The notes beneath the pieces are model-generated. The model saw nothing but the letters and a program-made list of their open reading frames with translations. It made no database searches and was not told where the DNA came from. A program made the translations under genes and the position numbers. Shown one piece after another: positions 1 to 64,000 of a stretch of DNA of 64,000 bases; positions within the stretch are counted from its first letter, which is position 1, and each line of letters begins with the position of its first letter. Source of the DNA: Minisyncoccota bacterium (GTDB taxonomy: Bacteria > Patescibacteriota > Minisyncoccia > Phycocordibacterales > GWA1-40-21); assembly GCA_041663045.1 (NCBI GenBank), contig JBAZRH010000001.1, positions 212,403 to 276,402 on the forward strand, written 5' to 3'.

Positions 1-1008
1 AGGATCTTCGCTGAAAATTGTCTTTGTACCAAGACCATTGCAAGCCGGACATGCGCCATAAGGAGAGTTGAATGAGAAAAGCCTCGGCTCAATCTCTGGA
101 TATGAATAGCCATCATAAGGACACATAAATTTCACGGAAATCATTTTCTCGCCTTCAGGAGTCTCTATTTTTAGAAGTCCTTTCGATTCTTCTATGGCTT
201 TTTCTACGGCGTCACTAAGCCTTTGTCTTGTCGCGTCGGTCTTTTGCTTGTCCTTGAATTCAGAAACATAGAATTCATCCACAAGCACATCTATGTCGTG
301 TTTTTTATTTTTCGCGATAATTATCTGATTGCGAAGCTTCTTGATCTCCCCGTCTATCTTTACTTGTTCATAACCTTTTTCAAGTAGATCATAAAGAAGC
401 TGATAGTATTCACCTTTTCTGCCGACAACAAGCGGTGAAAAGACTCGTATTTTATCGGATATTATATCTACACCAAGAATTTCTTTCTTTTGTGTCGGCC
501 TAAGTTTTGATACATTATTTAAAATAGTCTCCAAGATTTCTTCTTTTGAAAGTTTTTTAATTTCTCTATCACAGATGAGGCAATGCGGTTTGCCGATACG
601 AGCGTAGAGAATACGAAGATAGTCGTAGATTTCAGTGATTGTGGCGACAGTAGAGCGAGGGTTATTTGAGCGGGATTTTTGATCTATTGAAATTGCCGGG
701 GAAAGACCGATGATTTCATCTACGTCCGGCTTCTGCATTTGATGTAAAAATTGTCTGGCATAAGAAGAAAGTGACTCCACATATCTGCGTTGACCCTCTG
801 CAAAAATAGTATCAAAGGCAAAAGACGACTTTCCCGAACCGGAAAGCCCTGTGACAGCTATCATCTTATTGCGAGGCATTTCTACTGTAATGTTCTTCAG
901 ATTGTGTGTTCGCGCACCTTTTACAATAATTTTTTCGGATTTTTCATCAAAAACAGCCTTATTTGTTCTTGCCCCGTGTGAATTTTCGCTTTCTTTTATT
1001 TTTGCCAT
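1..1008 (-). CDS. uvrA: Excinuclease ABC subunit A (UvrA), N-terminal part; the C-terminus lies beyond the window start
   Basis: Minus-strand translation from ATG at 1008 reads [81 protein letters not shown], the canonical UvrA N-terminus with a Walker A motif. The ORF runs off the window edge. Confidence 0.85.
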
Positions 1009-1154
1009 GCGGATATTAATTTAATTATCAAATATTAGAAATATTATGTACTATCCCCAAAATTCTTTACGGGGTTCATAATACATCAAATGCCCCTTGG
1101 ATTCACTCCTTAGGGGTATATACGAATAATATACTAGTTTAGACTTTTGGCAAA

Positions 1155-1535
1155 TTATTTCAAATCTTCTACGACACCCTCAACGATTTCGTCTATAGAA
1201 AGAAGCGCTTTGACCAAGAATTTTTTTGCACCGAGTTTGACACCCATATCTACGTCCGCTTTTTGTCCCAAGTTTGAGAGTATTATCACATCTATCTCTT
1301 TGGCTTTTTCATCGGCCTTCAATTCTTTTAGCACCGTATAGCCATCTTTTTTGGGAAGAAGAATATCCAGAAGTATAAGGTCGTATCTGTTTAAGCTTGC
1401 CATTTCAATAGCAGATTCACCATCTGGGGCGCGGGCCACAAGAGCCTTTTCGGCTAAGAGTTTACCTGCCAACATTTCACTAAGAAATTTATCGTCTTCA
1501 ACTATCAATATTTTTTTACCTTCAAGTCGACTCAT
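1155..1535 (-). CDS. Single-domain response regulator (CheY-like receiver, no output domain)
   Basis: 126 aa. N-terminal KILIVEDD acidic pocket, a phospho-acceptor Asp in LILLDILLP, and a conserved Lys later (KKFLVKA). Lies directly upstream of a histidine kinase. Confidence 0.8.
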   Translation of the reverse strand: MSRLEGKKILIVEDDKFLSEMLAGKLLAEKALVARAPDGESAIEMASLNRYDLILLDILLPKKDGYTVLKELKADEKAKEIDVIILSNLGQKADVDMGVKLGAKKFLVKALLSIDEIVEGVVEDLK

Positions 1536-1564
1536 TTGAGATTATTATAACAATATAGAAATAT

Positions 1565-2809
1565 TTAGTCTAATGGTAAAAACACTTCAACTTTAGTGCC
1601 CTTTCCTAAGATAGAAGATATTTTTATACTACCTCCATGCATTTCCACTATCTTCTTTGTGGCATAAAGACCGACTCCACTTTGGTTTGGATCAAGTCTT
1701 AAAGCATTCTTGCCACGGAAGAATTTTTGGAAGACATATTCTTGATCTGCCGAATCTATGCCGATGCCGTTGTCTTCCACTGTCAACTTTGCATATTGTC
1801 CTTCTTTTTTAATAGTAACTGTGACCTTACTTTTTGGAGCGTATCTGAACGCATTATCGAATATATTTGCTAAAGCAAGATCCAATACTTTCTTGTCACC
1901 ATAAACAGCCACCCCTTCTTTTATGTTTAATATTAAGCTAATTGCACTGCCTTGTATTAGATAAGCGAGATTTGAGATTATCTTTTCCACGATAGAATTT
2001 AAAGTGATCTTTTCTTTATTCAAGATTATTTTCTTATCGCCCAGATCATATTCGGCGGTTTTTATCATCTCTTCAATTATATTTATAGCTTGAACAACCC
2101 TTTCTCTTCCCTCTGTCAAAATTTTGATATCTGCGCAGTCTTTGTTTTGTATGGCGGTGTCTAATGCCCACCTGGCACCTGCAAGCGGTGATTTGAGCTG
2201 ATGCGATGTTGCTGTGAGAAAGATTTGTTTAACATTATCAAGCTCGCTCAATTCTACAAACTGTCTTTTCAATCTCTCTTTTTCAAAGCGTTGCATCATA
2301 ACTTCTTTGACTATTTTGTATAAATAAAAGACCATCAAAGAATAAACGGCAATATGCATTAAATATTTGATAACATAAACCGGATCTAGTCTGTTTTTAT
2401 CAAATAAAATCGTAGATACCATGACCAGAATCGTAAATAAACCAGTATTTATTGAAAGTCTCTCATTTAAATATGTTGCGGAAATTATCGGTATGAACAC
2501 CATTGCAAACATAAAGGTACTATCGAGACCTCCCGTGAGATAAATAAAAAGCCCATAGAATACAGCAAAAACATAGCCTATATGCATCCACAAGGATTGT
2601 TTTCTAAATACTTCAGCCAGTATGAAAATGATTGTTTGATAAATGAGCATTGCGATCGTGGCCACAAGGTAAAGTTTAATATTTGATATCCAAGGGAAAT
2701 ATTCCGGATATAAAAATGGAGCCACTATAAAAAGTATAAAATAGAAAATCGGAATTACTTTTAATAAAAAGAGTATACTTAATACCCTATTTGTTTTTTT
2801 CTCTATCAT
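1565..2809 (-). CDS. Membrane sensor histidine kinase
   Basis: 414 aa. About 6 hydrophobic helices at the N-terminus. H-box TSHQLKSPL and a HATPase_c tail (N-box NIFDNAFRYAP, G-boxes DNGIGI and GVGLYATKKIVEMHGG). Confidence 0.8.
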   Translation of the reverse strand: MIEKKTNRVLSILFLLKVIPIFYFILFIVAPFLYPEYFPWISNIKLYLVATIAMLIYQTIIFILAEVFRKQSLWMHIGYVFAVFYGLFIYLTGGLDSTFMFAMVFIPIISATYLNERLSINTGLFTILVMVSTILFDKNRLDPVYVIKYLMHIAVYSLMVFYLYKIVKEVMMQRFEKERLKRQFVELSELDNVKQIFLTATSHQLKSPLAGARWALDTAIQNKDCADIKILTEGRERVVQAINIIEEMIKTAEYDLGDKKIILNKEKITLNSIVEKIISNLAYLIQGSAISLILNIKEGVAVYGDKKVLDLALANIFDNAFRYAPKSKVTVTIKKEGQYAKLTVEDNGIGIDSADQEYVFQKFFRGKNALRLDPNQSGVGLYATKKIVEMHGGSIKISSILGKGTKVEVFLPLD

Positions 2810-2836
2810 AATGGAGAAATTATAACATATCTTTTC

Positions 2837-4933
2837 CTATTTGCTTTTTTTACCTTTCTTAACAGCAGTCATCTCTTTCAATTGTGCTATCTCATCCCGT
2901 AGAATCGCAGCTGTCTCGAAGTCCAGTATTTTAACAGCCGAATTCATCTGTGCTTCTTTTTGTCTCACAAGTTGTACTGGTTTCTTTCCCATGACTTCCC
3001 TATCGATTTTCAAAAGCTCGGCCACCGCTCTGTCATGATCGCTTCGCAAATGCTCTGTGATATCATGGATTTTCTTTAAAATAGTCTTTGGTGTAATCCC
3101 GTGCTTTGTATTGTAAGCGATTTGCTTTTCTCTTCTGCGATTTGTTTCGTCCAATGCGCGTTGCATTGAGCCTGTCATATTGTCGGCATACAAAACCACT
3201 CTCCCAGCCGAATTTCTCGCCGCACGGCCGATAGTTTGAATAAGCGAAGTATCTGAACGCAAAAAACCTTCCTTGTCGGCATCCAAAATACCGATAAATT
3301 CCACTTCCGGCAAGTCCAACCCTTCACGAAGCAGGTTCACACCGACAATACAGTCAAATTTCCCTTTTCTGAAATTTGTCAAAATATCTATTCTGTCAAT
3401 AGTCTTGATTTCACTATGCAAGTATTCTGCTTTCACCCCTTTTTCTTTCAAATATTCACTCAAGTCTTCTGCCATCTTCTTTGTAAGTGTGGTGGCGATA
3501 ACCCTTCCGCCATTTTTTATAACTTTCAATGCTTCATCTATAAAGTCAAAAACTTGTGATTTGCTTGCCACGAAGTCTTTAGATTTTCCGTGGTTTACCA
3601 CGAGGTCAGCAGACTTTTCGTGGTTTTTTCTTTCAGTGATTGGTCTAATATCTACAATCGGATCCACAAGCCCTGTCGGCCTTATCACCTGCTCTACTAT
3701 TTGCTCTGAATTTTCTTTTTCAAAATCACTTGGCGTCGCAGAAGTATAAATCGTCTGCCCCACTCTTTTTTCAAACTCACCAAAGTTTAGTGGACGATTG
3801 TCTTTTGCCGAAGGTAATCTGAAACCGTATTCTATAAGGGTGTTCTTTCTAGAAGCGTCGCCTGCTTGCATTCCTCGTATTTGTGGCACGGTAACATGCG
3901 ACTCATCTATAATAGTGAGAAAGTCCGCACTTCCATCGGCTTTACGCGGAAAATATGATAGTAGCGTGTCTGGTGCCTCGCCAGCATTTTTACCAGAAAA
4001 ATGTCTGGAATAATTCTCAATACCATTACAATAGCCAACTTCTCGTATCAATGCCAAATCATAACTCGTCTTTCTTCGGAGTCTTTCTGCTTCAAGATCT
4101 TTTCCTTGTTTTTTTAATTCCGTAAGTCTTTCCTCCAATTCTTTTTTTATGCTTTTGAAAGCACTCGCTTGCTGTTCTTTATTTGTTATAAAATGCTTTG
4201 CTGGAAAAATAAAAATTGACTTCAGACTTTCTTCTGTCAAGACTCTTGACACTGCATCTATTTTTGAGATTTTAGCAACCAAATCCCCTTCAATATCAAC
4301 TCTAACGATTATCTTTTCATTAACTGGCATTATTTCAAGTGAATTCCCCACGGCGCGAAATTCTCCAGCTGAAAGATCGGCATTTGTCCTTTCAAAATGA
4401 ATATTTACAAGTTTTTTTATCAATTCTTGCCTAGAAATCTTAAGCCCTTTTTCCAATTGCAAATTTACACTTAAATATTCTTCCGGACTTCCCAAACCAT
4501 AAATACAAGATACAGATGCAACCACTATCACATCTTTTCTTGTAAGAAGCGCTTGTGTGGAAGCATGGCGAAGGCGTTCTATCTCTTCATTTATCATCGC
4601 TTCCTTTTCAATATAAGTGTCGGTGACTGGCATATATGCCTCCGGCTGATAGTAGTCGTAATAAGAGACAAAATAATGCACGGCATTTTCTGGGAAGAAA
4701 TCTTGATATTCTTGGGCAAGCTGGGCGGCGAGAGTTTTGTTGTGGGCAATTACAAGCGTTGGTTTATTGATTTTTGCAATAACATTCGCCACAGTAAATG
4801 TTTTTCCAGAACCGGTAACACCAAGAAGGGTTTGTTTATTAAACCCTTTTTCTAGTCCGTCTATAAGCTTTTCTATCGCCACCGGCTGGTCGCCCGCTGG
4901 CTTAAAACCGCTTTTTAATTTGAATTTGTCCAT
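2837..4933 (-). CDS. uvrB: Excinuclease ABC subunit B (UvrB)
   Basis: 698 aa. N-terminus QTLLGVTGSGKTFTVANVI, a helicase core, a beta-hairpin region, and a C-terminal UvrC-interaction coiled coil. Textbook UvrB. Confidence 0.95.
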   Translation of the reverse strand: MDKFKLKSGFKPAGDQPVAIEKLIDGLEKGFNKQTLLGVTGSGKTFTVANVIAKINKPTLVIAHNKTLAAQLAQEYQDFFPENAVHYFVSYYDYYQPEAYMPVTDTYIEKEAMINEEIERLRHASTQALLTRKDVIVVASVSCIYGLGSPEEYLSVNLQLEKGLKISRQELIKKLVNIHFERTNADLSAGEFRAVGNSLEIMPVNEKIIVRVDIEGDLVAKISKIDAVSRVLTEESLKSIFIFPAKHFITNKEQQASAFKSIKKELEERLTELKKQGKDLEAERLRRKTSYDLALIREVGYCNGIENYSRHFSGKNAGEAPDTLLSYFPRKADGSADFLTIIDESHVTVPQIRGMQAGDASRKNTLIEYGFRLPSAKDNRPLNFGEFEKRVGQTIYTSATPSDFEKENSEQIVEQVIRPTGLVDPIVDIRPITERKNHEKSADLVVNHGKSKDFVASKSQVFDFIDEALKVIKNGGRVIATTLTKKMAEDLSEYLKEKGVKAEYLHSEIKTIDRIDILTNFRKGKFDCIVGVNLLREGLDLPEVEFIGILDADKEGFLRSDTSLIQTIGRAARNSAGRVVLYADNMTGSMQRALDETNRRREKQIAYNTKHGITPKTILKKIHDITEHLRSDHDRAVAELLKIDREVMGKKPVQLVRQKEAQMNSAVKILDFETAAILRDEIAQLKEMTAVKKGKKSK

Positions 4934-5377
4934 TTAAGTTGTTTTAGCTAAGACTACTCTAGGTTCACCATCTCCGAAATAATTTTCGATTCTTGATTCT
5001 ACAACAAAACCAAAAGATTTGTAAAGATTTAATACTGGATTGTCAGGATGGGTTACTAAATCAATCCTTCTAATATCTTTAAGTCTTTCTAATATCAATC
5101 TTAAAGCTTCTCTTCCTATACCTTGTCCTTGAAATTTTGGATTTACAACAAAACCGCTTATATATGCATGGTCAGGATTTTTTATTTCATACTCGATGCT
5201 TCCAACAATTTTATTATTATTTTCTATGAGATATATTGTATTTTTCTCAAATTCTTTCTTTACCTCATCTTCACTAATCATAGCAGAATACACTTTTAAA
5301 TGCGCCACACTCTTTTCAAGCTCAATAAAAATCGAGACATCTTTTTCAGTCGCTAATTTTAAAGTGATATTATTCAT
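4934..5377 (-). CDS. GNAT family N-acetyltransferase
   Basis: 147 aa with the acetyl-CoA binding motif QGQGIGREAL. Stop-start abutment with uvrB. Confidence 0.7.
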   Translation of the reverse strand: MNNITLKLATEKDVSIFIELEKSVAHLKVYSAMISEDEVKKEFEKNTIYLIENNNKIVGSIEYEIKNPDHAYISGFVVNPKFQGQGIGREALRLILERLKDIRRIDLVTHPDNPVLNLYKSFGFVVESRIENYFGDGEPRVVLAKTT

Positions 5378-5380
5378 AAA

Positions 5381-6917
<1,537 letters not shown>

Positions 6918-6938
6918 ACATCTTCCGCTCTATGATAA

Positions 6939-6974
6939 AACGCACGTCCCAGTGGCAGTGCGTTTTTCTTTTGT
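6939..6974 (+). terminator. Rho-independent terminator
   Basis: aaacgcac-gtcccagtggca-gtgcgttt stem-loop followed by a T-run. Lies between the convergent small ORF and the FKBP gene. Confidence 0.6.
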
Positions 6975-7003
6975 ATTTTTTCTCTGTCCGTAAGCGAGCG
7001 AGC

Positions 7004-7459
7004 CTATTTGACTGACAAAAGCTCCACTTCAAAAATCAATGTAGAATTTCCAGGTATTGGTCCATAGTCATTTGCACCGTAACCGAATTCTGGCGGAATA
7101 ATCAAAATTCTCTTTCCTCCAACTTTCATACCTTCAATTCCAATATCCCAACCCTTTATAACCATTCCAGATCCAAGTTTAAATGTAAACGGTACTCCCC
7201 TATCTCTTGAACTATCAAATTTCTGTCCGCTGGTAAAAACACCCGTGTAATGCACCGTCACTTCTTTACCGGCAGTCGCAACCGCTCCAATACCGACGAC
7301 AGTGTCACTGAGGTCCACTGTTGGAGTTTTCTTTTCTGTCTGTTTTTGATCAATCACGTTTTGTGTCGAAATTAAATTGTTAATAAGACCTGTACCACCT
7401 ACAAATAACAAGACCAGTACAATAGCTATAGTTATTGCGATATATGTTTTTTTGTCCAT
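7004..7459 (-). CDS. FKBP-type peptidyl-prolyl cis-trans isomerase with an N-terminal membrane anchor
   Basis: 151 aa. N-terminal TM helix, then VHYTGVFTSGQKFDSSRDRGVPFTFKLGSGMVIKGWDIGIEGMKVGGKRILIIPPEFGYG, a canonical FKBP domain. Confidence 0.85.
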   Translation of the reverse strand: MDKKTYIAITIAIVLVLLFVGGTGLINNLISTQNVIDQKQTEKKTPTVDLSDTVVGIGAVATAGKEVTVHYTGVFTSGQKFDSSRDRGVPFTFKLGSGMVIKGWDIGIEGMKVGGKRILIIPPEFGYGANDYGPIPGNSTLIFEVELLSVK

Positions 7460-7582
7460 TTATATAATATTAAAACTTTTAATTACTCATGGTATTATAT
7501 CAAACCATGTTTTATTATCAAATACATATGTTACCCTGTAGTAGATTTTGCCATTATATTTTCTAAAACCCCTTGGAGGTTT

Positions 7583-8341
7583 TTGATGGCAAATTCTACT
7601 ACAGGGTGCTATAATCTTTCTCATATGAATTTAAAAAATATTTTTCGTAGGACAAATGGAAAAACAAAAGAGGCCCAAGGTGATGCCCCTATTACATTAA
7701 AACAGGTTGAGAAAATAATATCAAAGAGGACTATGGTAGCAGACGACGAGTTTGCCCGTGGATATGATTTGATAAAAAAATACCCTAGATCGGTGAGTAT
7801 TTTAGGTTCCGCTAAATTCAAAGCGGATAATAAATATTACCAACAAGCCGTGTCTCTAGCTGGAAGGATCGCCCACGAGCTCGGATATGCAGTGGTGACA
7901 GGTGGAGGACCGGGAATAATGGAGGCTGCAAATAAAGGTGCTTATGAAGCCGGCGGTGTATCACTTGGTTTTGCTATTAAACTTCCAAATGAACAGTCTG
8001 TAAACAAATATCTTACCGAATATGTGCAGTTTGAATATTTTTTTAGCAGAAAGACACTCCTCTTTTTCTCTGCAGAAAGTTATGTTTATTTCCCAGGTGG
8101 ATTCGGGACAATAGATGAATTCTTTGAAATAGTCACTCTTGTAGAGACCAACAAAATACCACGTGTTCCGGTAATACTTGTCGGCAGAGAATTCTGGGAA
8201 CCTCTTTTGAAATTGATAAAGGATAAACTATATGAAGAATTTCACACCATAAAGACAGGAGATTTGGATATTTATAAAATAGTAGACAGTGAAGACGAGA
8301 TTATTCAGATCATCAAAAACGCACCTTTTAGGACAGAGTAA
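7583..8341 (+). CDS. LOG-family (TIGR00730) Rossmann-fold protein / cytokinin riboside 5'-monophosphate phosphoribohydrolase-like
   Basis: GGGPGIMEAANKGA and PGGFGTIDEFFE motifs. The true start may be the internal ATG near 7625. Confidence 0.8.
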   Translation: MMANSTTGCYNLSHMNLKNIFRRTNGKTKEAQGDAPITLKQVEKIISKRTMVADDEFARGYDLIKKYPRSVSILGSAKFKADNKYYQQAVSLAGRIAHELGYAVVTGGGPGIMEAANKGAYEAGGVSLGFAIKLPNEQSVNKYLTEYVQFEYFFSRKTLLFFSAESYVYFPGGFGTIDEFFEIVTLVETNKIPRVPVILVGREFWEPLLKLIKDKLYEEFHTIKTGDLDIYKIVDSEDEIIQIIKNAPFRTE

Positions 8342-8394
8342 ATCAATACAAAAATAGCGACCGCGCTTCGCGCGGTCGCTATTTTTGTATTGAT
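8342..8394. terminator. Bidirectional terminator between convergent genes
   Basis: Near-perfect 24-bp stem aatcaatacaaaaatagcgaccgcg-cttc-gcgcggtcgctatttttgtattgatt. Confidence 0.75.
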
Positions 8395-8850
8395 TTACTT
8401 CACCCCACTCCCCGCATAAGCCATCGGTAAAAGTTTTTTCAAACTCGTCTTTACAATAATATTTTTTGCGCTATTTGAGCATATTATTTCAATATCTCCA
8501 CCATTTATCGTGAGGTATTCTTCCATAAATTGTCTGCACACACCACAAGGCATTATTGGATTTTCAACCACGCCATCGCTATCTGTCCCGATAATAGCCA
8601 TCGCCGTGATATCTCTAAAACCAAGGGCGTTCGCTGCCGCTAGAGCCGCTCTTTCCGCACACATATTTACAGTGGAAGAGGCATTGGCCATACTGGAACC
8701 CAAGATAATACCGTTTCCCTTTGTCTGCACCGACGCTCCCACCCTCAACTGGCTATTGTAGGGATTATAAGCATTACCTAGAGCTTTCTCCGCAGAATCC
8801 AAAAGCTTTTTCTCTTCCTTATTCAAGTCTTTGTATTTTAGATTTGTCAT
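8395..8850 (-). CDS. cdd: Cytidine deaminase
   Basis: 151 aa. CAERAA zinc-binding motif and PCGVCRQ motif. Confidence 0.85.
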   Translation of the reverse strand: MTNLKYKDLNKEEKKLLDSAEKALGNAYNPYNSQLRVGASVQTKGNGIILGSSMANASSTVNMCAERAALAAANALGFRDITAMAIIGTDSDGVVENPIMPCGVCRQFMEEYLTINGGDIEIICSNSAKNIIVKTSLKKLLPMAYAGSGVK

Positions 8851-8852
8851 GT

Positions 8853-9599
8853 TTATTTCAATCCAAATGAAGCCCTCACTGTGACCATCACATTTTTATT
8901 TATCTTGGAAGTATCGTATGTTCCGTAGTCAGAAATTTCAAGAGAGTTTGAAGGAAGGACTTGTACCACTCCGCTTGCCGCCGACTTCAGACTACCAACA
9001 CTCTTGCCTGTGCTTTCTGCCATCTTATCTGCCCTTGCCATCGCGTCTTTTATGGCATCAGAAAGCAGAGCAACCCTAAGCTCTGGGAGTTTCGTATAAT
9101 AATATTCGACGGGATTTGTGCTGAATATCACACCTTTGTTTATAAGGTCGGTAGTCGCCTGCGCCAAAGCCGTGATCTTATTTACATCCGGAAGTGCAAC
9201 TTCTACATGTTGGCTAAGTGTATATTCTTTCTCGGTCTGATAATTATTATTGTTGTAATTGTAATTTTCCATCATTGAAACGGTAGAGATGGTGATATTC
9301 GCATCGGGTATTTTCTGGGCTTTCAGAAAAGCTTTTACAAGTGCCAAATCTTTTGCCATCTGTTCATACCCTGTCTTCAATTTACTTATCTTCACTATCC
9401 TTGAAAAATCTCCGCTAAACTTTGCGCTATCAGAGACAACCTCTTTGCTCGCAGAGCCTGTCACAGAAAGAGCATCACTTGAACTTCTTGAACTATAAAG
9501 GGCAACTGCCAAAATAGTAGAAGCTAATATCAAACTGATACCAGCGATAGCCGGCATCCACAAGACTTTGTTGTTTTTGAAAATATCTAGATTTGCCAT
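8853..9599 (-). CDS. SIMPL/BP26-like (DUF541) periplasmic protein
   Basis: 248 aa. N-terminal TM or signal peptide. Overall pattern resembles SIMPL domain proteins. Assigned by recall only. Confidence 0.5.
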   Translation of the reverse strand: MANLDIFKNNKVLWMPAIAGISLILASTILAVALYSSRSSSDALSVTGSASKEVVSDSAKFSGDFSRIVKISKLKTGYEQMAKDLALVKAFLKAQKIPDANITISTVSMMENYNYNNNNYQTEKEYTLSQHVEVALPDVNKITALAQATTDLINKGVIFSTNPVEYYYTKLPELRVALLSDAIKDAMARADKMAESTGKSVGSLKSAASGVVQVLPSNSLEISDYGTYDTSKINKNVMVTVRASFGLK

Positions 9600-9677
9600 A
9601 TTTTTATTTGTCCGATCAAATTTTTATTTGATTTAGGATAATTAACCGCCCCCATACTAAATACTATCTACTGATAC

Positions 9678-10286
9678 TTATTCGCAAGGATTGACCTTCC
9701 GGAAAATATAATCAACGATTCTTGTAATGACAAGACCGACGATAATCCAGATCAAAATAACAATCACATGCCTCATCTTATCTATATGATCGATAATCCA
9801 ATCAAAATAATTGTTGAAAATATAGCCGATACCTATAACAAGTGGTGCATAGATTATTATTGCCAAGGTATTGTAAAATTGGAAAGTCCTTGTTTTAGCT
9901 TTTGTATATCCGGCAAGCACAGGACCGACGAATCTCAAAAATGGGAAAAATCTTGAAAAGAAAATGGTTTTGCCGACATGTTTTTCCAAAAAACCCCTAT
10001 TTCTGGAAACGATTTTCAGAGATAACACTTCGTGTATGAGCTTGTGAACATGTTTATTGTTTTTGAGCGAAAGATTAAAAATAATATTGTCGCCGATAAG
10101 TAGAGCTAAAATAACTACCACAAGAGCCGGAGCAAAATGTATAAAATCTACACTTGCCATATAGCCGACAATAAGAAGGACGATTTCTTCAGGCACAGGA
10201 ACAATATATCCGGCAAAAATAGTGAAAAGGAAGATGGCGACATAAGAAAAATGCTCTACGGAATTTATAAAAAACAATTCTTGCAT
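9678..10286 (-). CDS. DedA/SNARE-associated family membrane protein
   Basis: 202 aa. GYIVPVPEEIVLLIVGYM motif typical of the DedA family. Multiple TM helices. Confidence 0.7.
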   Translation of the reverse strand: MQELFFINSVEHFSYVAIFLFTIFAGYIVPVPEEIVLLIVGYMASVDFIHFAPALVVVILALLIGDNIIFNLSLKNNKHVHKLIHEVLSLKIVSRNRGFLEKHVGKTIFFSRFFPFLRFVGPVLAGYTKAKTRTFQFYNTLAIIIYAPLVIGIGYIFNNYFDWIIDHIDKMRHVIVILIWIIVGLVITRIVDYIFRKVNPCE

Positions 10287-10353
10287 GGATAATATTTTAG
10301 CATAAATGTTATTTTTATACCAAATATAACTATGTTGTGATATAGTAGATTAA

Positions 10354-11046
10354 ATGGACGAGAAAATCAGAATAAATAAATATTTGGCACTGCACGGAAT
10401 AGCTACTCGCAGGGACGCAGACAAGCTCATTTCAGCAGGCAAGGTGCTTATAAACGGCTATAAGGCCGTCCTTGGGGACAAAATCTCGGAAGAGGACAAA
10501 GTTGAGGTTTTGGGTAGACCAAGCAAAAAGCTAGTGTATTACGCGTATAACAAGCCTCGCGATGTCATTACCCATAGCCCCCAGAGAGGAGAAAAAGATG
10601 TGCTGACTTCAAGCAAGCTAAAGGGCGTCTTCCCTATCGGCAGACTTGATAAAGATTCGGAAGGGCTTTTGATACTTACAAATGATGGCAGGATTACCGA
10701 CCGCTTACTGAACCCAGACCATACGCACGAAAAAGAATATATCGTAAAAACCCGCGTGCCGATAAAACAATTCCACATGAATGTTATGGAAGGCGGAATG
10801 GAGCTTGACGGTATAAAAACAAAACCTTGTGAGGCAAAACTTTTGAGCGAAGATTCTTTTAAAATAATCTTGACTGAAGGAAAGAAACATCAGATAAGAA
10901 GGATGTGCGATCATTTGAACTTGCCGATAGAGTCTTTAAAAAGAGTGCGCATTATGAATATAAAAGTAGATGGAATAAAATCAAATTCGTATCGTGAAAT
11001 GGTCGGCAAAGAACTTCAGGATTTTTTGAGACTATTGTCCTTGTAA
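10354..11046 (+). CDS. rRNA pseudouridine synthase (RsuA/RluB family) with an S4 domain
   Basis: 230 aa. N-terminal S4 domain (IRINKYLALHGIATRRDADKLISAGKVLINGY) and catalytic GRLDKDSEGLLILTNDG. Confidence 0.8.
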   Translation: MDEKIRINKYLALHGIATRRDADKLISAGKVLINGYKAVLGDKISEEDKVEVLGRPSKKLVYYAYNKPRDVITHSPQRGEKDVLTSSKLKGVFPIGRLDKDSEGLLILTNDGRITDRLLNPDHTHEKEYIVKTRVPIKQFHMNVMEGGMELDGIKTKPCEAKLLSEDSFKIILTEGKKHQIRRMCDHLNLPIESLKRVRIMNIKVDGIKSNSYREMVGKELQDFLRLLSL

Positions 11047-11047
11047 A

Positions 11048-11542
11048 CTATTTTATCGATAGAAATATCAACACGATACAAATAGTTGTGACTGTCTGTA
11101 TAAAAGCACCAAGAAAAGGCCTATGGTCTAGATTATTTTTTGTTTCAAATTTACTGTGAAATCTGACAAGCGAGTGTACTGGCTCTTTTTTATATGAGAA
11201 ATATATAAATTGAAAAAAATCTGGTAGAACTCCACCAGCCACACCAAGAAGTGTGATAAAAAGTGTGTGCCAATCTCTAGCAAAAACCAATATCGCTAAA
11301 AGGGTACCTATGGAGAAATCAAATAAAATTAAAAATAATTGGTAGACAGCTCTAATATTATGGGAAAGTGCCGGAAGGCTATCAACCACTCTTAAATCAA
11401 AATGGTGGTGTTCATAATGACTATGAGGAATCATGTCCAAAACATGGTGGCTCGCTATAGCTAGAGCAAAACCAACGACTGGATGTCCAGACAATGCACT
11501 AGCAACAGCGGCACCGACGATAGCGTGTGGGGTGAGTATCAT
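11048..11542 (-). CDS. His-rich integral membrane protein (possible membrane-bound metal-dependent hydrolase, DUF457-like)
   Basis: 164 aa. Several TM helices and clustered histidines (HHVLDMIPHSHYEHHHF). The family assignment is tentative. Confidence 0.35.
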   Translation of the reverse strand: MILTPHAIVGAAVASALSGHPVVGFALAIASHHVLDMIPHSHYEHHHFDLRVVDSLPALSHNIRAVYQLFLILFDFSIGTLLAILVFARDWHTLFITLLGVAGGVLPDFFQFIYFSYKKEPVHSLVRFHSKFETKNNLDHRPFLGAFIQTVTTICIVLIFLSIK

Positions 11543-11546
11543 TTGA

Positions 11547-12674
11547 TTATTTTTTAATACAGTTATTATACGCGGTTATCTCTTTGTTGTAATCTGTGAT
11601 TAATTGTTTTGTGTCTATTATCAAAGTATTGATTGAATTTACAAGATTATTATATTCATACACCCTAGAATTATAGTATGTCGGATTTGATGATGGATTG
11701 GTATTATTTATTTCAGCGAGTAGATTTTTTGCTTGACCCTCCATAGTATCTGAAGTAGCGTATTTTGTTTCTATCTCTGCCTTTTTTGTAGGATTTGGAG
11801 TGGGACAAGAAGAAAGTGGCTTACCAAAAACTTGGGCCGAGATCCATACGAGGCTATCTTTATATTTTGCTTCTACTGCGGAGACGCCGATCTCGGTATA
11901 CTTATTATTCAGAATATTTTCTTTATGTCCTTCGCTTGCCATCCACGCATCTAAAAGTACCCGTGCATTTTCAAAGTTGCCCATAGCGATATTTTCTCCA
12001 ATATATATGTATTTATAAGAAAAACGATCAGACATTTTTGAGACACTGTCACCCGTTGGAGAAATGTGTTCAAAATATCCTTTCTCAAACATATCATTTA
12101 CTCTTGCGAGAGCGATGGAGTTCAAAGATGAGCTTGGAGATAAAGCTGGCAGGCCGACTTTTGATCGTTCTATATTTGTCCAGTAAATTATTTGTGATTG
12201 ATTTATTTTTGCACCATCAGGCGTTGTGTCTCCAACAAGAGGTCCGGGTGTCTCAGATATCTTTTGTAAATCTACTTTAGTGGTGAAAGTCGGAGGTTTT
12301 ATATTGGTAGGTTTCTTGATGAATATCTTACTAGAGGTGGTAGCGGAAGGATTCGATGTAGAATTAGAAGATGTATTAGGAGAGACAAAAGGTGTCTTGG
12401 GGCAGATCCTTATTCCCAGATCGGTTCTAAACTCTCCGCCTTTCCAATCTCCTTTTGCTATAGCTGTATAGTAGTTCTCGCAAAAATCCCCTCTTATTTT
12501 CCCTAAAACAGTTTGACCAAAGAAATTAAAAAAAATATTAACACTACTAGCAATACTTGCTGTTGATTTTGAAAAGTCTATTGAAGGAAAAGTGAAGGCC
12601 CCAACCCGCGTAAAGGTAAATAAATTAAGAATCAAACAAAGTACAACTATTAATATTTTTGTCTTTTTCATCAT
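11547..12674 (-). CDS. Secreted CAP/SCP (PR-1-like) domain protein
   Basis: Signal peptide MMKKTKILIVVLCLILN, a Ser/Thr/Pro-rich linker, and a C-terminal CAP domain (GYFEHISPTGDS...GENIAMG...HKENILNNKYTEIGVSAV). The ORF extends to 12743; the start was chosen at the MMKK codon. Confidence 0.7.
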   Translation of the reverse strand: MMKKTKILIVVLCLILNLFTFTRVGAFTFPSIDFSKSTASIASSVNIFFNFFGQTVLGKIRGDFCENYYTAIAKGDWKGGEFRTDLGIRICPKTPFVSPNTSSNSTSNPSATTSSKIFIKKPTNIKPPTFTTKVDLQKISETPGPLVGDTTPDGAKINQSQIIYWTNIERSKVGLPALSPSSSLNSIALARVNDMFEKGYFEHISPTGDSVSKMSDRFSYKYIYIGENIAMGNFENARVLLDAWMASEGHKENILNNKYTEIGVSAVEAKYKDSLVWISAQVFGKPLSSCPTPNPTKKAEIETKYATSDTMEGQAKNLLAEINNTNPSSNPTYYNSRVYEYNNLVNSINTLIIDTKQLITDYNKEITAYNNCIKK

Positions 12675-12734
12675 CGGTTGTATTTTACCATAAATAATTA
12701 AGCAAGTTAATGAATTGTCTTTAATAGTATCATT

Positions 12735-13181
12735 TTGGGACACTTTGTTGATTTCAAAATAATTGTTATAATATTCTATATGAAATTTTTGTTGGTCTTT
12801 TGGAGATACCTTTTATGGCATTACAGCAAGGGTGTAAAAGCGTCTTTCTTGCTTTGGGAAAATTTAACATCTTTTCTATATAATTTCTTTTCTATTAGAA
12901 GCCTTCTCGGGAACTTTTTTACACCATGGAGAAGACTTAGCGACATCTATCCGAAGTGGTATGAATTCAAAGAATTCTTCTCAACTTTTTTAACAAATGG
13001 ACTGATGAGAATTGTTGGCATGTTTATAAGGTTTTTCGTATTGCTTTTTGGCTTTACTGTCATCCTTATATTTATTTTGCTTTACCCCGTAGCGTTTATC
13101 GTCTGGCTTTTACTACCGCCCGCCATTATCTTTATGATTTTAGCCGGGATTGTCCTAATTATTAATGGAATATGGATATAA
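12735..13181 (+). CDS. Hypothetical polytopic membrane protein
   Basis: 148 aa, very hydrophobic. Overlaps the downstream AAA+ gene by about 10 nt, suggesting an operon. Confidence 0.4.
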   Translation: MGHFVDFKIIVIIFYMKFLLVFWRYLLWHYSKGVKASFLLWENLTSFLYNFFSIRSLLGNFFTPWRRLSDIYPKWYEFKEFFSTFLTNGLMRIVGMFIRFFVLLFGFTVILIFILLYPVAFIVWLLLPPAIIFMILAGIVLIINGIWI

Positions 13182-15643
13182 GAGCTTATTTAAAACAAAG
13201 TCCCCTCTATGATGTGCTTGTCGTAAATTCTCTTGTATCTACAAAGACTAGGGAGAAGATAAATAGCATAACTAAAAATGCCATCGTGGTTATTTTATTT
13301 ATAATGGTTATATATTACCTTGTCAGAAGTTCTTCGAAATTTGTTGCTTTCCAAAGTTTTGCAAATTTTATTGCACCAATATTATTTGGTTTACTTCTTA
13401 TAAATATCGCCGTATTTCTTTTTGCTAAACTTGTGGATATATATTTGTCTACTCAATATTATTTTGAGCATATTATAAAAAATAGATATGCAAACGATGA
13501 ACTTTATACCGTTTCTGCTGGTAAAATATTATACGCGGGTAGAAAAACAGATATTCTTCACGGACTTTTCTATTCTAGGATAGGAAAGATACTTATGTTT
13601 AGACTTGGGATAAATGAGCCAAATATAAAAGCATTCGTCGCTTCTCAACCGGTGGTAAGGGAAGAAGTAATGCCAAAACAAGAAGGAAATATTTTGAAGC
13701 TTCAAGATATTGTTTTACATTTATTTAATAACAACAAAGCATTTCAAAATTTCTTGCAGTGCAGAGGTATTACAGAAAAGCATCTTATAGGAGCTTTAAA
13801 TTGGGTAATTTATATGATTGAGACTAAAGAATATAGAAACCAATGGTGGAGGCCGGAAACCCTGGCTCGTATGGGTGGTATTGGTAGAGATTGGTCTTTC
13901 GGCAATACATATCTTTTGGATAAATATAGTAGAGATGTAATGAAAGATGAGGAAGTATCTTCAGATGCTTTCGTGATTTCAGATAGAGAAACAGAGATAA
14001 GTCAGATAGAAACCGCCCTTTCAAAATCAAATGAAGCAAATGTCATTTTGGTTGGTGAGGCAGGACAAGAAAAAATGCAGGTTGTTTGGAGTATATGTAG
14101 ACATATGAGAGATGGAAAAATAGCAGTACAGTTGAAAAACAAAAAGGTCATTTTACTTTCCGTAAATACAATTGTTTCTGTTTGTAAAAGAAAAGACACC
14201 CTTGAAGATCAGGTAAGAAAAATAATGAATGAAGTTTTGAAAGCTGGGGATATCATTCTTGTCGTTGATAACTTCCCTCTCTTACTCTCTACCGCTGAAG
14301 CATTGGGCTCTGATATGGTAAGTTTGCTTGATCCATATCTTGCAAGCCCTGCTCTCCAGCTAATAGCCATATCTGATAATAATGAGTATCACAGAGTAAT
14401 AGAACCAAACAAATCACTAATGGCTAGACTAGAAACTGTCCTAGTCAGACCACTTTCTACGGAAGAAAATGCGAGGATAATCGCTGACTCCACCCTATTT
14501 ATTGAAGCTCAATATGATATCTATTTTACTTTTCAGGCTGTACAAGAACTTGCGGAGAGTGCTGAATATTATTTCCCTGATGGAGTTTCTACAGACAAAG
14601 CAATGGATTTATTAAATGAGATAGCCCCGTGGTCTAAGAGACAAAATATCTCTTATATAGGTAGAGATGAAGTGCTTGAATATATACAAGAAAAGACCAA
14701 GATACCTACTGGAGGTAAAATCTCCCGGGAAGAAAAAGATAAGCTACTTAATCTGGAGAACATCTTAAATAAAAAAATAATTGGTCAGAAAGAAGCTGTT
14801 ACTGCAATAAGCAATGCGATGAGAAGATCACGTTCTGGTATTAGAAATCCAAATAAACCTATTGGCTCTTTCCTTTTCCTTGGACCAACCGGTGTTGGTA
14901 AGACAGAGACATCAAAAGCTCTGGCAGAAGTATTTTTTGATAGTGTGGACAATATGATGCGTTTGGATATGTCTGAATATCAGACAGATGATGCCATGGA
15001 ACGTCTTATAGGATCATTTACAAACAACAGACCTGGGGTGTTCTCAAGTATGCTTCGAGACAAGCCTTTTGGAGTTATGCTTCTTGATGAATTTGAAAAG
15101 ACAAATAAAAATGTCCTTAATCTTTTCCTACAGATTCTTGATGAAGGTTTCTTCTCAGATACCACTGGTAGAAAAGTTAGCACGAAAAACATTATCTTTA
15201 TCGCGACATCAAATGCTGGCGCAGACACTATCTTTGCAATGGTAAATGCTGGTAAAAATCCAAAAGACGCAAAAGAAGAGATACTAGCAGATATTATTGG
15301 TCGTGGTCTTTTTAAGCCAGAGCTTATAAACCGTTTCGATGGCACAATAATATTTAAACCTTTAGAAGAAATAGATTTAAAACAAATTGCTCGGATTATG
15401 TTAAAGAGAGTGGCAGAAAGACTCATAGAAAAAGGTATAGAGTTTAAAGTAACCGACACCCTTGTAGATTATGTAGTAAAACATGGTGCCAATGCTGCTT
15501 TCGGAGCAAGGCCAATGAATCGTTTTATACAAGACACCGTCGAGGGAAATCTTGCTGAGCTCATAATTAAAAGACAGATTCTCTCGGGCAATTCTATTGA
15601 ATTTAATGTTACAGATGAAGGCCTTTTACCAAAAATAAGATAG
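13172..15643 (+). CDS. Membrane-anchored ClpA/ClpB-like AAA+ ATPase with a degenerate first nucleotide-binding domain
   Basis: 823 aa. Two N-terminal TM helices. D1 Walker A reads GEAGQEK (the canonical form is GxPGVGKT). D2 is intact: GPTGVGKTETSKALA, Walker B LLDEFEK, sensor IFIATSN, and a C-terminal ClpB_D2-small-like region. Confidence 0.75.
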   Translation: MDIRAYLKQSPLYDVLVVNSLVSTKTREKINSITKNAIVVILFIMVIYYLVRSSSKFVAFQSFANFIAPILFGLLLINIAVFLFAKLVDIYLSTQYYFEHIIKNRYANDELYTVSAGKILYAGRKTDILHGLFYSRIGKILMFRLGINEPNIKAFVASQPVVREEVMPKQEGNILKLQDIVLHLFNNNKAFQNFLQCRGITEKHLIGALNWVIYMIETKEYRNQWWRPETLARMGGIGRDWSFGNTYLLDKYSRDVMKDEEVSSDAFVISDRETEISQIETALSKSNEANVILVGEAGQEKMQVVWSICRHMRDGKIAVQLKNKKVILLSVNTIVSVCKRKDTLEDQVRKIMNEVLKAGDIILVVDNFPLLLSTAEALGSDMVSLLDPYLASPALQLIAISDNNEYHRVIEPNKSLMARLETVLVRPLSTEENARIIADSTLFIEAQYDIYFTFQAVQELAESAEYYFPDGVSTDKAMDLLNEIAPWSKRQNISYIGRDEVLEYIQEKTKIPTGGKISREEKDKLLNLENILNKKIIGQKEAVTAISNAMRRSRSGIRNPNKPIGSFLFLGPTGVGKTETSKALAEVFFDSVDNMMRLDMSEYQTDDAMERLIGSFTNNRPGVFSSMLRDKPFGVMLLDEFEKTNKNVLNLFLQILDEGFFSDTTGRKVSTKNIIFIATSNAGADTIFAMVNAGKNPKDAKEEILADIIGRGLFKPELINRFDGTIIFKPLEEIDLKQIARIMLKRVAERLIEKGIEFKVTDTLVDYVVKHGANAAFGARPMNRFIQDTVEGNLAELIIKRQILSGNSIEFNVTDEGLLPKIR

Positions 15644-15657
15644 AAGATACTTCAATA

Positions 15658-16371
15658 CTATTTATTTTTACCCATATTTAAGTATTTTTGTCGTTCATTT
15701 TCCGGGAATTTCTCAATAGCATATCTAAGCATTATTCTAGGCATTTTATAACTGAACTTATCTAGAAACTTTTCTAAGTTCCCCACATTTACTTTTCCCG
15801 CTTCTCTAAGCATCCAGCCAACCGCTTTATGGATAAGATCGTGCTTGTCTTTTATCAGTATTTTTGCCAGTTTAAAAGTATCTTTTAGTTCACTGTTCTT
15901 TATAAAAGCAAGCGTTGAAATTATAGAAACTCTTCTTTTCCACAAATTATTTGATTCAACAAGGTCGTATAAAATTCTCTTAGGTTTATTCAATAAATAT
16001 CTACCCACAATCCTAGGTGCTGAAAGGTCCACCAAATCCCAATTATTTACTTGCTTTGAATTCTTTATATAAAAATCAAAGATTTGTCTTCTACCTGGTT
16101 CGTCTGTATTTTCAAAATTGTTTACTAGAATAAGTAATGAACAAAGTCTTTCCTCGTGAATCTTTGAATATAAAAGTCTTTTAATTTCAGAAAGTGAAAT
16201 ATCTATATTCTTCTTTGCTACTTTCCTTGTGTTTGGAACGCTTATTCCAAGAAAAACATCTCCTTCGCCATAATCACCTTTTCCGGTTTTAAAAAATCTT
16301 TGCAAAACATTTGCCTTTTCAAAATCAGCATATAGTCTTAAATCTTTTTTAACATCTTCTACGCTAGACAT
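15658..16371 (-). CDS. DNA alkylation repair protein (AlkD-like HEAT-repeat glycosylase family)
   Basis: 237 aa. N-terminal LRLYADFEKANVLQRFFKTGKGDYGEGDVFLGISVPNTRKVAKKN matches the DNA_alkylation family pattern. Confidence 0.7.
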   Translation of the reverse strand: MSSVEDVKKDLRLYADFEKANVLQRFFKTGKGDYGEGDVFLGISVPNTRKVAKKNIDISLSEIKRLLYSKIHEERLCSLLILVNNFENTDEPGRRQIFDFYIKNSKQVNNWDLVDLSAPRIVGRYLLNKPKRILYDLVESNNLWKRRVSIISTLAFIKNSELKDTFKLAKILIKDKHDLIHKAVGWMLREAGKVNVGNLEKFLDKFSYKMPRIMLRYAIEKFPENERQKYLNMGKNK

Positions 16372-16400
16372 ATCAGATTATAATATAACAAAATAGTCTA

Positions 16401-16439
16401 AAACAAAATCTACCTGATCGATCAGGTAGATTTTGTTTT
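16401..16439. terminator. Bidirectional terminator hairpin
   Basis: aaaacaaaatctacctgatcgatcaggtagattttgtttt, a perfect palindrome with flanking A- and T-runs. Confidence 0.7.
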
Positions 16440-16453
16440 AAAGCGAGGAAATA

Positions 16454-16672
16454 TTATACTTGTGGCTCTGAACCCCCACTACAATTCTTTGAAACAGTGT
16501 ATATAGCATATAGTCCCGATAGACCGACAAGAATGTAGACTATCTTAACTAATGTGGCTGTCCTAAAGATTATTTCAACGAGGTTTATATTGAAAGCAAC
16601 AAGACCCCAATTTATACCCCCGATAATTATCAAGATTAAAGCTATCCAATCCAACCAATTAAGTTTTGACAT
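16454..16672 (-). CDS. DUF378-family small membrane protein
   Basis: 72 aa with two TM helices. WIALILIIIGGINWGLVAF is typical of DUF378. Confidence 0.55.
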   Translation of the reverse strand: MSKLNWLDWIALILIIIGGINWGLVAFNINLVEIIFRTATLVKIVYILVGLSGLYAIYTVSKNCSGGSEPQV

Positions 16673-16750
16673 ATGTCTTTTTAATAGAAATTATTAAACG
16701 ACCTTTATTACCTCTATTATACCACTAAATTAAAATCGTCAACTGGATGT

Positions 16751-17326
16751 CTATTGCACTTTATGAAGTGTCTTTCTTCTAACTCTATACTCATGTATAA
16801 CGAGATATACTATAAAGATATCAAATATCGTAAGAGCTAAAAGCCACCCAGAGTGAATAAAATAATATCTATATGATTGATAAATTATAAAACCGGAAAA
16901 TACAACAATGGAAGCCGGGTATGCCCAGAGTCTATTCATAAGAAGTCCTGCAATGACAAAAACCTTCAAAATTCCGTGTACAAGTAGATATATTGAAAAG
17001 AAAGTTTGCGAACTCATAGCAAAGCTTGAAACAGAATTTACAATAAATAAACCCACCAAATCATTTGGGTCATCTGAGAGTTCGTTCTGTGTAAGAGTAA
17101 GGACCAAAGTTATTATATATGCTTTATTTACTAAAAGTACAGCGATACCGCCAAGAATCTCAGAAAGTGCATTTAATCCTTTAAGCCAAAGACTAATTTC
17201 AAAGATCCTAAATATCTTTTTCTCACTTATGACTGGTTGCATACTGAATATTGTACCATCCTTCTTGCATAAAAAAAGTGACACAGTACACTGCGCCACT
17301 TTCATACAACCCACCAAACAGGTCAC
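16751..17326 (-). CDS. Hypothetical integral membrane protein
   Basis: 191 aa with 4-5 TM helices. The start may be the internal Met near 17242. Confidence 0.4.
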   Translation of the reverse strand: MTCLVGCMKVAQCTVSLFLCKKDGTIFSMQPVISEKKIFRIFEISLWLKGLNALSEILGGIAVLLVNKAYIITLVLTLTQNELSDDPNDLVGLFIVNSVSSFAMSSQTFFSIYLLVHGILKVFVIAGLLMNRLWAYPASIVVFSGFIIYQSYRYYFIHSGWLLALTIFDIFIVYLVIHEYRVRRKTLHKVQ

Positions 17327-17553
17327 CTTTCGTTCAACGCTTTCCTCATGATCTTGCGATCATCGGGATTTCTGTCTTCGTGATTGGGAATGTGTTTGAC
17401 TACACTTTCATCGGTTCCGGGGTTTTCTTCATAGAATTTTCTCCGATAAGCCCTGGCTTGTTTAAGACGAACGACAAGCTGCTTCACACCATCTACGACA
17501 GGATCCAAAACATCCAACAACGCCCACCAAACCAACTTGAAGAACTGTGTCAT
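17323..17553 (-). CDS. Hypothetical small protein in a GC-elevated islet
   Basis: 76 aa. Local GC is clearly above the surrounding sequence. No recognisable domain. Confidence 0.3.
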   Translation of the reverse strand: MTQFFKLVWWALLDVLDPVVDGVKQLVVRLKQARAYRRKFYEENPGTDESVVKHIPNHEDRNPDDRKIMRKALNER

Positions 17554-17622
17554 TTCTGACCTCCCTTTTGTTTTTCTCCGATAAAGATGTTAACACGAGT
17601 ATACAACTCTTGTCAACTAACC

Positions 17623-18855
17623 CTATTCTATAAAAGTTAGTGCCTTTCCTTTCTTATTCCCACGGCCTGTTCTACCAATACGGTGGACATAGTCGTCATA
17701 AGTAGCTGGTAAGTCATAGTTTATAACATGGGAAATATCCGGAATATCCAAACCCCTCGCAGCCACATCTGTAGCGACCAAGATATTTATATATTCATCT
17801 TTGAAAGCGGAAAGTGCCTTTTGTCTTTTGGCATGATTTTTATCACCGTGAATAGAATCCGCCTTGAATCCCCTTGCAATCAGATTTTTTGAAAGTTTTT
17901 CTACCCCATGCTTTGTCCTTCCGAAAATAAGCACTTTGTAGAATTCTTCTTTATTGAGAATATCATGCAAAGTATCAAGTTTGTTTCCGTTTACTCTCAC
18001 GATATCTTGATCTACACTCTTTGCTGTATCGCCCGTCTTTACGGAAATAGTTATCGGATTTGTGAGAAAATCTTTAATCAAAATCTCAATCTCTCTTGAA
18101 ATCGTAGCGGAGAAAAATAGAGTATGTCTATGTTTTGGCATTTTTGCCATCACAAACTTCATATCGGCGATAAATCCCATATCAAGCATTCTATCTGCCT
18201 CATCTAGCACTATTGTCGCGAATTTAGAAAGATCTATAAATCTTCTATTTACCAAATCTTTCAATCTTCCCGGTGTGCCTATAATAAAGTTTGAGCTTCT
18301 ATTCCTAAGCTCGGATATTTGCCCGCCGATAGAAACTCCTCCGACACAGCATACAGAATATACAGGCATACCCAAGACAAGAGTCCTAAGCTCCTGATTT
18401 ATCTGCAAAGCAAGCTCGCGAGTAGGCACGACGATAAGCACCTTTTCATTCCTATTTATGAGCGCTTTCTGAATAAGCGGTATCAGAAAAGCACCAGTTT
18501 TACCTGTCCCTGTATTTGCAATACCGACGACATCTCTTCCTGCAAGAATCTGCGGGATGATCTGGTCTTGAATCGGTGTAGGTGTGCTAAACCCCTTCTT
18601 TGTGATATTTTCTTTTATTTTTAAATCAATACTAAAATCACTAAATTTATGTTTTGAAATATAGGCGACTTCTGCGATGAGAGGTTCCGCTTTATTTATA
18701 AATTTAGAAAAGTGAATATTTTGAGTGCGTCCTTGATTAGAGGTCCTTCTCTGACCTCCACCACTATTACCCCCGCGATGATTTCCACCGCCTTGGTATC
18801 CGCCACGACCATACGATCGTGAAGACGAACTTCTACTATTATTTCTTCTATACAT
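17623..18855 (-). CDS. DEAD-box ATP-dependent RNA helicase with an N-terminal Gly/Arg-rich tail
   Basis: 410 aa. Q-motif, Walker A GTGKT, DEAD (VLDEADRMLDMGF), SAT, and motif VI HRIGRTGRGNKKG. The RGG/GGYQGGG tail is at the N-terminus, not the usual C-terminus. Confidence 0.9.
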   Translation of the reverse strand: MYRRNNSRSSSSRSYGRGGYQGGGNHRGGNSGGGQRRTSNQGRTQNIHFSKFINKAEPLIAEVAYISKHKFSDFSIDLKIKENITKKGFSTPTPIQDQIIPQILAGRDVVGIANTGTGKTGAFLIPLIQKALINRNEKVLIVVPTRELALQINQELRTLVLGMPVYSVCCVGGVSIGGQISELRNRSSNFIIGTPGRLKDLVNRRFIDLSKFATIVLDEADRMLDMGFIADMKFVMAKMPKHRHTLFFSATISREIEILIKDFLTNPITISVKTGDTAKSVDQDIVRVNGNKLDTLHDILNKEEFYKVLIFGRTKHGVEKLSKNLIARGFKADSIHGDKNHAKRQKALSAFKDEYINILVATDVAARGLDIPDISHVINYDLPATYDDYVHRIGRTGRGNKKGKALTFIE

Positions 18856-19083
18856 AAGATTATTACTCCAATTAAAGAATTGAAGTGTGCAACGAGGCCG
18901 AAGCCTGTTGATTAATTGTTAACGTAAAATGCCGCACGGAATCCGGCGACATTTAACGCTGTATCAGTGAGATTACTTTACCCTACAAGTATAGCAAACC
19001 CCCGCTTTTTTGTCAATTGACACAATACATATAATATGCTGTCCTCCTAATCGGGGTTCTTAACACAGAAAAAGGAGGCTTGT

Positions 19084-19557
19084 GTGAGTATACATAAGGA
19101 AGTTGAGTATTTAAGTGCAGGAGGCTGGAAAAACCCCTATAACAGGGTAGCCTACAAAGTCTATCGTTGGCAAATCATATTCTCTGGTTTGTCTGACGGA
19201 GACCGTATTGCCCGCTGTTCGACGATAAATTCCGCAGAAAACATCGTCCTCGCAATCAGTGATACCGAAGGAATCGATCCGAGAAATTACAGGTTTTATG
19301 ATTTGCAAACCCACAGGGGGTACACAAGTCATAAGGACGGTGAATTCACATTTAACAGGCTCATTCTTCGGTGGAAACAAGGTATCAGGAAGCCGGCACA
19401 AGCGCATTGGGAAGAAGTAGAGTGCTTGCCGGAAATACTGGAGGAGTGGTCGTCATATATCTGGAGTGGTGAGCCTTGTGGTGAGCCACGCAGTCTCGCT
19501 ATGGTTCGGCGAGTATTACCAGCAGTGCGATCGCTTCTGATCAGTACCAGAGGCTAA
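19084..19557 (+). CDS. Hypothetical protein in a GC-elevated islet (GTG start with strong SD)
   Basis: AAAGGAGG sits 7 nt upstream of GTG at 19084. 157 aa with no recognisable domain. Followed by a strong terminator. Confidence 0.5.
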   Translation: MSIHKEVEYLSAGGWKNPYNRVAYKVYRWQIIFSGLSDGDRIARCSTINSAENIVLAISDTEGIDPRNYRFYDLQTHRGYTSHKDGEFTFNRLILRWKQGIRKPAQAHWEEVECLPEILEEWSSYIWSGEPCGEPRSLAMVRRVLPAVRSLLISTRG

Positions 19558-19580
19558 TCGAAAGAGACTATCGTATACAA

Positions 19581-19611
19581 CAGGCGATTCACACGAATCG
19601 CCTGTTTTTTT
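19581..19611 (+). terminator. Rho-independent terminator
   Basis: caggcgattc-acac-gaatcgcctg followed by TTTTTTT. Confidence 0.8.
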
Positions 19612-19613
19612 AA

Positions 19614-20150
19614 TTACTTCTTCTTCGCCACTCTCTTTATAAATTCCGAAGAGGTCATAATTGATTTAAAGTCTTTTACTCTATCCATAAAACTTAGTCC
19701 GTTAAGATGATCTATTTCATGTTGAAAAATACGTGCCCACAGACCTGAAGCCTTTTCTGTAATCTTCTTACTATCTTGATTATAATATTCAACTGTTACT
19801 GTTTTTGGTCTCGGAACCAGGGCGTATATTCGCCCCAGACTCAAACAAGCCTCCCAATCAGTTATTATCTTTTTCGAATAATTAATAATTTTTGGATTTA
19901 TAGCGAAAACTGGCCCTTTTTGTTTTTGTTTCGGCCTTTCTGGTGTTGGTCGGATCTCCATGACTATTATTTGTAAAGATTTACCGATTTGTGGAGCAGC
20001 TAGACCAATACCTTTACTTTTGCGCATAGTATAGAGCATATCTTTCATAAAAGTCTTGCCGGTCTTGCTTTTTAAAAAATTTAATGTGACTTTCTTCGCC
20101 CTAAGTCTCAAGATGGGATTTCCAAATTCAACACAATTTAATAATTTCAT
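19614..20150 (-). CDS. def: Peptide deformylase, paralog 1
   Basis: Motif I GIGLAAPQIG, motif II EACLSLGR, motif III HEIDHLNG. Start chosen at MKLLNCVEFGNPIL; the longer ORF to 20204 overlaps the upstream gene. Confidence 0.8.
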   Translation of the reverse strand: MKLLNCVEFGNPILRLRAKKVTLNFLKSKTGKTFMKDMLYTMRKSKGIGLAAPQIGKSLQIIVMEIRPTPERPKQKQKGPVFAINPKIINYSKKIITDWEACLSLGRIYALVPRPKTVTVEYYNQDSKKITEKASGLWARIFQHEIDHLNGLSFMDRVKDFKSIMTSSEFIKRVAKKK

Positions 20151-20154
20151 GCAT

Positions 20155-20487
20155 TTATAGTTGCTTATTATGTTTAGCTTTAATTTTCTCAATCTTCTTG
20201 CCAAGTGCGTCTGGGATATTTACATTCATAAGTTTCGCGAGGAGAAAAGTTGTAATCACTACATCGGCAAATTCATCGGAAAGGCTTTCTAAACTTCTGC
20301 CTTCCATCTTGCCTTTTCTTTGATCACCCAGATATGCCAAGACTTCATCAGACAACTCTCCAAACTCTTCCGATATCTTTACTGTACGGGATAATATCCT
20401 TTCTCGGTCAGTTTGAGTCGTATCCTTTACTGTACGAAATAATTTATCTTGATCATCTATAAATTTCTGAAATTCTTCCATGTTCAT
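20155..20487 (-). CDS. MazG-like nucleotide pyrophosphohydrolase domain protein
   Basis: 110 aa, all-helical. The EEFGELSDE (ExxE) motif is characteristic of the MazG/NTP-PPase fold. Confidence 0.65.
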   Translation of the reverse strand: MNMEEFQKFIDDQDKLFRTVKDTTQTDRERILSRTVKISEEFGELSDEVLAYLGDQRKGKMEGRSLESLSDEFADVVITTFLLAKLMNVNIPDALGKKIEKIKAKHNKQL

Positions 20488-20499
20488 ATATCTTTAATA

Positions 20500-20847
20500 T
20501 TATATATTTTCTAAAGGGTAAATATCCAAGGCAACCTCTTCATATGGATGGACTTTCTTTATAGCTTTTATCACTTCTTGTAATTTTTCTCTTGGACAAA
20601 TTGTCTCTATTCTTTCCTCAACTACTTCTTCAAGTTTACCGACACTACCTATATGTGGTTTTGCGTATTCTACTGGCTTAAATCTCCCAATACCTTTTGT
20701 AGAAAAAGTACAGTTGGTATAATTACCGATTATTCCGGCACCAGCATTAGCCATAGCTTCTCTAACAATGTTTGTATGTGTTTCTGGTACAAAAACTACG
20801 ATTTTTACATTTTTTGATTGCATATTTTTAAAATTCTTTAACATCAC
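20500..20847 (-). CDS. Nif3/YqfO-like (DUF34) C-terminal-half domain protein, stand-alone
   Basis: 115 aa. GAGIIGNY...GIGRFKP...HPYEEVALDIY resembles the C-terminal half of Nif3-family proteins. Assigned by recall only. Confidence 0.4.
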   Translation of the reverse strand: MMLKNFKNMQSKNVKIVVFVPETHTNIVREAMANAGAGIIGNYTNCTFSTKGIGRFKPVEYAKPHIGSVGKLEEVVEERIETICPREKLQEVIKAIKKVHPYEEVALDIYPLENI

Positions 20848-21460
20848 CTTCTATCATGGGGATAAATTCTATGCCTTTTGTTGGTAAAATCTTCGCCGGA
20901 AAAGCGTGGGCTGAGCCAAATCTTATTGCATCGTGAACTGGAAAACATACTTTGGGCTTAATTAAAATAGCATAATCCAGTGCATCACCTATCTTCATCC
21001 AAGGCCCGGAAACCGGCAGGGCCAATATCTTTACTTCTCTCTTTGGGTCTGTGAAAGCGTCACCTGGATACCACAAAAGATTATCAACAAAGTAACCAGT
21101 ATTAGAAGAAATCGGTATTAGACTGTGCATCATTGCATGCTTTTCCCCTATACCAGTCACCACCACCTCACCGACAGAAAAAGCTTGACCATTTTTCACA
21201 GTAATATTCTTAATATTTTCTTTATTTAGCAATTCACTAACTGAATCATTTGCGTAAATAATCGCTTGTGGATTATTTTTTAATATTATTTTCAATGACT
21301 CGATATGACAATGGTCTTGATGCTCGTGTGTAAACAAAACACAATCTATATCTTTCAATTTAGATTGAGCTTCCACAGTATAACTCCCAGGATCAGTAAG
21401 GATTCTTTTGCCCCTTGTCTCTATAAGTAAACAGCAATGTCCTAGTTTTGTGATTTTCAT
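20828..21460 (-). CDS. Metallo-beta-lactamase fold hydrolase
   Basis: 210 aa with the HxHxDH motif (LFTHEHQDHCH). Confidence 0.75.
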   Translation of the reverse strand: MKITKLGHCCLLIETRGKRILTDPGSYTVEAQSKLKDIDCVLFTHEHQDHCHIESLKIILKNNPQAIIYANDSVSELLNKENIKNITVKNGQAFSVGEVVVTGIGEKHAMMHSLIPISSNTGYFVDNLLWYPGDAFTDPKREVKILALPVSGPWMKIGDALDYAILIKPKVCFPVHDAIRFGSAHAFPAKILPTKGIEFIPMIEGDVKEF

Positions 21461-21481
21461 GTATTGATTATTAAAATATAT

Positions 21482-21835
21482 TTAGCTCGCCATGGATTTT
21501 CGGCTGGATATTGGGGTTATTACTGGCACTGGTGTGGGAGTAGGAGAGATTGTGGTAAGTGCCGTCGTAGAAACTATAGGCTTTGGTGCGGGTGCTATAT
21601 TCACCGAGGTATTTTGTGATATCACTATCCTCGAATCATCTTCTTCGTCTTCATCTTCCTCCCACTCTTCGCTTTCTGATTTCAGAATAACTTTGACCTT
21701 TTCATCTATTTTCTTTATCACTTCTTTTATCGGCTGTTGGGCAGTGGTTTTCTGACTATAAGCAAAAGTCCCACCCAGAAGCATCACAGCGACAAGTAAG
21801 AATGTTGCAACCGCATTGTAAGTATCTTTTCTCAT
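21482..21835 (-). CDS. Secreted protein with an acidic stretch and a Pro/Thr-rich C-terminus
   Basis: Start chosen at MRKDTYNAVATFLLVAVMLLGGTFAYSQ (signal peptide), followed by EEWEEDEDEEDD and then PTPTPVPVITP. The longer ORF to 21928 overlaps the rubredoxin gene. Confidence 0.45.
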   Translation of the reverse strand: MRKDTYNAVATFLLVAVMLLGGTFAYSQKTTAQQPIKEVIKKIDEKVKVILKSESEEWEEDEDEEDDSRIVISQNTSVNIAPAPKPIVSTTALTTISPTPTPVPVITPISSRKSMAS

Positions 21836-21846
21836 ATTTTTATATA

Positions 21847-22014
21847 TTAAACTTTTTGCCACATATGTGCATCGCTTTTTTTGACAGAACATTCCGGACA
21901 TTTGAAATCTGCGGGAAGATCTTCCCATTTGGTGCCTGGGGCTATGCCTCTTGTCGGCATGCCTTTGGCTTCGTCATATATCCAACCACATTCTAAACAA
22001 ACATATTGTGACAT
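21847..22014 (-). CDS. Rubredoxin
   Basis: 55 aa from MSQYVCLECGWIYDEAKG...FKCPECSVKKSD. Two CxxCG-type knuckles. The longer ORF-track version to 22158 is an upstream extension. Confidence 0.85.
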   Translation of the reverse strand: MSQYVCLECGWIYDEAKGMPTRGIAPGTKWEDLPADFKCPECSVKKSDAHMWQKV

Positions 22015-22036
22015 GTCTGTATTATAACATATTGGT

Positions 22037-22966
22037 ATGCATAACATCAAAAATGTTAGAATAAAGCTCGATATGAAGGAATTTGAATACAAAGGAAAGG
22101 CGATGGGGACGGATTTCTCTATTGCTATTGTATGTGATTCAAAAGGTTTGGCAGACAAGCTGGCAGACGAGGCCGAAAAAGAGATTTGGGATTATGAAAA
22201 GCTTTTTTCTCGATTTTTGCCGGAAAGTGAGCTGTCTAGACTGAATAAAGAAAAAGAGATTGTTGTGTCGGAAACTTTTATGAAAGTAGCTCTTGCTTCC
22301 AGAGAATTATTTTTCTTGACCGACGGAATATTCAATCCCCTATTTCAAATAGAAAGACTCGGCTATGATAAAGATTTTAATAGATTAGATATTATAAGTA
22401 TAAAGAAAAATATAGAAGAATATAATACAGATTTTACATCAACGGTTTTTGACGAGAAAGAGTCTATAATAATTTTACAAAAAGGGCAAAAACTTGATTT
22501 CGGAGGATTCCTAAAAGGTTATCTAGCTGAAATACTTTGCAAGGAGATCAAAAGCTCATCGAAAGAAATCGGCGGTGTTATCGTAAATATCGGTGGGGAT
22601 CTTTATACACAGGGGCTAGACGCTAATGGAAAAGAGTTTGTCTTTGAAATATACAATCCCATAACGAAAAAGGATGATATTTTGATCTCAATTTACAATC
22701 AAGCACTTGCAACAAGCGGAACTTATAAGAGAAATTGGAAAAACGGCAACTTAACTATTCACCATATTCTTGACATTTCAGGCATTCAAAATCCCGATAC
22801 AGGCGTAGTATCTGCTAGTATAATCTCCGATAGCGGGGCAAAATCTGAAGCCTTCGCAAAAGTATTTATTTCTGTCGGGCCAAAAGAAGCACAAAAAATC
22901 CTAAAAGATGATAAAATGAAATACATAATTATAAAAAGTGACGGAAAAATAATAAAAAACATATAA
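22037..22966 (+). CDS. apbE: FAD:protein FMN transferase (ApbE family)
   Basis: KGKAMGTDFSI, then a central ApbE-like region and GGDLY...ATSGTYKRNW. The start may be MKEF at 22073. Confidence 0.8.
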   Translation: MHNIKNVRIKLDMKEFEYKGKAMGTDFSIAIVCDSKGLADKLADEAEKEIWDYEKLFSRFLPESELSRLNKEKEIVVSETFMKVALASRELFFLTDGIFNPLFQIERLGYDKDFNRLDIISIKKNIEEYNTDFTSTVFDEKESIIILQKGQKLDFGGFLKGYLAEILCKEIKSSSKEIGGVIVNIGGDLYTQGLDANGKEFVFEIYNPITKKDDILISIYNQALATSGTYKRNWKNGNLTIHHILDISGIQNPDTGVVSASIISDSGAKSEAFAKVFISVGPKEAQKILKDDKMKYIIIKSDGKIIKNI

Positions 22967-23586
22967 TGAAAATATATTTACAAACGATTCAATTATTACA
23001 AAAAGTCTTCCTCGGAATATCGATTCTCATGATGCTAGCCCTGCCACTTATCATCGCTTTTAAACCCAATATCCTGCGTATCATAGGTATTTCAAATCTA
23101 TACAATATTTCACATATTACCATCTTCTTTGTCATGATTGTCCGCCCGCTTGCCGATATATTTATGCAAGCTAAATGGATTCGCCCTTTGGTCATACTTA
23201 GAAAAGGCGTCGGGGTATTGTCTGCTTCTGTGGTCGCTTCATTTATATTTTCAAAGATAATAATGGACCCGGCTGGATATCTCGGTTCATTTGCGACTGT
23301 TAAATATTGGTCTTTGCAAAATCTGGCGCTCTTTGCCCACCTTGCAGACATCTCCGCAATATTACTTTTAATCACATCAAATAATTTCTCGAAGAGAATA
23401 CTCGGCGACTGGTGGAAAAGGATACAAAGACTTTCATATGTGTATTTCTATGCGAGCTCCATGTATGTGCTAGTGATTTTGGGAAATAAAGATTATGTAA
23501 TATCAATAATCCTTGTCACAGCTCTCACTCTCATCGCCTTTATAAAGAATCGTCAGAAAGCCAAGCTTGAAACACAAACGATATGA
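22966..23586 (+). CDS. Polytopic membrane protein, possible ferric-reductase-like transmembrane (heme b) component
   Basis: 206 aa with about 6 TM helices and His residues inside helices (SHITIFFVM, FAHLADIS). Its stop overlaps the start of the downstream FAD/NAD reductase (ATGA at 23583). Confidence 0.4.
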   Translation: MKIYLQTIQLLQKVFLGISILMMLALPLIIAFKPNILRIIGISNLYNISHITIFFVMIVRPLADIFMQAKWIRPLVILRKGVGVLSASVVASFIFSKIIMDPAGYLGSFATVKYWSLQNLALFAHLADISAILLLITSNNFSKRILGDWWKRIQRLSYVYFYASSMYVLVILGNKDYVISIILVTALTLIAFIKNRQKAKLETQTI

Positions 23587-24284
23587 GTATAAAAAGAGTT
23601 TCTGGGAAAATTGTTGGAATAACAGATCTTACAAAGACGGCCAAAGAGATAAGGGTGGCTTTGGATAACCCTCTCGATTTTGTGGCTGGTGCTTTTGTAA
23701 ATATTTTTATTGATATAGACGGCGAGAAAGAAAGACGGGCATATTCTATTTCGTCATCAGATAAAGAGCAAAATAATATTTCTCTAGCTGTAAGATTGAC
23801 TCCAAAGGGCAAAGTAACACCTATTTTTTGGAACAAAGACCTTTTGGGCGAGAGAATAGAGCTCATGGGCCCGCTTGGTGTGAATACCGCAGACAAAATG
23901 CTTCATGAAAAAATATACCTTTTTGCTTTTGGTGTCGGTGCTGGGGTGGTGAAATCTCTAGCAGATCATTTTGCCGATGAAAATGGTCTCAAAAGCCTTG
24001 TGATTATGACAGGAAGCAGATTTGAAGACGAAATTATATACAAAGAATATTTCGATAATCTTGCCGAAAATTATCCAAAAATAAAAGTTTCTCATATAGT
24101 CTCGAGACCGCAAGACGCCTCCATTTATAAAAAAGGTTATATCCAAGATTATATTAGTGAACTTGATTTTAGCAATTCAGATATCTATGTCTGCGGGCAA
24201 GAGTCCGCCTGCACAGCTTTAGTAGAAAAAATAAAATTATCAAATCCGATCAACTGTAGCTTCTTCGTTGAAGCTTTTCACTAA
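23583..24284 (+). CDS. Ferredoxin-NADP reductase-like FAD/NAD(P)-binding oxidoreductase domain protein
   Basis: 233 aa. RRAYSISSS (RxYS FAD motif), GPLG, and a GxGxG-like FAFGVGAG NAD(P) site. Confidence 0.7.
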   Translation: MSIKRVSGKIVGITDLTKTAKEIRVALDNPLDFVAGAFVNIFIDIDGEKERRAYSISSSDKEQNNISLAVRLTPKGKVTPIFWNKDLLGERIELMGPLGVNTADKMLHEKIYLFAFGVGAGVVKSLADHFADENGLKSLVIMTGSRFEDEIIYKEYFDNLAENYPKIKVSHIVSRPQDASIYKKGYIQDYISELDFSNSDIYVCGQESACTALVEKIKLSNPINCSFFVEAFH

Positions 24285-24293
24285 AGTCAGAAC

Positions 24294-24677
24294 CTAAAGT
24301 AAATACCGACCAAATATTAAAATGCCGACAATAAGCGCTGTGCATGCTGATATCAATACAGCTCCAGCAGCAATATCTTTTGTATCTCGAGCAAATGGAT
24401 GATATTCGGGAGATGTCAGGTCCATATCTACTTCAATAGCTGTGTTAAAGGCTTCGGAAACAAGCACAAAACCTCCAGCAAGTGTCAGGAATATCCATTC
24501 TATATGGGTGATTTTCAGATAAACACCAAGAAAAACTGCCAAGATTAAGACGACAATATGAATCCACGCATTATGTGTAGACTTCACAAAAATCCAAATC
24601 CCCCTCCCCGCATGCGCAAAACTCTGCGCCCTTTTGATTATTGAGAATACTTTTTTGTTATTTTGATTGTCTTGCAT
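24294..24677 (-). CDS. dgkA: Diacylglycerol kinase / undecaprenol kinase family (DgkA)
   Basis: 127 aa with 3 TM helices and the EAFNTAIE motif. Confidence 0.8.
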   Translation of the reverse strand: MQDNQNNKKVFSIIKRAQSFAHAGRGIWIFVKSTHNAWIHIVVLILAVFLGVYLKITHIEWIFLTLAGGFVLVSEAFNTAIEVDMDLTSPEYHPFARDTKDIAAGAVLISACTALIVGILIFGRYLL

Positions 24678-24689
24678 ATCAGAATTGTA

Positions 24690-25691
24690 TCATGATAACT
24701 TATTTATTTCTTTCAAAAAACTGTGATACTTTTTAGCAATAGCAAGACGAGATTGATTGTTTTCTGAAAGCATATATTGATATGGGCAAACGATCAGTTG
24801 ACAATAAAGTATAAAATAATTATCAAGCCCTCTTGGTATTTTATTATTTGTCGATTTTTCATATCCTCTCAAAACTTCATCAAAATATCTTTTACCTAAA
24901 AACACGTAAATATCTGCGGCAATTCTATAAACGTTTAAGAATTTATATCCAGTAAGCCAATCGATTTTAGGTGCATAAGTGTCGAGTGGAAGGAAAGTTC
25001 CGTCTTTATCTAAGACAGCATTATCCGCATGAATATCTAAACACGGGCCGACTAGATTATTATTTTCAATAAACCAATTTTTATTTTGTTTTATATATTC
25101 TGATAATTTATTTAAATATTTATCACACTCACCTTTTTCAAAATATTTCCCTGCGGCCTTTACCCAGGCGGTCATATCTACAAGCCTAGTTTCCTGATCT
25201 TCATACAGACTTTTATTTATCTTAATCTTAGGTAAGGAAGCTTCTCTTTTGCCAAGTTCAAAACCGATTGAATAGCAATCCTGCATTGAAATACTATTTT
25301 TTAACAGTCTTTCAATGAGTGAATATGACATATCGATTTTATTCATCACTATTACAAATTCATCAGCAATGTCATCTGCTTCGGTGAATTTTATTTTGCC
25401 ATCTTCGAGAACTACTCCTCTTAAATCTGTATAAATCTCAGGGCTTAACTTATTATTCCATTCGAAGTCATTTCTTGTAAAAGACAATCGATTTTCCTTA
25501 ATGGAGAGATCATTAAAATCTTTATTGAAAAAAGCACTGTCGTCCATATATATTTTATAGACTTTATCATTACACAAAAATAGATTTGATATAGCGGTTG
25601 TAATCCTCTTCGGCTTACAATTTGCTCCCGGGAAATCTCCTTCAGCAAATTTATCAATTATTTGTTTGCCTTTGGTCATATTATTCTTCAA
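24690..25691 (-). CDS. Protein-kinase-like / aminoglycoside-phosphotransferase-like fold small-molecule kinase (putative)
   Basis: 333 aa. Lys in VYKIY (beta3-like), catalytic-loop-like LDIHADNAVLD, and an IDW metal-binding motif resembling APH/choline-kinase IDxE. Confidence 0.45.
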   Translation of the reverse strand: MKNNMTKGKQIIDKFAEGDFPGANCKPKRITTAISNLFLCNDKVYKIYMDDSAFFNKDFNDLSIKENRLSFTRNDFEWNNKLSPEIYTDLRGVVLEDGKIKFTEADDIADEFVIVMNKIDMSYSLIERLLKNSISMQDCYSIGFELGKREASLPKIKINKSLYEDQETRLVDMTAWVKAAGKYFEKGECDKYLNKLSEYIKQNKNWFIENNNLVGPCLDIHADNAVLDKDGTFLPLDTYAPKIDWLTGYKFLNVYRIAADIYVFLGKRYFDEVLRGYEKSTNNKIPRGLDNYFILYCQLIVCPYQYMLSENNQSRLAIAKKYHSFLKEINKLS

Positions 25692-26421
25692 TCTTTACTG
25701 ACCTATCACTTCTGTCGAAAATCACCTCTTTCGTTTTACCGTCAAAAGTGACTTTTAGTTTTATGATGCTTTTTTTATCTGATTCATAAGCTTCTATATA
25801 AACGGATTCACCAAAAGATGGTACGTTATATTTGCCCACATTCTCAATACCAAAGACATCATCTATAATATGGGTAATTACTTCAAAGTGCGAAACAGCT
25901 ATTACGTGTGGTGTTTTGTCCTCGGGTGGATGCTTTTCAAACCAACGAATCAAATATTCAAAGCTTCTATATAAACGCTCTTTTTTATTTTGCTGTGGCT
26001 CGATAATATCTGGTCTTTCATTAAAAAGAGGGTCTTTGTAGTGGTCTTCAGCTAATTTTTCGGGGCTAGTAGAGGATTTATTGAAATATTCAATAATAGT
26101 GTCGAGATCGTTTAAATCGCTACTGCGTAGCTGATCTATCTCGGTCTTAGGAACATCTTTTAGTCCGGCAGATTCAGCAACGAAATCTATTGTGCCTTTA
26201 GCTCGTCTTGCTGGGGAGTGTACTAATATAATATCGTCATTTTCTGAAATAGTACCGTCTTCACGAATTTTTTTACCTTTTCTTATCGCGTTTTCGACAC
26301 CCTCCGGAGTCAAATCGTGTCCCTCATCTTTATAAAAAGGTTTTTCATGTCTCATCAAAGTCACCTTAAACAGTAGTTTTGGCTCGACTTCAACTCCTTT
26401 TATAAATTCTTTTGACTCCAT
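25681..26421 (-). CDS. Histidine phosphatase superfamily (phosphoglycerate-mutase-like) protein
   Basis: 246 aa. N-terminal LMRHEKP (RHG-type motif), a second His in ILVHSPARRA, and a C-terminal SHFEVI. Confidence 0.65.
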   Translation of the reverse strand: MESKEFIKGVEVEPKLLFKVTLMRHEKPFYKDEGHDLTPEGVENAIRKGKKIREDGTISENDDIILVHSPARRAKGTIDFVAESAGLKDVPKTEIDQLRSSDLNDLDTIIEYFNKSSTSPEKLAEDHYKDPLFNERPDIIEPQQNKKERLYRSFEYLIRWFEKHPPEDKTPHVIAVSHFEVITHIIDDVFGIENVGKYNVPSFGESVYIEAYESDKKSIIKLKVTFDGKTKEVIFDRSDRSVKIEE

Positions 26422-26435
26422 AAAATTATAAGATT

Positions 26436-27881
26436 TTAATTAATTTTCTTTACGATTCCCTTTTCCGCATCCACTTCCACCATATCTCCGTCTTTGAAGA
26501 TTTTAGTAGCTATTTTAGTATTTGTAATACACGGTTTTTTCATTTCTCTTGCTACTATTGCCGCGTGACACAATATGCCTCCCTCATCGGTGACAAAAGC
26601 TGCAGCTTTTTCCATAGCTGGTATAAAATTTGGAAAAGTCATCACTGCAACCAAAATATCTCCTCTTTCGACTTTTTTAATATCATCTCCCGTATAAACT
26701 ACTTTAGCTTTACCAGAAACAACACCCCTAAATGCAATATTTCCAGACAATGTACTGACCCTTTCTGGTTCTTTAGTAATATTCATTAAATCTGCCATAG
26801 ATTTACTGCCAGACAAAAGCGTGTATGATTCGCCGTTTAAAACAAAAGCGAAAAAAGATTTCCTTCTATTCAATTCATCGTTTGAAATACCCGCCTTTAG
26901 ATTTTCAGCTATTTCAATTAATTCCGGAAAAGTTAAATAGATTACAGATTCTGTGTCAAAACCCGCTCTTTTGGCTATTTCATAAAATAGATTCTTTGCC
27001 TTATACCCCGAGCGATACATAATATCCGTCCTCCATGTTCTCACGTATGAGAAATCTTGCGTAATTGTCGCCAAGTGATTTGCAGCATCACTCATCTTCA
27101 AGTCTTCAACAAGTTTTATTCTCTCTTCTGCGGAACTCTTTTTCACCTCATCGAGAAGTGCCGTTTCTTCTTCCGGATTTTTCCCTTGCTTAAATAGATT
27201 GTCAATTCTTTCTATTATATCCTCTCTCTTCCACTCTCTATTCCACCAATATCCTCTCGTGCCTATCCAAGAAAAATTCTTTAAATGCTCTTCTAGAAGA
27301 CGATTAAAATCTTTATTCTTATCTTTATGTGCTTTAGCCAACGATAAAAAACTCCTCTCTTCTAGAGTATGCTCGTTTTCTTTTTCCGATTGCGTCAAAA
27401 TAGAGACCTCATCTAATTTCTTCTTTTCATCTTTACCTGGAAGTAAATCCATCAATTCTTTCAACAGAATCCTGTCTACGATAGCTAGTGGAATTAAAAA
27501 ACAATGCGAAGCTACTCCTAATTCATAATATCTATTTATATATTCTACGAGCTGTTTCTGGGACAATTTAGAATAATCGATTTCAGAAATAGAAGATGCA
27601 AATTCATAAAATTTACCGACTTGAGAAATGAGATTATCTCTAAATGAATACAAGAAATCTGTGCCATTACTTTTAAACAACGCCAACAGACCATCGAGTT
27701 CTTTCTTACTATGAATTATCTCGCCAGTACCCTTAAATATCGCATTCTTAAAACTAAAAGGTATTCCGACTACTTTATCCATAGCAGTATATGCTCTTAT
27801 GGTTAATGAATAGAAAAGCAGACTTTCTTTCCTATTTACCACATCTACCCAGTCGACTTTTTTTAAATCTTCTATCTCCAT
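26436..27881 (-). CDS. PEP-utilising-enzyme mobile (phosphohistidine swivel) domain protein, paralog A, with a novel N-terminal helical domain
   Basis: 481 aa. C-terminal GNIAFRGVVSGKAKVV...GGILCHAAIVAREMKKPCITNT...DGDMVEVDAEKGIVKKIN matches the PEP-utilizers swivel domain, catalytic His included. No ATP-grasp or TIM barrel. Confidence 0.7.
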   Translation of the reverse strand: MEIEDLKKVDWVDVVNRKESLLFYSLTIRAYTAMDKVVGIPFSFKNAIFKGTGEIIHSKKELDGLLALFKSNGTDFLYSFRDNLISQVGKFYEFASSISEIDYSKLSQKQLVEYINRYYELGVASHCFLIPLAIVDRILLKELMDLLPGKDEKKKLDEVSILTQSEKENEHTLEERSFLSLAKAHKDKNKDFNRLLEEHLKNFSWIGTRGYWWNREWKREDIIERIDNLFKQGKNPEEETALLDEVKKSSAEERIKLVEDLKMSDAANHLATITQDFSYVRTWRTDIMYRSGYKAKNLFYEIAKRAGFDTESVIYLTFPELIEIAENLKAGISNDELNRRKSFFAFVLNGESYTLLSGSKSMADLMNITKEPERVSTLSGNIAFRGVVSGKAKVVYTGDDIKKVERGDILVAVMTFPNFIPAMEKAAAFVTDEGGILCHAAIVAREMKKPCITNTKIATKIFKDGDMVEVDAEKGIVKKIN

Positions 27882-27883
27882 AT

Positions 27884-29275
27884 TTAATTTAATTTCTTCA
27901 CCACCCCTCTCTCCGCATCCACTTCCACCAAGTCACCGTCACGCAGCACTCTTGTGCCTATTCTAGTGCCAACAATACATGGGATGCCCAGTTCCCTTGC
28001 TACTATCGCCGCGTGACAAGTTAAGCCCCCTTCATCTGTAATTATTGCTTTTGCCAATTTCATTATAGGCAAGAAATCTGGTCGTGTCATCTCTGCAACA
28101 ATGATATTTCCACTTTCAAATTTACTAAATTCATTTGAACCGATTATTATTGATACATTGCCTTTAGCAAAACCCCTTGCAGCGGGGGTACCAGAAAATG
28201 TTTTAATATCTTTATCAACCTTGATTTTTTCTTCAACAAACACACCTTCTCTATACGATATTTCACTATTATTCCATAGGCATGTAACATACTCTCTCTT
28301 TTCAATTCTATTAGTTGTCTCCTCGGGACTACTAATTAAATCTCCGTATTCATCCCAAAAGAGTCTATCGGCGATATTCACATCAATCTTTAGTCTACTA
28401 CATGCCTCATCTAAGAAACGGTACATTGTATAATTGCCAATCAAATTTAGTTTTTTCCTTTGATCTCTAATGACCTCAGATATTTTTAATAGTTCCAAAA
28501 TACCTATCTCTTCTTGGTTTAGTTCGAGATTGTTTAAATTAAATCCAGTCTTATCTCTGTTTGTATGCGTCGCACCTTTAAATTTTGTCTGTATCTTATC
28601 AGGTGTCATTTTTCCACTATATTTATATGAAGCATCAATATAGAAAAATAACTTATAATAATCTTCAATCAGCTCAGCACGTTTAGATTCATCTTTCTCT
28701 TCCCTTATTCTTAAAAGAAGTCTCTCATTTTCAATCATGAAACTCGTATATGGAGAATTTAAATGATTTTCAATAATTTCATTGGTATTTTTATATCTCT
28801 TAGCAAGAACCTTATGTAGGTATTCAGAAATCACTCCATCATAGACGAAAGTTATCGCCCCTGGGGCATACTTTTCTATATAGACTTTCATAAAATTAAA
28901 GTACTCTGAGACTAATTCCTTAGCATTCATCTTACCCATTCTCTGTATATCAAGTAGAGCTGTTTTTCTTAGAGATTCCGAGTCTTGTATAATTGAATTT
29001 TTTATTTCATCAAAATAATTCAAATTTTCTGGCTTACTAACAAATTTCGCGACGGATGCACACTCAGTCTTTATATGTTCATCTATTATCCATTCATCGG
29101 CCTTTTCTTTTAAAACATTAATAGTATTAGCATAAAAACCTATTTTAAATTTATTTATATAATCAGCACATCTTACGACTTCTGGTAAGACTGATACAGC
29201 AAATACTGAAGCAGCCATACCCGAAACCTTGTCTGCTATATAATAACCAGTCTTTATGTTTTTATTTATAGCCAT
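27884..29275 (-). CDS. PEP-utilising-enzyme mobile domain protein, paralog B
   Basis: 463 aa. C-terminal GTPAARGFAKGNVSII...GGLTCHAAIVARELGIPCIVGT...DGDLVEVDAERGVVKKLN. Confidence 0.7.
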   Translation of the reverse strand: MAINKNIKTGYYIADKVSGMAASVFAVSVLPEVVRCADYINKFKIGFYANTINVLKEKADEWIIDEHIKTECASVAKFVSKPENLNYFDEIKNSIIQDSESLRKTALLDIQRMGKMNAKELVSEYFNFMKVYIEKYAPGAITFVYDGVISEYLHKVLAKRYKNTNEIIENHLNSPYTSFMIENERLLLRIREEKDESKRAELIEDYYKLFFYIDASYKYSGKMTPDKIQTKFKGATHTNRDKTGFNLNNLELNQEEIGILELLKISEVIRDQRKKLNLIGNYTMYRFLDEACSRLKIDVNIADRLFWDEYGDLISSPEETTNRIEKREYVTCLWNNSEISYREGVFVEEKIKVDKDIKTFSGTPAARGFAKGNVSIIIGSNEFSKFESGNIIVAEMTRPDFLPIMKLAKAIITDEGGLTCHAAIVARELGIPCIVGTRIGTRVLRDGDLVEVDAERGVVKKLN

Positions 29276-30340
29276 CTATTTTAATTTCTTCACCACCCCC
29301 CTCTCCGCATCCACCTCCACCATATCTCCGTCTTTGAAGACTTGAGTGGCGATTTTGGTGCCGATTACGCAGGGTATTTTGAATTCTCGCGACATTATGG
29401 CGGCATGGGAAATTATACCACCCTCGTCTGTTACTATAGCTCCGGCTTTTCTAATCGCTATCATCAGGTCTGGCGTAGTTGAGCTAGAGAGTAAGACATT
29501 TCCTTCTTCAAACTTTTTCGCTTCCTCTTTCGTAAATACAATAGATACCTTGCCACGATATATTCCTTTGTATGCTATTTGCCCTTTAACAAGATTATCT
29601 GCACCTAGATGATCATCTAGCTTGGGTGTTACAAGTTCAATCCCTGTATTTTCAAGAATTTCTTTTATAGATTTTCCGGTATAAAGATGTCCGTCGGCGA
29701 AATAAAATTCTTTATATCTAATTTTTAACTCTTCTTCATCTGGAATATTCCCATTTATAATTTCGTGTAAAGTTACCATATCCGCATATTTACCAAGATT
29801 TGGATATAAAGAAAGGATTGTTGAGCGGACAATGTGATCCAAGGCGGGTGCAAACTTATCCGTCCTTTTCCTAAATTCCATCAATTTATCCAGAAGATCT
29901 GGATGTAGATTTTTCTGCTCAAACATTTCAACTGTCCACCAAAGACCTGCATACCAAGCCCAAGAATATTTGGCATCAGATATAAATTTCTCGAAATAAT
30001 CCTTAGAGACAGGCTCGCCTTTATCAAAAATAGCACCGACTTTTGCATAAGCTTTCTCGTTTTCTGCCAGCATATTTTGTACGTATGAATTGTCTGCTTT
30101 TATTTTCTTAAGGATTTCCCCTTTCTGCCACTCAACTTGTTGACTATCAATATACAAACTACCTTTTCCCGCTTTTCTCTCAGCCACAAAATAAGGCTTT
30201 TTTAAGATGATATTATCAAGATACGGCAAAGGACCGGTCTCGGTATCCAATCCGATTTCATACAATGCTAATGTAAAATCACGATGTCCAAATAATTCTA
30301 ATTTTCTTTTTTGTTTGGAAGTCATAAAAGTTTTATTCAT
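29276..30340 (-). CDS. PEP-utilising-enzyme mobile domain protein, paralog C
   Basis: 354 aa. C-terminal GQIAYKGIYRGKVSIV...GGIISHAAIMSREFKIPCVIGT...DGDMVEVDAERGVVKKLK. Confidence 0.7.
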   Translation of the reverse strand: MNKTFMTSKQKRKLELFGHRDFTLALYEIGLDTETGPLPYLDNIILKKPYFVAERKAGKGSLYIDSQQVEWQKGEILKKIKADNSYVQNMLAENEKAYAKVGAIFDKGEPVSKDYFEKFISDAKYSWAWYAGLWWTVEMFEQKNLHPDLLDKLMEFRKRTDKFAPALDHIVRSTILSLYPNLGKYADMVTLHEIINGNIPDEEELKIRYKEFYFADGHLYTGKSIKEILENTGIELVTPKLDDHLGADNLVKGQIAYKGIYRGKVSIVFTKEEAKKFEEGNVLLSSSTTPDLMIAIRKAGAIVTDEGGIISHAAIMSREFKIPCVIGTKIATQVFKDGDMVEVDAERGVVKKLK

Positions 30341-31058
30341 TTACAACAAAGTTCTGTCCGTTTATATCTTTAGCTTCATCCGAAGCAAGAAACACCGCCT
30401 TTTCTGCAATATTTTCTGGTTCAACAAGTTTATGATTTGGTCTTGAGGCTAATTTTTTGTCTAATTCTTCTTTAGGGGCCGTGAGCCAATACCCAGCATT
30501 TGCAGCACCTGGAGAGACCGAATTTGCCCTACCGAAAGGAGCCAGCAATTTTGCATAAGACTGGGTGATATTTATCACACCTGCTTTGGCTGCTGCGTAT
30601 GAGATAGCGTCCGGTTGACCACTTAATCCGTGTACCGAAGCAATGCTCACAATCACTCCACTTTTCTGCTTTTGGAATCGCTCTATAACATATTTTGAAA
30701 TATTCATCATTGATACGAGATTTTGTTGCAATGATTTTACCCAAATATCTGAAGTGCCATTCCATTCATCTCCATCTACATATCTACCGGCATTATTTAC
30801 AAGTACGTCAATTTTCCCAAATTCTTTTACAACTTTCTCGACGGTCGCTTTCGCATCTTTTTCATTAATCAAATCAGCTTGAACGGCGATTGCTTTTACT
30901 CCGAACTTTTTGGCTTTCTCTATAACACTTTCAGCTCCAGCTTTATTACTTTTATATGTAATAGCAATATCTGCACCATTTTGTGCAAACATTATGGCGG
31001 TAGCCTCTCCGATACCACTTGAACCGCCAGTTATGAGGATTGATTTTGAATTGGACAT
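30333..31058 (-). CDS. Short-chain dehydrogenase/reductase (SDR)
   Basis: 241 aa. TGGSSGIGEAT cofactor motif, NNAG, and a catalytic YxxxK (YAAAKAG). Overlaps the paralog C start by 8 nt. Confidence 0.85.
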   Translation of the reverse strand: MSNSKSILITGGSSGIGEATAIMFAQNGADIAITYKSNKAGAESVIEKAKKFGVKAIAVQADLINEKDAKATVEKVVKEFGKIDVLVNNAGRYVDGDEWNGTSDIWVKSLQQNLVSMMNISKYVIERFQKQKSGVIVSIASVHGLSGQPDAISYAAAKAGVINITQSYAKLLAPFGRANSVSPGAANAGYWLTAPKEELDKKLASRPNHKLVEPENIAEKAVFLASDEAKDINGQNFVVNE

Positions 31059-31059
31059 A

Positions 31060-31629
31060 TTATTGTTTAATAATTTCTTCCAATAATTCAGGAAAGGCGT
31101 CGGTTTTCATATTTCTAAAACAGAAATGTCCGTAATTTTTAAAGTCTCTGATTTTAATATTTTTTACTTTTTCTCTGATAATCTTTACACTATCCTGCAT
31201 TTCTTTTTCGTCATTAGTAGAATTGAATACGGTAATACCTCTCGTCTTGTTCACAAGATTTTCGTCTATATTGAAATCAAACATCTTGGTTTTTTCCATC
31301 CCGTTCGGATTAATCCACGGAGCGACCAATACAACTTTTCCAACCTTTATGTTGTTTTCACTTAGCCACCTGACTATAAATCCAGCTCCACAACTATGGC
31401 CTATAAGGTGAGTGTTCTCATCGATTTCAAAACGCTCAAATACCGAACACCATTTTTTATAATCCGGATTATATGGCTCTGGCATTTCTGGAGTTTGTGC
31501 AAGAATACCTTTTGCAATTAATTGTTTTTGAAGCCAAGGTAGCCAGTGCTTATTTGATTCAGATGAACCTTCTAAATCAAAATATTGCTCCTTAGATGGC
31601 ATACCATGAATGATAATTGCGGTTTTCAT
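31060..31629 (-). CDS. Alpha/beta hydrolase (RBBP9/YdeN-like serine hydrolase)
   Basis: 189 aa. GHSCG nucleophile elbow (IGHSCGAGF) and a C-terminal GHF. Confidence 0.65.
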   Translation of the reverse strand: MKTAIIIHGMPSKEQYFDLEGSSESNKHWLPWLQKQLIAKGILAQTPEMPEPYNPDYKKWCSVFERFEIDENTHLIGHSCGAGFIVRWLSENNIKVGKVVLVAPWINPNGMEKTKMFDFNIDENLVNKTRGITVFNSTNDEKEMQDSVKIIREKVKNIKIRDFKNYGHFCFRNMKTDAFPELLEEIIKQ

Positions 31630-31631
31630 GA

Positions 31632-31958
31632 TTATCTTTTATCGATTATTTTGTATGAGAAATAAAAAGTAACTAGCAACAAGACAGCAAAAATCAACAA
31701 CACTAATATTTTTTGTCCTAAATTTTGATATGCAGTGTAAACATTTAATACAAACTGCATAACAGCAACCATAATCTGAACTAATGCAAAAAATCCGAGA
31801 ATTTTAGAAAAGATTGTCGTTGTCTTATCGAATTGTTCAAATCTCCTTCTTGTTAACTCTTCGGATGCCAAAGAAGCCAAGTTTGCATCGGTCTCATTAA
31901 TCCAATATTTTAATTGCTTTTCCGTTGCATCCTCTAGTCTTGGTGAAAAATTCGACAT
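31632..31958 (-). CDS. Hypothetical small membrane protein
   Basis: 108 aa with two C-terminal TM helices. Confidence 0.4.
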   Translation of the reverse strand: MSNFSPRLEDATEKQLKYWINETDANLASLASEELTRRRFEQFDKTTTIFSKILGFFALVQIMVAVMQFVLNVYTAYQNLGQKILVLLIFAVLLLVTFYFSYKIIDKR

Positions 31959-32038
31959 AATTTTGATTATTTATAATTATATGCGTCCTGTCTTAGATTT
32001 TCGCTTGATTTAAGCATATCATATCGACGCGACTGGAG

Positions 32039-33319
32039 CTATAAAAGATTACAATTACTGAGATTAACAAAATCAAATCCTTCTTCTATAATTCCACTAA
32101 AATTGATTCGGGCTTTTGCACCCTTTATAATAATTAATTCATTAAATTGTGGATTAAATGTACAAAGAAGAAAGACTTTACTTTCTATATCTTTACTTAT
32201 AAAAACACGGTAGCCAGAGTTCGTTTCGTAAGGTTCCTTAATATCAAAAATATAACCGGTATCGTAGACCTCTGTTCCAGATATTGAATTAATAAAGTTC
32301 GACTTTTCTAAAGATGTAGAAAATTGCCTCAGTTTTCCTACTAAATCAAAGGCTGATTGTTTAGTAGAGGTTGAATTAGGATAAATTCGATTTTCTATAT
32401 TTTGATTGTCAGTGGATATATCTTTATTGATTTCTAAACTTGATATTTTATAGTTCACAGGACCAAGGGAGATACTATCTGGTTTGATTCCAAATATAAG
32501 ATATAAAAGAAAAAGTATTATAGGAATAACTATCATCATAAAGATTCCTTTATCTCTTGAAAAATGAAAAATAAATTTATTGTTTTTATCGACATTTACT
32601 TTAGATATTTTATCTGCAACGGCTTTATTATCTTCTTTCTCTCTTACTTTGACTTCTTTATTCGTTGATAATAAGACGCAATGATCCAGGCACACAAGAC
32701 TGTCAGTCACATTACGTATTTCGCCTTCAGTGGTTATGGTATCTCCAATTATTAATAAAGATACTTCTGGTATAGCTGGTAAATCAAAATTCAAGGCAAT
32801 ATTAACGTTATCATGATCTTTTATATAAAAAGAAACGTAATCACTCATAACTGAATCTCCAGAAATTATTTTCCCTGTGACTTTTATGTGGTGTCCACTG
32901 AAACTTGTCTTTAAAACATTTTTTTTCAATGCAAGAGGGGTAATCTTGATTAAATCAGTCATACGTTTTGGAGAAAAATCTCTTACAAACACTCCTTTTA
33001 TTGTTCCTTCTAATGTATTTTCTTTCAAATAATCTTCAAATAATACAAGGAACGGTTCGAAGTAGTCCCAAGCACTAACCCCTGTTGATGTTCTATAACT
33101 AGTAGCGAAATCATGTTGATCTACATGTACAGAGACGTGGTTATATTTCTTATCAAATTTTCTAAGTTTTAGAATCCAATTCTCACTTTTATAAGTATTT
33201 CTACTTACAAAATTAAGTATCTTGTTGGTCAGACCCATTAATTCATCAAAAGTCAGTAAGCCATCTTTGATTGCTTGCTTCTTACTATTAATTTCTTCGA
33301 TTAATTCATTGTTATTCAT
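32039..33319 (-). CDS. Hypothetical protein with a single internal TM helix
   Basis: 426 aa. Cytoplasmic N-domain of about 235 aa, TM segment FMMIVIPIILFLLYLIFGI, and a C-domain of about 170 aa. No recognisable motifs. Confidence 0.5.
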   Translation of the reverse strand: MNNNELIEEINSKKQAIKDGLLTFDELMGLTNKILNFVSRNTYKSENWILKLRKFDKKYNHVSVHVDQHDFATSYRTSTGVSAWDYFEPFLVLFEDYLKENTLEGTIKGVFVRDFSPKRMTDLIKITPLALKKNVLKTSFSGHHIKVTGKIISGDSVMSDYVSFYIKDHDNVNIALNFDLPAIPEVSLLIIGDTITTEGEIRNVTDSLVCLDHCVLLSTNKEVKVREKEDNKAVADKISKVNVDKNNKFIFHFSRDKGIFMMIVIPIILFLLYLIFGIKPDSISLGPVNYKISSLEINKDISTDNQNIENRIYPNSTSTKQSAFDLVGKLRQFSTSLEKSNFINSISGTEVYDTGYIFDIKEPYETNSGYRVFISKDIESKVFLLCTFNPQFNELIIIKGAKARINFSGIIEEGFDFVNLSNCNLL

Positions 33320-33423
33320 AAATTTTTACGCGACTCGAGCTGGAACTGTTGTCGGTTAAGCCCTGTAAGGCTTTTCTACTATTTCCATCCTAACATTTTG
33401 ACCATACTCAGACAGTATATAAA

Positions 33424-34218
33424 TTACTTGTTTCTATCTATCATGCGCAACTGTGCAACCAAAGTGTCTAAAAACCACAAAGCATCACGTTCTGTGGGAG
33501 TCGCGGAGTTTCCGGCATGACGAGCACCCGATGCATCTGAGGCAAATTGGTTAAGAGCTTCAAGTACTTTTTTCTGTTCCTTATGTATTTTATCTTGCTT
33601 TTCGAACTCCTTTATTGCATCACCAAATCTTGAAGCACCTGAATTTGCTTTCATATATCCTTCTGCAGCAACAAAAATATCTTTTACAATATCTTCCGGT
33701 TTCGATTTTCGTCCCATCAGATTTCCGACAGCTTGAAAAAATCTATCACAAAATTCTGGGTATGGAGCTAGGATAGATTTAGTAGAGTCAATTTTTTCTG
33801 CGCTGTCTTTATCAACAATAAGCACAACTCGCCCCTCTTTGTTAATTTCATATACAGAACCGGAAAGATTAAAAGCTTTGTAAGTTTCAACAATGACTTG
33901 AGGTCGTCTTGTGTAATATAACTCCTTGCTTAAATCTAAGAATATTTCTACAACAGTAAAGACTTCGTGAAATTTGCCTGTCTGAATAATATCAAGGGGA
34001 TTTTTGTTAGGAAATTCCTGATGAGTTTTGTATGTGAAATCATCCGGTTCTATTGACCACTGGTTATCATTACCGAGAGATACATTTCCGCCCACGAATT
34101 TTTCGACGATAACTAACAAACGATCACGAAGAGACTTGGAAACGTCTTCGTGTCCAGAGTATTCAACGACATATTCATTTCTTCTTGAGAAATAGGCCAT
34201 GTTAATTAGATTATTCAA
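33424..34218 (-). CDS. Hypothetical protein (possible stand-alone defence/Abi-like protein; unassigned)
   Basis: 264 aa, soluble, no recognisable catalytic motif. C-terminal SGARHAGNSATPTERDALWFLDTLV. Confidence 0.45.
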   Translation of the reverse strand: MNNLINMAYFSRRNEYVVEYSGHEDVSKSLRDRLLVIVEKFVGGNVSLGNDNQWSIEPDDFTYKTHQEFPNKNPLDIIQTGKFHEVFTVVEIFLDLSKELYYTRRPQVIVETYKAFNLSGSVYEINKEGRVVLIVDKDSAEKIDSTKSILAPYPEFCDRFFQAVGNLMGRKSKPEDIVKDIFVAAEGYMKANSGASRFGDAIKEFEKQDKIHKEQKKVLEALNQFASDASGARHAGNSATPTERDALWFLDTLVAQLRMIDRNK

Positions 34219-34449
34219 AACTATTCGGATTCCGATCTATGCTCTTGTTGGTTGAGGAACAGGGAATCTCTCCTTCGCCTCTCAGTTCGCCGTCGCTCAT
34301 TTCGGGCTGGGCACCAGCTCACGACTTCGCCTGCTGGCTCAGTATCGTTCCGCTGTTCTCGTCCCTGACGCAAGAGAAGTAGTTCTCTTGCTTCCCCCAG
34401 CAAAGCATTAATCTGAGGAAAGCTCCGCTTACTATTTAAATCTGCTTTG

Positions 34450-34520
34450 CTGGGGGACAGGGACTCGAACCCCGATACTCAGGACCAAAACCTGATGTCC
34501 TACCATTAGACGATCCCCCA
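34450..34520 (-). tRNA. tRNA-Gln (anticodon UUG)
   Basis: The minus strand reads TGGGGGATCGTCTAATGGTAGGACATCAGGTTTTGGTCCTGAGTATCGGGGTTCGAGTCCCTGTCCCCCAG. 7-bp acceptor stem, anticodon loop tTTTGGt, T-loop GTTCGAGTC. No encoded CCA. Confidence 0.85.
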
Positions 34521-34665
34521 ATATTCAATTAGCTTGTAGAAAGTAGCTTTTTAGCTTCTTAGAACAAACTTATAGACTAGAATACTTCAAAAATGGACTT
34601 TTTTCAAGTCAAAAGTTATGAGAATGGATTCCACTCTTCAGTGGAATGACAGAGAATATGAAATT

Positions 34666-34705
34666 CAAGGAGAGACCTTTTTATAGATTTAAGGTCTCAC
34701 CTTGA
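34666..34705. repeat. Hairpin repeat sharing motifs with the tgt in-frame element
   Basis: tcaaggagagacctttt-tatagattt-aaggtctcaccttga: a 15-bp stem with one mismatch. Its 17-mer and 13-mer are identical to 6003-6019 and 5970-5982. Confidence 0.65.
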
Positions 34706-34711
34706 TTTCAA

Positions 34712-35764
34712 TTACCCTGTCAATTTTGCCAAAGCAAGCTCCAAAGGTAATTCCGGAATATACGCTTTTGCTGTCATATCATAATATCCGAGAAGGGCGA
34801 GTAAGGTGTCAGAATTGATTTTTGATGGTTTTCTTCCAGCCCGTCCGTCAGGATTAGGGTCGGCGAGAGATTTGAGGAATTTGAAATCGGTGTCGGTCAT
34901 TTCATCTTGTAGCTTCCATTCCGAGCCTTTCAGGTTTCGCAAGAGCAAAATAGAACGCATTTTGTGAAGGACAAGTTTGAAATACAAAAGCATATCTATA
35001 TTTGATTCTCTGGCCTTTGAAATCGCCGAAAGACCAAGCTCAAGATCGCCAGCATCTATGGCACGGATAAAATCATTGACCACCTCCGCTTTTGGCGCAC
35101 CTGTCACAAGCTCCACCTCTTCAGCAGAAATCTTTTTGTCTTTTGAAGCACTTATCACCTTTTGCAAAATACTTTGTGCGTCACGGAAAGAGCCGTCGCC
35201 AAGAAGAGCGATAAGGTCGGCAGATGAGGATTCTAGCGTATAGCCCTCCTTTTTTGCCATTACTACCACCAAATCTTTGAGAATCTTTTGCGTCGGTTTT
35301 TTAAATGAAAATGTCTGGCATCGGGAAATGATAGTCTCCGGAATTTTTTGATATTCTGTCGTGGCGAAAATAAAAATAACATGCTTTGGTGGCTCCTCGA
35401 TAGTCTTCAAAAGTGCATTCCAAGCGGACTTTGAAAGCATATGTGCCTCGTCTAAAATATAAACTTTATATTTTGATTCAAAAGGAAGTGTGTTTACAGA
35501 TTCATTGAGCGCACGGATATCATCTACGCCAGTATTTGAAGCAGCATCTATTTCTGTAATATCATTTGTGCTCGTGCCGATTTCTCTAGCAAAAATCCTT
35601 GCAACGCTTGTCTTGCCCGTCCCCCTTGAACCGGAAAAAATGTAGGCGTGGGCAATATGCCCAAGCTTGATAGAAGATTCCAAAACCTTCACAATATGAT
35701 CCTGCCCTAGGACCTCGCTAAATTTCTGCGGACGATATTTTCTGTATAAAGCTGTTTCGTGCAT
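34712..35764 (-). CDS. dnaX: DNA polymerase III subunit gamma/tau (short form)
   Basis: YRKYRPQKFSEVLGQDHI, GSRGTGKTS Walker A, DEAHML Walker B, and a SRC-like motif. Start chosen at MHETALYRKYRP; the ORF continues to 35815. Confidence 0.85.
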   Translation of the reverse strand: MHETALYRKYRPQKFSEVLGQDHIVKVLESSIKLGHIAHAYIFSGSRGTGKTSVARIFAREIGTSTNDITEIDAASNTGVDDIRALNESVNTLPFESKYKVYILDEAHMLSKSAWNALLKTIEEPPKHVIFIFATTEYQKIPETIISRCQTFSFKKPTQKILKDLVVVMAKKEGYTLESSSADLIALLGDGSFRDAQSILQKVISASKDKKISAEEVELVTGAPKAEVVNDFIRAIDAGDLELGLSAISKARESNIDMLLYFKLVLHKMRSILLLRNLKGSEWKLQDEMTDTDFKFLKSLADPNPDGRAGRKPSKINSDTLLALLGYYDMTAKAYIPELPLELALAKLTG

Positions 35765-35815
35765 AGGGAGATTATAACAGATTATTTTAATAATAAAAAA
35801 GGGAGAGAAGATCAC

Positions 35816-37759
35816 ATGGACCTACCCTCCCTTACATGGTGACAACAAACCTGCTGTCTTAGGAGAAAGATTTACCGTGCCCTCTCCTCATGGACACTTT
35901 ATTACGGCAGCAATGTCACACGAACGGCTAAGTTCATATGATTCCTCCCTTCACTCAGTCTCGCCGGTTTGATCACGCCGTGAGCGAGGCGCGCGCATAG
36001 TCGGGGTTATGGTCGATACCAGACACCGGACCAGCACGAGGGGCCATATGTGTTTTCATTTTACTGTCCTTTCTTGACCTTTTGGGTCGGACCGAATCCA
36101 TTTCCGTGGCATCCACGGCTATGAATTATGCCATATCAGAATAGTCCTTTCATTAGACTAAGTCAATTAATTTATGTTTATAAAATAAAAATCCACCCCA
36201 GCACTTGCCAGGGCGGATCGCATAGATCGCGCCGTCATTTCTATTCGGCCTAACGATCACTGCTATCGCCGAGCCTGTATTCAAACGGCCCAGCTATCGG
36301 ACTGTAATGAATCTTCATACGAGAGCCTCCTTCTGTGTGATTCACCATCATCCATCCAACACCAAAAGAACAGAGCGAATTCAATTGTATAATTAAAATA
36401 CCGCTTAATCAAAAACAAAAAGTGGATAATTAAAAAGGAGGCGTCCAGTGTTGTGCAAGTATCAGTTGCAGCATACACATAAACGCCCCTCAAGGACGAG
36501 CACATCTTATTTCGCCAACCCTCATCCGGCTGCATCAGCGAAACCAGGTGATTTTATTGTTCTTCCCAATCATCATTCACCATAATGATTGGGTATAGAG
36601 ACGAGGTCTCTAACAAGCAGGCTCATCTCGGGCCGCAGACTTGTTCAAACGAGGAGACGCAACACAACCATAAAGAACCTCCTAAGACACGTTACTCCAT
36701 CTCAGACCACCAATGCCAAGCACTAGTTATCAAATCTGAGAAGGTGAAGATCTCACGTTTCGCTCCAGATATATTTCACCCTGGAACTCTCGAGAGACCA
36801 GTACATCCGCTGATTCACAAACTTGCGCAAACGATTTACGTAAGGTAGCGAATCTGTCCGTAAACAACCCGCGCAAACCGCGAATCAGTTACTTACGAGT
36901 ACCTCCGTTCCAACCATTTCCTTAGAGTTACCGCTCCAAAGAATGATTTACCCGTCCCAAGTGTGAATTAAACATCGGCTATTCGCCTGACGAGTTTCAT
37001 ACCGAGACGAGATAGTAAAGATTCTATTCCTATCGAAGGGATGCGTCAATAGGCAATATATTTGAAAAGTTTATAAAAATTCTTGAAAATAAGAAAACCG
37101 CCCAACTACTACCACTTGTAGTCGGACGGTCAAGACTGCGTAAACAATTATTTTTTTCAAGAAAGACCAAACTCTAAAGCTGTGGTGAACTTCAGAGCAC
37201 GCCCACACCTCGGAAGTTTGAAGCCGAGGTGTGTTTTTGATTAAAGGCGCATTTTTTTCTTTTTTTCGCATCCACTAACCCAAAACGTTTTCTGAATTAA
37301 CATACTTACGATTTGGGTACCAAGTCTTTATTCTCCTTTCCTAATTCCTGTGATTCAGTAGGCCGCGGCCGATGTTCGGCTACAGCATGCTGGAGGCGCC
37401 GATGGCGATTTTTGATAATTTTTGACTATGACGACTCGCCAACCGCGGAGGACTTGTCGTATGCATGTTTTTGCCTTTCTCTTTTTTGACCGTTTTCAGG
37501 ATGGTCTTCCTTTTCTGTAGGGCGCCACATAGACGTCGCAGAAATTTATTTAAAGAACTAAATTGGTGGATTGCTAAGCACTAGTTTCAAGCGCAGGGTT
37601 TTTCCTATTCCTATGTTAGGTGTAGGTGAATGCCACAAGACACTCTTCCCTATACCGGCCTGAAGATTTCACCAAGCAACCCGAGGGTGAGTATAGCATA
37701 CCTAGCTTAAAAGTCAAGTGTTTTAGCCACTTTCTTTTTATATATGCAGAAATACGGCT
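35816..37759. other. ORF-poor region of about 1.9 kb with elevated GC and several terminator-like hairpins
   Basis: Only 60-90 aa ORFs with no recognisable products. GC is visibly above the flanking genes. Intrinsic-terminator-like hairpins at about 37215-37250 and 37408-37425. Confidence 0.5.
37215..37250 (+). terminator. Rho-independent terminator-like hairpin inside the ORF-poor region
   Basis: cacacctcgg-aagtttgaag-ccgaggtgtg followed by TTTTT. Confidence 0.6.
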
Positions 37760-38947
37760 CTATTTAGCCATATTATTAAATACCTTAATTATTTCAGCTA
37801 CTTCTTTTGAACTATTCGTTGCCATAAGTTTGACCCTCAACTCTTTTGCCCCATCAAAACCGGAAACATAGGCTTTGAAATGCTTTTTCATTACATCAAA
37901 TCGCTTGTGGTGAAGCATGGTTTTTTCAAAAAGTTTGGTGTGTTCTAAAAGCGCCTTTAATTTTTGTTCAACAGATATACCAGAATCATCCCGTACAATT
38001 TTAGGGGAATATCTGTTTGTCTTTAAATCAATATCACAGTGTCTTATTGTTTTCTTATTTTCAACTTTATCCTGTCGTGCAAATTTAACGGGACGCTCAA
38101 TTCGACTACCACGATAAGAATCGCGGGTCGAATTGGCGAATAACCACGGATTGCCGAAAATTCCCCTACCGATCATTATTCCATCAAAGCCAGATTCTCT
38201 GGCGAGTTCTCTTCCCTGCTTCAGGGAAATTACATCACCATTGCCTATCAATACCAGCTCCGGCTTTTGCTTCCGCACAAAATCCACAATCTCTTTTGCC
38301 AATTCCCAATGTGCAGGCACATCTGAAAGTTCTTTTCTTGTGCGGAGGTGTATTGTGAGAGCTGAAATATCTTCTTTCAGAATTTCAGTGAGCCACTCTT
38401 TGTATTCTATTTTATTAAAGCCGATTCTTGTCTTCACAGAAACTGGGATTTTGCCCGCACCTTTTATTGCTGAACGTATCACTTCCCTTGCAATCGCCGG
38501 ACTTTTCATCATTGCCGAGCCGGCACCCTGCTTTTCTACTTTTCTGTCTGGGCATCCCATATTTATATCAATGCCGTCAAAGCCGAGTTTGGAAATAAGC
38601 TTGCATGCGATTTCAATATTCTCAGGTTTGCTTCCAAAAATCTGTGCCACTATCGGTTTTTCGCCTTTCGAGAATTTCAAATCATTCAAAAGTCGCTTCC
38701 TACCTTTTTCTGAAGCAAGTCCGTCTGCCGAAACAAATTCAGTCCAAAAGACATCCGGCCCACCTGTGCCCGACACTCCGTGTTTAGGACGCCCAATACC
38801 GTGCTTGCTGTATTTTGCGATTATTTTCCTAAAGGGCGCATCTGTAACATCTGCCATCGGCGCCAAGCAGAAAAATGGTTTCTTTTTCGAAGCGATTTTT
38901 TGCCAAAAATTTTTCATTACTTCCGAGAATAACATTTTCGGTGTCAT
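37760..38947 (-). CDS. tRNA-dihydrouridine synthase (Dus family)
   Basis: 395 aa. FCLAPMADVTDAPFR N-terminus and a TIM-barrel FMN site (catalytic Cys in NMGCP). C-terminal helical extension. Confidence 0.85.
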   Translation of the reverse strand: MTPKMLFSEVMKNFWQKIASKKKPFFCLAPMADVTDAPFRKIIAKYSKHGIGRPKHGVSGTGGPDVFWTEFVSADGLASEKGRKRLLNDLKFSKGEKPIVAQIFGSKPENIEIACKLISKLGFDGIDINMGCPDRKVEKQGAGSAMMKSPAIAREVIRSAIKGAGKIPVSVKTRIGFNKIEYKEWLTEILKEDISALTIHLRTRKELSDVPAHWELAKEIVDFVRKQKPELVLIGNGDVISLKQGRELARESGFDGIMIGRGIFGNPWLFANSTRDSYRGSRIERPVKFARQDKVENKKTIRHCDIDLKTNRYSPKIVRDDSGISVEQKLKALLEHTKLFEKTMLHHKRFDVMKKHFKAYVSGFDGAKELRVKLMATNSSKEVAEIIKVFNNMAK

Positions 38948-39027
38948 TTGACAATTTTCGATAAAGTGATAAAAATATTGAGGATATGCTGAAACATAAA
39001 GTTTTGGCTATAAAAAAGGAGATAGAA

Positions 39028-39540
39028 ATGTTCTTCAAAAAACTGTCAGTGGTCGTTCTGTGGGGTATGCTCTTGGCGTTCCTTTTGCTTTGCGTCTTTG
39101 CCAACAACAATAAACAGGATTTGGCATGGATGCTCGCTGGTCTCATCGGCGTGTCTGGAGTTATTTTGCTCCTGTGCTACATGACATTCCTCTCTGGAAA
39201 GAAGACTCCATTTGAAGCAGCGGAGCTGATATGCGACAGGCCGTATGAAGTATTGGCGGTCTGGGAAAGCGGGCCAGGTACCTACTCTGCTTTATTCAGG
39301 ACGCTAGTCTTGATAGGCGAAGAATACGACCCAAGAAAACACTCGGCGATAATCGTGGAACTATACGATGTAAGACCAAGTCGAGGTTATGTGATTCCGT
39401 ATCTGACACCGGCTCACACTCTTTCCTTCAGGGCTTTTGATGGAAATGTCTCGCAATCAAAATCGGGATATAAAATCGCGGCTTTGGCGGAAGACAGTGC
39501 GCCATTTGTCACAGGGATGACTGTTGTCCCACAACCATAA
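39028..39540 (+). CDS. Hypothetical membrane protein
   Basis: Start chosen at ATG 39028, preceded by AAGGAG. Two N-terminal TM helices. Followed by a terminator. Confidence 0.5.
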   Translation: MFFKKLSVVVLWGMLLAFLLLCVFANNNKQDLAWMLAGLIGVSGVILLLCYMTFLSGKKTPFEAAELICDRPYEVLAVWESGPGTYSALFRTLVLIGEEYDPRKHSAIIVELYDVRPSRGYVIPYLTPAHTLSFRAFDGNVSQSKSGYKIAALAEDSAPFVTGMTVVPQP

Positions 39541-39556
39541 TGAAAGATGTTCTAGT

Positions 39557-39590
39557 GCGGCGCCGTATCCTCGGCGCCGCCTTTTTTTGA
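39557..39590 (+). terminator. Rho-independent terminator
   Basis: gcggcgccg-tatcctc-ggcgccgc followed by CTTTTTTT. Confidence 0.8.
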
Positions 39591-39621
39591 CCAAATTTCC
39601 AAAAAATGTTATTTTAATACT

Positions 39622-40167
39622 ATGGTAAAGAAAGCCAAGCAAATCGAAATACTTCAAAAAGATAACCCTGTTTTAAGACAAGTCTCTAAACCTATATCTG
39701 AAAAAGAAATATCCGGTACCGAAATCAAGAAAATCATTTCCGATATGAAAATAGCCCTAAATTCTCAAGAAGACGGTATTGCGATTTCTGCCGTTCAAAT
39801 CGGTTATTTATCAAGAATTTTTATAATTTCTAAGAAAATCTATGAAGTTTTAGGAGAAGCACCGGAAGTGGCCGGCAAGAAATCCGACCTTGTATTCATA
39901 AATCCAAAAATCAAGAAAGTTTCAAAAGACAAACAGCTTTTGGAAGAAGGTTGCCTTTCTGTAAGATATCTTTATGGCAAGGTTTTGCGTTCAGCAAAAG
40001 CCACCATCGAAGCGCTCGATGAAAACGGCAAAAAGTTTTCTCGAGGAGTCTCTGGACTTCTCGCGCAGATAGTTCAACATGAAAATGATCATTTGGACGG
40101 AATACTTTTTATAGACAAAGCTACTGATATTCAGGAAATATTGCCTGAGAGCATTAAGACGAAATAA
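39622..40167 (+). CDS. def: Peptide deformylase, paralog 2
   Basis: Motif I GIAISAVQIG, motif II EGCLSV, motif III QHENDHLDG. Immediately upstream of fmt. Confidence 0.85.
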   Translation: MVKKAKQIEILQKDNPVLRQVSKPISEKEISGTEIKKIISDMKIALNSQEDGIAISAVQIGYLSRIFIISKKIYEVLGEAPEVAGKKSDLVFINPKIKKVSKDKQLLEEGCLSVRYLYGKVLRSAKATIEALDENGKKFSRGVSGLLAQIVQHENDHLDGILFIDKATDIQEILPESIKTK

Positions 40168-40171
40168 ATAA

Positions 40172-41026
40172 ATGTTTAATAAAGTCAAAATCGTATTTTT
40201 CGGCAGTTCAGATTTCTCCGTGATTGCACTCGATGAATTAAAAAAACTCGGCATTATGCCAGAACTTATTATCTCTACTCCAGACAGACCGCAAGGCAGA
40301 AAACTCGTCCTCACACCGACTCCCGTAAAGATTTGGGCGGAAAACAATAGCGTAGAGTGTATCACTCCAGAAAAATTAAAAAATTCTGATTTCATTTCAA
40401 AAATATCCGAATACAATCTATTCGTCGTAGCCTCTTATGGGAAAATAATTCCGAAAGAGATTATTGAAATCCCAAAATATAAGATTTTGAATATTCATCC
40501 TTCCCTATTGCCAAAATATCGCGGAGCATCACCCTTGCAAGAACAAATATTAAATAATGAACAAGATATCGGCGTTTCAGTAATGCAAATAGACGAAGAA
40601 ATGGATCATGGAGCAATAATCGCTCAGAAGAAATTGGATATACTCGGCTGGCCTACCGGTTTTAGATCCACGCAAGAAACTTTGGCGAAGGCTGGCGCAG
40701 ATTTACTCGCAGAAATATTGCCTGATTGGATAAAAGGCAAAATCAAGGCAAAAGAGCAGAATCATAGCGAAGCGACATTTACAAAAAAAGTTGAGAAGTC
40801 CGACGGTCTTATAGATATCAAAAACGGTGATCAATTTAAAAATTATCTCAAAATCTTGGCCTATGAAGAGTGGCCACGTGCATTTTTTGAAATCGAAAAA
40901 GGCGGTAAAAAAATAAAAGTAATAATCACAAAAGCTATTTGGAAAGACGGCGTGCTAGAAATCCAAAAAGTCATCCCCGAAGGCAAAAAAGAAATGGATT
41001 ACAAATCTTTCTTGCTTGGACTATAA
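40172..41026 (+). CDS. fmt: Methionyl-tRNA formyltransferase
   Basis: 284 aa. N-terminal Formyl_trans_N (IVFFGSSDFSV...NIHPSLLPKYRGASP) plus a C-terminal domain. Confidence 0.9.
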   Translation: MFNKVKIVFFGSSDFSVIALDELKKLGIMPELIISTPDRPQGRKLVLTPTPVKIWAENNSVECITPEKLKNSDFISKISEYNLFVVASYGKIIPKEIIEIPKYKILNIHPSLLPKYRGASPLQEQILNNEQDIGVSVMQIDEEMDHGAIIAQKKLDILGWPTGFRSTQETLAKAGADLLAEILPDWIKGKIKAKEQNHSEATFTKKVEKSDGLIDIKNGDQFKNYLKILAYEEWPRAFFEIEKGGKKIKVIITKAIWKDGVLEIQKVIPEGKKEMDYKSFLLGL

Positions 41027-41174
41027 TCAGTATGACGCAGCACTAGTGTTTAAACCCCTATCTACCGTGTCCCAATAGTTTATTACACCGACAGATTTAA
41101 CAGAGAGATTGTAAATATAGAACATAAATATCACGATAGTTATGGTCAGTAAAATAATAAGATGTTTTTTTCTT

Positions 41175-41552
41175 TTATTGCCTATCCCCATAAAATCCTT
41201 TTAGAATTGCTTTTAATTTTGCACGACCTCTTTTTATAATACTCATTCTCCTATCTTTAAAGGACTTTAATTCATTGGCCATTTCATCATTTACAACGTC
41301 TATAGCAGCATAGAGATCATCTCTTTCTGATGTTGCCCTCAAAGATTTGCCTCCAATATGTAAGGTTAGTTCCGCTTTGAAAAAATCTCCAGATTTATGG
41401 TGCTTTGTCGTCTTGCCGATATCTACATAGCACATTACTGTCTCCAAATCTTCTGGACTTATAAATTTATCCAAATGAGAAAGTCTTTTATCAACATAAT
41501 CGGTAATCGCAGGAGTGAGAAAGATATTTGTCGTCTTAATATTATGCTTCAT
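41175..41552 (-). CDS. hpf: Ribosome hibernation promoting factor / RaiA (YfiA) family
   Basis: 125 aa. NIKTTNIFLTPAITDYVDKRL...KFI fits the sigma-54-modulation / ribosomal subunit interface family. Confidence 0.75.
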   Translation of the reverse strand: MKHNIKTTNIFLTPAITDYVDKRLSHLDKFISPEDLETVMCYVDIGKTTKHHKSGDFFKAELTLHIGGKSLRATSERDDLYAAIDVVNDEMANELKSFKDRRMSIIKRGRAKLKAILKGFYGDRQ

Positions 41553-41554
41553 GT

Positions 41555-41776
41555 TTATTTATCTAAACTTATAATTTTCCCCGGGGAGTGATGACCGCTC
41601 ACTATCCTTACATCACCATTATACACTTTAAAGTGTTCTCGAACTAGTTCTAAAATACGACCGTTTGCAAGTCCACGCTCGGCCGGCTCTTTGACCGACA
41701 CATCGAAATGATCTTCAGACTTTTTTACAAATCTTTCCTTTTTTGCCCCCGCTTGAGCTTTTACTTTTATATACAT
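41555..41776 (-). CDS. DUF167 (YggU-like) protein
   Basis: 73 aa. VKAQAGAKKERF...VKEPAERGLANGRILELVREHFKV matches the YggU pattern. Confidence 0.55.
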   Translation of the reverse strand: MYIKVKAQAGAKKERFVKKSEDHFDVSVKEPAERGLANGRILELVREHFKVYNGDVRIVSGHHSPGKIISLDK

Positions 41777-42076
41777 AAATAGATTTTACTATACTTTATA
41801 CAAAACAAAAATAGACTGAGCATACTTCCCTTTTCTCATTTCTTCTGCTAATATAATGCCCAGTTCTTTCAAGAAAATTCCGATTAAGTATTTCCCGAGT
41901 AGCAAGCGGTGAAGTGAGTGTTGGGTTGGGACCCGACACGCAAGACTTTTTTAGATAGTTTGGAGCATAGCGACAAAATATCAAAAAAGTGGACAGCTCC
42001 TGTAAGGAGGTTGCCTGTTTTGGCAACTGCACCGATATAGCTACTTTGTAAAATATTTTTTATGGAAAAATATTAT

Positions 42077-42148
42077 TCCGGAGTAGCTCAGCGGTAGAGC
42101 AGTTGCCTGTTAAGCAATTGGTCGCAGGTTCGATCCCTGCCTCCGGAG
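42077..42148 (+). tRNA. tRNA-Asn (anticodon GUU)
   Basis: TCCGGAGTAGCTCAGCGGTAGAGCAGTTGCCTGTTAAGCAATTGGTCGCAGGTTCGATCCCTGCCTCCGGAG. 7-bp acceptor stem, anticodon loop cTGTTaa, T-loop GTTCGATCC. No encoded CCA. Confidence 0.9.
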
Positions 42149-42221
42149 CAAATTAAAAACGCCACCCCTGTGTGGTGTTTTTCAATTTGCGACGGAGAGA
42201 AAGCTCTGGGAGAGCTTTCGT

Positions 42222-42319
42222 GCAGGGATCGAAAGATTTTCTATGTTTGCGAAAATCTCTATTTGAGCAAACCAGAAAATCACGCGCTGTAGGCGAGATA
42301 CCCCTGCCTCCGTAGCAAC
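42222..42319. repeat. Partial copies of the tRNA-Asn 3' end downstream of the gene (one inverted T-arm copy, one direct acceptor copy)
   Basis: cagggatcgaa at 42224-42234 is the reverse complement of ttcgatccctg in the T-arm. ccctgcctccgtagca at 42303-42318 directly repeats the 3' end ccctgcctccggagca with one mismatch. Confidence 0.6.
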
Positions 42320-42394
42320 TTGATAGTTATTATTTAATATGTTATTATGTAGAAGGAGTGAAATTAATGTTTAATAGATAAAGGAGATTAGTGT

Positions 42395-42658
42395 ATGTTC
42401 ACGAAGATTACCGTCAACGCCAATGCTGAGCGAGCACTGCTCGACCTACAGCAAAAACTCAAGGATGGAATCAGTATTAACAATCGCGCGGTACCAGACT
42501 TGCCCTGTATAGGATGTGACCGTGTGGATGAACGATTCGTGCAGACCGTTGGTGCACATCAATCCCACTGTGCTTGGAATCACATGTTCCATTGCAATCA
42601 GTGCGGTTATGATAGCAATCTAGCCAAGTACTTGGGTCTCGACTGTAACTGTAAGTAA
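42395..42658 (+). CDS. Small Cys/His-rich protein (putative metal-binding peptide) in a GC-elevated islet
   Basis: AAAGGAG sits 8 nt upstream of the ATG. 87 aa. N-terminal helical part, then CIGCDRV...HQSHCAWNHMFHCNQCGYD...DCNCK, with 8 Cys and 5 His in 50 aa. Confidence 0.5.
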   Translation: MFTKITVNANAERALLDLQQKLKDGISINNRAVPDLPCIGCDRVDERFVQTVGAHQSHCAWNHMFHCNQCGYDSNLAKYLGLDCNCK

Positions 42659-42797
42659 ACCCAAATATCTGGTCAAAAACATTTGCCACATGATTCTAGG
42701 CTGGAATCATGTGGTATTTTTTATATTTAACAGACAGTATTTATAATCTTGAGGGTATCTGTATATACAAATGATATATGTTTGATATAATTTTGGA

Positions 42798-44753
42798 ATG
42801 GGAGAAAATCTTATTCTAGAAAAGACGTCGCCCAATAAGCTTGAACTTACTAATGAACAGTTAGAGAAATTTAACCGTATCTATAAATATCTGGGTGTAG
42901 ACACTTTCGATAGTATGTCTAACCAAAATCATGATTTTGAGAGATTCGAGAAAGAGTGGAATTCACATTCATATGATATTGAAAGGCTCACGGCCCTATT
43001 ATCCAACAGAAGAAAATGGGTAGAGATAATGTCACTTGGTCCTAAGTTTCAAGAATTCATTGAAGGAGAAATTACTAAGAATCTCGAGGATAAGACGAGA
43101 ATAGCTAGCTATAATAGATACAAACTAATAACAGACTATTTTTCATTGGGATACGATACTCCAAACAGTTTTATCATTACTTTATTAAATAATGAGACTG
43201 TATGGAACAACCCGGATGGTAGTACTATGCATAAACTATTGAACTATATTGAAAGAAAGAGGAGCCCAGAAATCACTGACGCTGTAAAACAATATATAGA
43301 GAGAATAATTGAAGATGACTATACCAGACATCAATATCTTACTGGTGATTTAGCAAACGCGTTAAATACGCTCGGTATAATTGCCAACATAGGAACAGCT
43401 AGAGATACACTCGCAAATATATTATCTAAAAAACCGTCCCTAACAGCCTATTTTGCTGGCCATGGAGATATCTTTGATGGAATATTAGGGTTATATTACA
43501 AGGAAGTCAAACCTAATGAATTTGACCCTACAAAAGAAAACGAAAGACTTAAATCTTTAGAAGAAGAACTCGCACGCCTTAAAAAACATCCGGTAGACAG
43601 ACCAAAAGATTTAGATGACGATGAAGGCTACGACGACTATTATGGTACATCTTCATTGGGAGGTATATCATTAACAGATGATCCATGGAATGAAGGTTCA
43701 CACCTTAGGGATGAGAGAATGGAAACACTAGACAAAGAGACAGACGAGATGATTGGGAGGGTTAATAATCTAACTTTAAATGAGGGCCTTGCCCCTACGG
43801 CTGTATCAGCAATTCAACTTAATGTCTTTAATTTTCTCAGACAGAGCAGCGGGGCGACTGATGAAGAAGTCATGATACGAATTGAAAAACTCAGGAGATT
43901 GTCAGATAAAGAGAAATTGTCTAGTAACATTAAAAATCCATTGCCTACCATGGGTATAGAAATAGAGATACCAATGAATGTACTAGATGGTAAAAAAGTA
44001 GCTATATTAAACAAGTTCTTTATATCAAACTACCGAGAAATACTGGATGATTTGTGGGAAGTCAACCCAGATTTCTCATATTGTGCAGAAACACAAGCAC
44101 GAATAATACAAGAATTAGCAAAGATGGGAGCTCTACCGATTGATCGAGCTACCAAAAAGATAGATGACTACAGTCTCCTCTCTCTTCATGTAAATTTTGG
44201 TATACCAAGCGGTATTACGGGAGAAGATCTGGATAAATATCAGATAAAAATGGAATTAATGAACGACGTATTAATATATGCATATTCCTCAATAAATAGA
44301 ATAAAGGGAAGAAAGACTAATACATCTCTGACGTGGAATCATGCGGCTTCTTCAAGTGAAAAGAATAGTAATGGTATAGATCAGATTAGGGTTCGTAGTC
44401 AGGCCGTCAGACTTGAGTTGAGAGCGAATGAATTTAAAGATTACCCGACGTACAGAATGCTATCTGAATCGCAAGAAATCGTCGCAATGTTCTGTTCTTA
44501 CCTAAAGGTTAAAGAGGGATTACAGTATACTTTTGTCGATGCATATCTGTCAGATTTGTGGGATAAATTCGAGATAGAGGTATCTAACTATCTTAAGTCT
44601 GAAGGGTTATCACCAAACTCAGTCGATATGAACAGAGACCTTGTTATAGAGAAAATGCAAAATACTGATATACAAAAATGGTCAAGATTTCTTGTCTTTG
44701 ATTATGCAAAGAAAGTAAGAGAAGTGATTAAAGATATAGTTCCGGTTATATAA
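42798..44753 (+). CDS. Large hypothetical protein (651 aa), no confident domain
   Basis: Continuous ORF, helix-rich with acidic patches. The segment PTMGIEIEIPMNVLDG weakly recalls the first strand of GCS2/amidoligase-type carboxylate-amine ligases; this is very tentative. Confidence 0.55.
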   Translation: MGENLILEKTSPNKLELTNEQLEKFNRIYKYLGVDTFDSMSNQNHDFERFEKEWNSHSYDIERLTALLSNRRKWVEIMSLGPKFQEFIEGEITKNLEDKTRIASYNRYKLITDYFSLGYDTPNSFIITLLNNETVWNNPDGSTMHKLLNYIERKRSPEITDAVKQYIERIIEDDYTRHQYLTGDLANALNTLGIIANIGTARDTLANILSKKPSLTAYFAGHGDIFDGILGLYYKEVKPNEFDPTKENERLKSLEEELARLKKHPVDRPKDLDDDEGYDDYYGTSSLGGISLTDDPWNEGSHLRDERMETLDKETDEMIGRVNNLTLNEGLAPTAVSAIQLNVFNFLRQSSGATDEEVMIRIEKLRRLSDKEKLSSNIKNPLPTMGIEIEIPMNVLDGKKVAILNKFFISNYREILDDLWEVNPDFSYCAETQARIIQELAKMGALPIDRATKKIDDYSLLSLHVNFGIPSGITGEDLDKYQIKMELMNDVLIYAYSSINRIKGRKTNTSLTWNHAASSSEKNSNGIDQIRVRSQAVRLELRANEFKDYPTYRMLSESQEIVAMFCSYLKVKEGLQYTFVDAYLSDLWDKFEIEVSNYLKSEGLSPNSVDMNRDLVIEKMQNTDIQKWSRFLVFDYAKKVREVIKDIVPVI

Positions 44754-44964
44754 ATCTAATTTTCTCTGACTCAACCGTAATCCTCCCCCACTCCACAATT
44801 CTGAACTTGCTCACAAGATGGAGCCAGTTAGGACAACCAAATGTATTGATATTTCTATCGACTTGACATCATTTGGTGGTTTGATATACTTTCTATATTA
44901 AGACGAAGAGGGATCCAAACGGTTCACTACCTAAGGAGCCCTTTTCTTTTTATACGGAATTGTT

Positions 44965-45459
44965 TTATTTGATCTTCTCCTTAATATCTTTACTTTCTAA
45001 ATAATCAAAATATTCAGAACCAAGAGATTTATACAAGGACGAAGCAAATTTCTTGTTCGGAAACAGGATTTTTCCAAATTTATTTTCTTCAATCAAAAAA
45101 TCGACCAGTGCTTTAAAATCTCCATCTCCTGAGACCAAAATAATCTTATCAAAAGGTTCGCCTTTGTAGATTTTTTTCATTATTTGAAATACAATTTCAG
45201 TATCGACATTGCCTTTCTTTTTACCTAGCATGGCCGAATTATGTTCTCTGAATTTTAGGATCATCCCTGATTTTTGGATTTTATCATATAATTCATCATT
45301 CTCGTCCTGAACATAACCTAGAAAATAATACACATCTGACACATTGTATTTTCTTTCCAGATATATTTTGAATTTAACCAAATTAATTTCCCAAGGCGAA
45401 TTACAGCTTTTAGTCCCCATATATAGGTTCTGTCCATCAATAAAAGCAATGTTTTTCAT
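44965..45459 (-). CDS. NYN-domain (LabA/DUF88-like, PIN-related) protein
   Basis: 164 aa. IAFIDGQNLY, VDTEIV and LVSGDGDF acidic motifs are characteristic of NYN ribonuclease domains. Confidence 0.75.
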   Translation of the reverse strand: MKNIAFIDGQNLYMGTKSCNSPWEINLVKFKIYLERKYNVSDVYYFLGYVQDENDELYDKIQKSGMILKFREHNSAMLGKKKGNVDTEIVFQIMKKIYKGEPFDKIILVSGDGDFKALVDFLIEENKFGKILFPNKKFASSLYKSLGSEYFDYLESKDIKEKIK

Positions 45460-45696
45460 GCGGTAGATTATAACATAATTTGAATTACCAATGCAGGAAA
45501 AGTACTTAAAACTCCACTCGACTCAAGCTCATTTTTAATTTTATTCCAGTTTGCAGTTCTAAATGTATCAACTAGTTGGAGCCGTAAAGCAAAACCCTTT
45601 GACTCTAAATCAATAATATCCTAGTATGATTTATGAAGGGAGCATAACCCATAAAAAAGCCAACTGATTTTCAGTTGTGTTCTAGGAGAAATAAAG

Positions 45697-46317
45697 ATGA
45701 AGATGAAAAGGACTGCATTACTGTCAGTATTCGACAAGACTGGTATTGTCGAGTTCGGACGCGACCTAAATAATCTCGGCTTCGATATTCTTGCCTCAGG
45801 CGGAACAGCTCGGGCTTTGACTGAAGCTGGTATCGAAGTCACTGATGTGGCTACAATTGTCGGTGAGCCGATTCTTGGTCACCGAGTTGTTACACTGTCG
45901 CGCCAGATCCACGCTGCCCTGCTTGCCCAAGACAATGAAGAAGACAGGGCAGAACTGGCAAGGATCGGTATTCCTAAGATCGATCTCGTATACGTGAACA
46001 TGTATCCGCTGGAAGCAGAAGTGGCAAAAGATGGACACACGCTCCAGAGCGTTATCGAGAAGACCGACATCGGCGGACCGACCATGTTACGTTCGGCAGC
46101 CAAGGGACGCCGTATTGTCATGTGCCACCCCGATCAAATTCCTTCAGTTCTGGCAACGATAAAGGAACAGGACTTCATGAACGGCGGCAAGATGTGCGAG
46201 TCGTTCCTTTCCACGCTTGTAAGCATCGCGGAACGGACGGTCAGTGCATACTGTCTCTGCTCGGCGGATTTCCATGCGGAGGTCGCACGGAATCTCGAAT
46301 TTGTCGAGAAAGATTGA
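45697..46317 (+). pseudogene. purH: Fragment of purH (IMP cyclohydrolase MGS-like domain only), catalytic motifs degenerate, GC-rich
   Basis: ALLSVFDKTGIVEFGRDL...SGGTARAL...YVNMYPL...DIGGPTMLRSAAKG is collinear with the PurH N-terminus. The conserved GRVKTLHPKIHGG reads GHRVVTLSRQIHAA. The ORF ends after about 200 aa with no AICAR-transformylase domain. Confidence 0.6.
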
Positions 46318-46438
46318 TCGGCTTCGTCATAGTTGAATCGCCAAGGATTGTATCCTTGGCGATTTTTTTATACTTTACTTTTTGTCATAAAAGTATAGTA
46401 TCAGAAATAGAAATTTACTCGTTTGAGTATACTGTTCC

Positions 46439-48610
46439 TTGACAAGAACAGAGCAGATAGGAAACAAAAATAAACAGAAAGTAGAGGTAGAGAAAATGAT
46501 AGCAAAATTAGTTAGGAACTTCGGTCTATACGAAGTCTGTTTCTACATTGAAATGATTTCGGAAATGACCCTGGCAGAACTTCAAAAACTCCGCTGGGTA
46601 ATTGCCGAGACCTTCGAACCATTGCTTACGGGAGATCGTCATTCCTATAGCGAAGGTTCGTTTGTGGAAATTGGTCCGCGTCTCAACGTGGAAACACCTT
46701 TTTCAACCAATGCTGTGGCAATTTGCCATGCAATGGGTTTGGACAAGGTGGTTCGGATTGAACAGTCGAAAATATACAAACTGGATGGAGCCACGCGTGA
46801 AGAAATTCTCGCACAACATTTGGATCAGATGACGTAAGTTGTCTATCCACCTGGTGGTATCTCCAGTTTCAGTCTTGATTCGATCACAGCAGAAGTGCAG
46901 ATCATCCCAGTTCTTGAACAGGGAGAAGATGCACTACGAGCAGCGAACAAATTGCTCGGCCTCGGCATGGACAGTTGGGATATCACCTACTATACGGAAC
47001 TTTTCCGCAAGTATGGGAGAAATCCAACCGACGTGGAGCTATTCCAAATCGGTAATGCCAACAGCGAGCATTGTCGTCACTGGTACTTCAAAGGGAAGAT
47101 GGTGATCGACGGCGTGGAAATGCCGGAGTGTTTGCTCGATATCGTTCGGGCGCCGCTTCTTGCAGTTTCTGGCTTAAATGTCAGCATGCTCGCATTCAAC
47201 GATAACGTTGGTGCCTTGTATGGTCATCGGGTGCAGTTTTTTGTACCAGCAAATCCCGGGCAACCCTCGGAATTTAAGTCGGTACAGAGAACACTTCATC
47301 CGACAGCGACTGCGGAAACGCATAATCATCCGACACTCATCGCCCCCTATCCAGGAGCGGCGACGAAAATCGGTGGTCGTATCCGTGATACCTGCGCCGG
47401 CGGACGTGGATCGCTCATCGGGTTTGGAACAGCGGGATATTGCGTCGGTAATCTGTTCCTTCCTGGCGATTACAAAATCCCTGGTGAGGTCATTGGTGGC
47501 GAGGTAAGCAATAAGCATGCAACGCCACTTCGAATTCTCCTTGAAGGAAGTAACGGAGACTTCGACTACGGAAATCAATTCGGTGAGCCGACAATTGGTG
47601 GCTTTACCAGAACCTTTTGCCAGATAGTTAGTGGCGAAAGGCGCGAGTTCCGTAAGCCGATCTTTTACGGCGGCGGAGTTGGTCACATTGAGGACAAGCA
47701 CACGAAAAAGCAGACCCCTGAAAAAGGAATGCTTATCGTGGCTATCGGTGGGCCGGCCTATGATATTGGTTTTGGCGGTGGGGCCGCATCGAGTATGGCA
47801 CAAGGTCAAAATGACGCCGGGCTTGATTTCAAATCAGTTCAGCGTGGTAACGGCGAGATGGGCAATAAAGCTGTTCGCGTCATTCGAGCGTGCGTGGAGA
47901 TGGGAGACAAAAATCCTATTGAAGCAATTCACGATCAAGGCGCGGGCGGTCCAAGCAATGTCATAACCGAACTCGTCGAGATTATTGGCGGACGGGCAGA
48001 CATTCGACAGATTCGTCTTGGCGACAAGACGATGGCCGTCATCTCCATCTGGAGTGCTGAATATCAGGAGCGCTATGGCTTCCTGATCAAGCCGGACTGT
48101 CGGAAGCTGTTCGAGGATATTTGCGCTCGTGAACGGGTGAACTGCGAAATACTGGGAGAGATTACTGGCGATGGGTACATCACGGTGATTGACTCAGCAA
48201 AAAACACGACACCTGTTCATCTCAATCTGCGAGATATCTTGGGCAAGTTGCCGCAGAAGACGTTCAAGTCCGATCACAAGCCGATGGATCTCAAACCACT
48301 AGAATTACCCGACGATTTGTCGTTCAACGACGCGGCAGAAATTGTCCTGAAGCAGGTATCTGTCGGATCGAAGGGTTTCCTGGTACGGAAAGTGGATCGG
48401 AGCGTCGGTGGACGCGTGGTGCAACAACAGTGTTGTGGCGCAAGTCAGGTGCCGATCGGAAATGTTCAAGTCTTGGCTGGCGGACCGGATGGAAATAATC
48501 CTACATTATTGAATCAGAGATTGCATCAGCTTCTAATGATAACCGTCTGTATTATACTACCTTCATTTGCATTGAGTGTTGCAGGCAAATACTTGAACGA
48601 TAAGTCTTAG
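46439..48610 (+). pseudogene. purL: Disrupted large-type purL (FGAM synthetase): N-terminal roughly 700 aa in two frames, C-terminus replaced
   Basis: 46439-46837 encodes a PurL N-domain (ETPFSTNAVAICHAMGLDKVVRIE). 46895-48540 contains NSEHCRH and AETHNHP motifs. A frame break lies between 46837 and 46895. The last about 23 aa (ILPSFALSVAGKYLNDKS) match the C-terminus of the small membrane protein at 50428-50613. Confidence 0.7.
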
Positions 48611-48794
48611 ACACCCTTGCCTTTATTTTTTATTTTTCTCCGATCTTAAACTTGTAATCTGGAGTGATTCAAAGTTATTAAACTTAGCTAACGCTGATTT
48701 GACTTTGGTATAGACTAGTGTTAGCCTAATGAAAGATTAGTAAAGAGAGTTTACAAACTCTTTAAAAACAACAAAATATACAAAGGAGACGTCT

Positions 48795-49391
48795 GTGAAG
48801 AACGAATACAGCGTGGAGTCATTTATCCGTGACCAGTTGGTAAAATTGGTTTCGGATTTCACCAGTCTGAATGCAATGTTCATCTCATACCGACCGATTG
48901 GTGAATACCAAGATGGCTTGGTAAAGACAAATAAAGATGGCCTGCAGATTTTCGTCTCAAAAGGAAAAGAGGCCAACCAAGATCTTGCGGCATTAGGTAT
49001 ATGGACGCTTGCCCATGGCACGATCGAAGAAGATGTCGCTTATCACAATACCTGCCAAAGGATTGCCACAAACGAAGTCGCAGGAGTTGTCGGGAAAATA
49101 CCAAGTGAAAGAAAGAGCGATGTCTTGGTAATTTATCTCGGCTTGAGTGGCTTCAATGCGGCGGTTGAATTCATAAGGAAGACAAAAGAAACTATCCCTG
49201 CCATGAAAGTCGTGGCAGTGACTTGTGACTGTGACCTCGAATCCAAGAGGCCTACGGCTTCCCTTCTGATTGCATCCGGAGAGATTGACTATTTCGTCGT
49301 CACCAAAGGTTGCGGCGGCACTGGCGCGATGTCGAAAATTCTGGAAGCAATGATTGAGACATGGCCGAGTAAGGAACCGGTTCCAGCCTGA
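48795..49391 (+). CDS. Hypothetical protein (GTG start, strong SD), moderately GC-elevated
   Basis: AAAGGAG sits 7 nt upstream of GTG at 48795. 198 aa with no recognisable domain. Terminator downstream. Confidence 0.5.
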   Translation: MKNEYSVESFIRDQLVKLVSDFTSLNAMFISYRPIGEYQDGLVKTNKDGLQIFVSKGKEANQDLAALGIWTLAHGTIEEDVAYHNTCQRIATNEVAGVVGKIPSERKSDVLVIYLGLSGFNAAVEFIRKTKETIPAMKVVAVTCDCDLESKRPTASLLIASGEIDYFVVTKGCGGTGAMSKILEAMIETWPSKEPVPA

Positions 49392-49414
49392 TCAACATGA
49401 CCAAAAGTTGTTCT

Positions 49415-49448
49415 AACCCGCTATCATAGGATGGCGGGTTTTGTTTTG
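49415..49448 (+). terminator. Rho-independent terminator
   Basis: aacccgctatcat-agg-atggcgggtt followed by TTGTTTTG. Confidence 0.7.
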
Positions 49449-49608
49449 TATAAATTTGGTGCCTTTTCTTTTAGGTCTCAACCGCTAATATAAGCCTATG
49501 TCATAAGGGTTATTTTTGATATCTCAATAAGATCTATAACTAGTCAACATTTAAATTGATTTAGGAGTATAATATGAATACAGTTTAACAGTTTATTAAC
49601 TAAAATTT

Positions 49609-50148
49609 ATGAATAAAAAAATATTATACATCTTATCTGTCTTGTTTGTGTTTGCATTAGTAGGTGCAACCGGTGTTTATGCCGATGAAAGATCTGACGA
49701 TGAAGAATCAGACAATGCTACTAGCTCAATCGGTGAGCAACATAGAAGTAGAGTTGCTGATTTTGCAGAAGAATTAGAAAAAATTGACGATAAAGATGAT
49801 GCAGTTGAAAATGAAATAAAGACAATTGCTCGTGAAGAAAAAGATACAAGTGAAAGAGTAAAAGAAAAGATGGATAAAGTTGAGAAAAGAAATGGTTTCA
49901 AGATTTTTCTAATAGGTTCAGACTATAAGAATCTTGGGGCTTTAAGAAGCGAGCTAGTATCAACAGAAAACCGTCTAAATAGATTAAATAAAGCTCTTGC
50001 TAAGACAACTAGCTCATCGACTCAAGCCGAGCTACAAACGCAAATCGACGAGCTTACTACAATTAAAACAGAAGCGGATTCTTTTGTTAAAGACAATGAA
50101 AGCAAATTCAGTCTGCTGGGCTGGCTTGTAAGAATGTTTAACAGATAG
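49609..50148 (+). CDS. Secreted charged coiled-coil protein
   Basis: Signal peptide MNKKILYILSVLFVFALVGATGVYA, then acidic and coiled-coil-like sequence. Confidence 0.5.
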   Translation: MNKKILYILSVLFVFALVGATGVYADERSDDEESDNATSSIGEQHRSRVADFAEELEKIDDKDDAVENEIKTIAREEKDTSERVKEKMDKVEKRNGFKIFLIGSDYKNLGALRSELVSTENRLNRLNKALAKTTSSSTQAELQTQIDELTTIKTEADSFVKDNESKFSLLGWLVRMFNR

Positions 50149-50201
50149 AAGGCGGTATTTACTCGGAGGTAGAGCCATGAGGTTATAAAACCCTTATAGT
50201 T

Positions 50202-50399
50202 TTGCTTCGTCTATATCATATGAACAAAATTAAAATAATATGCTCCGTTCTATTAGTACTATTCGGCGTATTTATGTTTGTCTATGGTGAAATAGACGAC
50301 AGCCCTGGAGGGCAAATACTTGGTCTCATAACAGCCATTGTCGGTATTGTGGGTATTGTAAAAAGTAAGAAAAAAGAGCAAGCAACTCAAGGTAAATAG
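50202..50399 (+). CDS. Small two-TM membrane protein (tandem paralog 1)
   Basis: Two hydrophobic helices separated by DDSPGG. The likely start is MNKIKII at 50220. Confidence 0.4.
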   Translation: MLRLYHMNKIKIICSVLLVLFGVFMFVYGEIDDSPGGQILGLITAIVGIVGIVKSKKKEQATQGK

Positions 50400-50427
50400 G
50401 ATTGAGATATCGTGATATAATAAGGTC

Positions 50428-50613
50428 ATGCAAAAAATAGCAACAAAAATATTCGTTATTGCCTCTATCACTTTCGTAATCTTGGGTACTATCATGATAC
50501 TCACTGGAGGACCAGACAAGGGAGGAATAATACAAGAATTATTTTTTATAAACGTATTTATAATACTGTCTTCGTTTGCGCTTAGCGTCGCTGGTAAATA
50601 TCTCAAAAGTTAA
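50428..50613 (+). CDS. Small two-TM membrane protein (tandem paralog 2)
   Basis: 61 aa with two helices separated by GGPDKGG. Its C-terminal 20 aa and 3' nucleotides are shared with the tail fused to the purL fragment at 48541-48610. Confidence 0.45.
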   Translation: MQKIATKIFVIASITFVILGTIMILTGGPDKGGIIQELFFINVFIILSSFALSVAGKYLKS

Positions 50614-50622
50614 AATAACCAT

Positions 50623-51018
50623 ATGAACGCATACAACTGGTACTCGCAACTTATCAAACCATCGTGGTCACCACCGAGCTGGCTTTTTGGCCCTGTGTGG
50701 ACTTTTCTTTATGTCTTAATTGCACTTTCATTTGGTAAGGTATTCTTGATGGCCTTTAGAAAAGAGATTACTTTGATTGTTGTCTTGCCCTTCGTTCTAA
50801 ACCTGATTTTTAACTTTGCGTTTACATCGTTGCAATTTGGACTCAAAGATAATCTTTTGGCTTCAATAGATATCTTGCTTGTTCTCGGCACACTCATCTG
50901 GGCAATGGTGGCTATTTATCCACACGCCCGTTGGGTTGCCTATATACAAATACCATATTTACTCTGGGTTTCATTTGCTACAGTTTTACAAATAACCATT
51001 ACTTATTTGAATAGATAA
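50623..51018 (+). CDS. TspO/MBR (tryptophan-rich sensory protein) family membrane protein, short form
   Basis: 131 aa. LIKPSWSPPSWLFGPVWTFLY signature and several Trp-containing TM helices. Confidence 0.65.
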   Translation: MNAYNWYSQLIKPSWSPPSWLFGPVWTFLYVLIALSFGKVFLMAFRKEITLIVVLPFVLNLIFNFAFTSLQFGLKDNLLASIDILLVLGTLIWAMVAIYPHARWVAYIQIPYLLWVSFATVLQITITYLNR

Positions 51019-51125
51019 GTGGCGCGCTATCTTTACTGGCACGAAACTCGGCTTTCGAATTTTCGCTAAAAAATATGGCTTTCGTTCGGTTGTAATAATA
51101 TTATATTTGAATCGTCATTTATGGT

Positions 51126-51389
51126 ATGAAGACTAAGAAAAAAATCAAAGTGGCTGCAAAAAATGTAGCAAAAAAGGCTAAATTATTAGTCGGCAAAGCA
51201 AACGCAAAGACGAGAAAGGCTGTCAGATCGCTCAAGAAAGAATGGAAAAAAGGAAGACCTCATCGTAAGGAATATGAGAAAGAACTAAAGAACGCAGTGA
51301 ATCTGGTTTCAAAAGATGTAATAAGGATAGGTACTGACGTAATAAATACAATTAGAGACGATATCCGCAAGGTTAAGCGTAAAAATTAG
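51126..51389 (+). CDS. Small highly basic (Lys-rich) protein
   Basis: 87 aa, more than 30% Lys/Arg, predicted helical. Function unknown. Confidence 0.4.
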   Translation: MKTKKKIKVAAKNVAKKAKLLVGKANAKTRKAVRSLKKEWKKGRPHRKEYEKELKNAVNLVSKDVIRIGTDVINTIRDDIRKVKRKN

Positions 51390-51429
51390 AGCTATAATTT
51401 ATTAGTTATTATTAGTTAATCTAAAATAT

Positions 51430-51594
51430 ATGGAAAAAAACACAATTTTGGTAGTTAGTATTATTTTGCTTGTTCTCGGAGTAATCGGCCTTGTGTCGAG
51501 CTTCTCAACTTTTTTGATGTGGGCACTTGTAATACTTGGTATAATCGGTTTGGTTTGGGGATGGTTTAATAAAGGTAAAGAGATTTCTAAATAA
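51430..51594 (+). CDS. Small two-TM membrane protein (54 aa, below the ORF-track cutoff)
   Basis: ATG at 51430. MEKNTILVVSIILLVLGVIGLVSSFSTFLMWALVILGIIGLVWGWFNKGKEISK. The antisense ORF 51402-51611 in the track is rejected in its favour. Confidence 0.4.
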   Translation: MEKNTILVVSIILLVLGVIGLVSSFSTFLMWALVILGIIGLVWGWFNKGKEISK

Positions 51595-51657
51595 TAGATT
51601 AATACTTTCATAAGCTATTATCTGTAATAACGTAAAGTAGTTAAAAAATATATATAA

Positions 51658-52206
51658 ATGAGCTTTGTAGAAATAATTACAACCATAATACTAATCTCAT
51701 CAATTAGTATAGGAATTATTGTATATAGGTCATATCGACTCTTTCAACAGCAACAGCACATGAATGACTTGTTACTACATATTGATAGTAAGTTAAATAG
51801 TTTAAATTACCTGGAACGCATAAATAGACAACTTGAAGAAGTAATCGAAAGAGAAGACAATAAAACCCCAATCACCACCACCCTAATGACTCTGGATGGG
51901 GCCAAAGAGTTTGTGGATGTAAGCGCATTACTAACAAAGAACACAAAAGAAGACGCCGACCTACTAGCGAAAACAACAAAAGCAGACTCGGATTTACTAG
52001 CAAAGATAACAAAAGCATCAGCAGACTCATTGGCGGAAGAGACAAAAGCATCTGCTGATATACTAGCAGAAGAGACAAAAAAATCGGCTGAAGAACTCAT
52101 AAAAAGTAATGAGGTATATATAGGTTGGACGAAATGGATGACTATGACGTTGATCTTAGTTGGTCTTGCCCAAATGATAATTGCCATTATTCCTCTAATT
52201 AAATAA
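51658..52206 (+). CDS. Membrane-anchored protein with five tandem 11-aa repeats
   Basis: N-terminal and C-terminal TM helices. The central repeats are TKEDADLLAKT, TKADSDLLAKI, TKASADSLAEE, TKASADILAEE, TKKSAEELIKS. Confidence 0.5.
   Translation: MSFVEIITTIILISSISIGIIVYRSYRLFQQQQHMNDLLLHIDSKLNSLNYLERINRQLEEVIEREDNKTPITTTLMTLDGAKEFVDVSALLTKNTKEDADLLAKTTKADSDLLAKITKASADSLAEETKASADILAEETKKSAEELIKSNEVYIGWTKWMTMTLILVGLAQMIIAIIPLIK
51943..52107 (+). repeat. Five tandem 33-nt repeats (coding)
   Basis: Units beginning acaaaag(a/c)a... at 51943, 51976, 52009, 52042 and 52075. Degenerate but in phase. Confidence 0.7.
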
Positions 52207-52241
52207 TAATCCCGTCCCAAGGTCATGATATACTTCTATAT

Positions 52242-53078
52242 ATGAATAAACAAAAAGGCTTCTTAGTCCCCCTTGCGATTGTGGTCATAGCACTACTGGT
52301 GATTGGTAGCGGTGTTTATGTTTACAAGAATAAAAGAACTATAAACCCTCCAGTGGCTTGCACGATGGAAGCCAAGATCTGCCCTGATGGTTCCGCAGTA
52401 GGACGCATAGGACCAAAATGCGAATTCGCTCCCTGCCCTACAGATATAATATCCGAGAGACAAGGAAAATTCGATAAAACTATTTCAATAAAAATAAAAG
52501 ACAAAATTGTATTCTCTGATGGTTTATCTATAATACTCGAAGAAATAAATGACTCTCGTTGCAAACCAGATGTTCAATGTTTTTGGCAAGGAGAGCTTTC
52601 GGCATTATTTAGTATAAATAAAGATGGCTATTCAAAAGAAATCCGACTCGGTACTGTAAATAATAAAAAAACTAGCTCGCAAGGTTATACTTTCTCTCTA
52701 GAATTTGCCACGGAGGATACCGCGACGATTATTGTCTCTGTGAATTCAATAAGTGACAATGCAAGCGGTATAAATGGGTATTTACATTTGGGTCCTGTAT
52801 GCCCAGTGATGCGTATTCCCCCAGATCCGAATTGTGCTGATAAGCCTTTTGTAAATGCAGAAGTGGATATTACTGCCAAAGATAGTGGTATCTTGGTAAA
52901 GAGTATTAAATCTGATACAAACGGACATTTCAATGTAAATATTGCACCGGGAATATATATAATTAAGATTACGCCAGACAATGGTGGCTTCCTGCCAAGA
53001 TGCGAACAAAAAGAAATTGTCGTAGTGGCAAATAGATCTACAGATTCAGATATATCCTGCGATACCGGTATCCGTTGA
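52242..53078 (+). CDS. Secreted Cys-containing protein with a C-terminal beta-sandwich (carboxypeptidase-regulatory-like) region
   Basis: Signal anchor LVPLAIVVIALLVIGSGVYVY and paired cysteines. SDTNGHFNVNIAPGIYIIKITPDNG resembles a CarbopepD_reg-like fold. Confidence 0.45.
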   Translation: MNKQKGFLVPLAIVVIALLVIGSGVYVYKNKRTINPPVACTMEAKICPDGSAVGRIGPKCEFAPCPTDIISERQGKFDKTISIKIKDKIVFSDGLSIILEEINDSRCKPDVQCFWQGELSALFSINKDGYSKEIRLGTVNNKKTSSQGYTFSLEFATEDTATIIVSVNSISDNASGINGYLHLGPVCPVMRIPPDPNCADKPFVNAEVDITAKDSGILVKSIKSDTNGHFNVNIAPGIYIIKITPDNGGFLPRCEQKEIVVVANRSTDSDISCDTGIR

Positions 53079-53191
53079 TATCCGAGAATACTCCCCTGGC
53101 GAATAATAATAGGGTGTGTTATACTAGAAGGCAGTGTTAAGACACGGGAACATCGTCGAAGTTTCAAATAAAATAATTTTAAAATCACATC

Positions 53192-53389
53192 ATGACAGGA
53201 ACAATCAAAGCTCTTATAGAGAAAGGATTTGGATTCATTGCTCGCGAAGGCGAAACAAAGGATCTTTTCTTTCATTCTAAAGAACTTGTCGGTGTTACAT
53301 TTGCTGATCTAAGAATCGGTGACACCGTCACTTTTGAAGTTGTTGAGACCGAAAAGGGTCCTTCAGCTACAAAAGTATCAAGAGCATAA
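53192..53389 (+). CDS. Cold-shock protein (CspA family)
   Basis: 65 aa. GTIKALIEKGFGFIAREG...DLFFH RNP motifs. Confidence 0.9.
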   Translation: MTGTIKALIEKGFGFIAREGETKDLFFHSKELVGVTFADLRIGDTVTFEVVETEKGPSATKVSRA

Positions 53390-53408
53390 TAGCTTAAAAA
53401 CACCCTCG

Positions 53409-53447
53409 TCTGCCGTTTGGCAGACGAGGGTGTTTTTTGATATAATC
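53409..53447 (+). terminator. Rho-independent terminator
   Basis: acaccctcgtctgcc-gtt-tggcagacgagggtgt followed by TTTTT. Confidence 0.85.
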
Positions 53448-53452
53448 TTGTT

Positions 53453-53764
53453 ATGTTAGAAGAAGGACAAAACACAAGAAGGGATATACCGAAGATGCTT
53501 GAAAGACTTGATGTAAAGATCAGGAACGGTTTTCAGATTAGATTGATGAAAATGATGTTGGAAAATGAAAATCCAAATGAAACAGAACAATATGAATGGG
53601 CAGAAAGATATCACAAAGATGTAAGCGATATAATAGATGATACAAGTAATACTCAAATACGGTACTTGATTAGCCAAGGGGAACAATTTCCTGAAAGATA
53701 CGCCGAGGCCGCAAGGTTGGTAATAGCAATATTGAACCATCAAGAGATTCCTATTGCTGCTTGA
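53453..53764 (+). CDS. Hypothetical protein
   Basis: 103 aa, acidic, no recognisable domain. Confidence 0.4.
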   Translation: MLEEGQNTRRDIPKMLERLDVKIRNGFQIRLMKMMLENENPNETEQYEWAERYHKDVSDIIDDTSNTQIRYLISQGEQFPERYAEAARLVIAILNHQEIPIAA

Positions 53765-53789
53765 CAAAAAATATAGCTTGGTGTAAGAT
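53761..53789 (+). promoter_or_regulatory. Sigma-70-like promoter
   Basis: TTGACA (53761-53766), a 17-nt spacer, then TAAGAT (53784-53789). Confidence 0.55.
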
Positions 53790-53795
53790 AGTAGG

Positions 53796-53955
53796 CGGAG
53801 CTGTGGTGGTCACTTTGGTAGTGTCCGGGTGCAACCTATGGGGTTCCTCACCCCGACCTCCTTGGCGCTCGGACTCGAACAGCAGTGATCCCACGGCTCC
53901 CTATTCTCTCTTTTCGAGATGGTAGAACCCACAACAGGTGTTTGTGGGTTTTTTG
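53796..53955 (+). ncRNA. Candidate structured small RNA or cis-regulatory leader (family unassigned)
   Basis: GC-rich 160-nt segment between a consensus promoter and the intrinsic terminator aacccacaacaggtgtttgtgggtt + TTTTT. The 5' GGAGCUGUGGUGGUCACU pairs with the 3' AGUGAUCCCACGGCUCC to close a domain of about 105 nt containing a GGGG-UUCCUCA-CCCC hairpin. No ORF. Confidence 0.45.
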
Positions 53956-54004
53956 TTGGCTAAAAGATGATATAATATAAATGTTATAAATTTAATATTA
54001 ATAT

Positions 54005-54292
54005 ATGGGATTTTTTAGTGATGACACAAAACCAAGAGTAACTAAGGAAGAATTTCAAAAAGTGAGAGGCTCTCTTTCTGCAAATGGTTTTACTTTAAAA
54101 GAAATTAATAGGGTGGAAGAGATATTTCGTGGAGACATGTATGAGGAAAGAGAAAAAGATAAGGGGGTGGATGAATTTGAACTACAAAATACAATAGCTT
54201 GGATGAGAGCAAATATGAGTAAACATAATTTGTCCGAACCGAAAATAGCAATATTGGAAAGAGAAATGATAGAGAGAATAAATCATTTATAA
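54005..54292 (+). CDS. Hypothetical protein
   Basis: 95 aa, helical and charged. Begins 50 nt after the candidate RNA's terminator. Confidence 0.4.
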   Translation: MGFFSDDTKPRVTKEEFQKVRGSLSANGFTLKEINRVEEIFRGDMYEEREKDKGVDEFELQNTIAWMRANMSKHNLSEPKIAILEREMIERINHL

Positions 54293-54308
54293 ATCACGAA
54301 GATGGTCT

Positions 54309-54338
54309 GGGGCGCGGGCTTTGCCCGCGCCCTTTTCC
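54309..54338 (+). terminator. Rho-independent terminator
   Basis: ggggcgcgggc-ttt-gcccgcgccc followed by TTTTCC. Confidence 0.75.
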
Positions 54339-54384
54339 GTGCTAATATTCCCCCCGGAACAAAAGTTCTAGAAAGGAGGTATGA

Positions 54385-54684
54385 ATGATAAATTCAAAGA
54401 ATAGTGACAAAAGTTTCTGGCAATTATTTCTGGAATGGCAACATTTAAGAAAAGATAAACATTTTGATACTGCCAGAAAGAGACAGTTGGAAGAAAAACT
54501 TGAAGGGTATCTGATTGATACGTTAAATTTGAGACAAGAGCTCTTCATGGCATGGAGACTTACTCCGGTGAATGAACCACTCAAAGAAGCCTTCGCAAGG
54601 AGACTAGAACACACACAGATTCTTGAAGAAGAGCGTCAGCATACGTTTGATTGTGAAAGTGGTGAATTCTACGACCTTCCATAG
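54385..54684 (+). CDS. Hypothetical protein
   Basis: AAAGGAGG sits 5 nt upstream of the ATG. 99 aa with no recognisable domain. Confidence 0.45.
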   Translation: MINSKNSDKSFWQLFLEWQHLRKDKHFDTARKRQLEEKLEGYLIDTLNLRQELFMAWRLTPVNEPLKEAFARRLEHTQILEEERQHTFDCESGEFYDLP

Positions 54685-54685
54685 T

Positions 54686-54718
54686 AGCCCCGAAATATTT
54701 TCGGGGCTACCTTTTTAC
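54686..54718. terminator. Bidirectional terminator between convergent genes
   Basis: agccccgaaa-tatt-ttcggggct with a T-run after it and an A-run on the opposite strand. Confidence 0.75.
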
Positions 54719-55887
54719 CCCAGAATTTTTCTAGTATCTTCAGCTATCTGCTTCATTTCATTTGTCTTTACTACTTCAACCCTTATCCTTGAATCATCAG
54801 TAGATATGGCGGTATTTAATCTATCTGTATCTTCATTCTTCTTTTCATCAAGTTTAATCCCAAAAGCATCAAGACCATTGCAAATCCTTTGCCTCATCTT
54901 AAACGATCTCTCACCCACTGTACCGGAAAAGACAAGTAAATCCAAACCACCAAGCGCGGCTACATATGCCCCGATTTGTTTTTGTATTCTATAGGCATAA
55001 ATATCCAAAGCATTTTTTACATCAGTATTTTCATTCTCCACCTTAAATAATTCACGAACATCATCACTCTTACCAGACAAACCAAGAAGACCGCATTTTT
55101 TATTTAAATATTGTCTTAACTTTGTCCCTTTCAAACCCAGAACTTCCGAAAGATAAGCCACTGCGCCAGAATCGATATCTCCAACCCTTGTCGCCATCAC
55201 CATACCTTCAAGTGGAGTAAAACCCATGCTTGTATCTATACTTTTTCCATTTTTTAGTGCAGTAATACTCACACCACCACCCACATGACAAACGATCATT
55301 TTTTCAGCCATCTTTCCCGTCTCTTTCAGTTTATTTACAATAGAACCAAGGGATATACCATGATATCCATATCTATAAATTTCATATTCTTTAGAGTCAG
55401 AAAGTGGAATTGCATAAAATCTAGATTTATCTGGCATCCCTGTGTGAAAAGCACTATCGGAAACTCCAACAATCGGTACACTCTTACCAAAAAATTTTAA
55501 TAGCTTTTTGATTTCAGCCGAGATAGCCTCAATATGAAGAGGTGCTTTCTCCCCTGCGTTTTTTATATTTTTCAAAAACTCTTTATCTATAATATGATTC
55601 TGTTCAAAATAAACTCCTGGAGCTACGACTCTAATACCTACTCCAAAAATATCTTCTTTTGATAAAATAAATGTCTTTTTAATTAGAATAGAGACTAAAT
55701 AATCTAGTGATTTTTCAAATTCCCTGCTTGTAATTTTGGACTTTTCACTACCACTGTCACAAACAAATGTGGAAATATACTCACCATTTTCTGTCTCAAT
55801 ATGTAAAAAGGCGGCCTCTTTATCTCCCACAAATAAAGAATATTTTTTTGACGCACTACCTGTATTTACAATTAAATATTTATGCAT
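54715..55887 (-). CDS. ackA: Acetate kinase
   Basis: 390 aa. N-terminal LIVNTGSASKKYSLF and the acetokinase signature regions VVHLGGGSS-like (CHVGGGVSI). Confidence 0.9.
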   Translation of the reverse strand: MHKYLIVNTGSASKKYSLFVGDKEAAFLHIETENGEYISTFVCDSGSEKSKITSREFEKSLDYLVSILIKKTFILSKEDIFGVGIRVVAPGVYFEQNHIIDKEFLKNIKNAGEKAPLHIEAISAEIKKLLKFFGKSVPIVGVSDSAFHTGMPDKSRFYAIPLSDSKEYEIYRYGYHGISLGSIVNKLKETGKMAEKMIVCHVGGGVSITALKNGKSIDTSMGFTPLEGMVMATRVGDIDSGAVAYLSEVLGLKGTKLRQYLNKKCGLLGLSGKSDDVRELFKVENENTDVKNALDIYAYRIQKQIGAYVAALGGLDLLVFSGTVGERSFKMRQRICNGLDAFGIKLDEKKNEDTDRLNTAISTDDSRIRVEVVKTNEMKQIAEDTRKILG

Positions 55888-55910
55888 TCGGTTTAATTTA
55901 AATTAATAAT

Positions 55911-58271
55911 TTATCTCCAAGTCCACTTATCTATCTCTTCTGGATCAGCACCTTTTTCTTTTATATAATCTAGAGTATTCTTCGTCTTTTGCCTGTAAAG
56001 TTCTATGATTCTGGCTGCTTTGCTCTCCTCCACTACTCCTTTCGCAGAAAGCTTTTCAAGTGCTTCCATAAGCAAAGTATATCTGTCGGTACCATTTCTC
56101 ACATGTAAATCAAACGGTGTTGTCGTAGAACCACTTTCTAAATATCCGTGTACAGAAAATCTATCTTTTGCATTTTGATAATCAAAAAGTGATTGTTTAA
56201 GAGTTTCTGGATATCCATGAAAATTAAATATTACCGGCTTATCTTTTGTAAAATATTCATCAAATTTCTCATCACTCATTTTGGTGATAGAACTCCCGAT
56301 TGTATTTGGCGAAAGCTCCACAATATTTATAAATCGTGCTTTCGCCTCCGGTGCCTCTTTTTTAAGTAAACTAATGGCAGCTAGGGTTTCTTTCACAAGA
56401 TACTGTCCACAGGCAGAGAAAATAATGTCTGGATTTTCCGAGCTTACAAAATCCCAAATAGAAAGTCCGTCAGCGATTTCCTTTTGCGCTTGTGCTTGTG
56501 TGAGCCAAATATTTTCTATTGTCTTTTCAGCAACAATTATATTTATCTCATTTCTTGACTTAAGAGACTTCTTCATTATCTCTACCGCTTCATTGCCATC
56601 TGCCGGAAAATATACATTTATAAAGTCATTGTGTTTTTGTAAAAGACCGTCTATAAAACCAGGATTTTGATGTGAAAAACCATTGTGTTCTTGCCTCCAG
56701 CCACTTGAGGTCAAAAGGTATGTAAGCGAGGGTACATCGCCCCTCCAGGCCGTCTTTCTTGCGATTTTAAGGAACTTACTGTACTGGTCCGCCATACTTG
56801 TCACTATTGGCACAAAAGCCTCGTAGGAAGCAAAAATAGCGAATCTGCCACTAAGCGTATATCCCTGTGATAGGCCCTGCATGGAGTGTTCTGAAAGCAT
56901 CTCTATTACACGACCATCTCTGGCAAAATCTGAATCCCACTCAAAGAGTGGCCCCATGAAAGTCCTCTTCGTAACAGTAAAGATATCTTGTAGACGATTC
57001 GAGTATGTCTCGTCTGGTGAAAAAAGTCTGATATTTCTTTTTTCTTTGTTTAGCTTCATTACCTCGGCTAAATATGCACCGATTTTTCTCATTGAACTTA
57101 TTTGTTTTTCTCCTGGATATAGAATCTTTTCTTCAAAACTCGCTGTCTCTGGCAAAATAAGTCCACGTGAAATATCACCTTTCTTTATTCCCATTGTTAC
57201 TGGATTATCCCCCATTCTCAGATTTTCTTTAGGAATATTTTCAATAATTTCTTTTGTAAAACCGGTTTCTGGGTTGAAAAGTTCTTCAAATTTGTAAGAC
57301 TTGAGCCATTTTGCTATAGCTTTCAATTCAACTTTATTTGTTTTTGCATCTTTACCAACAACCTGATGTGAAAGACTATTCCCCTCTATTTTCTGTCCTT
57401 CAAGTTCTTTGATACCAGTCCAACCCTTTGGCGTCTTCACAATAATCATCGGAAATCTTGCAAAATATGTATCGGTTTTTTCTGTACCTTCTCTCGCTTC
57501 TCTTTGTATTTTTATAATAGACGCGTACGCTTTATCTAAAGCCTTTACCATTTTTCTGTAAACTATTTCACCCTTGCCTTCCACAATAATAGGGTCGTAA
57601 CCATAACCTTTGAAAAGCGCTCGCAAATCTTTATTATTCATTCTGCCAAATATCGTCGGGCCGGAAATTTTATATCCATTTAAATGTAAAATCGGAAGTA
57701 CCGCGCCGTTGTGTGCAGGATCGATAAATTTATTTAAGTGCCATGCTGTAGCAAGCGGACCAGTTTCCGCTTCGCCATCTCCGATAAGACAAGTTGCTAT
57801 AAGACTTGGATTATCAAGCACTGCTCCATAGGCGGTTGAAAGTGAATATCCAAGCTCTCCACCTTCAAGTATTACGCCGGGAGTTATCGGACTTGAATGA
57901 CTTGGAAACCCATAAGGCCAACTAAATTGTTTTGAAAAATAAGAAATGCCTTTCTCGTCTTTTGTCGCATCAGCATAATATTTACCAAGTGTTCCCTCAA
58001 GAAAAAGATTGGCTTGCAAAGCCGGAAATCCGTGACCTGGGCCTAAAAGAAACATCATATTTGTGCCGGTCTTATTTATCAGATTGTTGAGACATGCGTA
58101 AACAAAATTTATCCCTGGACATGTGCCCCAGTGCCCTAAAAGTCGAGGTTTGATATCATCAAAAGTCAGTTTATTATCAAGTAAGAAATTACTCTGTAAA
58201 TATATCTGAGTAACCGTGAGGTAGTTGGTAGTTCTTACGTACTTTTTAATTCTCTCTACTTCCTGATTCAT
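55911..58271 (-). CDS. xfp: Xylulose-5-phosphate/fructose-6-phosphate phosphoketolase
   Basis: 786 aa. LLGHWGTCPGINFVYACLN matches the phosphoketolase signature. TPP-binding GDGEAETG. Co-oriented with ackA. Confidence 0.9.
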   Translation of the reverse strand: MNQEVERIKKYVRTTNYLTVTQIYLQSNFLLDNKLTFDDIKPRLLGHWGTCPGINFVYACLNNLINKTGTNMMFLLGPGHGFPALQANLFLEGTLGKYYADATKDEKGISYFSKQFSWPYGFPSHSSPITPGVILEGGELGYSLSTAYGAVLDNPSLIATCLIGDGEAETGPLATAWHLNKFIDPAHNGAVLPILHLNGYKISGPTIFGRMNNKDLRALFKGYGYDPIIVEGKGEIVYRKMVKALDKAYASIIKIQREAREGTEKTDTYFARFPMIIVKTPKGWTGIKELEGQKIEGNSLSHQVVGKDAKTNKVELKAIAKWLKSYKFEELFNPETGFTKEIIENIPKENLRMGDNPVTMGIKKGDISRGLILPETASFEEKILYPGEKQISSMRKIGAYLAEVMKLNKEKRNIRLFSPDETYSNRLQDIFTVTKRTFMGPLFEWDSDFARDGRVIEMLSEHSMQGLSQGYTLSGRFAIFASYEAFVPIVTSMADQYSKFLKIARKTAWRGDVPSLTYLLTSSGWRQEHNGFSHQNPGFIDGLLQKHNDFINVYFPADGNEAVEIMKKSLKSRNEINIIVAEKTIENIWLTQAQAQKEIADGLSIWDFVSSENPDIIFSACGQYLVKETLAAISLLKKEAPEAKARFINIVELSPNTIGSSITKMSDEKFDEYFTKDKPVIFNFHGYPETLKQSLFDYQNAKDRFSVHGYLESGSTTTPFDLHVRNGTDRYTLLMEALEKLSAKGVVEESKAARIIELYRQKTKNTLDYIKEKGADPEEIDKWTWR

Positions 58272-58376
58272 ACTGAATATTATATCAAATTTTTATAAAA
58301 ATTTCGCTCTGTTGACTTTTATAAAAAAGACTATAATATTGGCGAGGAAAAATCACTTCAACAAAAAGGAGAAAAA

Positions 58377-58709
58377 GTGAAAGTTCTATATATTGATGAT
58401 GACGAATCGGTATGTGATATAATAATGAGGATGGCAAAAGAAGGACGACCAGATCTGGAGATACTTACAACCAGTATCATCGGTGAGGTGTTTGGAATTG
58501 TCAAAGACAATCTGGACATCAAAACCGTCATTATGGACGGTTCTATGGCAGATCACCCGAAGCTAATTGCCGAGATCAAAAAGGTTTTACCAGAAGACAC
58601 ACAGTTTATCGGAGTATCTTGCAATTCAGATTTGCTCAAGAAATTGGACAAAGCTGGTTGTGATAAAGTACACGATGAAAAAAGGACTGTCCTGCGTCTC
58701 GTCGGGTAG
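58377..58709 (+). CDS. Receiver-like (CheY-fold) single-domain protein, possibly degenerate
   Basis: 110 aa. VLYIDDDES acidic start and a VIMDGSM candidate Asp. No downstream Lys motif is evident. Confidence 0.4.
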   Translation: MKVLYIDDDESVCDIIMRMAKEGRPDLEILTTSIIGEVFGIVKDNLDIKTVIMDGSMADHPKLIAEIKKVLPEDTQFIGVSCNSDLLKKLDKAGCDKVHDEKRTVLRLVG

Positions 58710-58722
58710 AACCCAGACCACG

Positions 58723-58755
58723 AATAGCCAACCTGCCCGCGAGGTTGGCTATTTT
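58723..58755 (+). terminator. Rho-independent terminator
   Basis: aatagccaacc-tgcccgcga-ggttggctatt followed by TTATT. Confidence 0.75.
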
Positions 58756-58819
58756 ATTAAAAATATGTTTTAATAGAAGTACAAAATGCGCTTCGGCGCC
58801 TTTTAGTTTGAATAATAAA

Positions 58820-60613
58820 ATGGAAATACGAAACATAGCAATAATAGCCCACGTTGACCACGGAAAAACAACCCTTACCGACGCCCTTTTGAAACAAGCC
58901 GGTGTATCCGAGGAAGGCGCAACTATGGACAGCAATAAACTCGAACAAGAGCGTGGTATTACTATATATGCGAAAAATACTTCTCTTCCATACAAAGGTA
59001 CAAAAATCAATATTGTGGACACTCCAGGACATGCAGACTTTGGCTCGGAAGTTGAGCGTGTACTCCGCTCTATCGATACAGTTCTCCTTGTTGTCGATGC
59101 TCAAGAAGGTCCAATGCCACAGACTCGTTTTGTATTAAAAAAATCTCTTGAACTTGGTCTTAAGCCAATCGTCGTTATAAATAAAATAGATAAAAGTGCC
59201 GCAAGACCAGAAGAAGCACACGAGGAAGTTTTAGAACTTTTTATGGAGCTCGGCGCAAATGATGAGCAATTGGATTTTTCTATTATTTATGCAATCGGCA
59301 GAAAAGGTGTCGCTATGATTCACCCAAAAGATGAACAAAAAGATCTGTCACCCCTTCTGGATTTAATCTTAGAAAAAGTCCCATCATCTTCAACAGAAGA
59401 AAATCTCAATTTACCATTTTCAGCACAAATATTTAACCTGGCTTATGACAACTTTCTAGGTCGTCTGGGTGTTGCAAGAATTTATAGTGGGAAAGTGAAA
59501 GATGGACAAAATATTTTTGTAAAGACGCCAAACGGTGAATCAAGACAGACGAGGATTACCAAACTTTATACTTTCAACGGTATGACAAGGATAGCTGTAT
59601 CAGAGGCTTCTGCTGGCGATATTGTTATGATAGCAGGTATTTCAGATGCTTATATCGGAGAGACAGTTTGTGAAAATGCAGACCAAAAACCATTACCCTC
59701 TATAAATATTGACGAGCCAACAATTTCTTTGAATTTCCTTGTAAATGATTCCCCTCTTGCTGGACGCGAAGGAAAATTTGTCACAGGAAGACAGATCCGC
59801 GAACGTTTGGAAAAAGAAATGGAGGTAAATGTCGGACTAAGAGTCGATTTCGGTGCTGAACCCTTAACGGTTTACGGTAGAGGCGAGCTTCATATTGCGA
59901 TTTTAATTGAAAATATGCGCAGAGAAGGTTTTGAGTTACAAGTTTCGCAACCAAAAGCTATTATCAAAGAAGTAAACAGTGTCAAAATGGAACCGTTTGA
60001 AGAAGTTACCGTAGATGTTCCCGAAGAATTCCAAGGTGTTGTTATAGAAAAACTTGGCAAAAGAAAAGGAATAATGAAAGATATGAAAATCAAAGACAAT
60101 CAAGTCAGAATGATTTTCGAAATACCTACTCGCGGACTTTTGGGATACAGAGGACAGTTTGTCGTAGATACAAAAGGTCTTGGAATTTTGTGTAGTCGCT
60201 TTATAGATTTCAAAGAATACGCCGGCGAAATTCAAAAGCAAGAATTCGGTTCAATGGTTTCTATGATGACCGGAAAATCCCTTGCTTATTCACTTTGGAA
60301 TTTACAGGAAAGGGGCATACTCTATATAGACCCTGCAATAGATGTCTATGAGGGTATGGTTATCGGAAGTGTTTTAAATGGCGAACAACTCGATGTGAAT
60401 CCGACGAAAAATAAAGCCTTTTCAAATACCCGTTCTTCCGGAAATGATGAAGCGCTTTATCTTATCCCACCAACCAAACTTGATATTGAAAAAGGTCTTG
60501 AAATAATGCAGGGTGATGAATTTCTCGAAGTGACTCCAAAGAATGTCCGTCTTAGAAAAATGCTTTTGACCAAAACAGATAGAGCTAAAGCAGGAAGAAA
60601 AGATTTGAAATAA
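58820..60613 (+). CDS. typA: Translational GTPase TypA/BipA
   Basis: Start at MEIRNIAIIAHVDHGKTTLTDALL (G1), DTPGHADF (G3), NKIDK (G4), then EF-G-like domains. The upstream extension of the track ORF to 58745 is discarded. Confidence 0.9.
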   Translation: MEIRNIAIIAHVDHGKTTLTDALLKQAGVSEEGATMDSNKLEQERGITIYAKNTSLPYKGTKINIVDTPGHADFGSEVERVLRSIDTVLLVVDAQEGPMPQTRFVLKKSLELGLKPIVVINKIDKSAARPEEAHEEVLELFMELGANDEQLDFSIIYAIGRKGVAMIHPKDEQKDLSPLLDLILEKVPSSSTEENLNLPFSAQIFNLAYDNFLGRLGVARIYSGKVKDGQNIFVKTPNGESRQTRITKLYTFNGMTRIAVSEASAGDIVMIAGISDAYIGETVCENADQKPLPSINIDEPTISLNFLVNDSPLAGREGKFVTGRQIRERLEKEMEVNVGLRVDFGAEPLTVYGRGELHIAILIENMRREGFELQVSQPKAIIKEVNSVKMEPFEEVTVDVPEEFQGVVIEKLGKRKGIMKDMKIKDNQVRMIFEIPTRGLLGYRGQFVVDTKGLGILCSRFIDFKEYAGEIQKQEFGSMVSMMTGKSLAYSLWNLQERGILYIDPAIDVYEGMVIGSVLNGEQLDVNPTKNKAFSNTRSSGNDEALYLIPPTKLDIEKGLEIMQGDEFLEVTPKNVRLRKMLLTKTDRAKAGRKDLK

Positions 60614-60620
60614 AAATACA

Positions 60621-60649
60621 AAAACACCCGCAGAACGCGGGTGTTTTTG
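60621..60649 (+). terminator. Rho-independent terminator
   Basis: aaacacccgc-agaa-cgcgggtgttt followed by TTG. Confidence 0.85.
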
Positions 60650-60689
60650 TTAGATTACTCTAATCGATATAAAAGTCTTGCGACTAATA

Positions 60690-60971
60690 TTATCTTCTTG
60701 GAGCACCTCTAAAAGGTCTGTTTTCCAAAGGTTTAGCTTCGTTGACAGTGAGCTTTCTTCCGCCCATGTCTACGCCGTTTAATGATTCGATAGCTTTCAT
60801 AGCTTCCTCATCATTAGGCATACTTACGAATCCAAAACCTCTTGATCTGCCGGTCATCTTGTCGATCATAACGACAGCTGACTCAACAGCTCCAGCCTTA
60901 GAGAAGAAATCTGCCAACTCAGCATCATTTGCTGTGTAAGGAAGATTTCCTACATATAATTTCTTTGCCAT
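60690..60971 (-). CDS. RRM-type RNA-binding protein
   Basis: 93 aa. RNP-2 LYVGNL and RNP-1 RGFGFVSM. Confidence 0.8.
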   Translation of the reverse strand: MAKKLYVGNLPYTANDAELADFFSKAGAVESAVVMIDKMTGRSRGFGFVSMPNDEEAMKAIESLNGVDMGGRKLTVNEAKPLENRPFRGAPRR

Positions 60972-61208
60972 TTGTTTTGCAAAAATCTACTAAATTCGCA
61001 GAAACGACCTACTCTCAAACGGCTAAGAAAACTTAAACCTACGAGAATTGTTACTGCCAAAAGAGTATAGCATATATCAAGAAAAAAAGCAAGTTTTTCC
61101 CATGTTTTGGTGATTCTGTCAAGGTTTAGAGCCGTATAATAAAAAACAACTCGTCCAATCTTTCCACTTGTGTGAATTGATTGAACGAGCTGTATACTCT
61201 CATGTTAT

Positions 61209-61916
61209 TTAAGGTTTACGACGCAGGAATAGGAAGCGACGATGAGCAAAGAATTTACTATGAGGATGGCAAATACATGTAAGCAAATATAACTCCCCAC
61301 GCACATCACAATTCACAGTAAATACTTTGAGATAATTCTCTGAGTCAAGCATAGCTTCCATTGCCACCACAACACTTGTACCACTAGGCATGTCTTCTTT
61401 GAGCTGCAAGTACAGTTGGGGACCGACTTCGGCTGGACACATATCTAGACCGAGCATTAATGCACGCTTACACGTGTCCATATAGTAAGCACCGTCTTTA
61501 AAACCAAGTTGCTCATTACTAACATTGACTAATTCTACATCTTGTTCGGTCCCACTCACTCTGAAGGCAGGACTGTGGATAATGTCTTTCACCATTCTAT
61601 CCATATCTAAACCTTCATTCTTAAAAACTTGACAAAACGCCTCGGCAGTATATATAGTGCCGATCTTTATTATTTTCCACGTCTTCCATACCTCGGAAGT
61701 CTTGGCAACAACTTCATCACGCAGGAAAAGTTTGAACATTTTCAAAAACTCCCCTGTTTTGTCCGCATTCAGCTTCCGCAGGAAATCGTATATCAGGCCA
61801 AGGACTTCGTCCCCAACCTTCACGAGTTCCGCGAGCACATTCCTGAGCATGTTATTCATGGTCAGTTTCCTTTTCTTTTTTTGTATGCCGTCCATTACTC
61901 TTTGGCGTTGTGCCAA
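61209..61916 (-). CDS. Hypothetical protein, moderately GC-elevated
   Basis: 235 aa with no recognisable domain. Several Cys near the C-terminus (CDVRGELYLLTCICHPH). Confidence 0.45.
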   Translation of the reverse strand: MAQRQRVMDGIQKKKRKLTMNNMLRNVLAELVKVGDEVLGLIYDFLRKLNADKTGEFLKMFKLFLRDEVVAKTSEVWKTWKIIKIGTIYTAEAFCQVFKNEGLDMDRMVKDIIHSPAFRVSGTEQDVELVNVSNEQLGFKDGAYYMDTCKRALMLGLDMCPAEVGPQLYLQLKEDMPSGTSVVVAMEAMLDSENYLKVFTVNCDVRGELYLLTCICHPHSKFFAHRRFLFLRRKP

Positions 61917-61988
61917 AAATATAACGGAGAGCGACTATCTATTTGCATTATACACCTTCTATATTACTATGTCAAATAATTTAATTTT

Positions 61989-62022
61989 AAATACCATATC
62001 AGCTATAGCTGATATGGTATTT
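61989..62022. repeat. Perfect 34-bp palindrome in an intergenic spacer
   Basis: aaataccatatcagcta|tagctgatatggtattt is an exact reverse-complement. Lies between the truB stop and the upstream gene start. Confidence 0.8.
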
Positions 62023-62042
62023 AAGTAATTCTGCTATTGAAA

Positions 62043-62966
62043 TTAAATTCTATCCTTACCTATTCTGATTCTCTTGATATTCAGTGCTAAAGCTGGAATA
62101 CCTACTTTCTCCCCTATCGCATTTGCCAAGCTTCGCATATATGTACCACTTGTACAGGAGACTTTTATGGTGATAGTTTGAAAATTATCAAGGACGGTCC
62201 TTGATAAAGCTGATTCCCATGATTTTAAGATTTCTTTTTGGCGGAAATCGCCGGAAACTAGTGCGATAGATTCTTTTACAGATTTTTCAAATTCAGATTT
62301 TGAAATTGAACTTTCCTTTAATAATTCAATGTTTTTGATTTCAACATCTTTTGAGGGGATTTCGTCGGGGTCCAAGTTTCCGCTTTTCGCGTGAGCGAAA
62401 AGCGGAATACCGTTTACGGTCTTTGAAGAAAATGGCGGATATTTTTGAGAAAATCTGCCGACAAAGCTCTTTAATATACCGTCGAGCTTGGCGAGCGAGA
62501 TACTGCCCTTTCCGGAAACTTGCGAGGCTGGCTGAGCCGAGCACGAGGAATTTTTTAGCAAAAAAATATCCGTGTTCCGGAAAGGGCAGTATCGAGCGAG
62601 CCAATTATGTGCGATTCTAAAAGAAGACATTATTGAGCGAACAAGAATCCCTGGATCCCCGCATTCGCGAGGATGACAGACCGGGGAGGAATTAACCAAA
62701 CCCAATACATCAAAACTATCCGTCGCAAAGCCAAAAAGCACAGTTACTTCGTATTCTTTATCAAGCCCTAAATATTTATCTTTATTTTTACATTCTTCAC
62801 CAACAAGCACGAGAAGTATGCCCTCAGCGAGTGGATCAAGACGCCCAGCATAGGTCATCTTGTCATCTTTGTATTCAGGATTCGCCAATTTAAATCTATT
62901 CAAACATTCAAGAGGCGTTTCTCCCCTCTTTTTATATAATTTTAAGACACTTTGTTTTGGTATCAT
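62043..62966 (-). CDS. truB: tRNA pseudouridine synthase TruB with a GC-rich in-frame insertion of about 50 aa
   Basis: YAGRLDPLAEGILLV catalytic motif, KEYEVTVLFGFATDSFD, FVGRFSQKYPPFSSKTVNGIPLFAHAKSG. Extra segment CHPRECGDPGILVRSIMSSFRIAHNWLARYCPFRNTDIFLLKNSSC... between conserved blocks. Confidence 0.8.
   Translation of the reverse strand: MIPKQSVLKLYKKRGETPLECLNRFKLANPEYKDDKMTYAGRLDPLAEGILLVLVGEECKNKDKYLGLDKEYEVTVLFGFATDSFDVLGLVNSSPVCHPRECGDPGILVRSIMSSFRIAHNWLARYCPFRNTDIFLLKNSSCSAQPASQVSGKGSISLAKLDGILKSFVGRFSQKYPPFSSKTVNGIPLFAHAKSGNLDPDEIPSKDVEIKNIELLKESSISKSEFEKSVKESIALVSGDFRQKEILKSWESALSRTVLDNFQTITIKVSCTSGTYMRSLANAIGEKVGIPALALNIKRIRIGKDRI
62497..62593. repeat. Inverted-repeat-flanked GC-rich element inside the truB coding sequence
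   Basis: gatactgccctttccgg (62499-62515) and ccggaaagggcagtatc (62577-62593) form a perfect 17-bp inverted repeat. The centre contains a ttttttagcaaaaaaa mini-palindrome. Confidence 0.7.
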
Positions 62967-63072
62967 AATTTGATAGAATACTAACTGATATGAATAAAAA
63001 CACCCCGTAAAGAATTTTTTAGAAATTATTCATTATGGTAATATATTATATCTATATCAATAAACAAACATT

Positions 63073-64000
63073 ATGTCAAAAACAAAGCAAGGTGAAAATT
63101 CAGACGGGGCAAGCAAACAAAAAATAAGCACCGAGCCGTACAAAGGCGTTCGCGACTTTTATCCTGCCGATATGGCAGTTCAAACCTATATATTCAACAC
63201 TATGCGAAAAGTTGCAGAAAGTTTTGGATATAGCGAATACGGCGCATCCGTCCTTGAACCGGCAGATTTGTACAGAGCTAAATCCGGCGAAGAGATAGTA
63301 AATGAGCAAACCTACACTTTCAAAGACAAAGGCGACAGAGATGTATCTCTAAGACCAGAAATGACACCAACTCTCGCAAGAATGATAGCTGGCAAACTCA
63401 AAGAATTCTCCTTCCCTCTTCGTTGGTATTCTATTCCAAATCTTTTCAGATACGAACAACCGCAAAAAGGTAGGACACGCGAACATTGGCAACTCAATGT
63501 AGATATTTTCGGCGTAAAAAACATAAATGCAGATGTTGAGGTTATTGCTATGGCAAGCGATATTATGAAAGCTTTTGGTCTGAAAGATACGGATTTTGAG
63601 ATAAGAATAAATAGCAGAAAGATAGTAAATTATATATTGAATGATGTTTTTGCCCTATCTCCAGAAGTCACACAGAGAGTTTCCAAGCTTATAGACAAGA
63701 AAGAAAAGATGGATGCCAAAGAATTTAAAGCCGGAATACAAGAATTCATCCCTGAAAGAAGCTCCGAATTCCTAACACTCATAGATTCCAAAAATTTTGA
63801 AGAATTTATATCAAAACTTCCGAAGACCGCGAGCGAGCAAGAGGACGTGGCTGAAATCAAAGAACTTATAGAAAGACTAGAAAAACTCGGCATCACAAAT
63901 ACAGTATTCAGCCAGAGCTTAATGCGTGGTTTTGATTATTACACGGGGATTATTTTTGAAGTTTTCAGCACAAGCCAAGAAAACAGACGCGCAATATTTG
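63073..64000 (+). CDS. hisS: Histidyl-tRNA synthetase, N-terminal part (runs off the window end; not in the ORF track)
   Basis: ATG at 63073. Translation MSKTKQG...PYKGVRDFYPADMAVQTYIFNTMRKVAESFGYSEYGASVLEPADLY (motif 1), RYEQPQKGRTREHWQLNVDIFG (motif 2 region), GFDYYTGIIFEVF. Confidence 0.85.
   Translation, partial: MSKTKQGENSDGASKQKISTEPYKGVRDFYPADMAVQTYIFNTMRKVAESFGYSEYGASVLEPADLYRAKSGEEIVNEQTYTFKDKGDRDVSLRPEMTPTLARMIAGKLKEFSFPLRWYSIPNLFRYEQPQKGRTREHWQLNVDIFGVKNINADVEVIAMASDIMKAFGLKDTDFEIRINSRKIVNYILNDVFALSPEVTQRVSKLIDKKEKMDAKEFKAGIQEFIPERSSEFLTLIDSKNFEEFISKLPKTASEQEDVAEIKELIERLEKLGITNTVFSQSLMRGFDYYTGIIFEVFSTSQENRRAIF

What the first reader, a model, noticed from the sequence alone, without database searches (positions are those of the whole stretch)
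53761..53955. Promoter-to-terminator bounded 160-nt structured RNA candidate
A consensus TTGACA-17-TAAGAT promoter is followed by a GC-rich, ORF-less segment ending in a strong intrinsic terminator. The 5' end (GGAGCUGUGGUGGUCACU) can pair with a segment about 90 nt downstream (AGUGAUCCCACGGCUCC). That closes a compact domain of about 105 nt with internal hairpins.

The layout fits either a stand-alone sRNA (6S-like, or an uncharacterised family) or a riboswitch-like leader. In the leader reading, the terminator would act as the expression platform for the downstream 95-aa gene (54005-54292). I could not match it by eye to SRP, tmRNA, RNase P or common riboswitch consensus sequences. There is a loose resemblance to the ZTP/pfl CCGACC...GGCGC region.
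Basis: seen in the sequence. Interest (0 to 1): 0.55.

Follow-up and report, generated by a model that had tools for sequence, protein, structure and literature searches.

The report
Unclassified conserved hairpin small RNA gene
The flagged stretch is a real stand-alone small RNA gene in a tiny-genome (Paceibacterota) bacterium. Its tip carries a roughly 31-base pyrimidine-rich module, including the ribosome's own anti-Shine-Dalgarno sequence, that recurs letter for letter in dozens of hairpin RNAs from unrelated Kiritimatiellia bacteria and matches no catalogued RNA family.

Summary
**Observation: confirmed.**
- A near-consensus promoter (53761-53789) precedes a 104-nt GC-rich hairpin (53797-53900).
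- A small second hairpin and an intrinsic terminator follow, ending about 53955.

**What it is.** It is not a ZTP, 6S or SRP RNA and not a riboswitch leader. It belongs to an RNA family absent from Rfam 15 and from the searchable literature.

**Family evidence.**
About half of the hits read were a hairpin RNA of about 68 nt with its own promoter and U-tail.
- The lower stem covaries strongly (12 of 16 pairs). The apical module GGGGUUCCUCACCCCGACCUCCUUGGCG is invariant, although the scan pattern itself fixed 18 of those bases.
- Named hosts are Kiritimatiellia/Lentisphaerota. The window and one relative are Paceibacterota (CPR).
- A copy retrieved by synteny alone has the identical core, while its flanking protein is only 39% identical.

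**Window version.** The stem is longer, and a CU-rich tail plus a separate terminator are added.

**Mechanism (inferred, about 0.4).** I think it is a trans-acting RNA. Its three unpaired C/U-rich motifs, including ACCUCCUU (the 16S anti-SD), would pair with ribosome-binding sites. A decoy or mimic role is the main rival.

The parts
53761..53789 (+). Sigma-70-type promoter: TTGACA (53761-53766), 17-nt spacer, TAAGAT (53784-53789). The -35 hexamer overlaps the stop codon of the upstream 103-aa ORF.
   Evidence: 10 of 12 matches. (unique in the window, 0.02 expected). The same TTGACA-17-TAAGMT / TATCAT arrangement is found in positional orthologues L009, L011, L133 and L134.
53797..53900 (+). 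104-nt unbranched hairpin, the body of the RNA. The predicted transcription start is about 53796-53797. The outer stem GGAGCUGUGGUGGUCACU / AGUGAUCCCACGGCUCC is an extension found in the two Paceibacterota copies (window and L009).
   Evidence: MFE, z = -5.2. (hairpin bounds, 104 nt). L009 forms an equally long stem from unrelated sequence (only the 46-nt core aligns, z = -8.6).
53823..53874 (+). Family core. In order:
- inner stem GUCCGGGUGC / GCGCUCGGAC
- 5' internal loop AACCUAU (53833-53839)
- apical stem GGGG/CCCC
- 7-nt loop UUCCUCA (53844-53850)
- 3' internal loop GACCUCCUUG (53855-53864)
   Evidence: Covariance-model hit at 53811-53896, 54.4 bits, E = 3e-13. Alignments A1/A2. Covariation. 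Mean predicted unpaired probability 0.82 / 0.74 / 0.84 for the three loops.
53856..53863 (+). ACCUCCUU, identical to the anti-Shine-Dalgarno octamer at the 3' end of bacterial 16S rRNA. It lies in the 3' internal loop.
   Evidence: Read directly from the sequence. The identity with the 16S anti-SD rests on established knowledge. The octamer is invariant in the 55 family sequences, but 7 of its 8 bases were fixed by the search pattern. It is also invariant in the pattern-independent copies L141 and L055b.
53901..53925 (+). CU-rich tail / small hairpin 2: CUAUUCUCUC-UUUUC-GAGAUGGUAG.
   Evidence: -6.0 kcal/mol. A related pyrimidine-rich tail (CUAUUCUCU / UGUUCUUU) follows the closing stem in every Paceibacterota positional orthologue.
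53926..53955 (+). Intrinsic terminator: a 10-bp stem with one bulge, loop AGGU, then U6.
   Evidence: -10.9 kcal/mol. Not flagged by the consensus scanner.
53968..53976 (+). TGATATAAT, an extended -10 element for the downstream 95-aa gene (54005-54292). It is not part of the RNA. It is listed because it bears on the leader hypothesis.
   Evidence: Read directly. Analogous elements precede the homologous gene in L133, L134 and L139, and TAGTATAAT precedes it in L011.

Best explanation
Positions 53797 to about 53955 (+) are an independently transcribed, non-coding small RNA gene of about 160 nt. I put that at about 0.9.

**Family.** It belongs to a previously uncatalogued hairpin-RNA family.
- The defining feature is an apical module, GCR-(5-9 nt, CCYAU-like)-GGGG-UUCCUCA-CCCC-GACCUCCUUG-GYGC. 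It sits on a lower stem whose sequence is free to vary as long as pairing is kept.
- In typical members (Kiritimatiellia/Lentisphaerota) the whole transcript is a hairpin of about 68 nt that also serves as its own terminator.
- In this Paceibacterota genome the stem is lengthened to 104 nt. A CU-rich tail/hairpin and a separate terminator are appended.

**Most likely mechanism (inferred, about 0.4).** The RNA acts in trans by base-pairing.
- It displays three unpaired pyrimidine-rich stretches on a rigid stem: CCUAU, the UUCCUCA loop and GACCUCCUUG.
- The last of these contains ACCUCCUU, the same octamer as the 16S anti-SD.
- These stretches would pair with purine-rich ribosome-binding sites (AAGGAGGU-type) of mRNAs and compete with the 30S subunit, lowering translation of strongly SD-led genes.

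**Shown.** The gene anatomy, the family, the covariation, the strand, and independence from the downstream gene.

**Inferred.** Expression, targets and the pairing mechanism.
For: **Gene anatomy.**

**Family.**
- In alignment A2 (55 sequences), 96.9% of cells are paired against 86.0% in shuffles (0 of 500 reach the observed value).
- 12 of 16 pairs show double changes, in 115 cells. Slid controls give 37-64% paired.

**Strand.** G-U and U-G pairs are frequent on the + strand and would be A-C mismatches on the other strand. Promoters lie upstream and U-runs downstream.

**Independent transcription unit in the family.**
- At least 23 of 55 members have a -35/-10 match of at least 8 of 12 ending 3-8 nt before the hairpin.
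- 32 of 55 have at least 5 U in the 9 nt after it.
- The median hairpin is 68 nt.
- The downstream gene is mostly convergent.

**Core conservation is not just ascertainment.**
- L141 was fetched through a neighbouring protein only 39% identical. It has the identical core and scores 89.5 bits.
- A second copy in L055, which does not match the pattern, keeps the core on a different stem.
- The syntenic flanking proteins average only about 32% identity.

**Paceibacterota.** L009 (AckA 79% identical) has the same 31-nt core, the same promoter and an equally long stem of unrelated sequence.

**The three C/U motifs are predicted unpaired**, P = 0.74-0.84.

**Possible targets.** Only a minority of window genes carry AGGAG/GGAGG-type sites. 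One such gene starts at 54385, with AAAGGAGGU upstream.

**Not a known family.** No paper holds the core sequence.
Against: - There are no expression data, so transcript ends and abundance are inferred.
- Complementarity to an SD is generic. It cannot be told apart from what the 16S rRNA itself offers, and no specific target emerged.
- The translation-initiation regions of the conserved neighbouring HMA-lipoprotein genes show no SD and no conserved complementarity.
- Base-pairing sRNAs are normally lineage-restricted and conserve only a short seed. Here about 31 nt, including the GGGG/CCCC stem, are identical between a CPR bacterium and Kiritimatiellia. That fits better with recognition by a conserved protein or the ribosome.
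- The other Paceibacterota positional orthologues have diverged interiors. The module is therefore not indispensable at this locus.
- 18 of the core positions were fixed by the search pattern. Family-wide invariance is overstated except for the two or three pattern-independent copies.
Confidence: 0.45

Rival explanations
1. Protein- or ribosome-factor-binding RNA (decoy or mimic). A hairpin followed by GA-CCUCCUU imitates the 3' end of 16S rRNA (helix 45 plus the anti-SD). It would titrate something that recognises that end or C/U-rich single strands, such as a KH-domain protein like Era or KhpA/B, bS21, bS1, or an anti-SD-cleaving toxin. Alternatively, it would act as a sponge for SD-like RNAs rather than as a regulator of particular mRNAs.
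For: - The whole module, including its stem, is invariant across very deep divergence. The neighbouring proteins average about 32% identity, and the module is shared between CPR and the PVC superphylum (the group that includes Kiritimatiellia and Lentisphaerota).
- Some genomes hold sibling copies.
- Promoters are strong.
- The octamer is identical to the 16S anti-SD (plus established knowledge).
Against: - The mimicry is loose. The spacing from hairpin to CCUCC is 2 nt, against about 7 nt in 16S.
- The GAUCA element recognised by Era is absent, and the loop is not the GGAA loop of helix 45 (from knowledge, not tested).
- No candidate protein partner is co-located.
- The neighbours in the window have no family assignment.
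Confidence: 0.22
2. Cis-acting leader, either a riboswitch or a protein-dependent attenuator. The terminator at 53926-53955 would be the expression platform for the 95-aa gene at 54005-54292.
For: - The layout is promoter, structured RNA, terminator, gene, all on one strand.
- An RNA with the same promoter and tail precedes homologues of the 95-aa gene in L011, L133, L134 and L139.
Against: - No sequence is shared between the closing stem and the terminator, so no antiterminator alternative exists. The P1 stem is far more stable than riboswitch P1 stems.
- The gene has its own extended -10 element after the terminator, here and in four of the five homologous loci (L011 has TAGTATAAT).
- L009 keeps the RNA without that gene.
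- The interiors of the RNAs that precede the gene in other genomes are not conserved.
- In the wider family the downstream gene is usually convergent and varies in function.
- No riboswitch model matches.
Confidence: 0.04
3. A small protein-coding gene. Candidates are the 16-codon AUG GGG UUC CUC ... frame through the core on the + strand, or the perfect SD+GUG on the reverse strand.
For: - The window has AUG at 53838 opening a 16-codon frame.
- The reverse complement of the core reads AAGGAGGU-CGGG-GUG.
Against: - The AUG is absent in L009 (CUCUGGG) and in the CACGGG variants. In the CCCU variants a stop follows after 5 codons.
- The core shows no synonymous-type variation.
- The flanks vary in the compensatory manner of an RNA stem, with G-U pairs specific to the + strand.
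- In most members, transcription starts 3-8 nt before the hairpin.
Confidence: 0.02
4. Not an RNA gene. It would be a repeated palindromic DNA element, or merely an ornate terminator of a neighbouring gene.
For: It is a hairpin with a U-tail. Two copies occur in L055.
Against: - The loops are conserved while the stems covary, which is the opposite of REP/MITE-like repeats.
- The window holds a single copy.
- A dedicated promoter lies directly upstream.
- In Kiritimatiellia the upstream gene is divergent, so the hairpin cannot be its terminator.
Confidence: 0.03

Closest known systems
NfeR1 / alpha-r14 ('cuckoo') and AbcR sRNAs of alpha-proteobacteria (from my knowledge of the literature; NfeR1 and AbcR papers surfaced)
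   Same: - Stand-alone small transcripts with their own promoter and terminator.
- Several unpaired anti-SD-type pyrimidine motifs (CCUCCUCCC / CUCCCA) in loops and linkers, which pair with ribosome-binding sites.
- Sibling copies in one genome.
   Different: - No sequence or covariance-model relationship.
- Those RNAs have several hairpins and are confined to one class.
- Here a single hairpin carries a roughly 31-nt module that is invariant across phyla.
RsaE/RoxS (Firmicutes) and Yfr1 (cyanobacteria) (from knowledge)
   Same: Short sRNAs whose function resides in ultraconserved, unpaired C/U-rich motifs held between stems. RsaE/RoxS target SD regions.
   Different: Different motifs and folds, with no Rfam match here. 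Those families are phylum-restricted.
3' end of 16S rRNA (helix 45 plus anti-SD)
   Same: A hairpin followed by ...CCUCCUU. The octamer ACCUCCUU is identical.
   Different: - 2-nt rather than about 7-nt spacing, and no GAUCA.
- A UUCCUCA loop instead of the GGAA loop.
- It is a separate gene of about 70-160 nt.
ZTP (pfl) riboswitch, 6S RNA and small SRP RNA
   Same: GC-rich structured RNA in an AT-rich genome. Like 4.5S and 6S RNA, it has a long closing helix formed by the 5' and 3' ends.
   Different: - No model match, even at E <= 10.
- No pseudoknotted pfl core.
- No central bubble at about 180 nt.
- No GNRA tetraloop or symmetric loop of SRP domain IV.

Membership tests
ZTP (pfl) riboswitch | Match to the Rfam covariance model at or near its gathering score | tested here: not met
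   No hit at the gathering score and none at E <= 10 on 53700-54010.
ZTP (pfl) riboswitch | Sits upstream of purine or folate metabolism genes, with an expression platform that competes with the aptamer | tested here: not met
   The downstream gene is an unassigned 95-aa protein with its own -10 element. The terminator shares no strand with P1.
6S RNA | Covariance-model match; about 180 nt with a long closing stem, a large central bubble and a terminal loop | tested here: not met
   No 6S hit. The structure is a 104-nt hairpin without a central bubble.
Bacterial small SRP RNA (4.5S) | Covariance-model match; domain IV with a GNRA tetraloop and conserved symmetric and asymmetric loops | tested here: not met
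   No SRP hit. The apical loop is UUCCUCA and the internal loops are pyrimidine-rich.
tRNA / tmRNA | Detected by ARAGORN or the Rfam tRNA or tmRNA models | tested here: not met
   Only the tRNA genes at 34449-34520 and 42077-42149 were found.
Type III toxin-antitoxin antitoxin RNA | Tandem direct repeats upstream of a terminator and a toxin gene | tested here: not met
   No tandem repeats in 53600-54100. The neighbouring proteins have no defence or TA model hit of note.
Riboswitch / cis leader in general | Consistent association with a downstream gene class on the same strand | tested here: not met
   The downstream gene is mostly convergent and diverse in the family. L009 lacks the 95-aa gene.
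Trans-acting sRNAs with anti-SD seeds (kind, not family) | Own promoter and intrinsic terminator, non-coding | tested here: met
   No conserved ORF.
Trans-acting sRNAs with anti-SD seeds (kind, not family) | Conserved, unpaired C/U-rich motifs complementary to GGAGG | tested here: met
   CCUAU, UUCCUCA and GACCUCCUUG have predicted unpaired probability 0.74-0.84. They are conserved in A1/A2.
Trans-acting sRNAs with anti-SD seeds (kind, not family) | Demonstrated pairing with and regulation of mRNA ribosome-binding sites | not testable with these tools
   Needs MAPS, RIL-seq, reporter or toeprinting experiments.
The new hairpin family defined here (model R1) | Apical module GGGG-UUCCUCA-CCCC-GACCUCCUUG closed by GYG/CRC on a covarying lower stem | tested here: met
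   The window scores 54.4 bits, E = 3e-13. The core is identical to L009 and to the Kiritimatiellia copies.
The new hairpin family defined here (model R1) | The hairpin itself ends in a U-run and acts as the terminator; transcript of about 70 nt | tested here: not met
   In the window the hairpin is 104 nt. It is followed by a 25-nt hairpin and a separate terminator. This makes it an extended variant, and L009 is similar.

The most novel reading that the evidence does not exclude
The module is a cross-phylum conserved mimic of the 16S rRNA 3' end. It would be an abundant small RNA that presents the anti-SD sequence in trans to titrate SD-led mRNAs, or an anti-SD-binding factor. That would make it a general, ribosome-level translation regulator rather than a gene-specific sRNA. 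It would be shared, by ancient descent or by lateral transfer, between CPR (Paceibacterota) bacteria and Kiritimatiellia.
Probability: 0.15. Interest if true: 0.85.

Novelty: new variant of a known kind. Interest (0 to 1): 0.62.

Why it matters
Very few regulatory RNAs are known in the Candidate Phyla Radiation or in Kiritimatiellia. Almost no bacterial sRNA families are conserved across phyla.

Here a roughly 31-nt module is identical between the two groups. It sits on stems that covary freely, next to proteins that have drifted to about 32% identity. That implies a partner as conserved as the translation machinery.

Because the module carries the anti-SD octamer, it offers a directly testable hypothesis: trans-acting control of Shine-Dalgarno-dependent initiation.

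Practically, covariance model R1 can annotate a gene that current pipelines (Rfam 15) miss. Cultured Kiritimatiellia would make the hypothesis experimentally accessible.

Tried and rejected
**Known RNA families.**
- Rfam gave nothing but tRNAs in four searches: at the gathering score on the window and on 24 loci, and at E <= 10 on the window copy and on a typical copy.
- The best sub-threshold hit, Betaproteobacteria toxic sRNA at 24.7 bits against a gathering score of 50, covers only the tail and terminator. I read it as terminator-like resemblance.
- ARAGORN found no tRNA or tmRNA at the site.

**Attempts to reach relatives.**
- The genome-contig scan with AckA returned only distant Saccharibacteria and phytoplasma loci. 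Model R1 found no copy in them.
- A homologue search with the upstream 103-aa protein found only itself.
- One homologue search, with the Kiritimatiellia TPR protein, gave no names. It did give P0122, which led to L141.
- P0049 had no DNA on file.

**Other collections.**
- Viral contigs, two patterns: no hits.
- Plasmids and phages: no hits.
- Literature, by sequence strings and keywords: nothing relevant.

**Hypotheses rejected** (reasons given under the rival explanations): peptide coding, repeat element, type III antitoxin, riboswitch.

**Target search.**
- I looked for a specific target in the translation-initiation regions of the conserved neighbouring HMA-lipoprotein genes. There was no SD and no conserved complementarity.
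- I did not run a genome-wide target scan, because anti-SD complementarity cannot be told apart from ordinary SD usage.

**Neighbouring proteins.** Pfam, NCBIfam and PADLOC gave no informative assignment for the 95-, 99- and 103-aa proteins.

Full report
**1.
- The window is AT-rich (GC 0.378). Positions 53800-53899 reach GC 0.62.
- TTGACA-17-TAAGAT lies at 53761-53789 and matches 10 of 12 consensus positions. It is the only such site in 64 kb, against 0.02 expected.
- From about 53797 the + strand folds into a 104-nt hairpin closed by GGAGCUGUGGUGGUCACU / AGUGAUCCCACGGCUCC. A 25-nt hairpin and a terminator hairpin with U6 follow.
- The fold is -78.4 kcal/mol with z = -5.2. The terminator is -10.9 kcal/mol.
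- The reverse strand folds less well.
- The mechanical ORFs over the region are not conserved in homologues.

**2. It is not a catalogued RNA.**
- Rfam 15 reports only two tRNAs in the window.
- At E <= 10 over 53700-54010 nothing meaningful appears. There is no ZTP, 6S, SRP or riboswitch model, only a terminator-like sub-threshold match.
- ARAGORN finds nothing at the site, and there are no tandem repeats.

**3. The host and its closest relative.**
- The adjacent acetate kinase is 100% identical to a protein named from a Candidatus Paceibacterota MAG.
- In the nearest relative found (L009, AckA 79% identical) the syntenic position holds the same promoter and a long hairpin.
- That position lies after the homologue of the 103-aa ORF.
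- Only the central 46 nt of the two hairpins align, at 89%. Within them, GGGUUCCUCACCCCGACCUCCUUGGCGCUCG is identical.
- The outer stem is built from unrelated sequence and still folds with z = -8.6.
- L009 lacks the 95-aa gene. A second, different promoter-bounded GC-rich RNA follows instead.

**4. A large family.**
Their consensus is GGAAGGGCGGnnGUGCGUUUnCCUAUGGGGUUCCUCACCCCGACCUCCUUGGCGCnCGnCGCCCUUC-UUUUUU.
- The other 59 have no hairpin and look protein-coding. I did not examine them.
- RNAalifold finds 16 consensus pairs, 12 of them with compensatory changes.
- On the model-based alignment A2 (55 sequences), 96.9% of cells pair, against 86.0% in shuffles (0 of 500). There are 115 doubly changed cells against 22.9 in shuffles. 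Slid controls give 37-64% paired.
- The abundant G-U pairs identify the + strand as the RNA.
- The median hairpin is 68 nt.
- In at least 23 of 55 members a -35/-10 pair (TTGCAA, TTGAAA or TTGACA, then 16-17 nt, then TAnnnT) ends 3-8 nt before the hairpin.
- 32 of 55 have at least 5 U directly after it.
- The next gene downstream is usually convergent.
- None of 20 family loci hits Rfam at the gathering score. A typical copy has nothing at E <= 10.
- No paper in the library contains the core sequence.

**5. Is the invariance of the core real?**
- Eighteen core bases were fixed by the pattern, so invariance within that set is partly ascertainment.
- First independent check: L055 holds a second copy that does not match the pattern (UUGACG for UUGGCG, compensated in the stem). 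Its core is otherwise identical and its lower stem is different.
- Second independent check: L141 was fetched only because it encodes a 39%-identical homologue of the protein next to the L049 copy. It carries a copy with the identical core at the syntenic position, 89.5 bits.
- Across the syntenic Kiritimatiellia loci the flanking large TPR/GH-like proteins average 32% identity (25-81%). The HMA-like lipoproteins average 42%.
- Exact-sequence look-ups of neighbouring proteins name Kiritimatiellia for L088, L093 and L057, and Lentisphaerae/Lentisphaerota for L047. The other loci stayed unnamed.

**6. What is special about the window copy?**
- Model R1 scores it lowest of the clear members (54.4 bits). 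The lower stem continues for about 20 more pairs, and the U-tail is replaced by a CU-rich hairpin plus a separate terminator.
- Other Paceibacterota (AckA 62-68% identical: L011, L133, L134, L139) have an RNA gene at the corresponding place.
- That gene has the same TTGACA-17-TAAGAT/TATCAT promoter, a long closing stem, the same pyrimidine-rich tail (UGUUCUUU / CUAUUCUCU) and a terminator. Its interior has diverged:
  - L139 keeps UCACCCCCAGCCACCUCGG.
  - L133 and L134 carry AAUGACCUCCUG in the apical loop, plus a CCUGUCCCUGUACAA motif.
  - L011 keeps only the latter motif.
- R1 does not detect these.
- The locus is therefore a conserved sRNA gene whose canonical module is retained in the window and L009 and eroded in their cousins. 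I read this as favouring vertical descent within the clade over recent transfer. I cannot exclude transfer.

**7. Leader or stand-alone?**
- The terminator does not overlap the closing stem, and no alternative pairing is available.
- The 95-aa gene and four of its five homologues have a TGnTATAAT element between the RNA terminator and the ATG. L011 has TAGTATAAT.
- L009 has the RNA without the gene.
- In the family, downstream genes are mostly convergent.
- I therefore reject the riboswitch/attenuator reading (about 0.04).

**8. Mechanism.**
- *Shown:* three pyrimidine-rich stretches are predicted unpaired, with P = 0.74-0.84. They are CCUAU, the UUCCUCA loop and GACCUCCUUG, and they are the conserved part.
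- GACCUCCUUG contains ACCUCCUU. By established knowledge this is the anti-SD of 16S rRNA.
- *Inferred:* the RNA pairs in trans with AAGGAGGU-type ribosome-binding sites and competes with 30S subunits.
- In this genome only a minority of genes show AGGAG/GGAGG upstream. Such an RNA could therefore have a restricted regulon, for example the gene at 54385 with AAAGGAGGU.
- This resembles, in kind, the anti-SD-motif sRNAs of alpha-proteobacteria (NfeR1, AbcR) and RsaE/RoxS (from knowledge).
- *Against:* the complementarity is generic, and no specific target emerged.
- The invariance of the whole module across phyla is more typical of RNAs that bind conserved proteins or the ribosome.
- Estimates: pairing model about 0.4; decoy or 16S-3'-end-mimic model about 0.2; the rest unknown.

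**9. Novelty and score.**
- The kind (stand-alone bacterial sRNA with anti-SD-like motifs) is known.
- The family, its architecture, its cross-phylum identity and its extended CPR form are not in Rfam 15 or in the searchable literature.
- I rate it a new variant of a known kind, interest 0.62.

Noticed in passing
L009:6530-6770 (- strand): Directly downstream of the RNA homologue there is a second TTGACA-17-TAAGAT promoter. It is followed by a GC-rich long hairpin of about 215 nt and a strong terminator (-87.6 kcal/mol, z = -5.0). There is no Rfam match, even at E <= 5. It occupies the place where the window has the 95-aa gene. It is possibly another uncatalogued RNA (6S-sized).
   Followed up: partly
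L011:10055-10268(-), L133:9975-10182(-), L134:8475-8682(-), L139:8085-8290(-): Positional orthologues of the window RNA in other Paceibacterota. They share the promoter, the long closing stem, the CU-rich tail (UGUUCUUU) and the terminator. Their interiors differ: a CCUGUCCCUGUACAA motif, an AAUGACCUCCUG apical loop in L133/L134, and UCACCCCCAGCCACCUCGG in L139. Model R1 does not detect them.
   Followed up: partly
L040, L045, L049, L051, L076, L088, L103, L107, L119, L141 (around the RNA): In Kiritimatiellia-type loci the RNA sits in a conserved arrangement. A small HMA-domain lipoprotein gene is divergent about 120-140 nt upstream. A protein of about 720-780 aa (MGH1-like glycoside-hydrolase region, transmembrane segment, TPR) is convergent downstream. 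Those large proteins are on average only about 32% identical.
   Followed up: partly
Upstream of about 17 family copies, e.g. L042:860-905, L057:1275-1315, L119:565-610: An imperfect palindrome TGAAC-N2-3-TTGMAA overlaps the -35 hexamer. It may be a binding site for a regulator. It is absent from the window promoter.
   Followed up: no
L055:1614-1697(-) and L055:5927-6011(+); L020:9643-9725(-): L055 has two sibling copies about 4.3 kb apart, with the same core and different lower stems. L020 has a second, degenerate copy (20.9 bits) that keeps CUCACCCCGACCUCCCUGGCG but lacks the apical stem.
   Followed up: partly
window 54005-54292 and 54385-54684; L010:6093-6602: - The 95-aa gene has no Shine-Dalgarno sequence and has its own TGATATAAT element (53968-53976).
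- Its homologues are conserved next to AckA in several Paceibacterota.
- In L010 it appears fused in frame with the homologue of the next gene (99 aa).
- Neither protein has a Pfam, NCBIfam or PADLOC assignment.
   Followed up: partly
window 53400-53446: A strong terminator hairpin (ACACCCUCGUCUGCC...GGCAGACGAGGGUGUUUUUU) lies after the cold-shock-domain gene (53192-53389). It overlaps a TTGGCA-18-TATAAT promoter (11 of 12 matches, with TG) for the 103-aa ORF.
   Followed up: no
window 54715-58271 (- strand): A phosphoketolase (786 aa) and acetate kinase (390 aa) gene pair. It is conserved in all the related Paceibacterota loci fetched.
   Followed up: no
59 of the 123 pattern matches, e.g. 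L028:1508-1529, L044:1639-1660: TTCCTCAGSCCGACCTCCTTGGCCC recurs in high-GC contigs without any hairpin, within long stretches of mutual similarity. This looks like a conserved protein-coding motif rather than the RNA. Its identity was not determined.
   Followed up: no
window, whole: Only about 15-20 start codons of ORFs of at least 50 aa are preceded by AGGAG/GGAGG/GAGGT at 3-13 nt (39 motif hits out of 224 sites, several of them overlapping). By a crude count, 8 of 62 long ORFs have a 4-mer SD core. SD use seems limited to a subset of genes.
   Followed up: partly

What the first reader, a model, noticed from the sequence alone, without database searches (positions are those of the whole stretch)
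62340..62700. Second case of an inverted-repeat-bounded GC-rich insertion kept in-frame, in truB
truB contains a GC-rich stretch of about 150-250 nt between conserved TruB blocks (after ...ATDSFDVLG and before FVGRFSQKYPPFS...). Its core is flanked by a perfect 17-bp inverted repeat (gatactgccctttccgg / ccggaaagggcagtatc) with a central A/T mini-palindrome. It adds about 50 residues absent from canonical TruB.

The sequence differs from the tgt element but the architecture is the same. Both are palindromic, GC-rich, in-frame, and sit in a housekeeping RNA-modification gene. Two independent cases in 64 kb suggest a recurring mechanism in this genome.
Basis: seen in the sequence. Interest (0 to 1): 0.6.

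Follow-up and report, generated by a model that had tools for sequence, protein, structure and literature searches.

The report
Selfish hairpin repeat inside truB
The extra 60 residues in this bacterium's TruB enzyme come from a small hairpin-forming repeat that sits in frame inside many housekeeping genes of Patescibacteria (CPR bacteria), much as the "coding palindromes" of Rickettsia do, and I found no published description of it.

Summary
truB (62043-62966, minus strand) carries about 200 nt (62485-62690) that are missing from most orthologues. This stretch is 51% GC against 37% for the rest of the gene. It contains a perfect 19-bp inverted repeat around a 57-nt spacer.

The spacer, not the arms, is the repeated unit. 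A near-identical core occurs in 3 other Paceibacterota truB genes. Its 20-mer occurs at 87 further places in about 60 Patescibacteria genomes. Our own core variant occurs in 4 more metagenome contigs. Each copy has different but complementary arms (90.8% paired against 66.5% in shuffles).

54 of 91 copies lie in frame inside long ORFs, in both orientations and four frames. The hosts are UvrD, RecG, Fmt, TsaD, UvrC, KsgA, Dus, Tgt, MnmA and a PGM/PMM-family phosphomutase. The core is open in 5 of 6 frames.

A covariance model built without the window finds the truB copy at E=1.8e-7. AlphaFold leaves residues 94-153 disordered on an otherwise confident TruB fold. The tgt insert is probably a decayed copy, because another genome has the canonical element at the same tgt site.

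Best reading: an RPE-like selfish palindromic element tolerated as a surface loop. How it moves is unknown. No Rfam family or paper matched.

The parts
62043..62966 (-). truB coding sequence: 307 aa, catalytic domain only, with the GRLDP catalytic motif intact.
   Evidence: ORF. Pfam TruB_N at 1.6e-23. PDB TruB matches. 100% identical to NCBI protein WC631_01385 from a Candidatus Paceibacterota MAG. G41-P45 invariant in 25 orthologues.
62485..62690 (-). Whole non-native insert in the loop between ...FDVLG and ...SFVG. It encodes roughly residues 93-161.
   Evidence: Absent from most orthologues. pLDDT below 50 for residues 94-153, while the flanking protein scores 80-96. GC 51% against 36.9%.
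62485..62605 (-). Module B: a full-length copy of the dispersed palindromic element, subfamily B core.
   Evidence: Covariance model R1, built from 85 copies in other genomes, scores it 42.8 bits, E=1.8e-7, model positions 1-120. It is the only significant hit in the window.
62575..62593 (-). 5' arm in the sense of the gene: GATACTGCCCTTTCCGGAA. It is locus-specific.
62518..62574 (-). Conserved 57-nt core (the hairpin loop): CACGGATATTTTTTTGCTAAAAAATTCCTCGTGCTCGGCTCAGCCAGCCTCGCAAGT. It is read here as TDIFLLKNSSCSAQPASQ.
   Evidence: The same core is found in 4 metagenome contigs with different arms. It is homologous to the core in the truB genes encoding P0002, P0006 and P0016.
62547..62571 (-). 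Inner A/T-rich mini-hairpin of the core: GGATATTTTTTTGCTAAAAAATTCC.
   Evidence: Predicted fold. This helix covaries in the family: 7 of 9 pairs show double changes and 98.7% of cells are paired.
62499..62517 (-). 3' arm: TTCCGGAAAGGGCAGTATC, a perfect complement of the 5' arm.
62593..62599 (-). 5' copy of the flanking direct repeat TCGCTCG. It is part of the semi-conserved outer motif GGCTCGCTCG.
   Evidence: Read. The same motif flanks L096, L058, L017, L056 and L057.
62492..62498 (-). 3' copy of the flanking direct repeat TCGCTCG.
   Evidence: Read. Same pattern in other copies.
62652..62675 (-). Module A: a second, unrelated GC-rich mini-palindrome, CATCCTCGCGAATGCGGGGATCCA, read as HPRECGDP.
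   Evidence: It differs at 4 of 24 positions from the motif CATTCCCGCGAAAGCGGGAATCCA. That is the only match this close in 128 kb. By my own estimate about 4e-4 such matches are expected by chance. The motif occurs twice in L056. Read in other frames, it gives the VIPAKAGIQ / LDSRLRGND / HSREGGNP peptides seen in other TruB orthologues.
62606..62651 (-). Linker between the two modules, with a weak hairpin (GATTCT...AGAATC). Origin unknown.
5958..6050 (+). tgt insert: a probable decayed copy of the same family in the opposite orientation. It has a 21-nt inverted repeat (95% complementary) around a 51-nt spacer, and the inner A/T hairpin is lost.
   Evidence: Inverted repeat. Core remnant CCGTCGC--TCCGCTCCTCCTCAAGG at 5985-6008 is the best match in the window to the GC half of the core: score 27 against a null maximum of 24 in 20 shuffles. 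The canonical element lies at the same tgt site in L062. R1 scores it only 13 bits, E about 2.
6976..7004 (+). Intergenic fragment: a core piece TTTTCTCTGTCCGT joined to AAGCGAGCGAGCC, which is the reverse complement of the outer GGCTCGCTCG motif.

Best explanation
The truB insert is selfish repetitive DNA, not a TruB domain.

What it is. Its main part (62485-62605) is one copy of a roughly 120-nt palindromic element that is dispersed through Patescibacteria genomes. The element has three layers:
- a highly conserved core of about 57 nt that forms the loop and contains a small A/T hairpin;
- a long stem of about 17-25 bp, whose sequence differs from copy to copy but stays complementary;
- in this subfamily, a short flanking motif containing the direct repeat TCGCTCG.

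Why it survives in genes. The core has no stop codon in 5 of 6 frames (3 of 6 for the subfamily found here). An insertion into a gene survives when its length keeps the frame and it lands in a permissive surface loop. Here it is translated as part of a roughly 60-residue disordered excursion between two conserved TruB blocks, and the enzyme presumably stays active. A second, unrelated GC-rich mini-palindrome (62652-62675) sits just upstream in the same loop, which is a recurrent landing or tolerated site.

What is shown:
- family membership;
- dispersal and multiple copies in other genomes;
- in-frame occupancy of at least 11 housekeeping gene families;
- covariation of the stem;
- absence from most TruB orthologues;
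- prediction of a disordered loop.

What is inferred:
- that the element is mobile, as opposed to old and inherited vertically;
- that it is translated;
- that it is neutral or slightly harmful rather than useful;
- that it is recognised or propagated as a DNA hairpin. The enzyme responsible is unknown.
For: 1. Independent test of membership. Model R1 was built from 85 copies in other genomes. It hits 62485-62605 at 42.8 bits, E=1.8e-7, full length. It scores the four other subfamily-B copies similarly, at 31-47 bits.

2. Dispersal. The 20-mer TCTCTGTCCGTCGCCGTCGC gives 88 stretches in species-representative genomes. All are Patescibacteria except one Halomonas chance hit, and at least 18 assemblies hold 2-3 copies. 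Our own core variant is found in 4 metagenome contigs with different arms.

3. Coding copies. 54 of 91 copies lie in ORFs of 150 aa or more. They use both orientations and four frames, in the ratio 43:5:5:1. Pfam confirms the hosts as UvrD, RecG, Fmt, TsaD, PGM/PMM, Dus, UvrC, RsmA, Tgt and MnmA. The core is open in 5 of 6 frames.

4. Structure. 90.8% of cells are paired, against 66.5% in shuffles and 40-55% with partners slid. The covariation score is 0.588 against 0.151, and 0 of 500 shuffles reach it. All 16 outer-stem pairs show changes on both sides.

5. Not a TruB domain. Of 24 orthologues, only 3 carry this element. Others have nothing or different inserts in the same loop.

6. Protein model. 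Residues 94-153 have pLDDT below 50, while the TruB fold is confident. The catalytic GRLDP motif is conserved.

7. Decay series. Fmt orthologues show empty sites, full elements, an arms-only derivative (P0211) and a half element (P0167). This is what is expected for non-essential DNA.

8. No strand bias in wobble pairs. The outer stem has 63 G-U against 69 A-C cells. This favours a constraint at the DNA level, or none specific to one strand.
Against: - Mobility is not demonstrated. I found no pair of filled and empty sites in near-identical genomes.
- There are no classical terminal inverted repeats or a variable target-site duplication.
- No transposase recurs next to the 36 intergenic copies examined.
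- Copy number in this genome outside the 64-kb window is unknown. The metagenome scan did not return this contig.
- Many coding copies are orthologous sites shared by several species (12 Fmt copies, several UvrD copies). The number of independent insertions is therefore well below 54.
- The extreme conservation of the core across deep lineages is more than a purely neutral parasite needs. It hints at a function of the core, for the element or for the host.
- Translation of the insert is inferred only from the open frame.
Confidence: 0.78

Rival explanations
1. The element is a functional structured RNA that happens to lie in coding sequence. It could be a cis-regulatory mRNA hairpin, an RNase III or other processing site, or a small RNA. 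In this reading its conserved loop is a binding site and its stem covaries for that reason.
For: - Covariation is very strong, with a conserved loop and a variable stem. This is the classic signature of a structured RNA.
- The core is far more conserved than the host genes.
- Several intergenic copies lie just upstream of start codons or between genes.
- Orientation relative to host genes is biased 44:10.
Against: - Copies occur in both orientations at the same site of the same gene in different species: TsaD (L012/L025), UvrC (L052/L072) and UvrD (L005/L041).
- G-U and A-C mismatches are equally frequent, 63 against 69, so neither strand is favoured.
- There is no Rfam match.
- The hosts are unrelated genes with no common regulation.
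- Decay derivatives are tolerated.
- The orientation bias is equally well explained by one frame giving a hydrophilic, tolerated peptide.
Confidence: 0.1
2. The segment is not translated. It would be removed from the mRNA like an intron, or skipped by the ribosome like the gene 60 or mitochondrial bypass elements. The long stem would bring the two ends together.
For: - A long stem that juxtaposes the two boundaries is typical of excised or bypassed segments.
- The hairpin is very stable, at -57 kcal/mol for 121 nt.
Against: - All 54 coding copies, and all four truB copies, keep the frame and lack stop codons. That would not be needed if the segment were removed.
- The frame with a stop codon is never the one used.
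- There is no match to any intron or ribozyme family.
- There is no take-off/landing codon pair with a stop codon, as in known bypass sites (read).
Confidence: 0.05
3. It is a lineage-specific functional insertion domain of TruB, for example an extra RNA-binding loop, inherited vertically.
For: - Four truB genes carry the element at the same loop, in the same orientation and frame.
- In subfamily A the peptide contains RRRR, which could bind RNA.
Against: - Most close orthologues lack it, including P0005, the closest in the alignment at 76%.
- The same DNA sits in at least 10 unrelated proteins and in intergenic DNA.
- It is predicted to be disordered.
- By contrast, the real lineage-wide TruB insert (residues 211-263) is conserved in all orthologues and folds confidently.
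Confidence: 0.03
4. It is a chance palindrome or an assembly artefact.
For: The source is a metagenome-assembled genome, and palindromes can arise from chimeric assembly.
Against: - The inverted repeat is far beyond chance.
- The same architecture is found in about 60 independent assemblies from many projects.
- The host ORF is intact.
Confidence: 0.01

Closest known systems
Rickettsia palindromic elements (RPE; Ogata et al. 2000 Science, 2002 Genome Res; reviewed in PMC10969869)
   Same: - A small palindromic repeat of about 100-150 bp.
- Dispersed in a reduced genome.
- Roughly half of the copies are inserted in frame in unrelated housekeeping genes, and the rest are intergenic.
- It encodes a recurring peptide.
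- Insertions are compatible with the host protein fold, as surface loops.
- The mobilising enzyme is unknown.
   Different: - The phylum is unrelated (Patescibacteria/CPR rather than Alphaproteobacteria).
- Homology to RPE sequences was not tested, because no RPE sequences were at hand.
- Only the loop/core is conserved here. The stem arms are hypervariable but covarying.
- The same element is used in four frames and both orientations, sometimes at the same gene site.
- Copy number per genome appears low: 1-3 exact-core copies, against 44 in R. conorii.
Bacterial MITEs (Correia/NEMIS, ERIC, BOX, RUP; PMC10969869, PMC2229807)
   Same: - Non-autonomous, roughly 100-nt repeats that fold into hairpins.
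- Found between genes and occasionally inside them.
- They can create in-frame fusions.
   Different: - MITEs are defined by conserved terminal inverted repeats matching a parent IS, and by variable target-site duplications.
- Here the inverted arms are the least conserved part.
- The flanking TCGCTCG repeat is the same at different loci.
- No parent IS or neighbouring transposase was seen.
REP/BIME elements and their RAYT transposases (PMC3733652, PMC1525189)
   Same: - Palindromic repeats thought to be recognised as hairpins.
- Structure is preserved more than sequence.
   Different: - REPs are 20-40 bp and extragenic, carry a conserved GTAG or CGTC head, and reach hundreds of copies.
- This element is about 120 nt, is often intragenic, and has a conserved loop.
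- Module A (62652-62675) is closer to a REP in size, but it also lies inside the gene.
Integron attC sites
   Same: These are recombination sites defined by a folded single-strand hairpin, with conserved structure and variable sequence.
   Different: - attC sites have conserved outer boxes and a variable centre, which is the opposite pattern.
- They lie at cassette boundaries next to an integrase, not inside housekeeping genes.

Membership tests
Patescibacterial palindromic core element (family defined here, model R1) | Significant full-length match to a covariance model built from copies in other genomes | tested here: met
   42.8 bits, E=1.8e-7, model positions 1-120, at 62485-62605 (-). It is the only significant hit in the window.
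Patescibacterial palindromic core element (family defined here, model R1) | Conserved core of about 57 nt with an inner A/T hairpin, flanked by complementary locus-specific arms | tested here: met
   The identical core with other arms occurs in L092, L096, L097 and L100.
Patescibacterial palindromic core element: the tgt insert (5958-6050) as a member | Significant match to model R1 | tested here: not met
   13 bits, E about 2. Support is indirect only: same site as the canonical copy in the L062 tgt, and a 24-nt core remnant. It is therefore filed as a probable decayed relative, not as a member.
Rickettsia palindromic elements (RPE) | Dispersed multi-copy palindromic repeat | tested here: met
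   87 sites in about 60 genomes, with 2-3 copies per genome in at least 18 assemblies. In this genome only the 64-kb window could be examined.
Rickettsia palindromic elements (RPE) | In-frame insertion in unrelated protein-coding genes, with a recurring encoded peptide | tested here: met
   54 of 91 copies lie in long ORFs, and 11 host families were identified.
Rickettsia palindromic elements (RPE) | Sequence homology to RPE-1 to RPE-10, and occurrence in Rickettsia | not tested
   No RPE sequences were available in the tools. The host is a Candidatus Paceibacterota MAG. I claim that it works like an RPE, not that it is an RPE.
MITE | Conserved terminal inverted repeats shared with a parent insertion sequence | tested here: not met
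   The arms are the most variable part. The outer motifs are direct repeats, not inverted ones.
MITE | Target-site duplication that differs between insertion sites | tested here: inconclusive
   A 7-bp direct repeat TCGCTCG flanks this copy, and the same sequence flanks other copies of the subfamily. It is therefore either part of the element or a specific target. No empty site from a near-identical genome was available.
MITE | Autonomous partner encoding a transposase | tested here: not met
   119 ORFs flanking 36 intergenic copies include no recurrent transposase family. Whole genomes were not searched.
REP / RAYT system | Extragenic palindrome of 20-40 bp with a GTAG or CGTC head, in high copy number | tested here: not met
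   The element is about 120 nt and often intragenic. CGTC occurs inside the subfamily-A core, but not as a head.
Lineage-specific TruB insertion domain | Present and alignable across the lineage's TruB orthologues | tested here: not met
   3 of 24 orthologues carry it, and most lack any insert here.
Known RNA families (introns, ribozymes, riboswitches, sRNAs; Rfam 15) | Match to a curated covariance model | tested here: not met
   Nothing was found at the element in the window or in 8 loci with canonical copies.
Intein | Splicing motifs (N-terminal Cys/Ser, C-terminal His-Asn plus a nucleophile) and a size of at least 130 aa | tested here: not met
   The insert is 60 aa and lacks these motifs (translation). 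It is predicted to be disordered.

The most novel reading that the evidence does not exclude
The propagating unit may be only the core of about 57-66 nt. After it enters a site, the flanking host DNA would be remodelled into a complementary stem, for example by template switching at quasi-palindromes during replication. The hairpin would then grow into, and overwrite, local sequence. This would be a structure-propagating kind of selfish DNA with an ORF-neutral core adapted to genomes that have almost no intergenic space. It would also be a general source of the lineage-specific loops seen in CPR proteins.

Three hints support this:
- In Fmt the net gain is only 22 aa, although the element spans 38 aa.
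- Two copies in one genome (L018, L033) share their inner arms but have different, perfectly complementary outermost 8-10 bp.
- The arms are perfect in many copies despite deep divergence between copies.
Probability: 0.15. Interest if true: 0.8.

Novelty: new variant of a known kind. Interest (0 to 1): 0.62.

Why it matters
In-frame "coding palindromes" were described as a peculiarity of Rickettsia. Finding the same phenomenon in Patescibacteria, with an unrelated element of different build, suggests it is a recurrent outcome of genome reduction. When intergenic space is scarce, selfish repeats survive in the permissive loops of essential proteins.

It also has three practical consequences:
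- It gives a concrete origin for some of the unexplained insertions that make CPR proteins diverge from their homologues.
- It warns annotators and structure predictors that such segments are repeats, not domains.
- It provides a conserved 57-nt core that can serve as a probe for finding the unknown machinery that recognises it.

Tried and rejected
1. They occur only at the element itself in the window. This is uninformative, because the arms are locus-specific.

2. Searching the window for other copies by BLAST and with model R1. Only the truB copy is significant. The other R1 hits are generic terminator hairpins with the core deleted.

3. Rfam on the window region and on 8 canonical loci. 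No family matched. The weak NrrF hit at 61968-62022 is the truB terminator hairpin.

4. Counting copies in the window's own genome. The metagenome scan did not return this contig. A protein search with concatenated element peptides was too insensitive, giving 1 hit at E=0.19.

5. Viral contigs. There were no copies of either core.

6. Transposase association. None was found among 119 neighbouring ORFs.

7. DNA of the closest empty-site orthologue (P0005) was not available. Exact insertion boundaries and a target-site duplication therefore could not be defined.

8. Literature. Searches for RPE-like elements, MITEs or selfish DNA in CPR, Parcubacteria or Patescibacteria, and for the recurrent peptides, found nothing relevant.

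9. The Dus insert (about 37940-38128) was checked for a palindrome. None was convincing.
Full report

truB is the ORF 62043-62966 on the minus strand. It is 307 aa, matches Pfam TruB_N at 1.6e-23, and matches solved TruB structures. It is 100% identical to a protein of a Candidatus Paceibacterota MAG.

Chance expectation is 0.05, and no shuffle reached two matches. The perfect stem is 19 bp. It extends to 30 nt at 87% complementarity, around a 57-nt spacer. The spacer contains an A/T mini-hairpin. The region folds at -81 kcal/mol, z = -5.2.

Against T. maritima TruB, residues 98-165 replace about 10 residues. Against 24 orthologues, whose usual length is about 250 aa, the extra segment is about 60 aa.

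The insert is 51% GC against 36.9% for the rest of truB. Comparable GC peaks are common elsewhere in the window.

The true extent is 62485-62690. Positions 62340-62484 are ordinary conserved TruB sequence.

**2. What the insert consists of**

It has two modules.

Module A (62652-62675) is a GC-rich mini-palindrome, CATCCTCGCGAATGCGGGGATCCA. It differs at 4 of 24 positions from CATTCCCGCGAAAGCGGGAATCCA, and it is the only match that close in the window. The longer form of that motif, GTCATTCCCGCGAAGGCGGGAATCCA, occurs twice in locus L056. Read in different frames, the motif explains the peptides VIPAKAGIQ, LDSRLRGND and HSREGGNP. These appear in other TruB orthologues at three different loops.

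**3. The key result: the spacer is the repeat, not the arms**

I aligned the DNA of three other Paceibacterota truB genes that have an insert in the same loop (those encoding P0002, P0006 and P0016). Their cores are almost identical to one another. They read CACGAAAATTTTTTGCTAAAAATTTTCTCTGTCCGTCGCCGTCGCGnCTCCCAAG and are clearly related to ours. Their arms are entirely different in each species, yet complementary within each.

I then scanned one genome per species for the invariant 20-mer TCTCTGTCCGTCGCCGTCGC. This gave 88 stretches. All are in Patescibacteria (Paceibacterota, Nomurabacteria, Taylorbacteria, Minisyncoccia and MAGs labelled Saccharibacteria), except one GC-rich Halomonas chance hit. 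By my count of accession prefixes, at least 18 assemblies hold 2-3 copies.

I also scanned metagenomes for our own variant of the core, TCGTGCTCGGCTCAGCCAGC. This gave four true hits whose 56-nt core is identical to ours and whose arms again differ. One lies in frame in MnmA and is read in the same frame as in our truB. One lies in a tgt gene. Two are non-coding. Our copy is therefore a regular member of a second subfamily (B), not a decayed relic.

**4. Independent membership test**

I aligned 85 copies from other genomes. The consensus structure has a 16-bp outer stem, a 9-bp inner hairpin and a conserved loop. Across the 27 predicted pairs, 23 show compensatory double changes.

On that structure, 90.8% of cells are paired. 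The figure is 66.5% in column shuffles and 40-55% when partners are slid. The covariation score is 0.588 against 0.151, and 0 of 500 shuffles reach the observed values.

The covariance model R1 built from this alignment was run over the whole window with filters off. It finds 62485-62605 (-) at 42.8 bits, E=1.8e-7, full length. Nothing else is significant. It scores the other subfamily-B copies at 31-47 bits.

**5. Coding context**

Of 91 canonical copies, 54 lie inside ORFs of at least 150 aa, without a stop codon and in frame. They occur in both orientations. Four frames are used:

| Orientation relative to the core as written | Peptide | Copies |
|---|---|---|
| opposite (-) | LGRSDGDGQRKFSAENFR | 43 |
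| same (+) | HENFLLKIFSVRRRR (the truB frame) | 5 |
| same (+) | SPRKFSAENFLCPSPSLLPR | 5 |
| opposite (-) | RRRRTEK | 1 |

The consensus core is open in 5 of 6 frames.

Pfam confirms the hosts as UvrD, RecG, Fmt, TsaD, a PGM/PMM-family phosphomutase, Dus, UvrC, RsmA/KsgA, Tgt and MnmA. About 35 copies are intergenic.

Some gene sites carry the element in opposite orientations in different species. Examples are TsaD (L012/L025), UvrC (L052/L072) and UvrD (L005/L041).

Many coding copies are orthologous sites shared by several species, for example 12 Fmt copies. The number of independent insertions is therefore smaller than 54.

**6. Effect on TruB**

An AlphaFold model built with the orthologue alignment has mean pLDDT 77. 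Residues 94-153 are below 50 and have almost no secondary structure. The rest of the protein scores about 80-96. The catalytic GRLDP motif is invariant.

A second extra segment relative to classical TruB (residues 211-263) behaves differently. It is conserved in all orthologues and folds confidently. That segment is a real lineage-specific domain. The palindromic segment is not.

**7. RNA or DNA?**

No Rfam family matches. Wobble-type mismatches show no strand preference: 63 G-U against 69 A-C cells in the outer stem. Copies also occur in both orientations at the same gene site. These points favour a constraint on the DNA hairpin, or on both strands, over a strand-specific functional RNA.

The exclusive use of open frames argues against excision or ribosomal bypass.

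**8. Decay and the tgt case**

Fmt orthologues give a series:
- empty sites, PEKLDEEFFNKLKAISYKLSIVVAYG;
- full elements, ...LDEKEIRDVLRTLGRSDGDGQRKFSAENFRGEQNIADFFLVVAYG;
- an arms-only derivative (P0211);
- a half element (P0167).

The tgt insert in the window (inverted repeat at 5958-6050) sits exactly where another Paceibacterota tgt (L062) has the canonical element. It also keeps CCGTCGC--TCCGCTCCTCCTCAAGG at 5985-6008. This is the best match in the window to the GC half of the core, with score 27 against a null maximum of 24.

R1 does not reach significance there (13 bits). I therefore call the tgt insert a probable decayed relative, not a member.

A further fragment lies between genes at 6976-7004.

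**9. How it spreads is open**

The arms are not conserved terminal repeats. In our subfamily a direct repeat TCGCTCG flanks the stem, at 62593-62599 and 62492-62498. The same sequence flanks other copies, so it is either part of the element or a specific target.

No transposase recurs among 119 ORFs next to 36 intergenic copies. No copy is in viral contigs.

Two observations suggest that the stems extend into local sequence:
- In Fmt the net gain is 22 aa, although the element spans 38 aa.
- Two copies in one genome share their inner arms but have different, perfectly complementary outermost 8-10 bp.

This is a lead, not a result.

**10. Comparison with known systems, and novelty**

The closest analogue is the Rickettsia palindromic element. 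It is a small palindromic repeat, about half of whose copies are in frame in unrelated housekeeping genes, and it is compatible with the host folds (PMC10969869). I claim that the truB element works like an RPE, not that it is one.

Several things differ: the phylum, the conserved-loop and variable-stem build, the use of several frames and both orientations, and the low copy number. It also fails the defining tests for MITE, REP, intein, Rfam families and a TruB domain (see the membership table).

Eight literature searches found no description of such elements in CPR bacteria. The library is incomplete, so prior description cannot be excluded.

**11. Verdict**

The insert is a new, phylum-wide family of RPE-like coding palindromes, of which the truB insert is a clear member. 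Interest is moderate to high. The phenomenon is known in kind, but it is unexpected in this lineage, and its architecture raises a mechanistic question that can be tested.

Noticed in passing
window 62378-62407: A perfect 13-bp hairpin (TTCCGCTTTTCGC GTGA GCGAAAAGCGGAA) lies inside conserved truB coding sequence (PLFAHAKSG). The truB genes encoding P0002, P0006 and P0016 keep it, and two of them (P0006, P0016) have a compensatory pair of synonymous changes: TTC/GCG becomes TTT/GCA. It could be a selected mRNA or DNA hairpin, or an old domesticated palindrome.
   Followed up: partly
window 5958-6050 (in tgt, 5381-6685, minus strand): The tgt insert is probably a decayed copy of the same family, in the opposite orientation and with its A/T hairpin lost. 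Another genome (L062) has the intact element at the same tgt site.
   Followed up: yes
window 6976-7004: An intergenic fragment joins a 14-nt exact piece of the canonical core (TTTTCTCTGTCCGT) to the reverse complement of the element's outer motif (AAGCGAGCGAGCC). It is probably an internally deleted remnant.
   Followed up: partly
window 37940-38128 (in Dus, 37760-38947, minus strand): Dus has about 45-60 extra residues just after GNPWLF. This is the site where Dus of two other Patescibacteria (L009, L044) carries the canonical element. Here no palindrome and no model hit remains. It may be a fully decayed copy or an unrelated insert.
   Followed up: partly
window 62652-62675; TruB orthologues P0077, P0082, P0084, P0090, P0094, P0097, P0102; L056 6113 and 1731: A second repeat family, the mini-palindrome GTCATTCCCGCGAAGGCGGGAATCCA, is inserted in frame at three different TruB loops in different species. 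It gives the peptides VIPAKAGIQ...NLDSRLRGND and HSREGGNPG.
   Followed up: partly
TruB residues 211-263 (window about 62178-62336): A roughly 50-aa segment absent from classical TruB is conserved in all Paceibacterota orthologues. It is predicted as two confident helices, so it is a genuine lineage-specific domain. The protein also lacks a PUA domain.
   Followed up: partly
Fmt orthologues P0211 and P0167; loci L018/L033: Deletion derivatives exist: one with arms only and one with half the element. The net length gain in Fmt is only 22 aa for a 38-aa element. Two copies in one genome have different, perfectly complementary outermost stems. Together these suggest that the stems grow into flanking host sequence.
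   Followed up: partly
L005 (a UvrD gene), L089: Single genes or neighbouring genes can hold two copies. UvrD in L005 carries two, the second scoring 82.9 bits at 6605-6748. L089 has copies in adjacent KsgA-like and UvrD-like genes, 1.2 kb apart.
   Followed up: no
window 61977-62032: A near-perfect AT-rich hairpin (aataccatatcagctatagctgatatggtatt) lies just downstream of truB. It is probably the truB terminator. It gives weak spurious hits to Rfam NrrF and to model R1.
   Followed up: no
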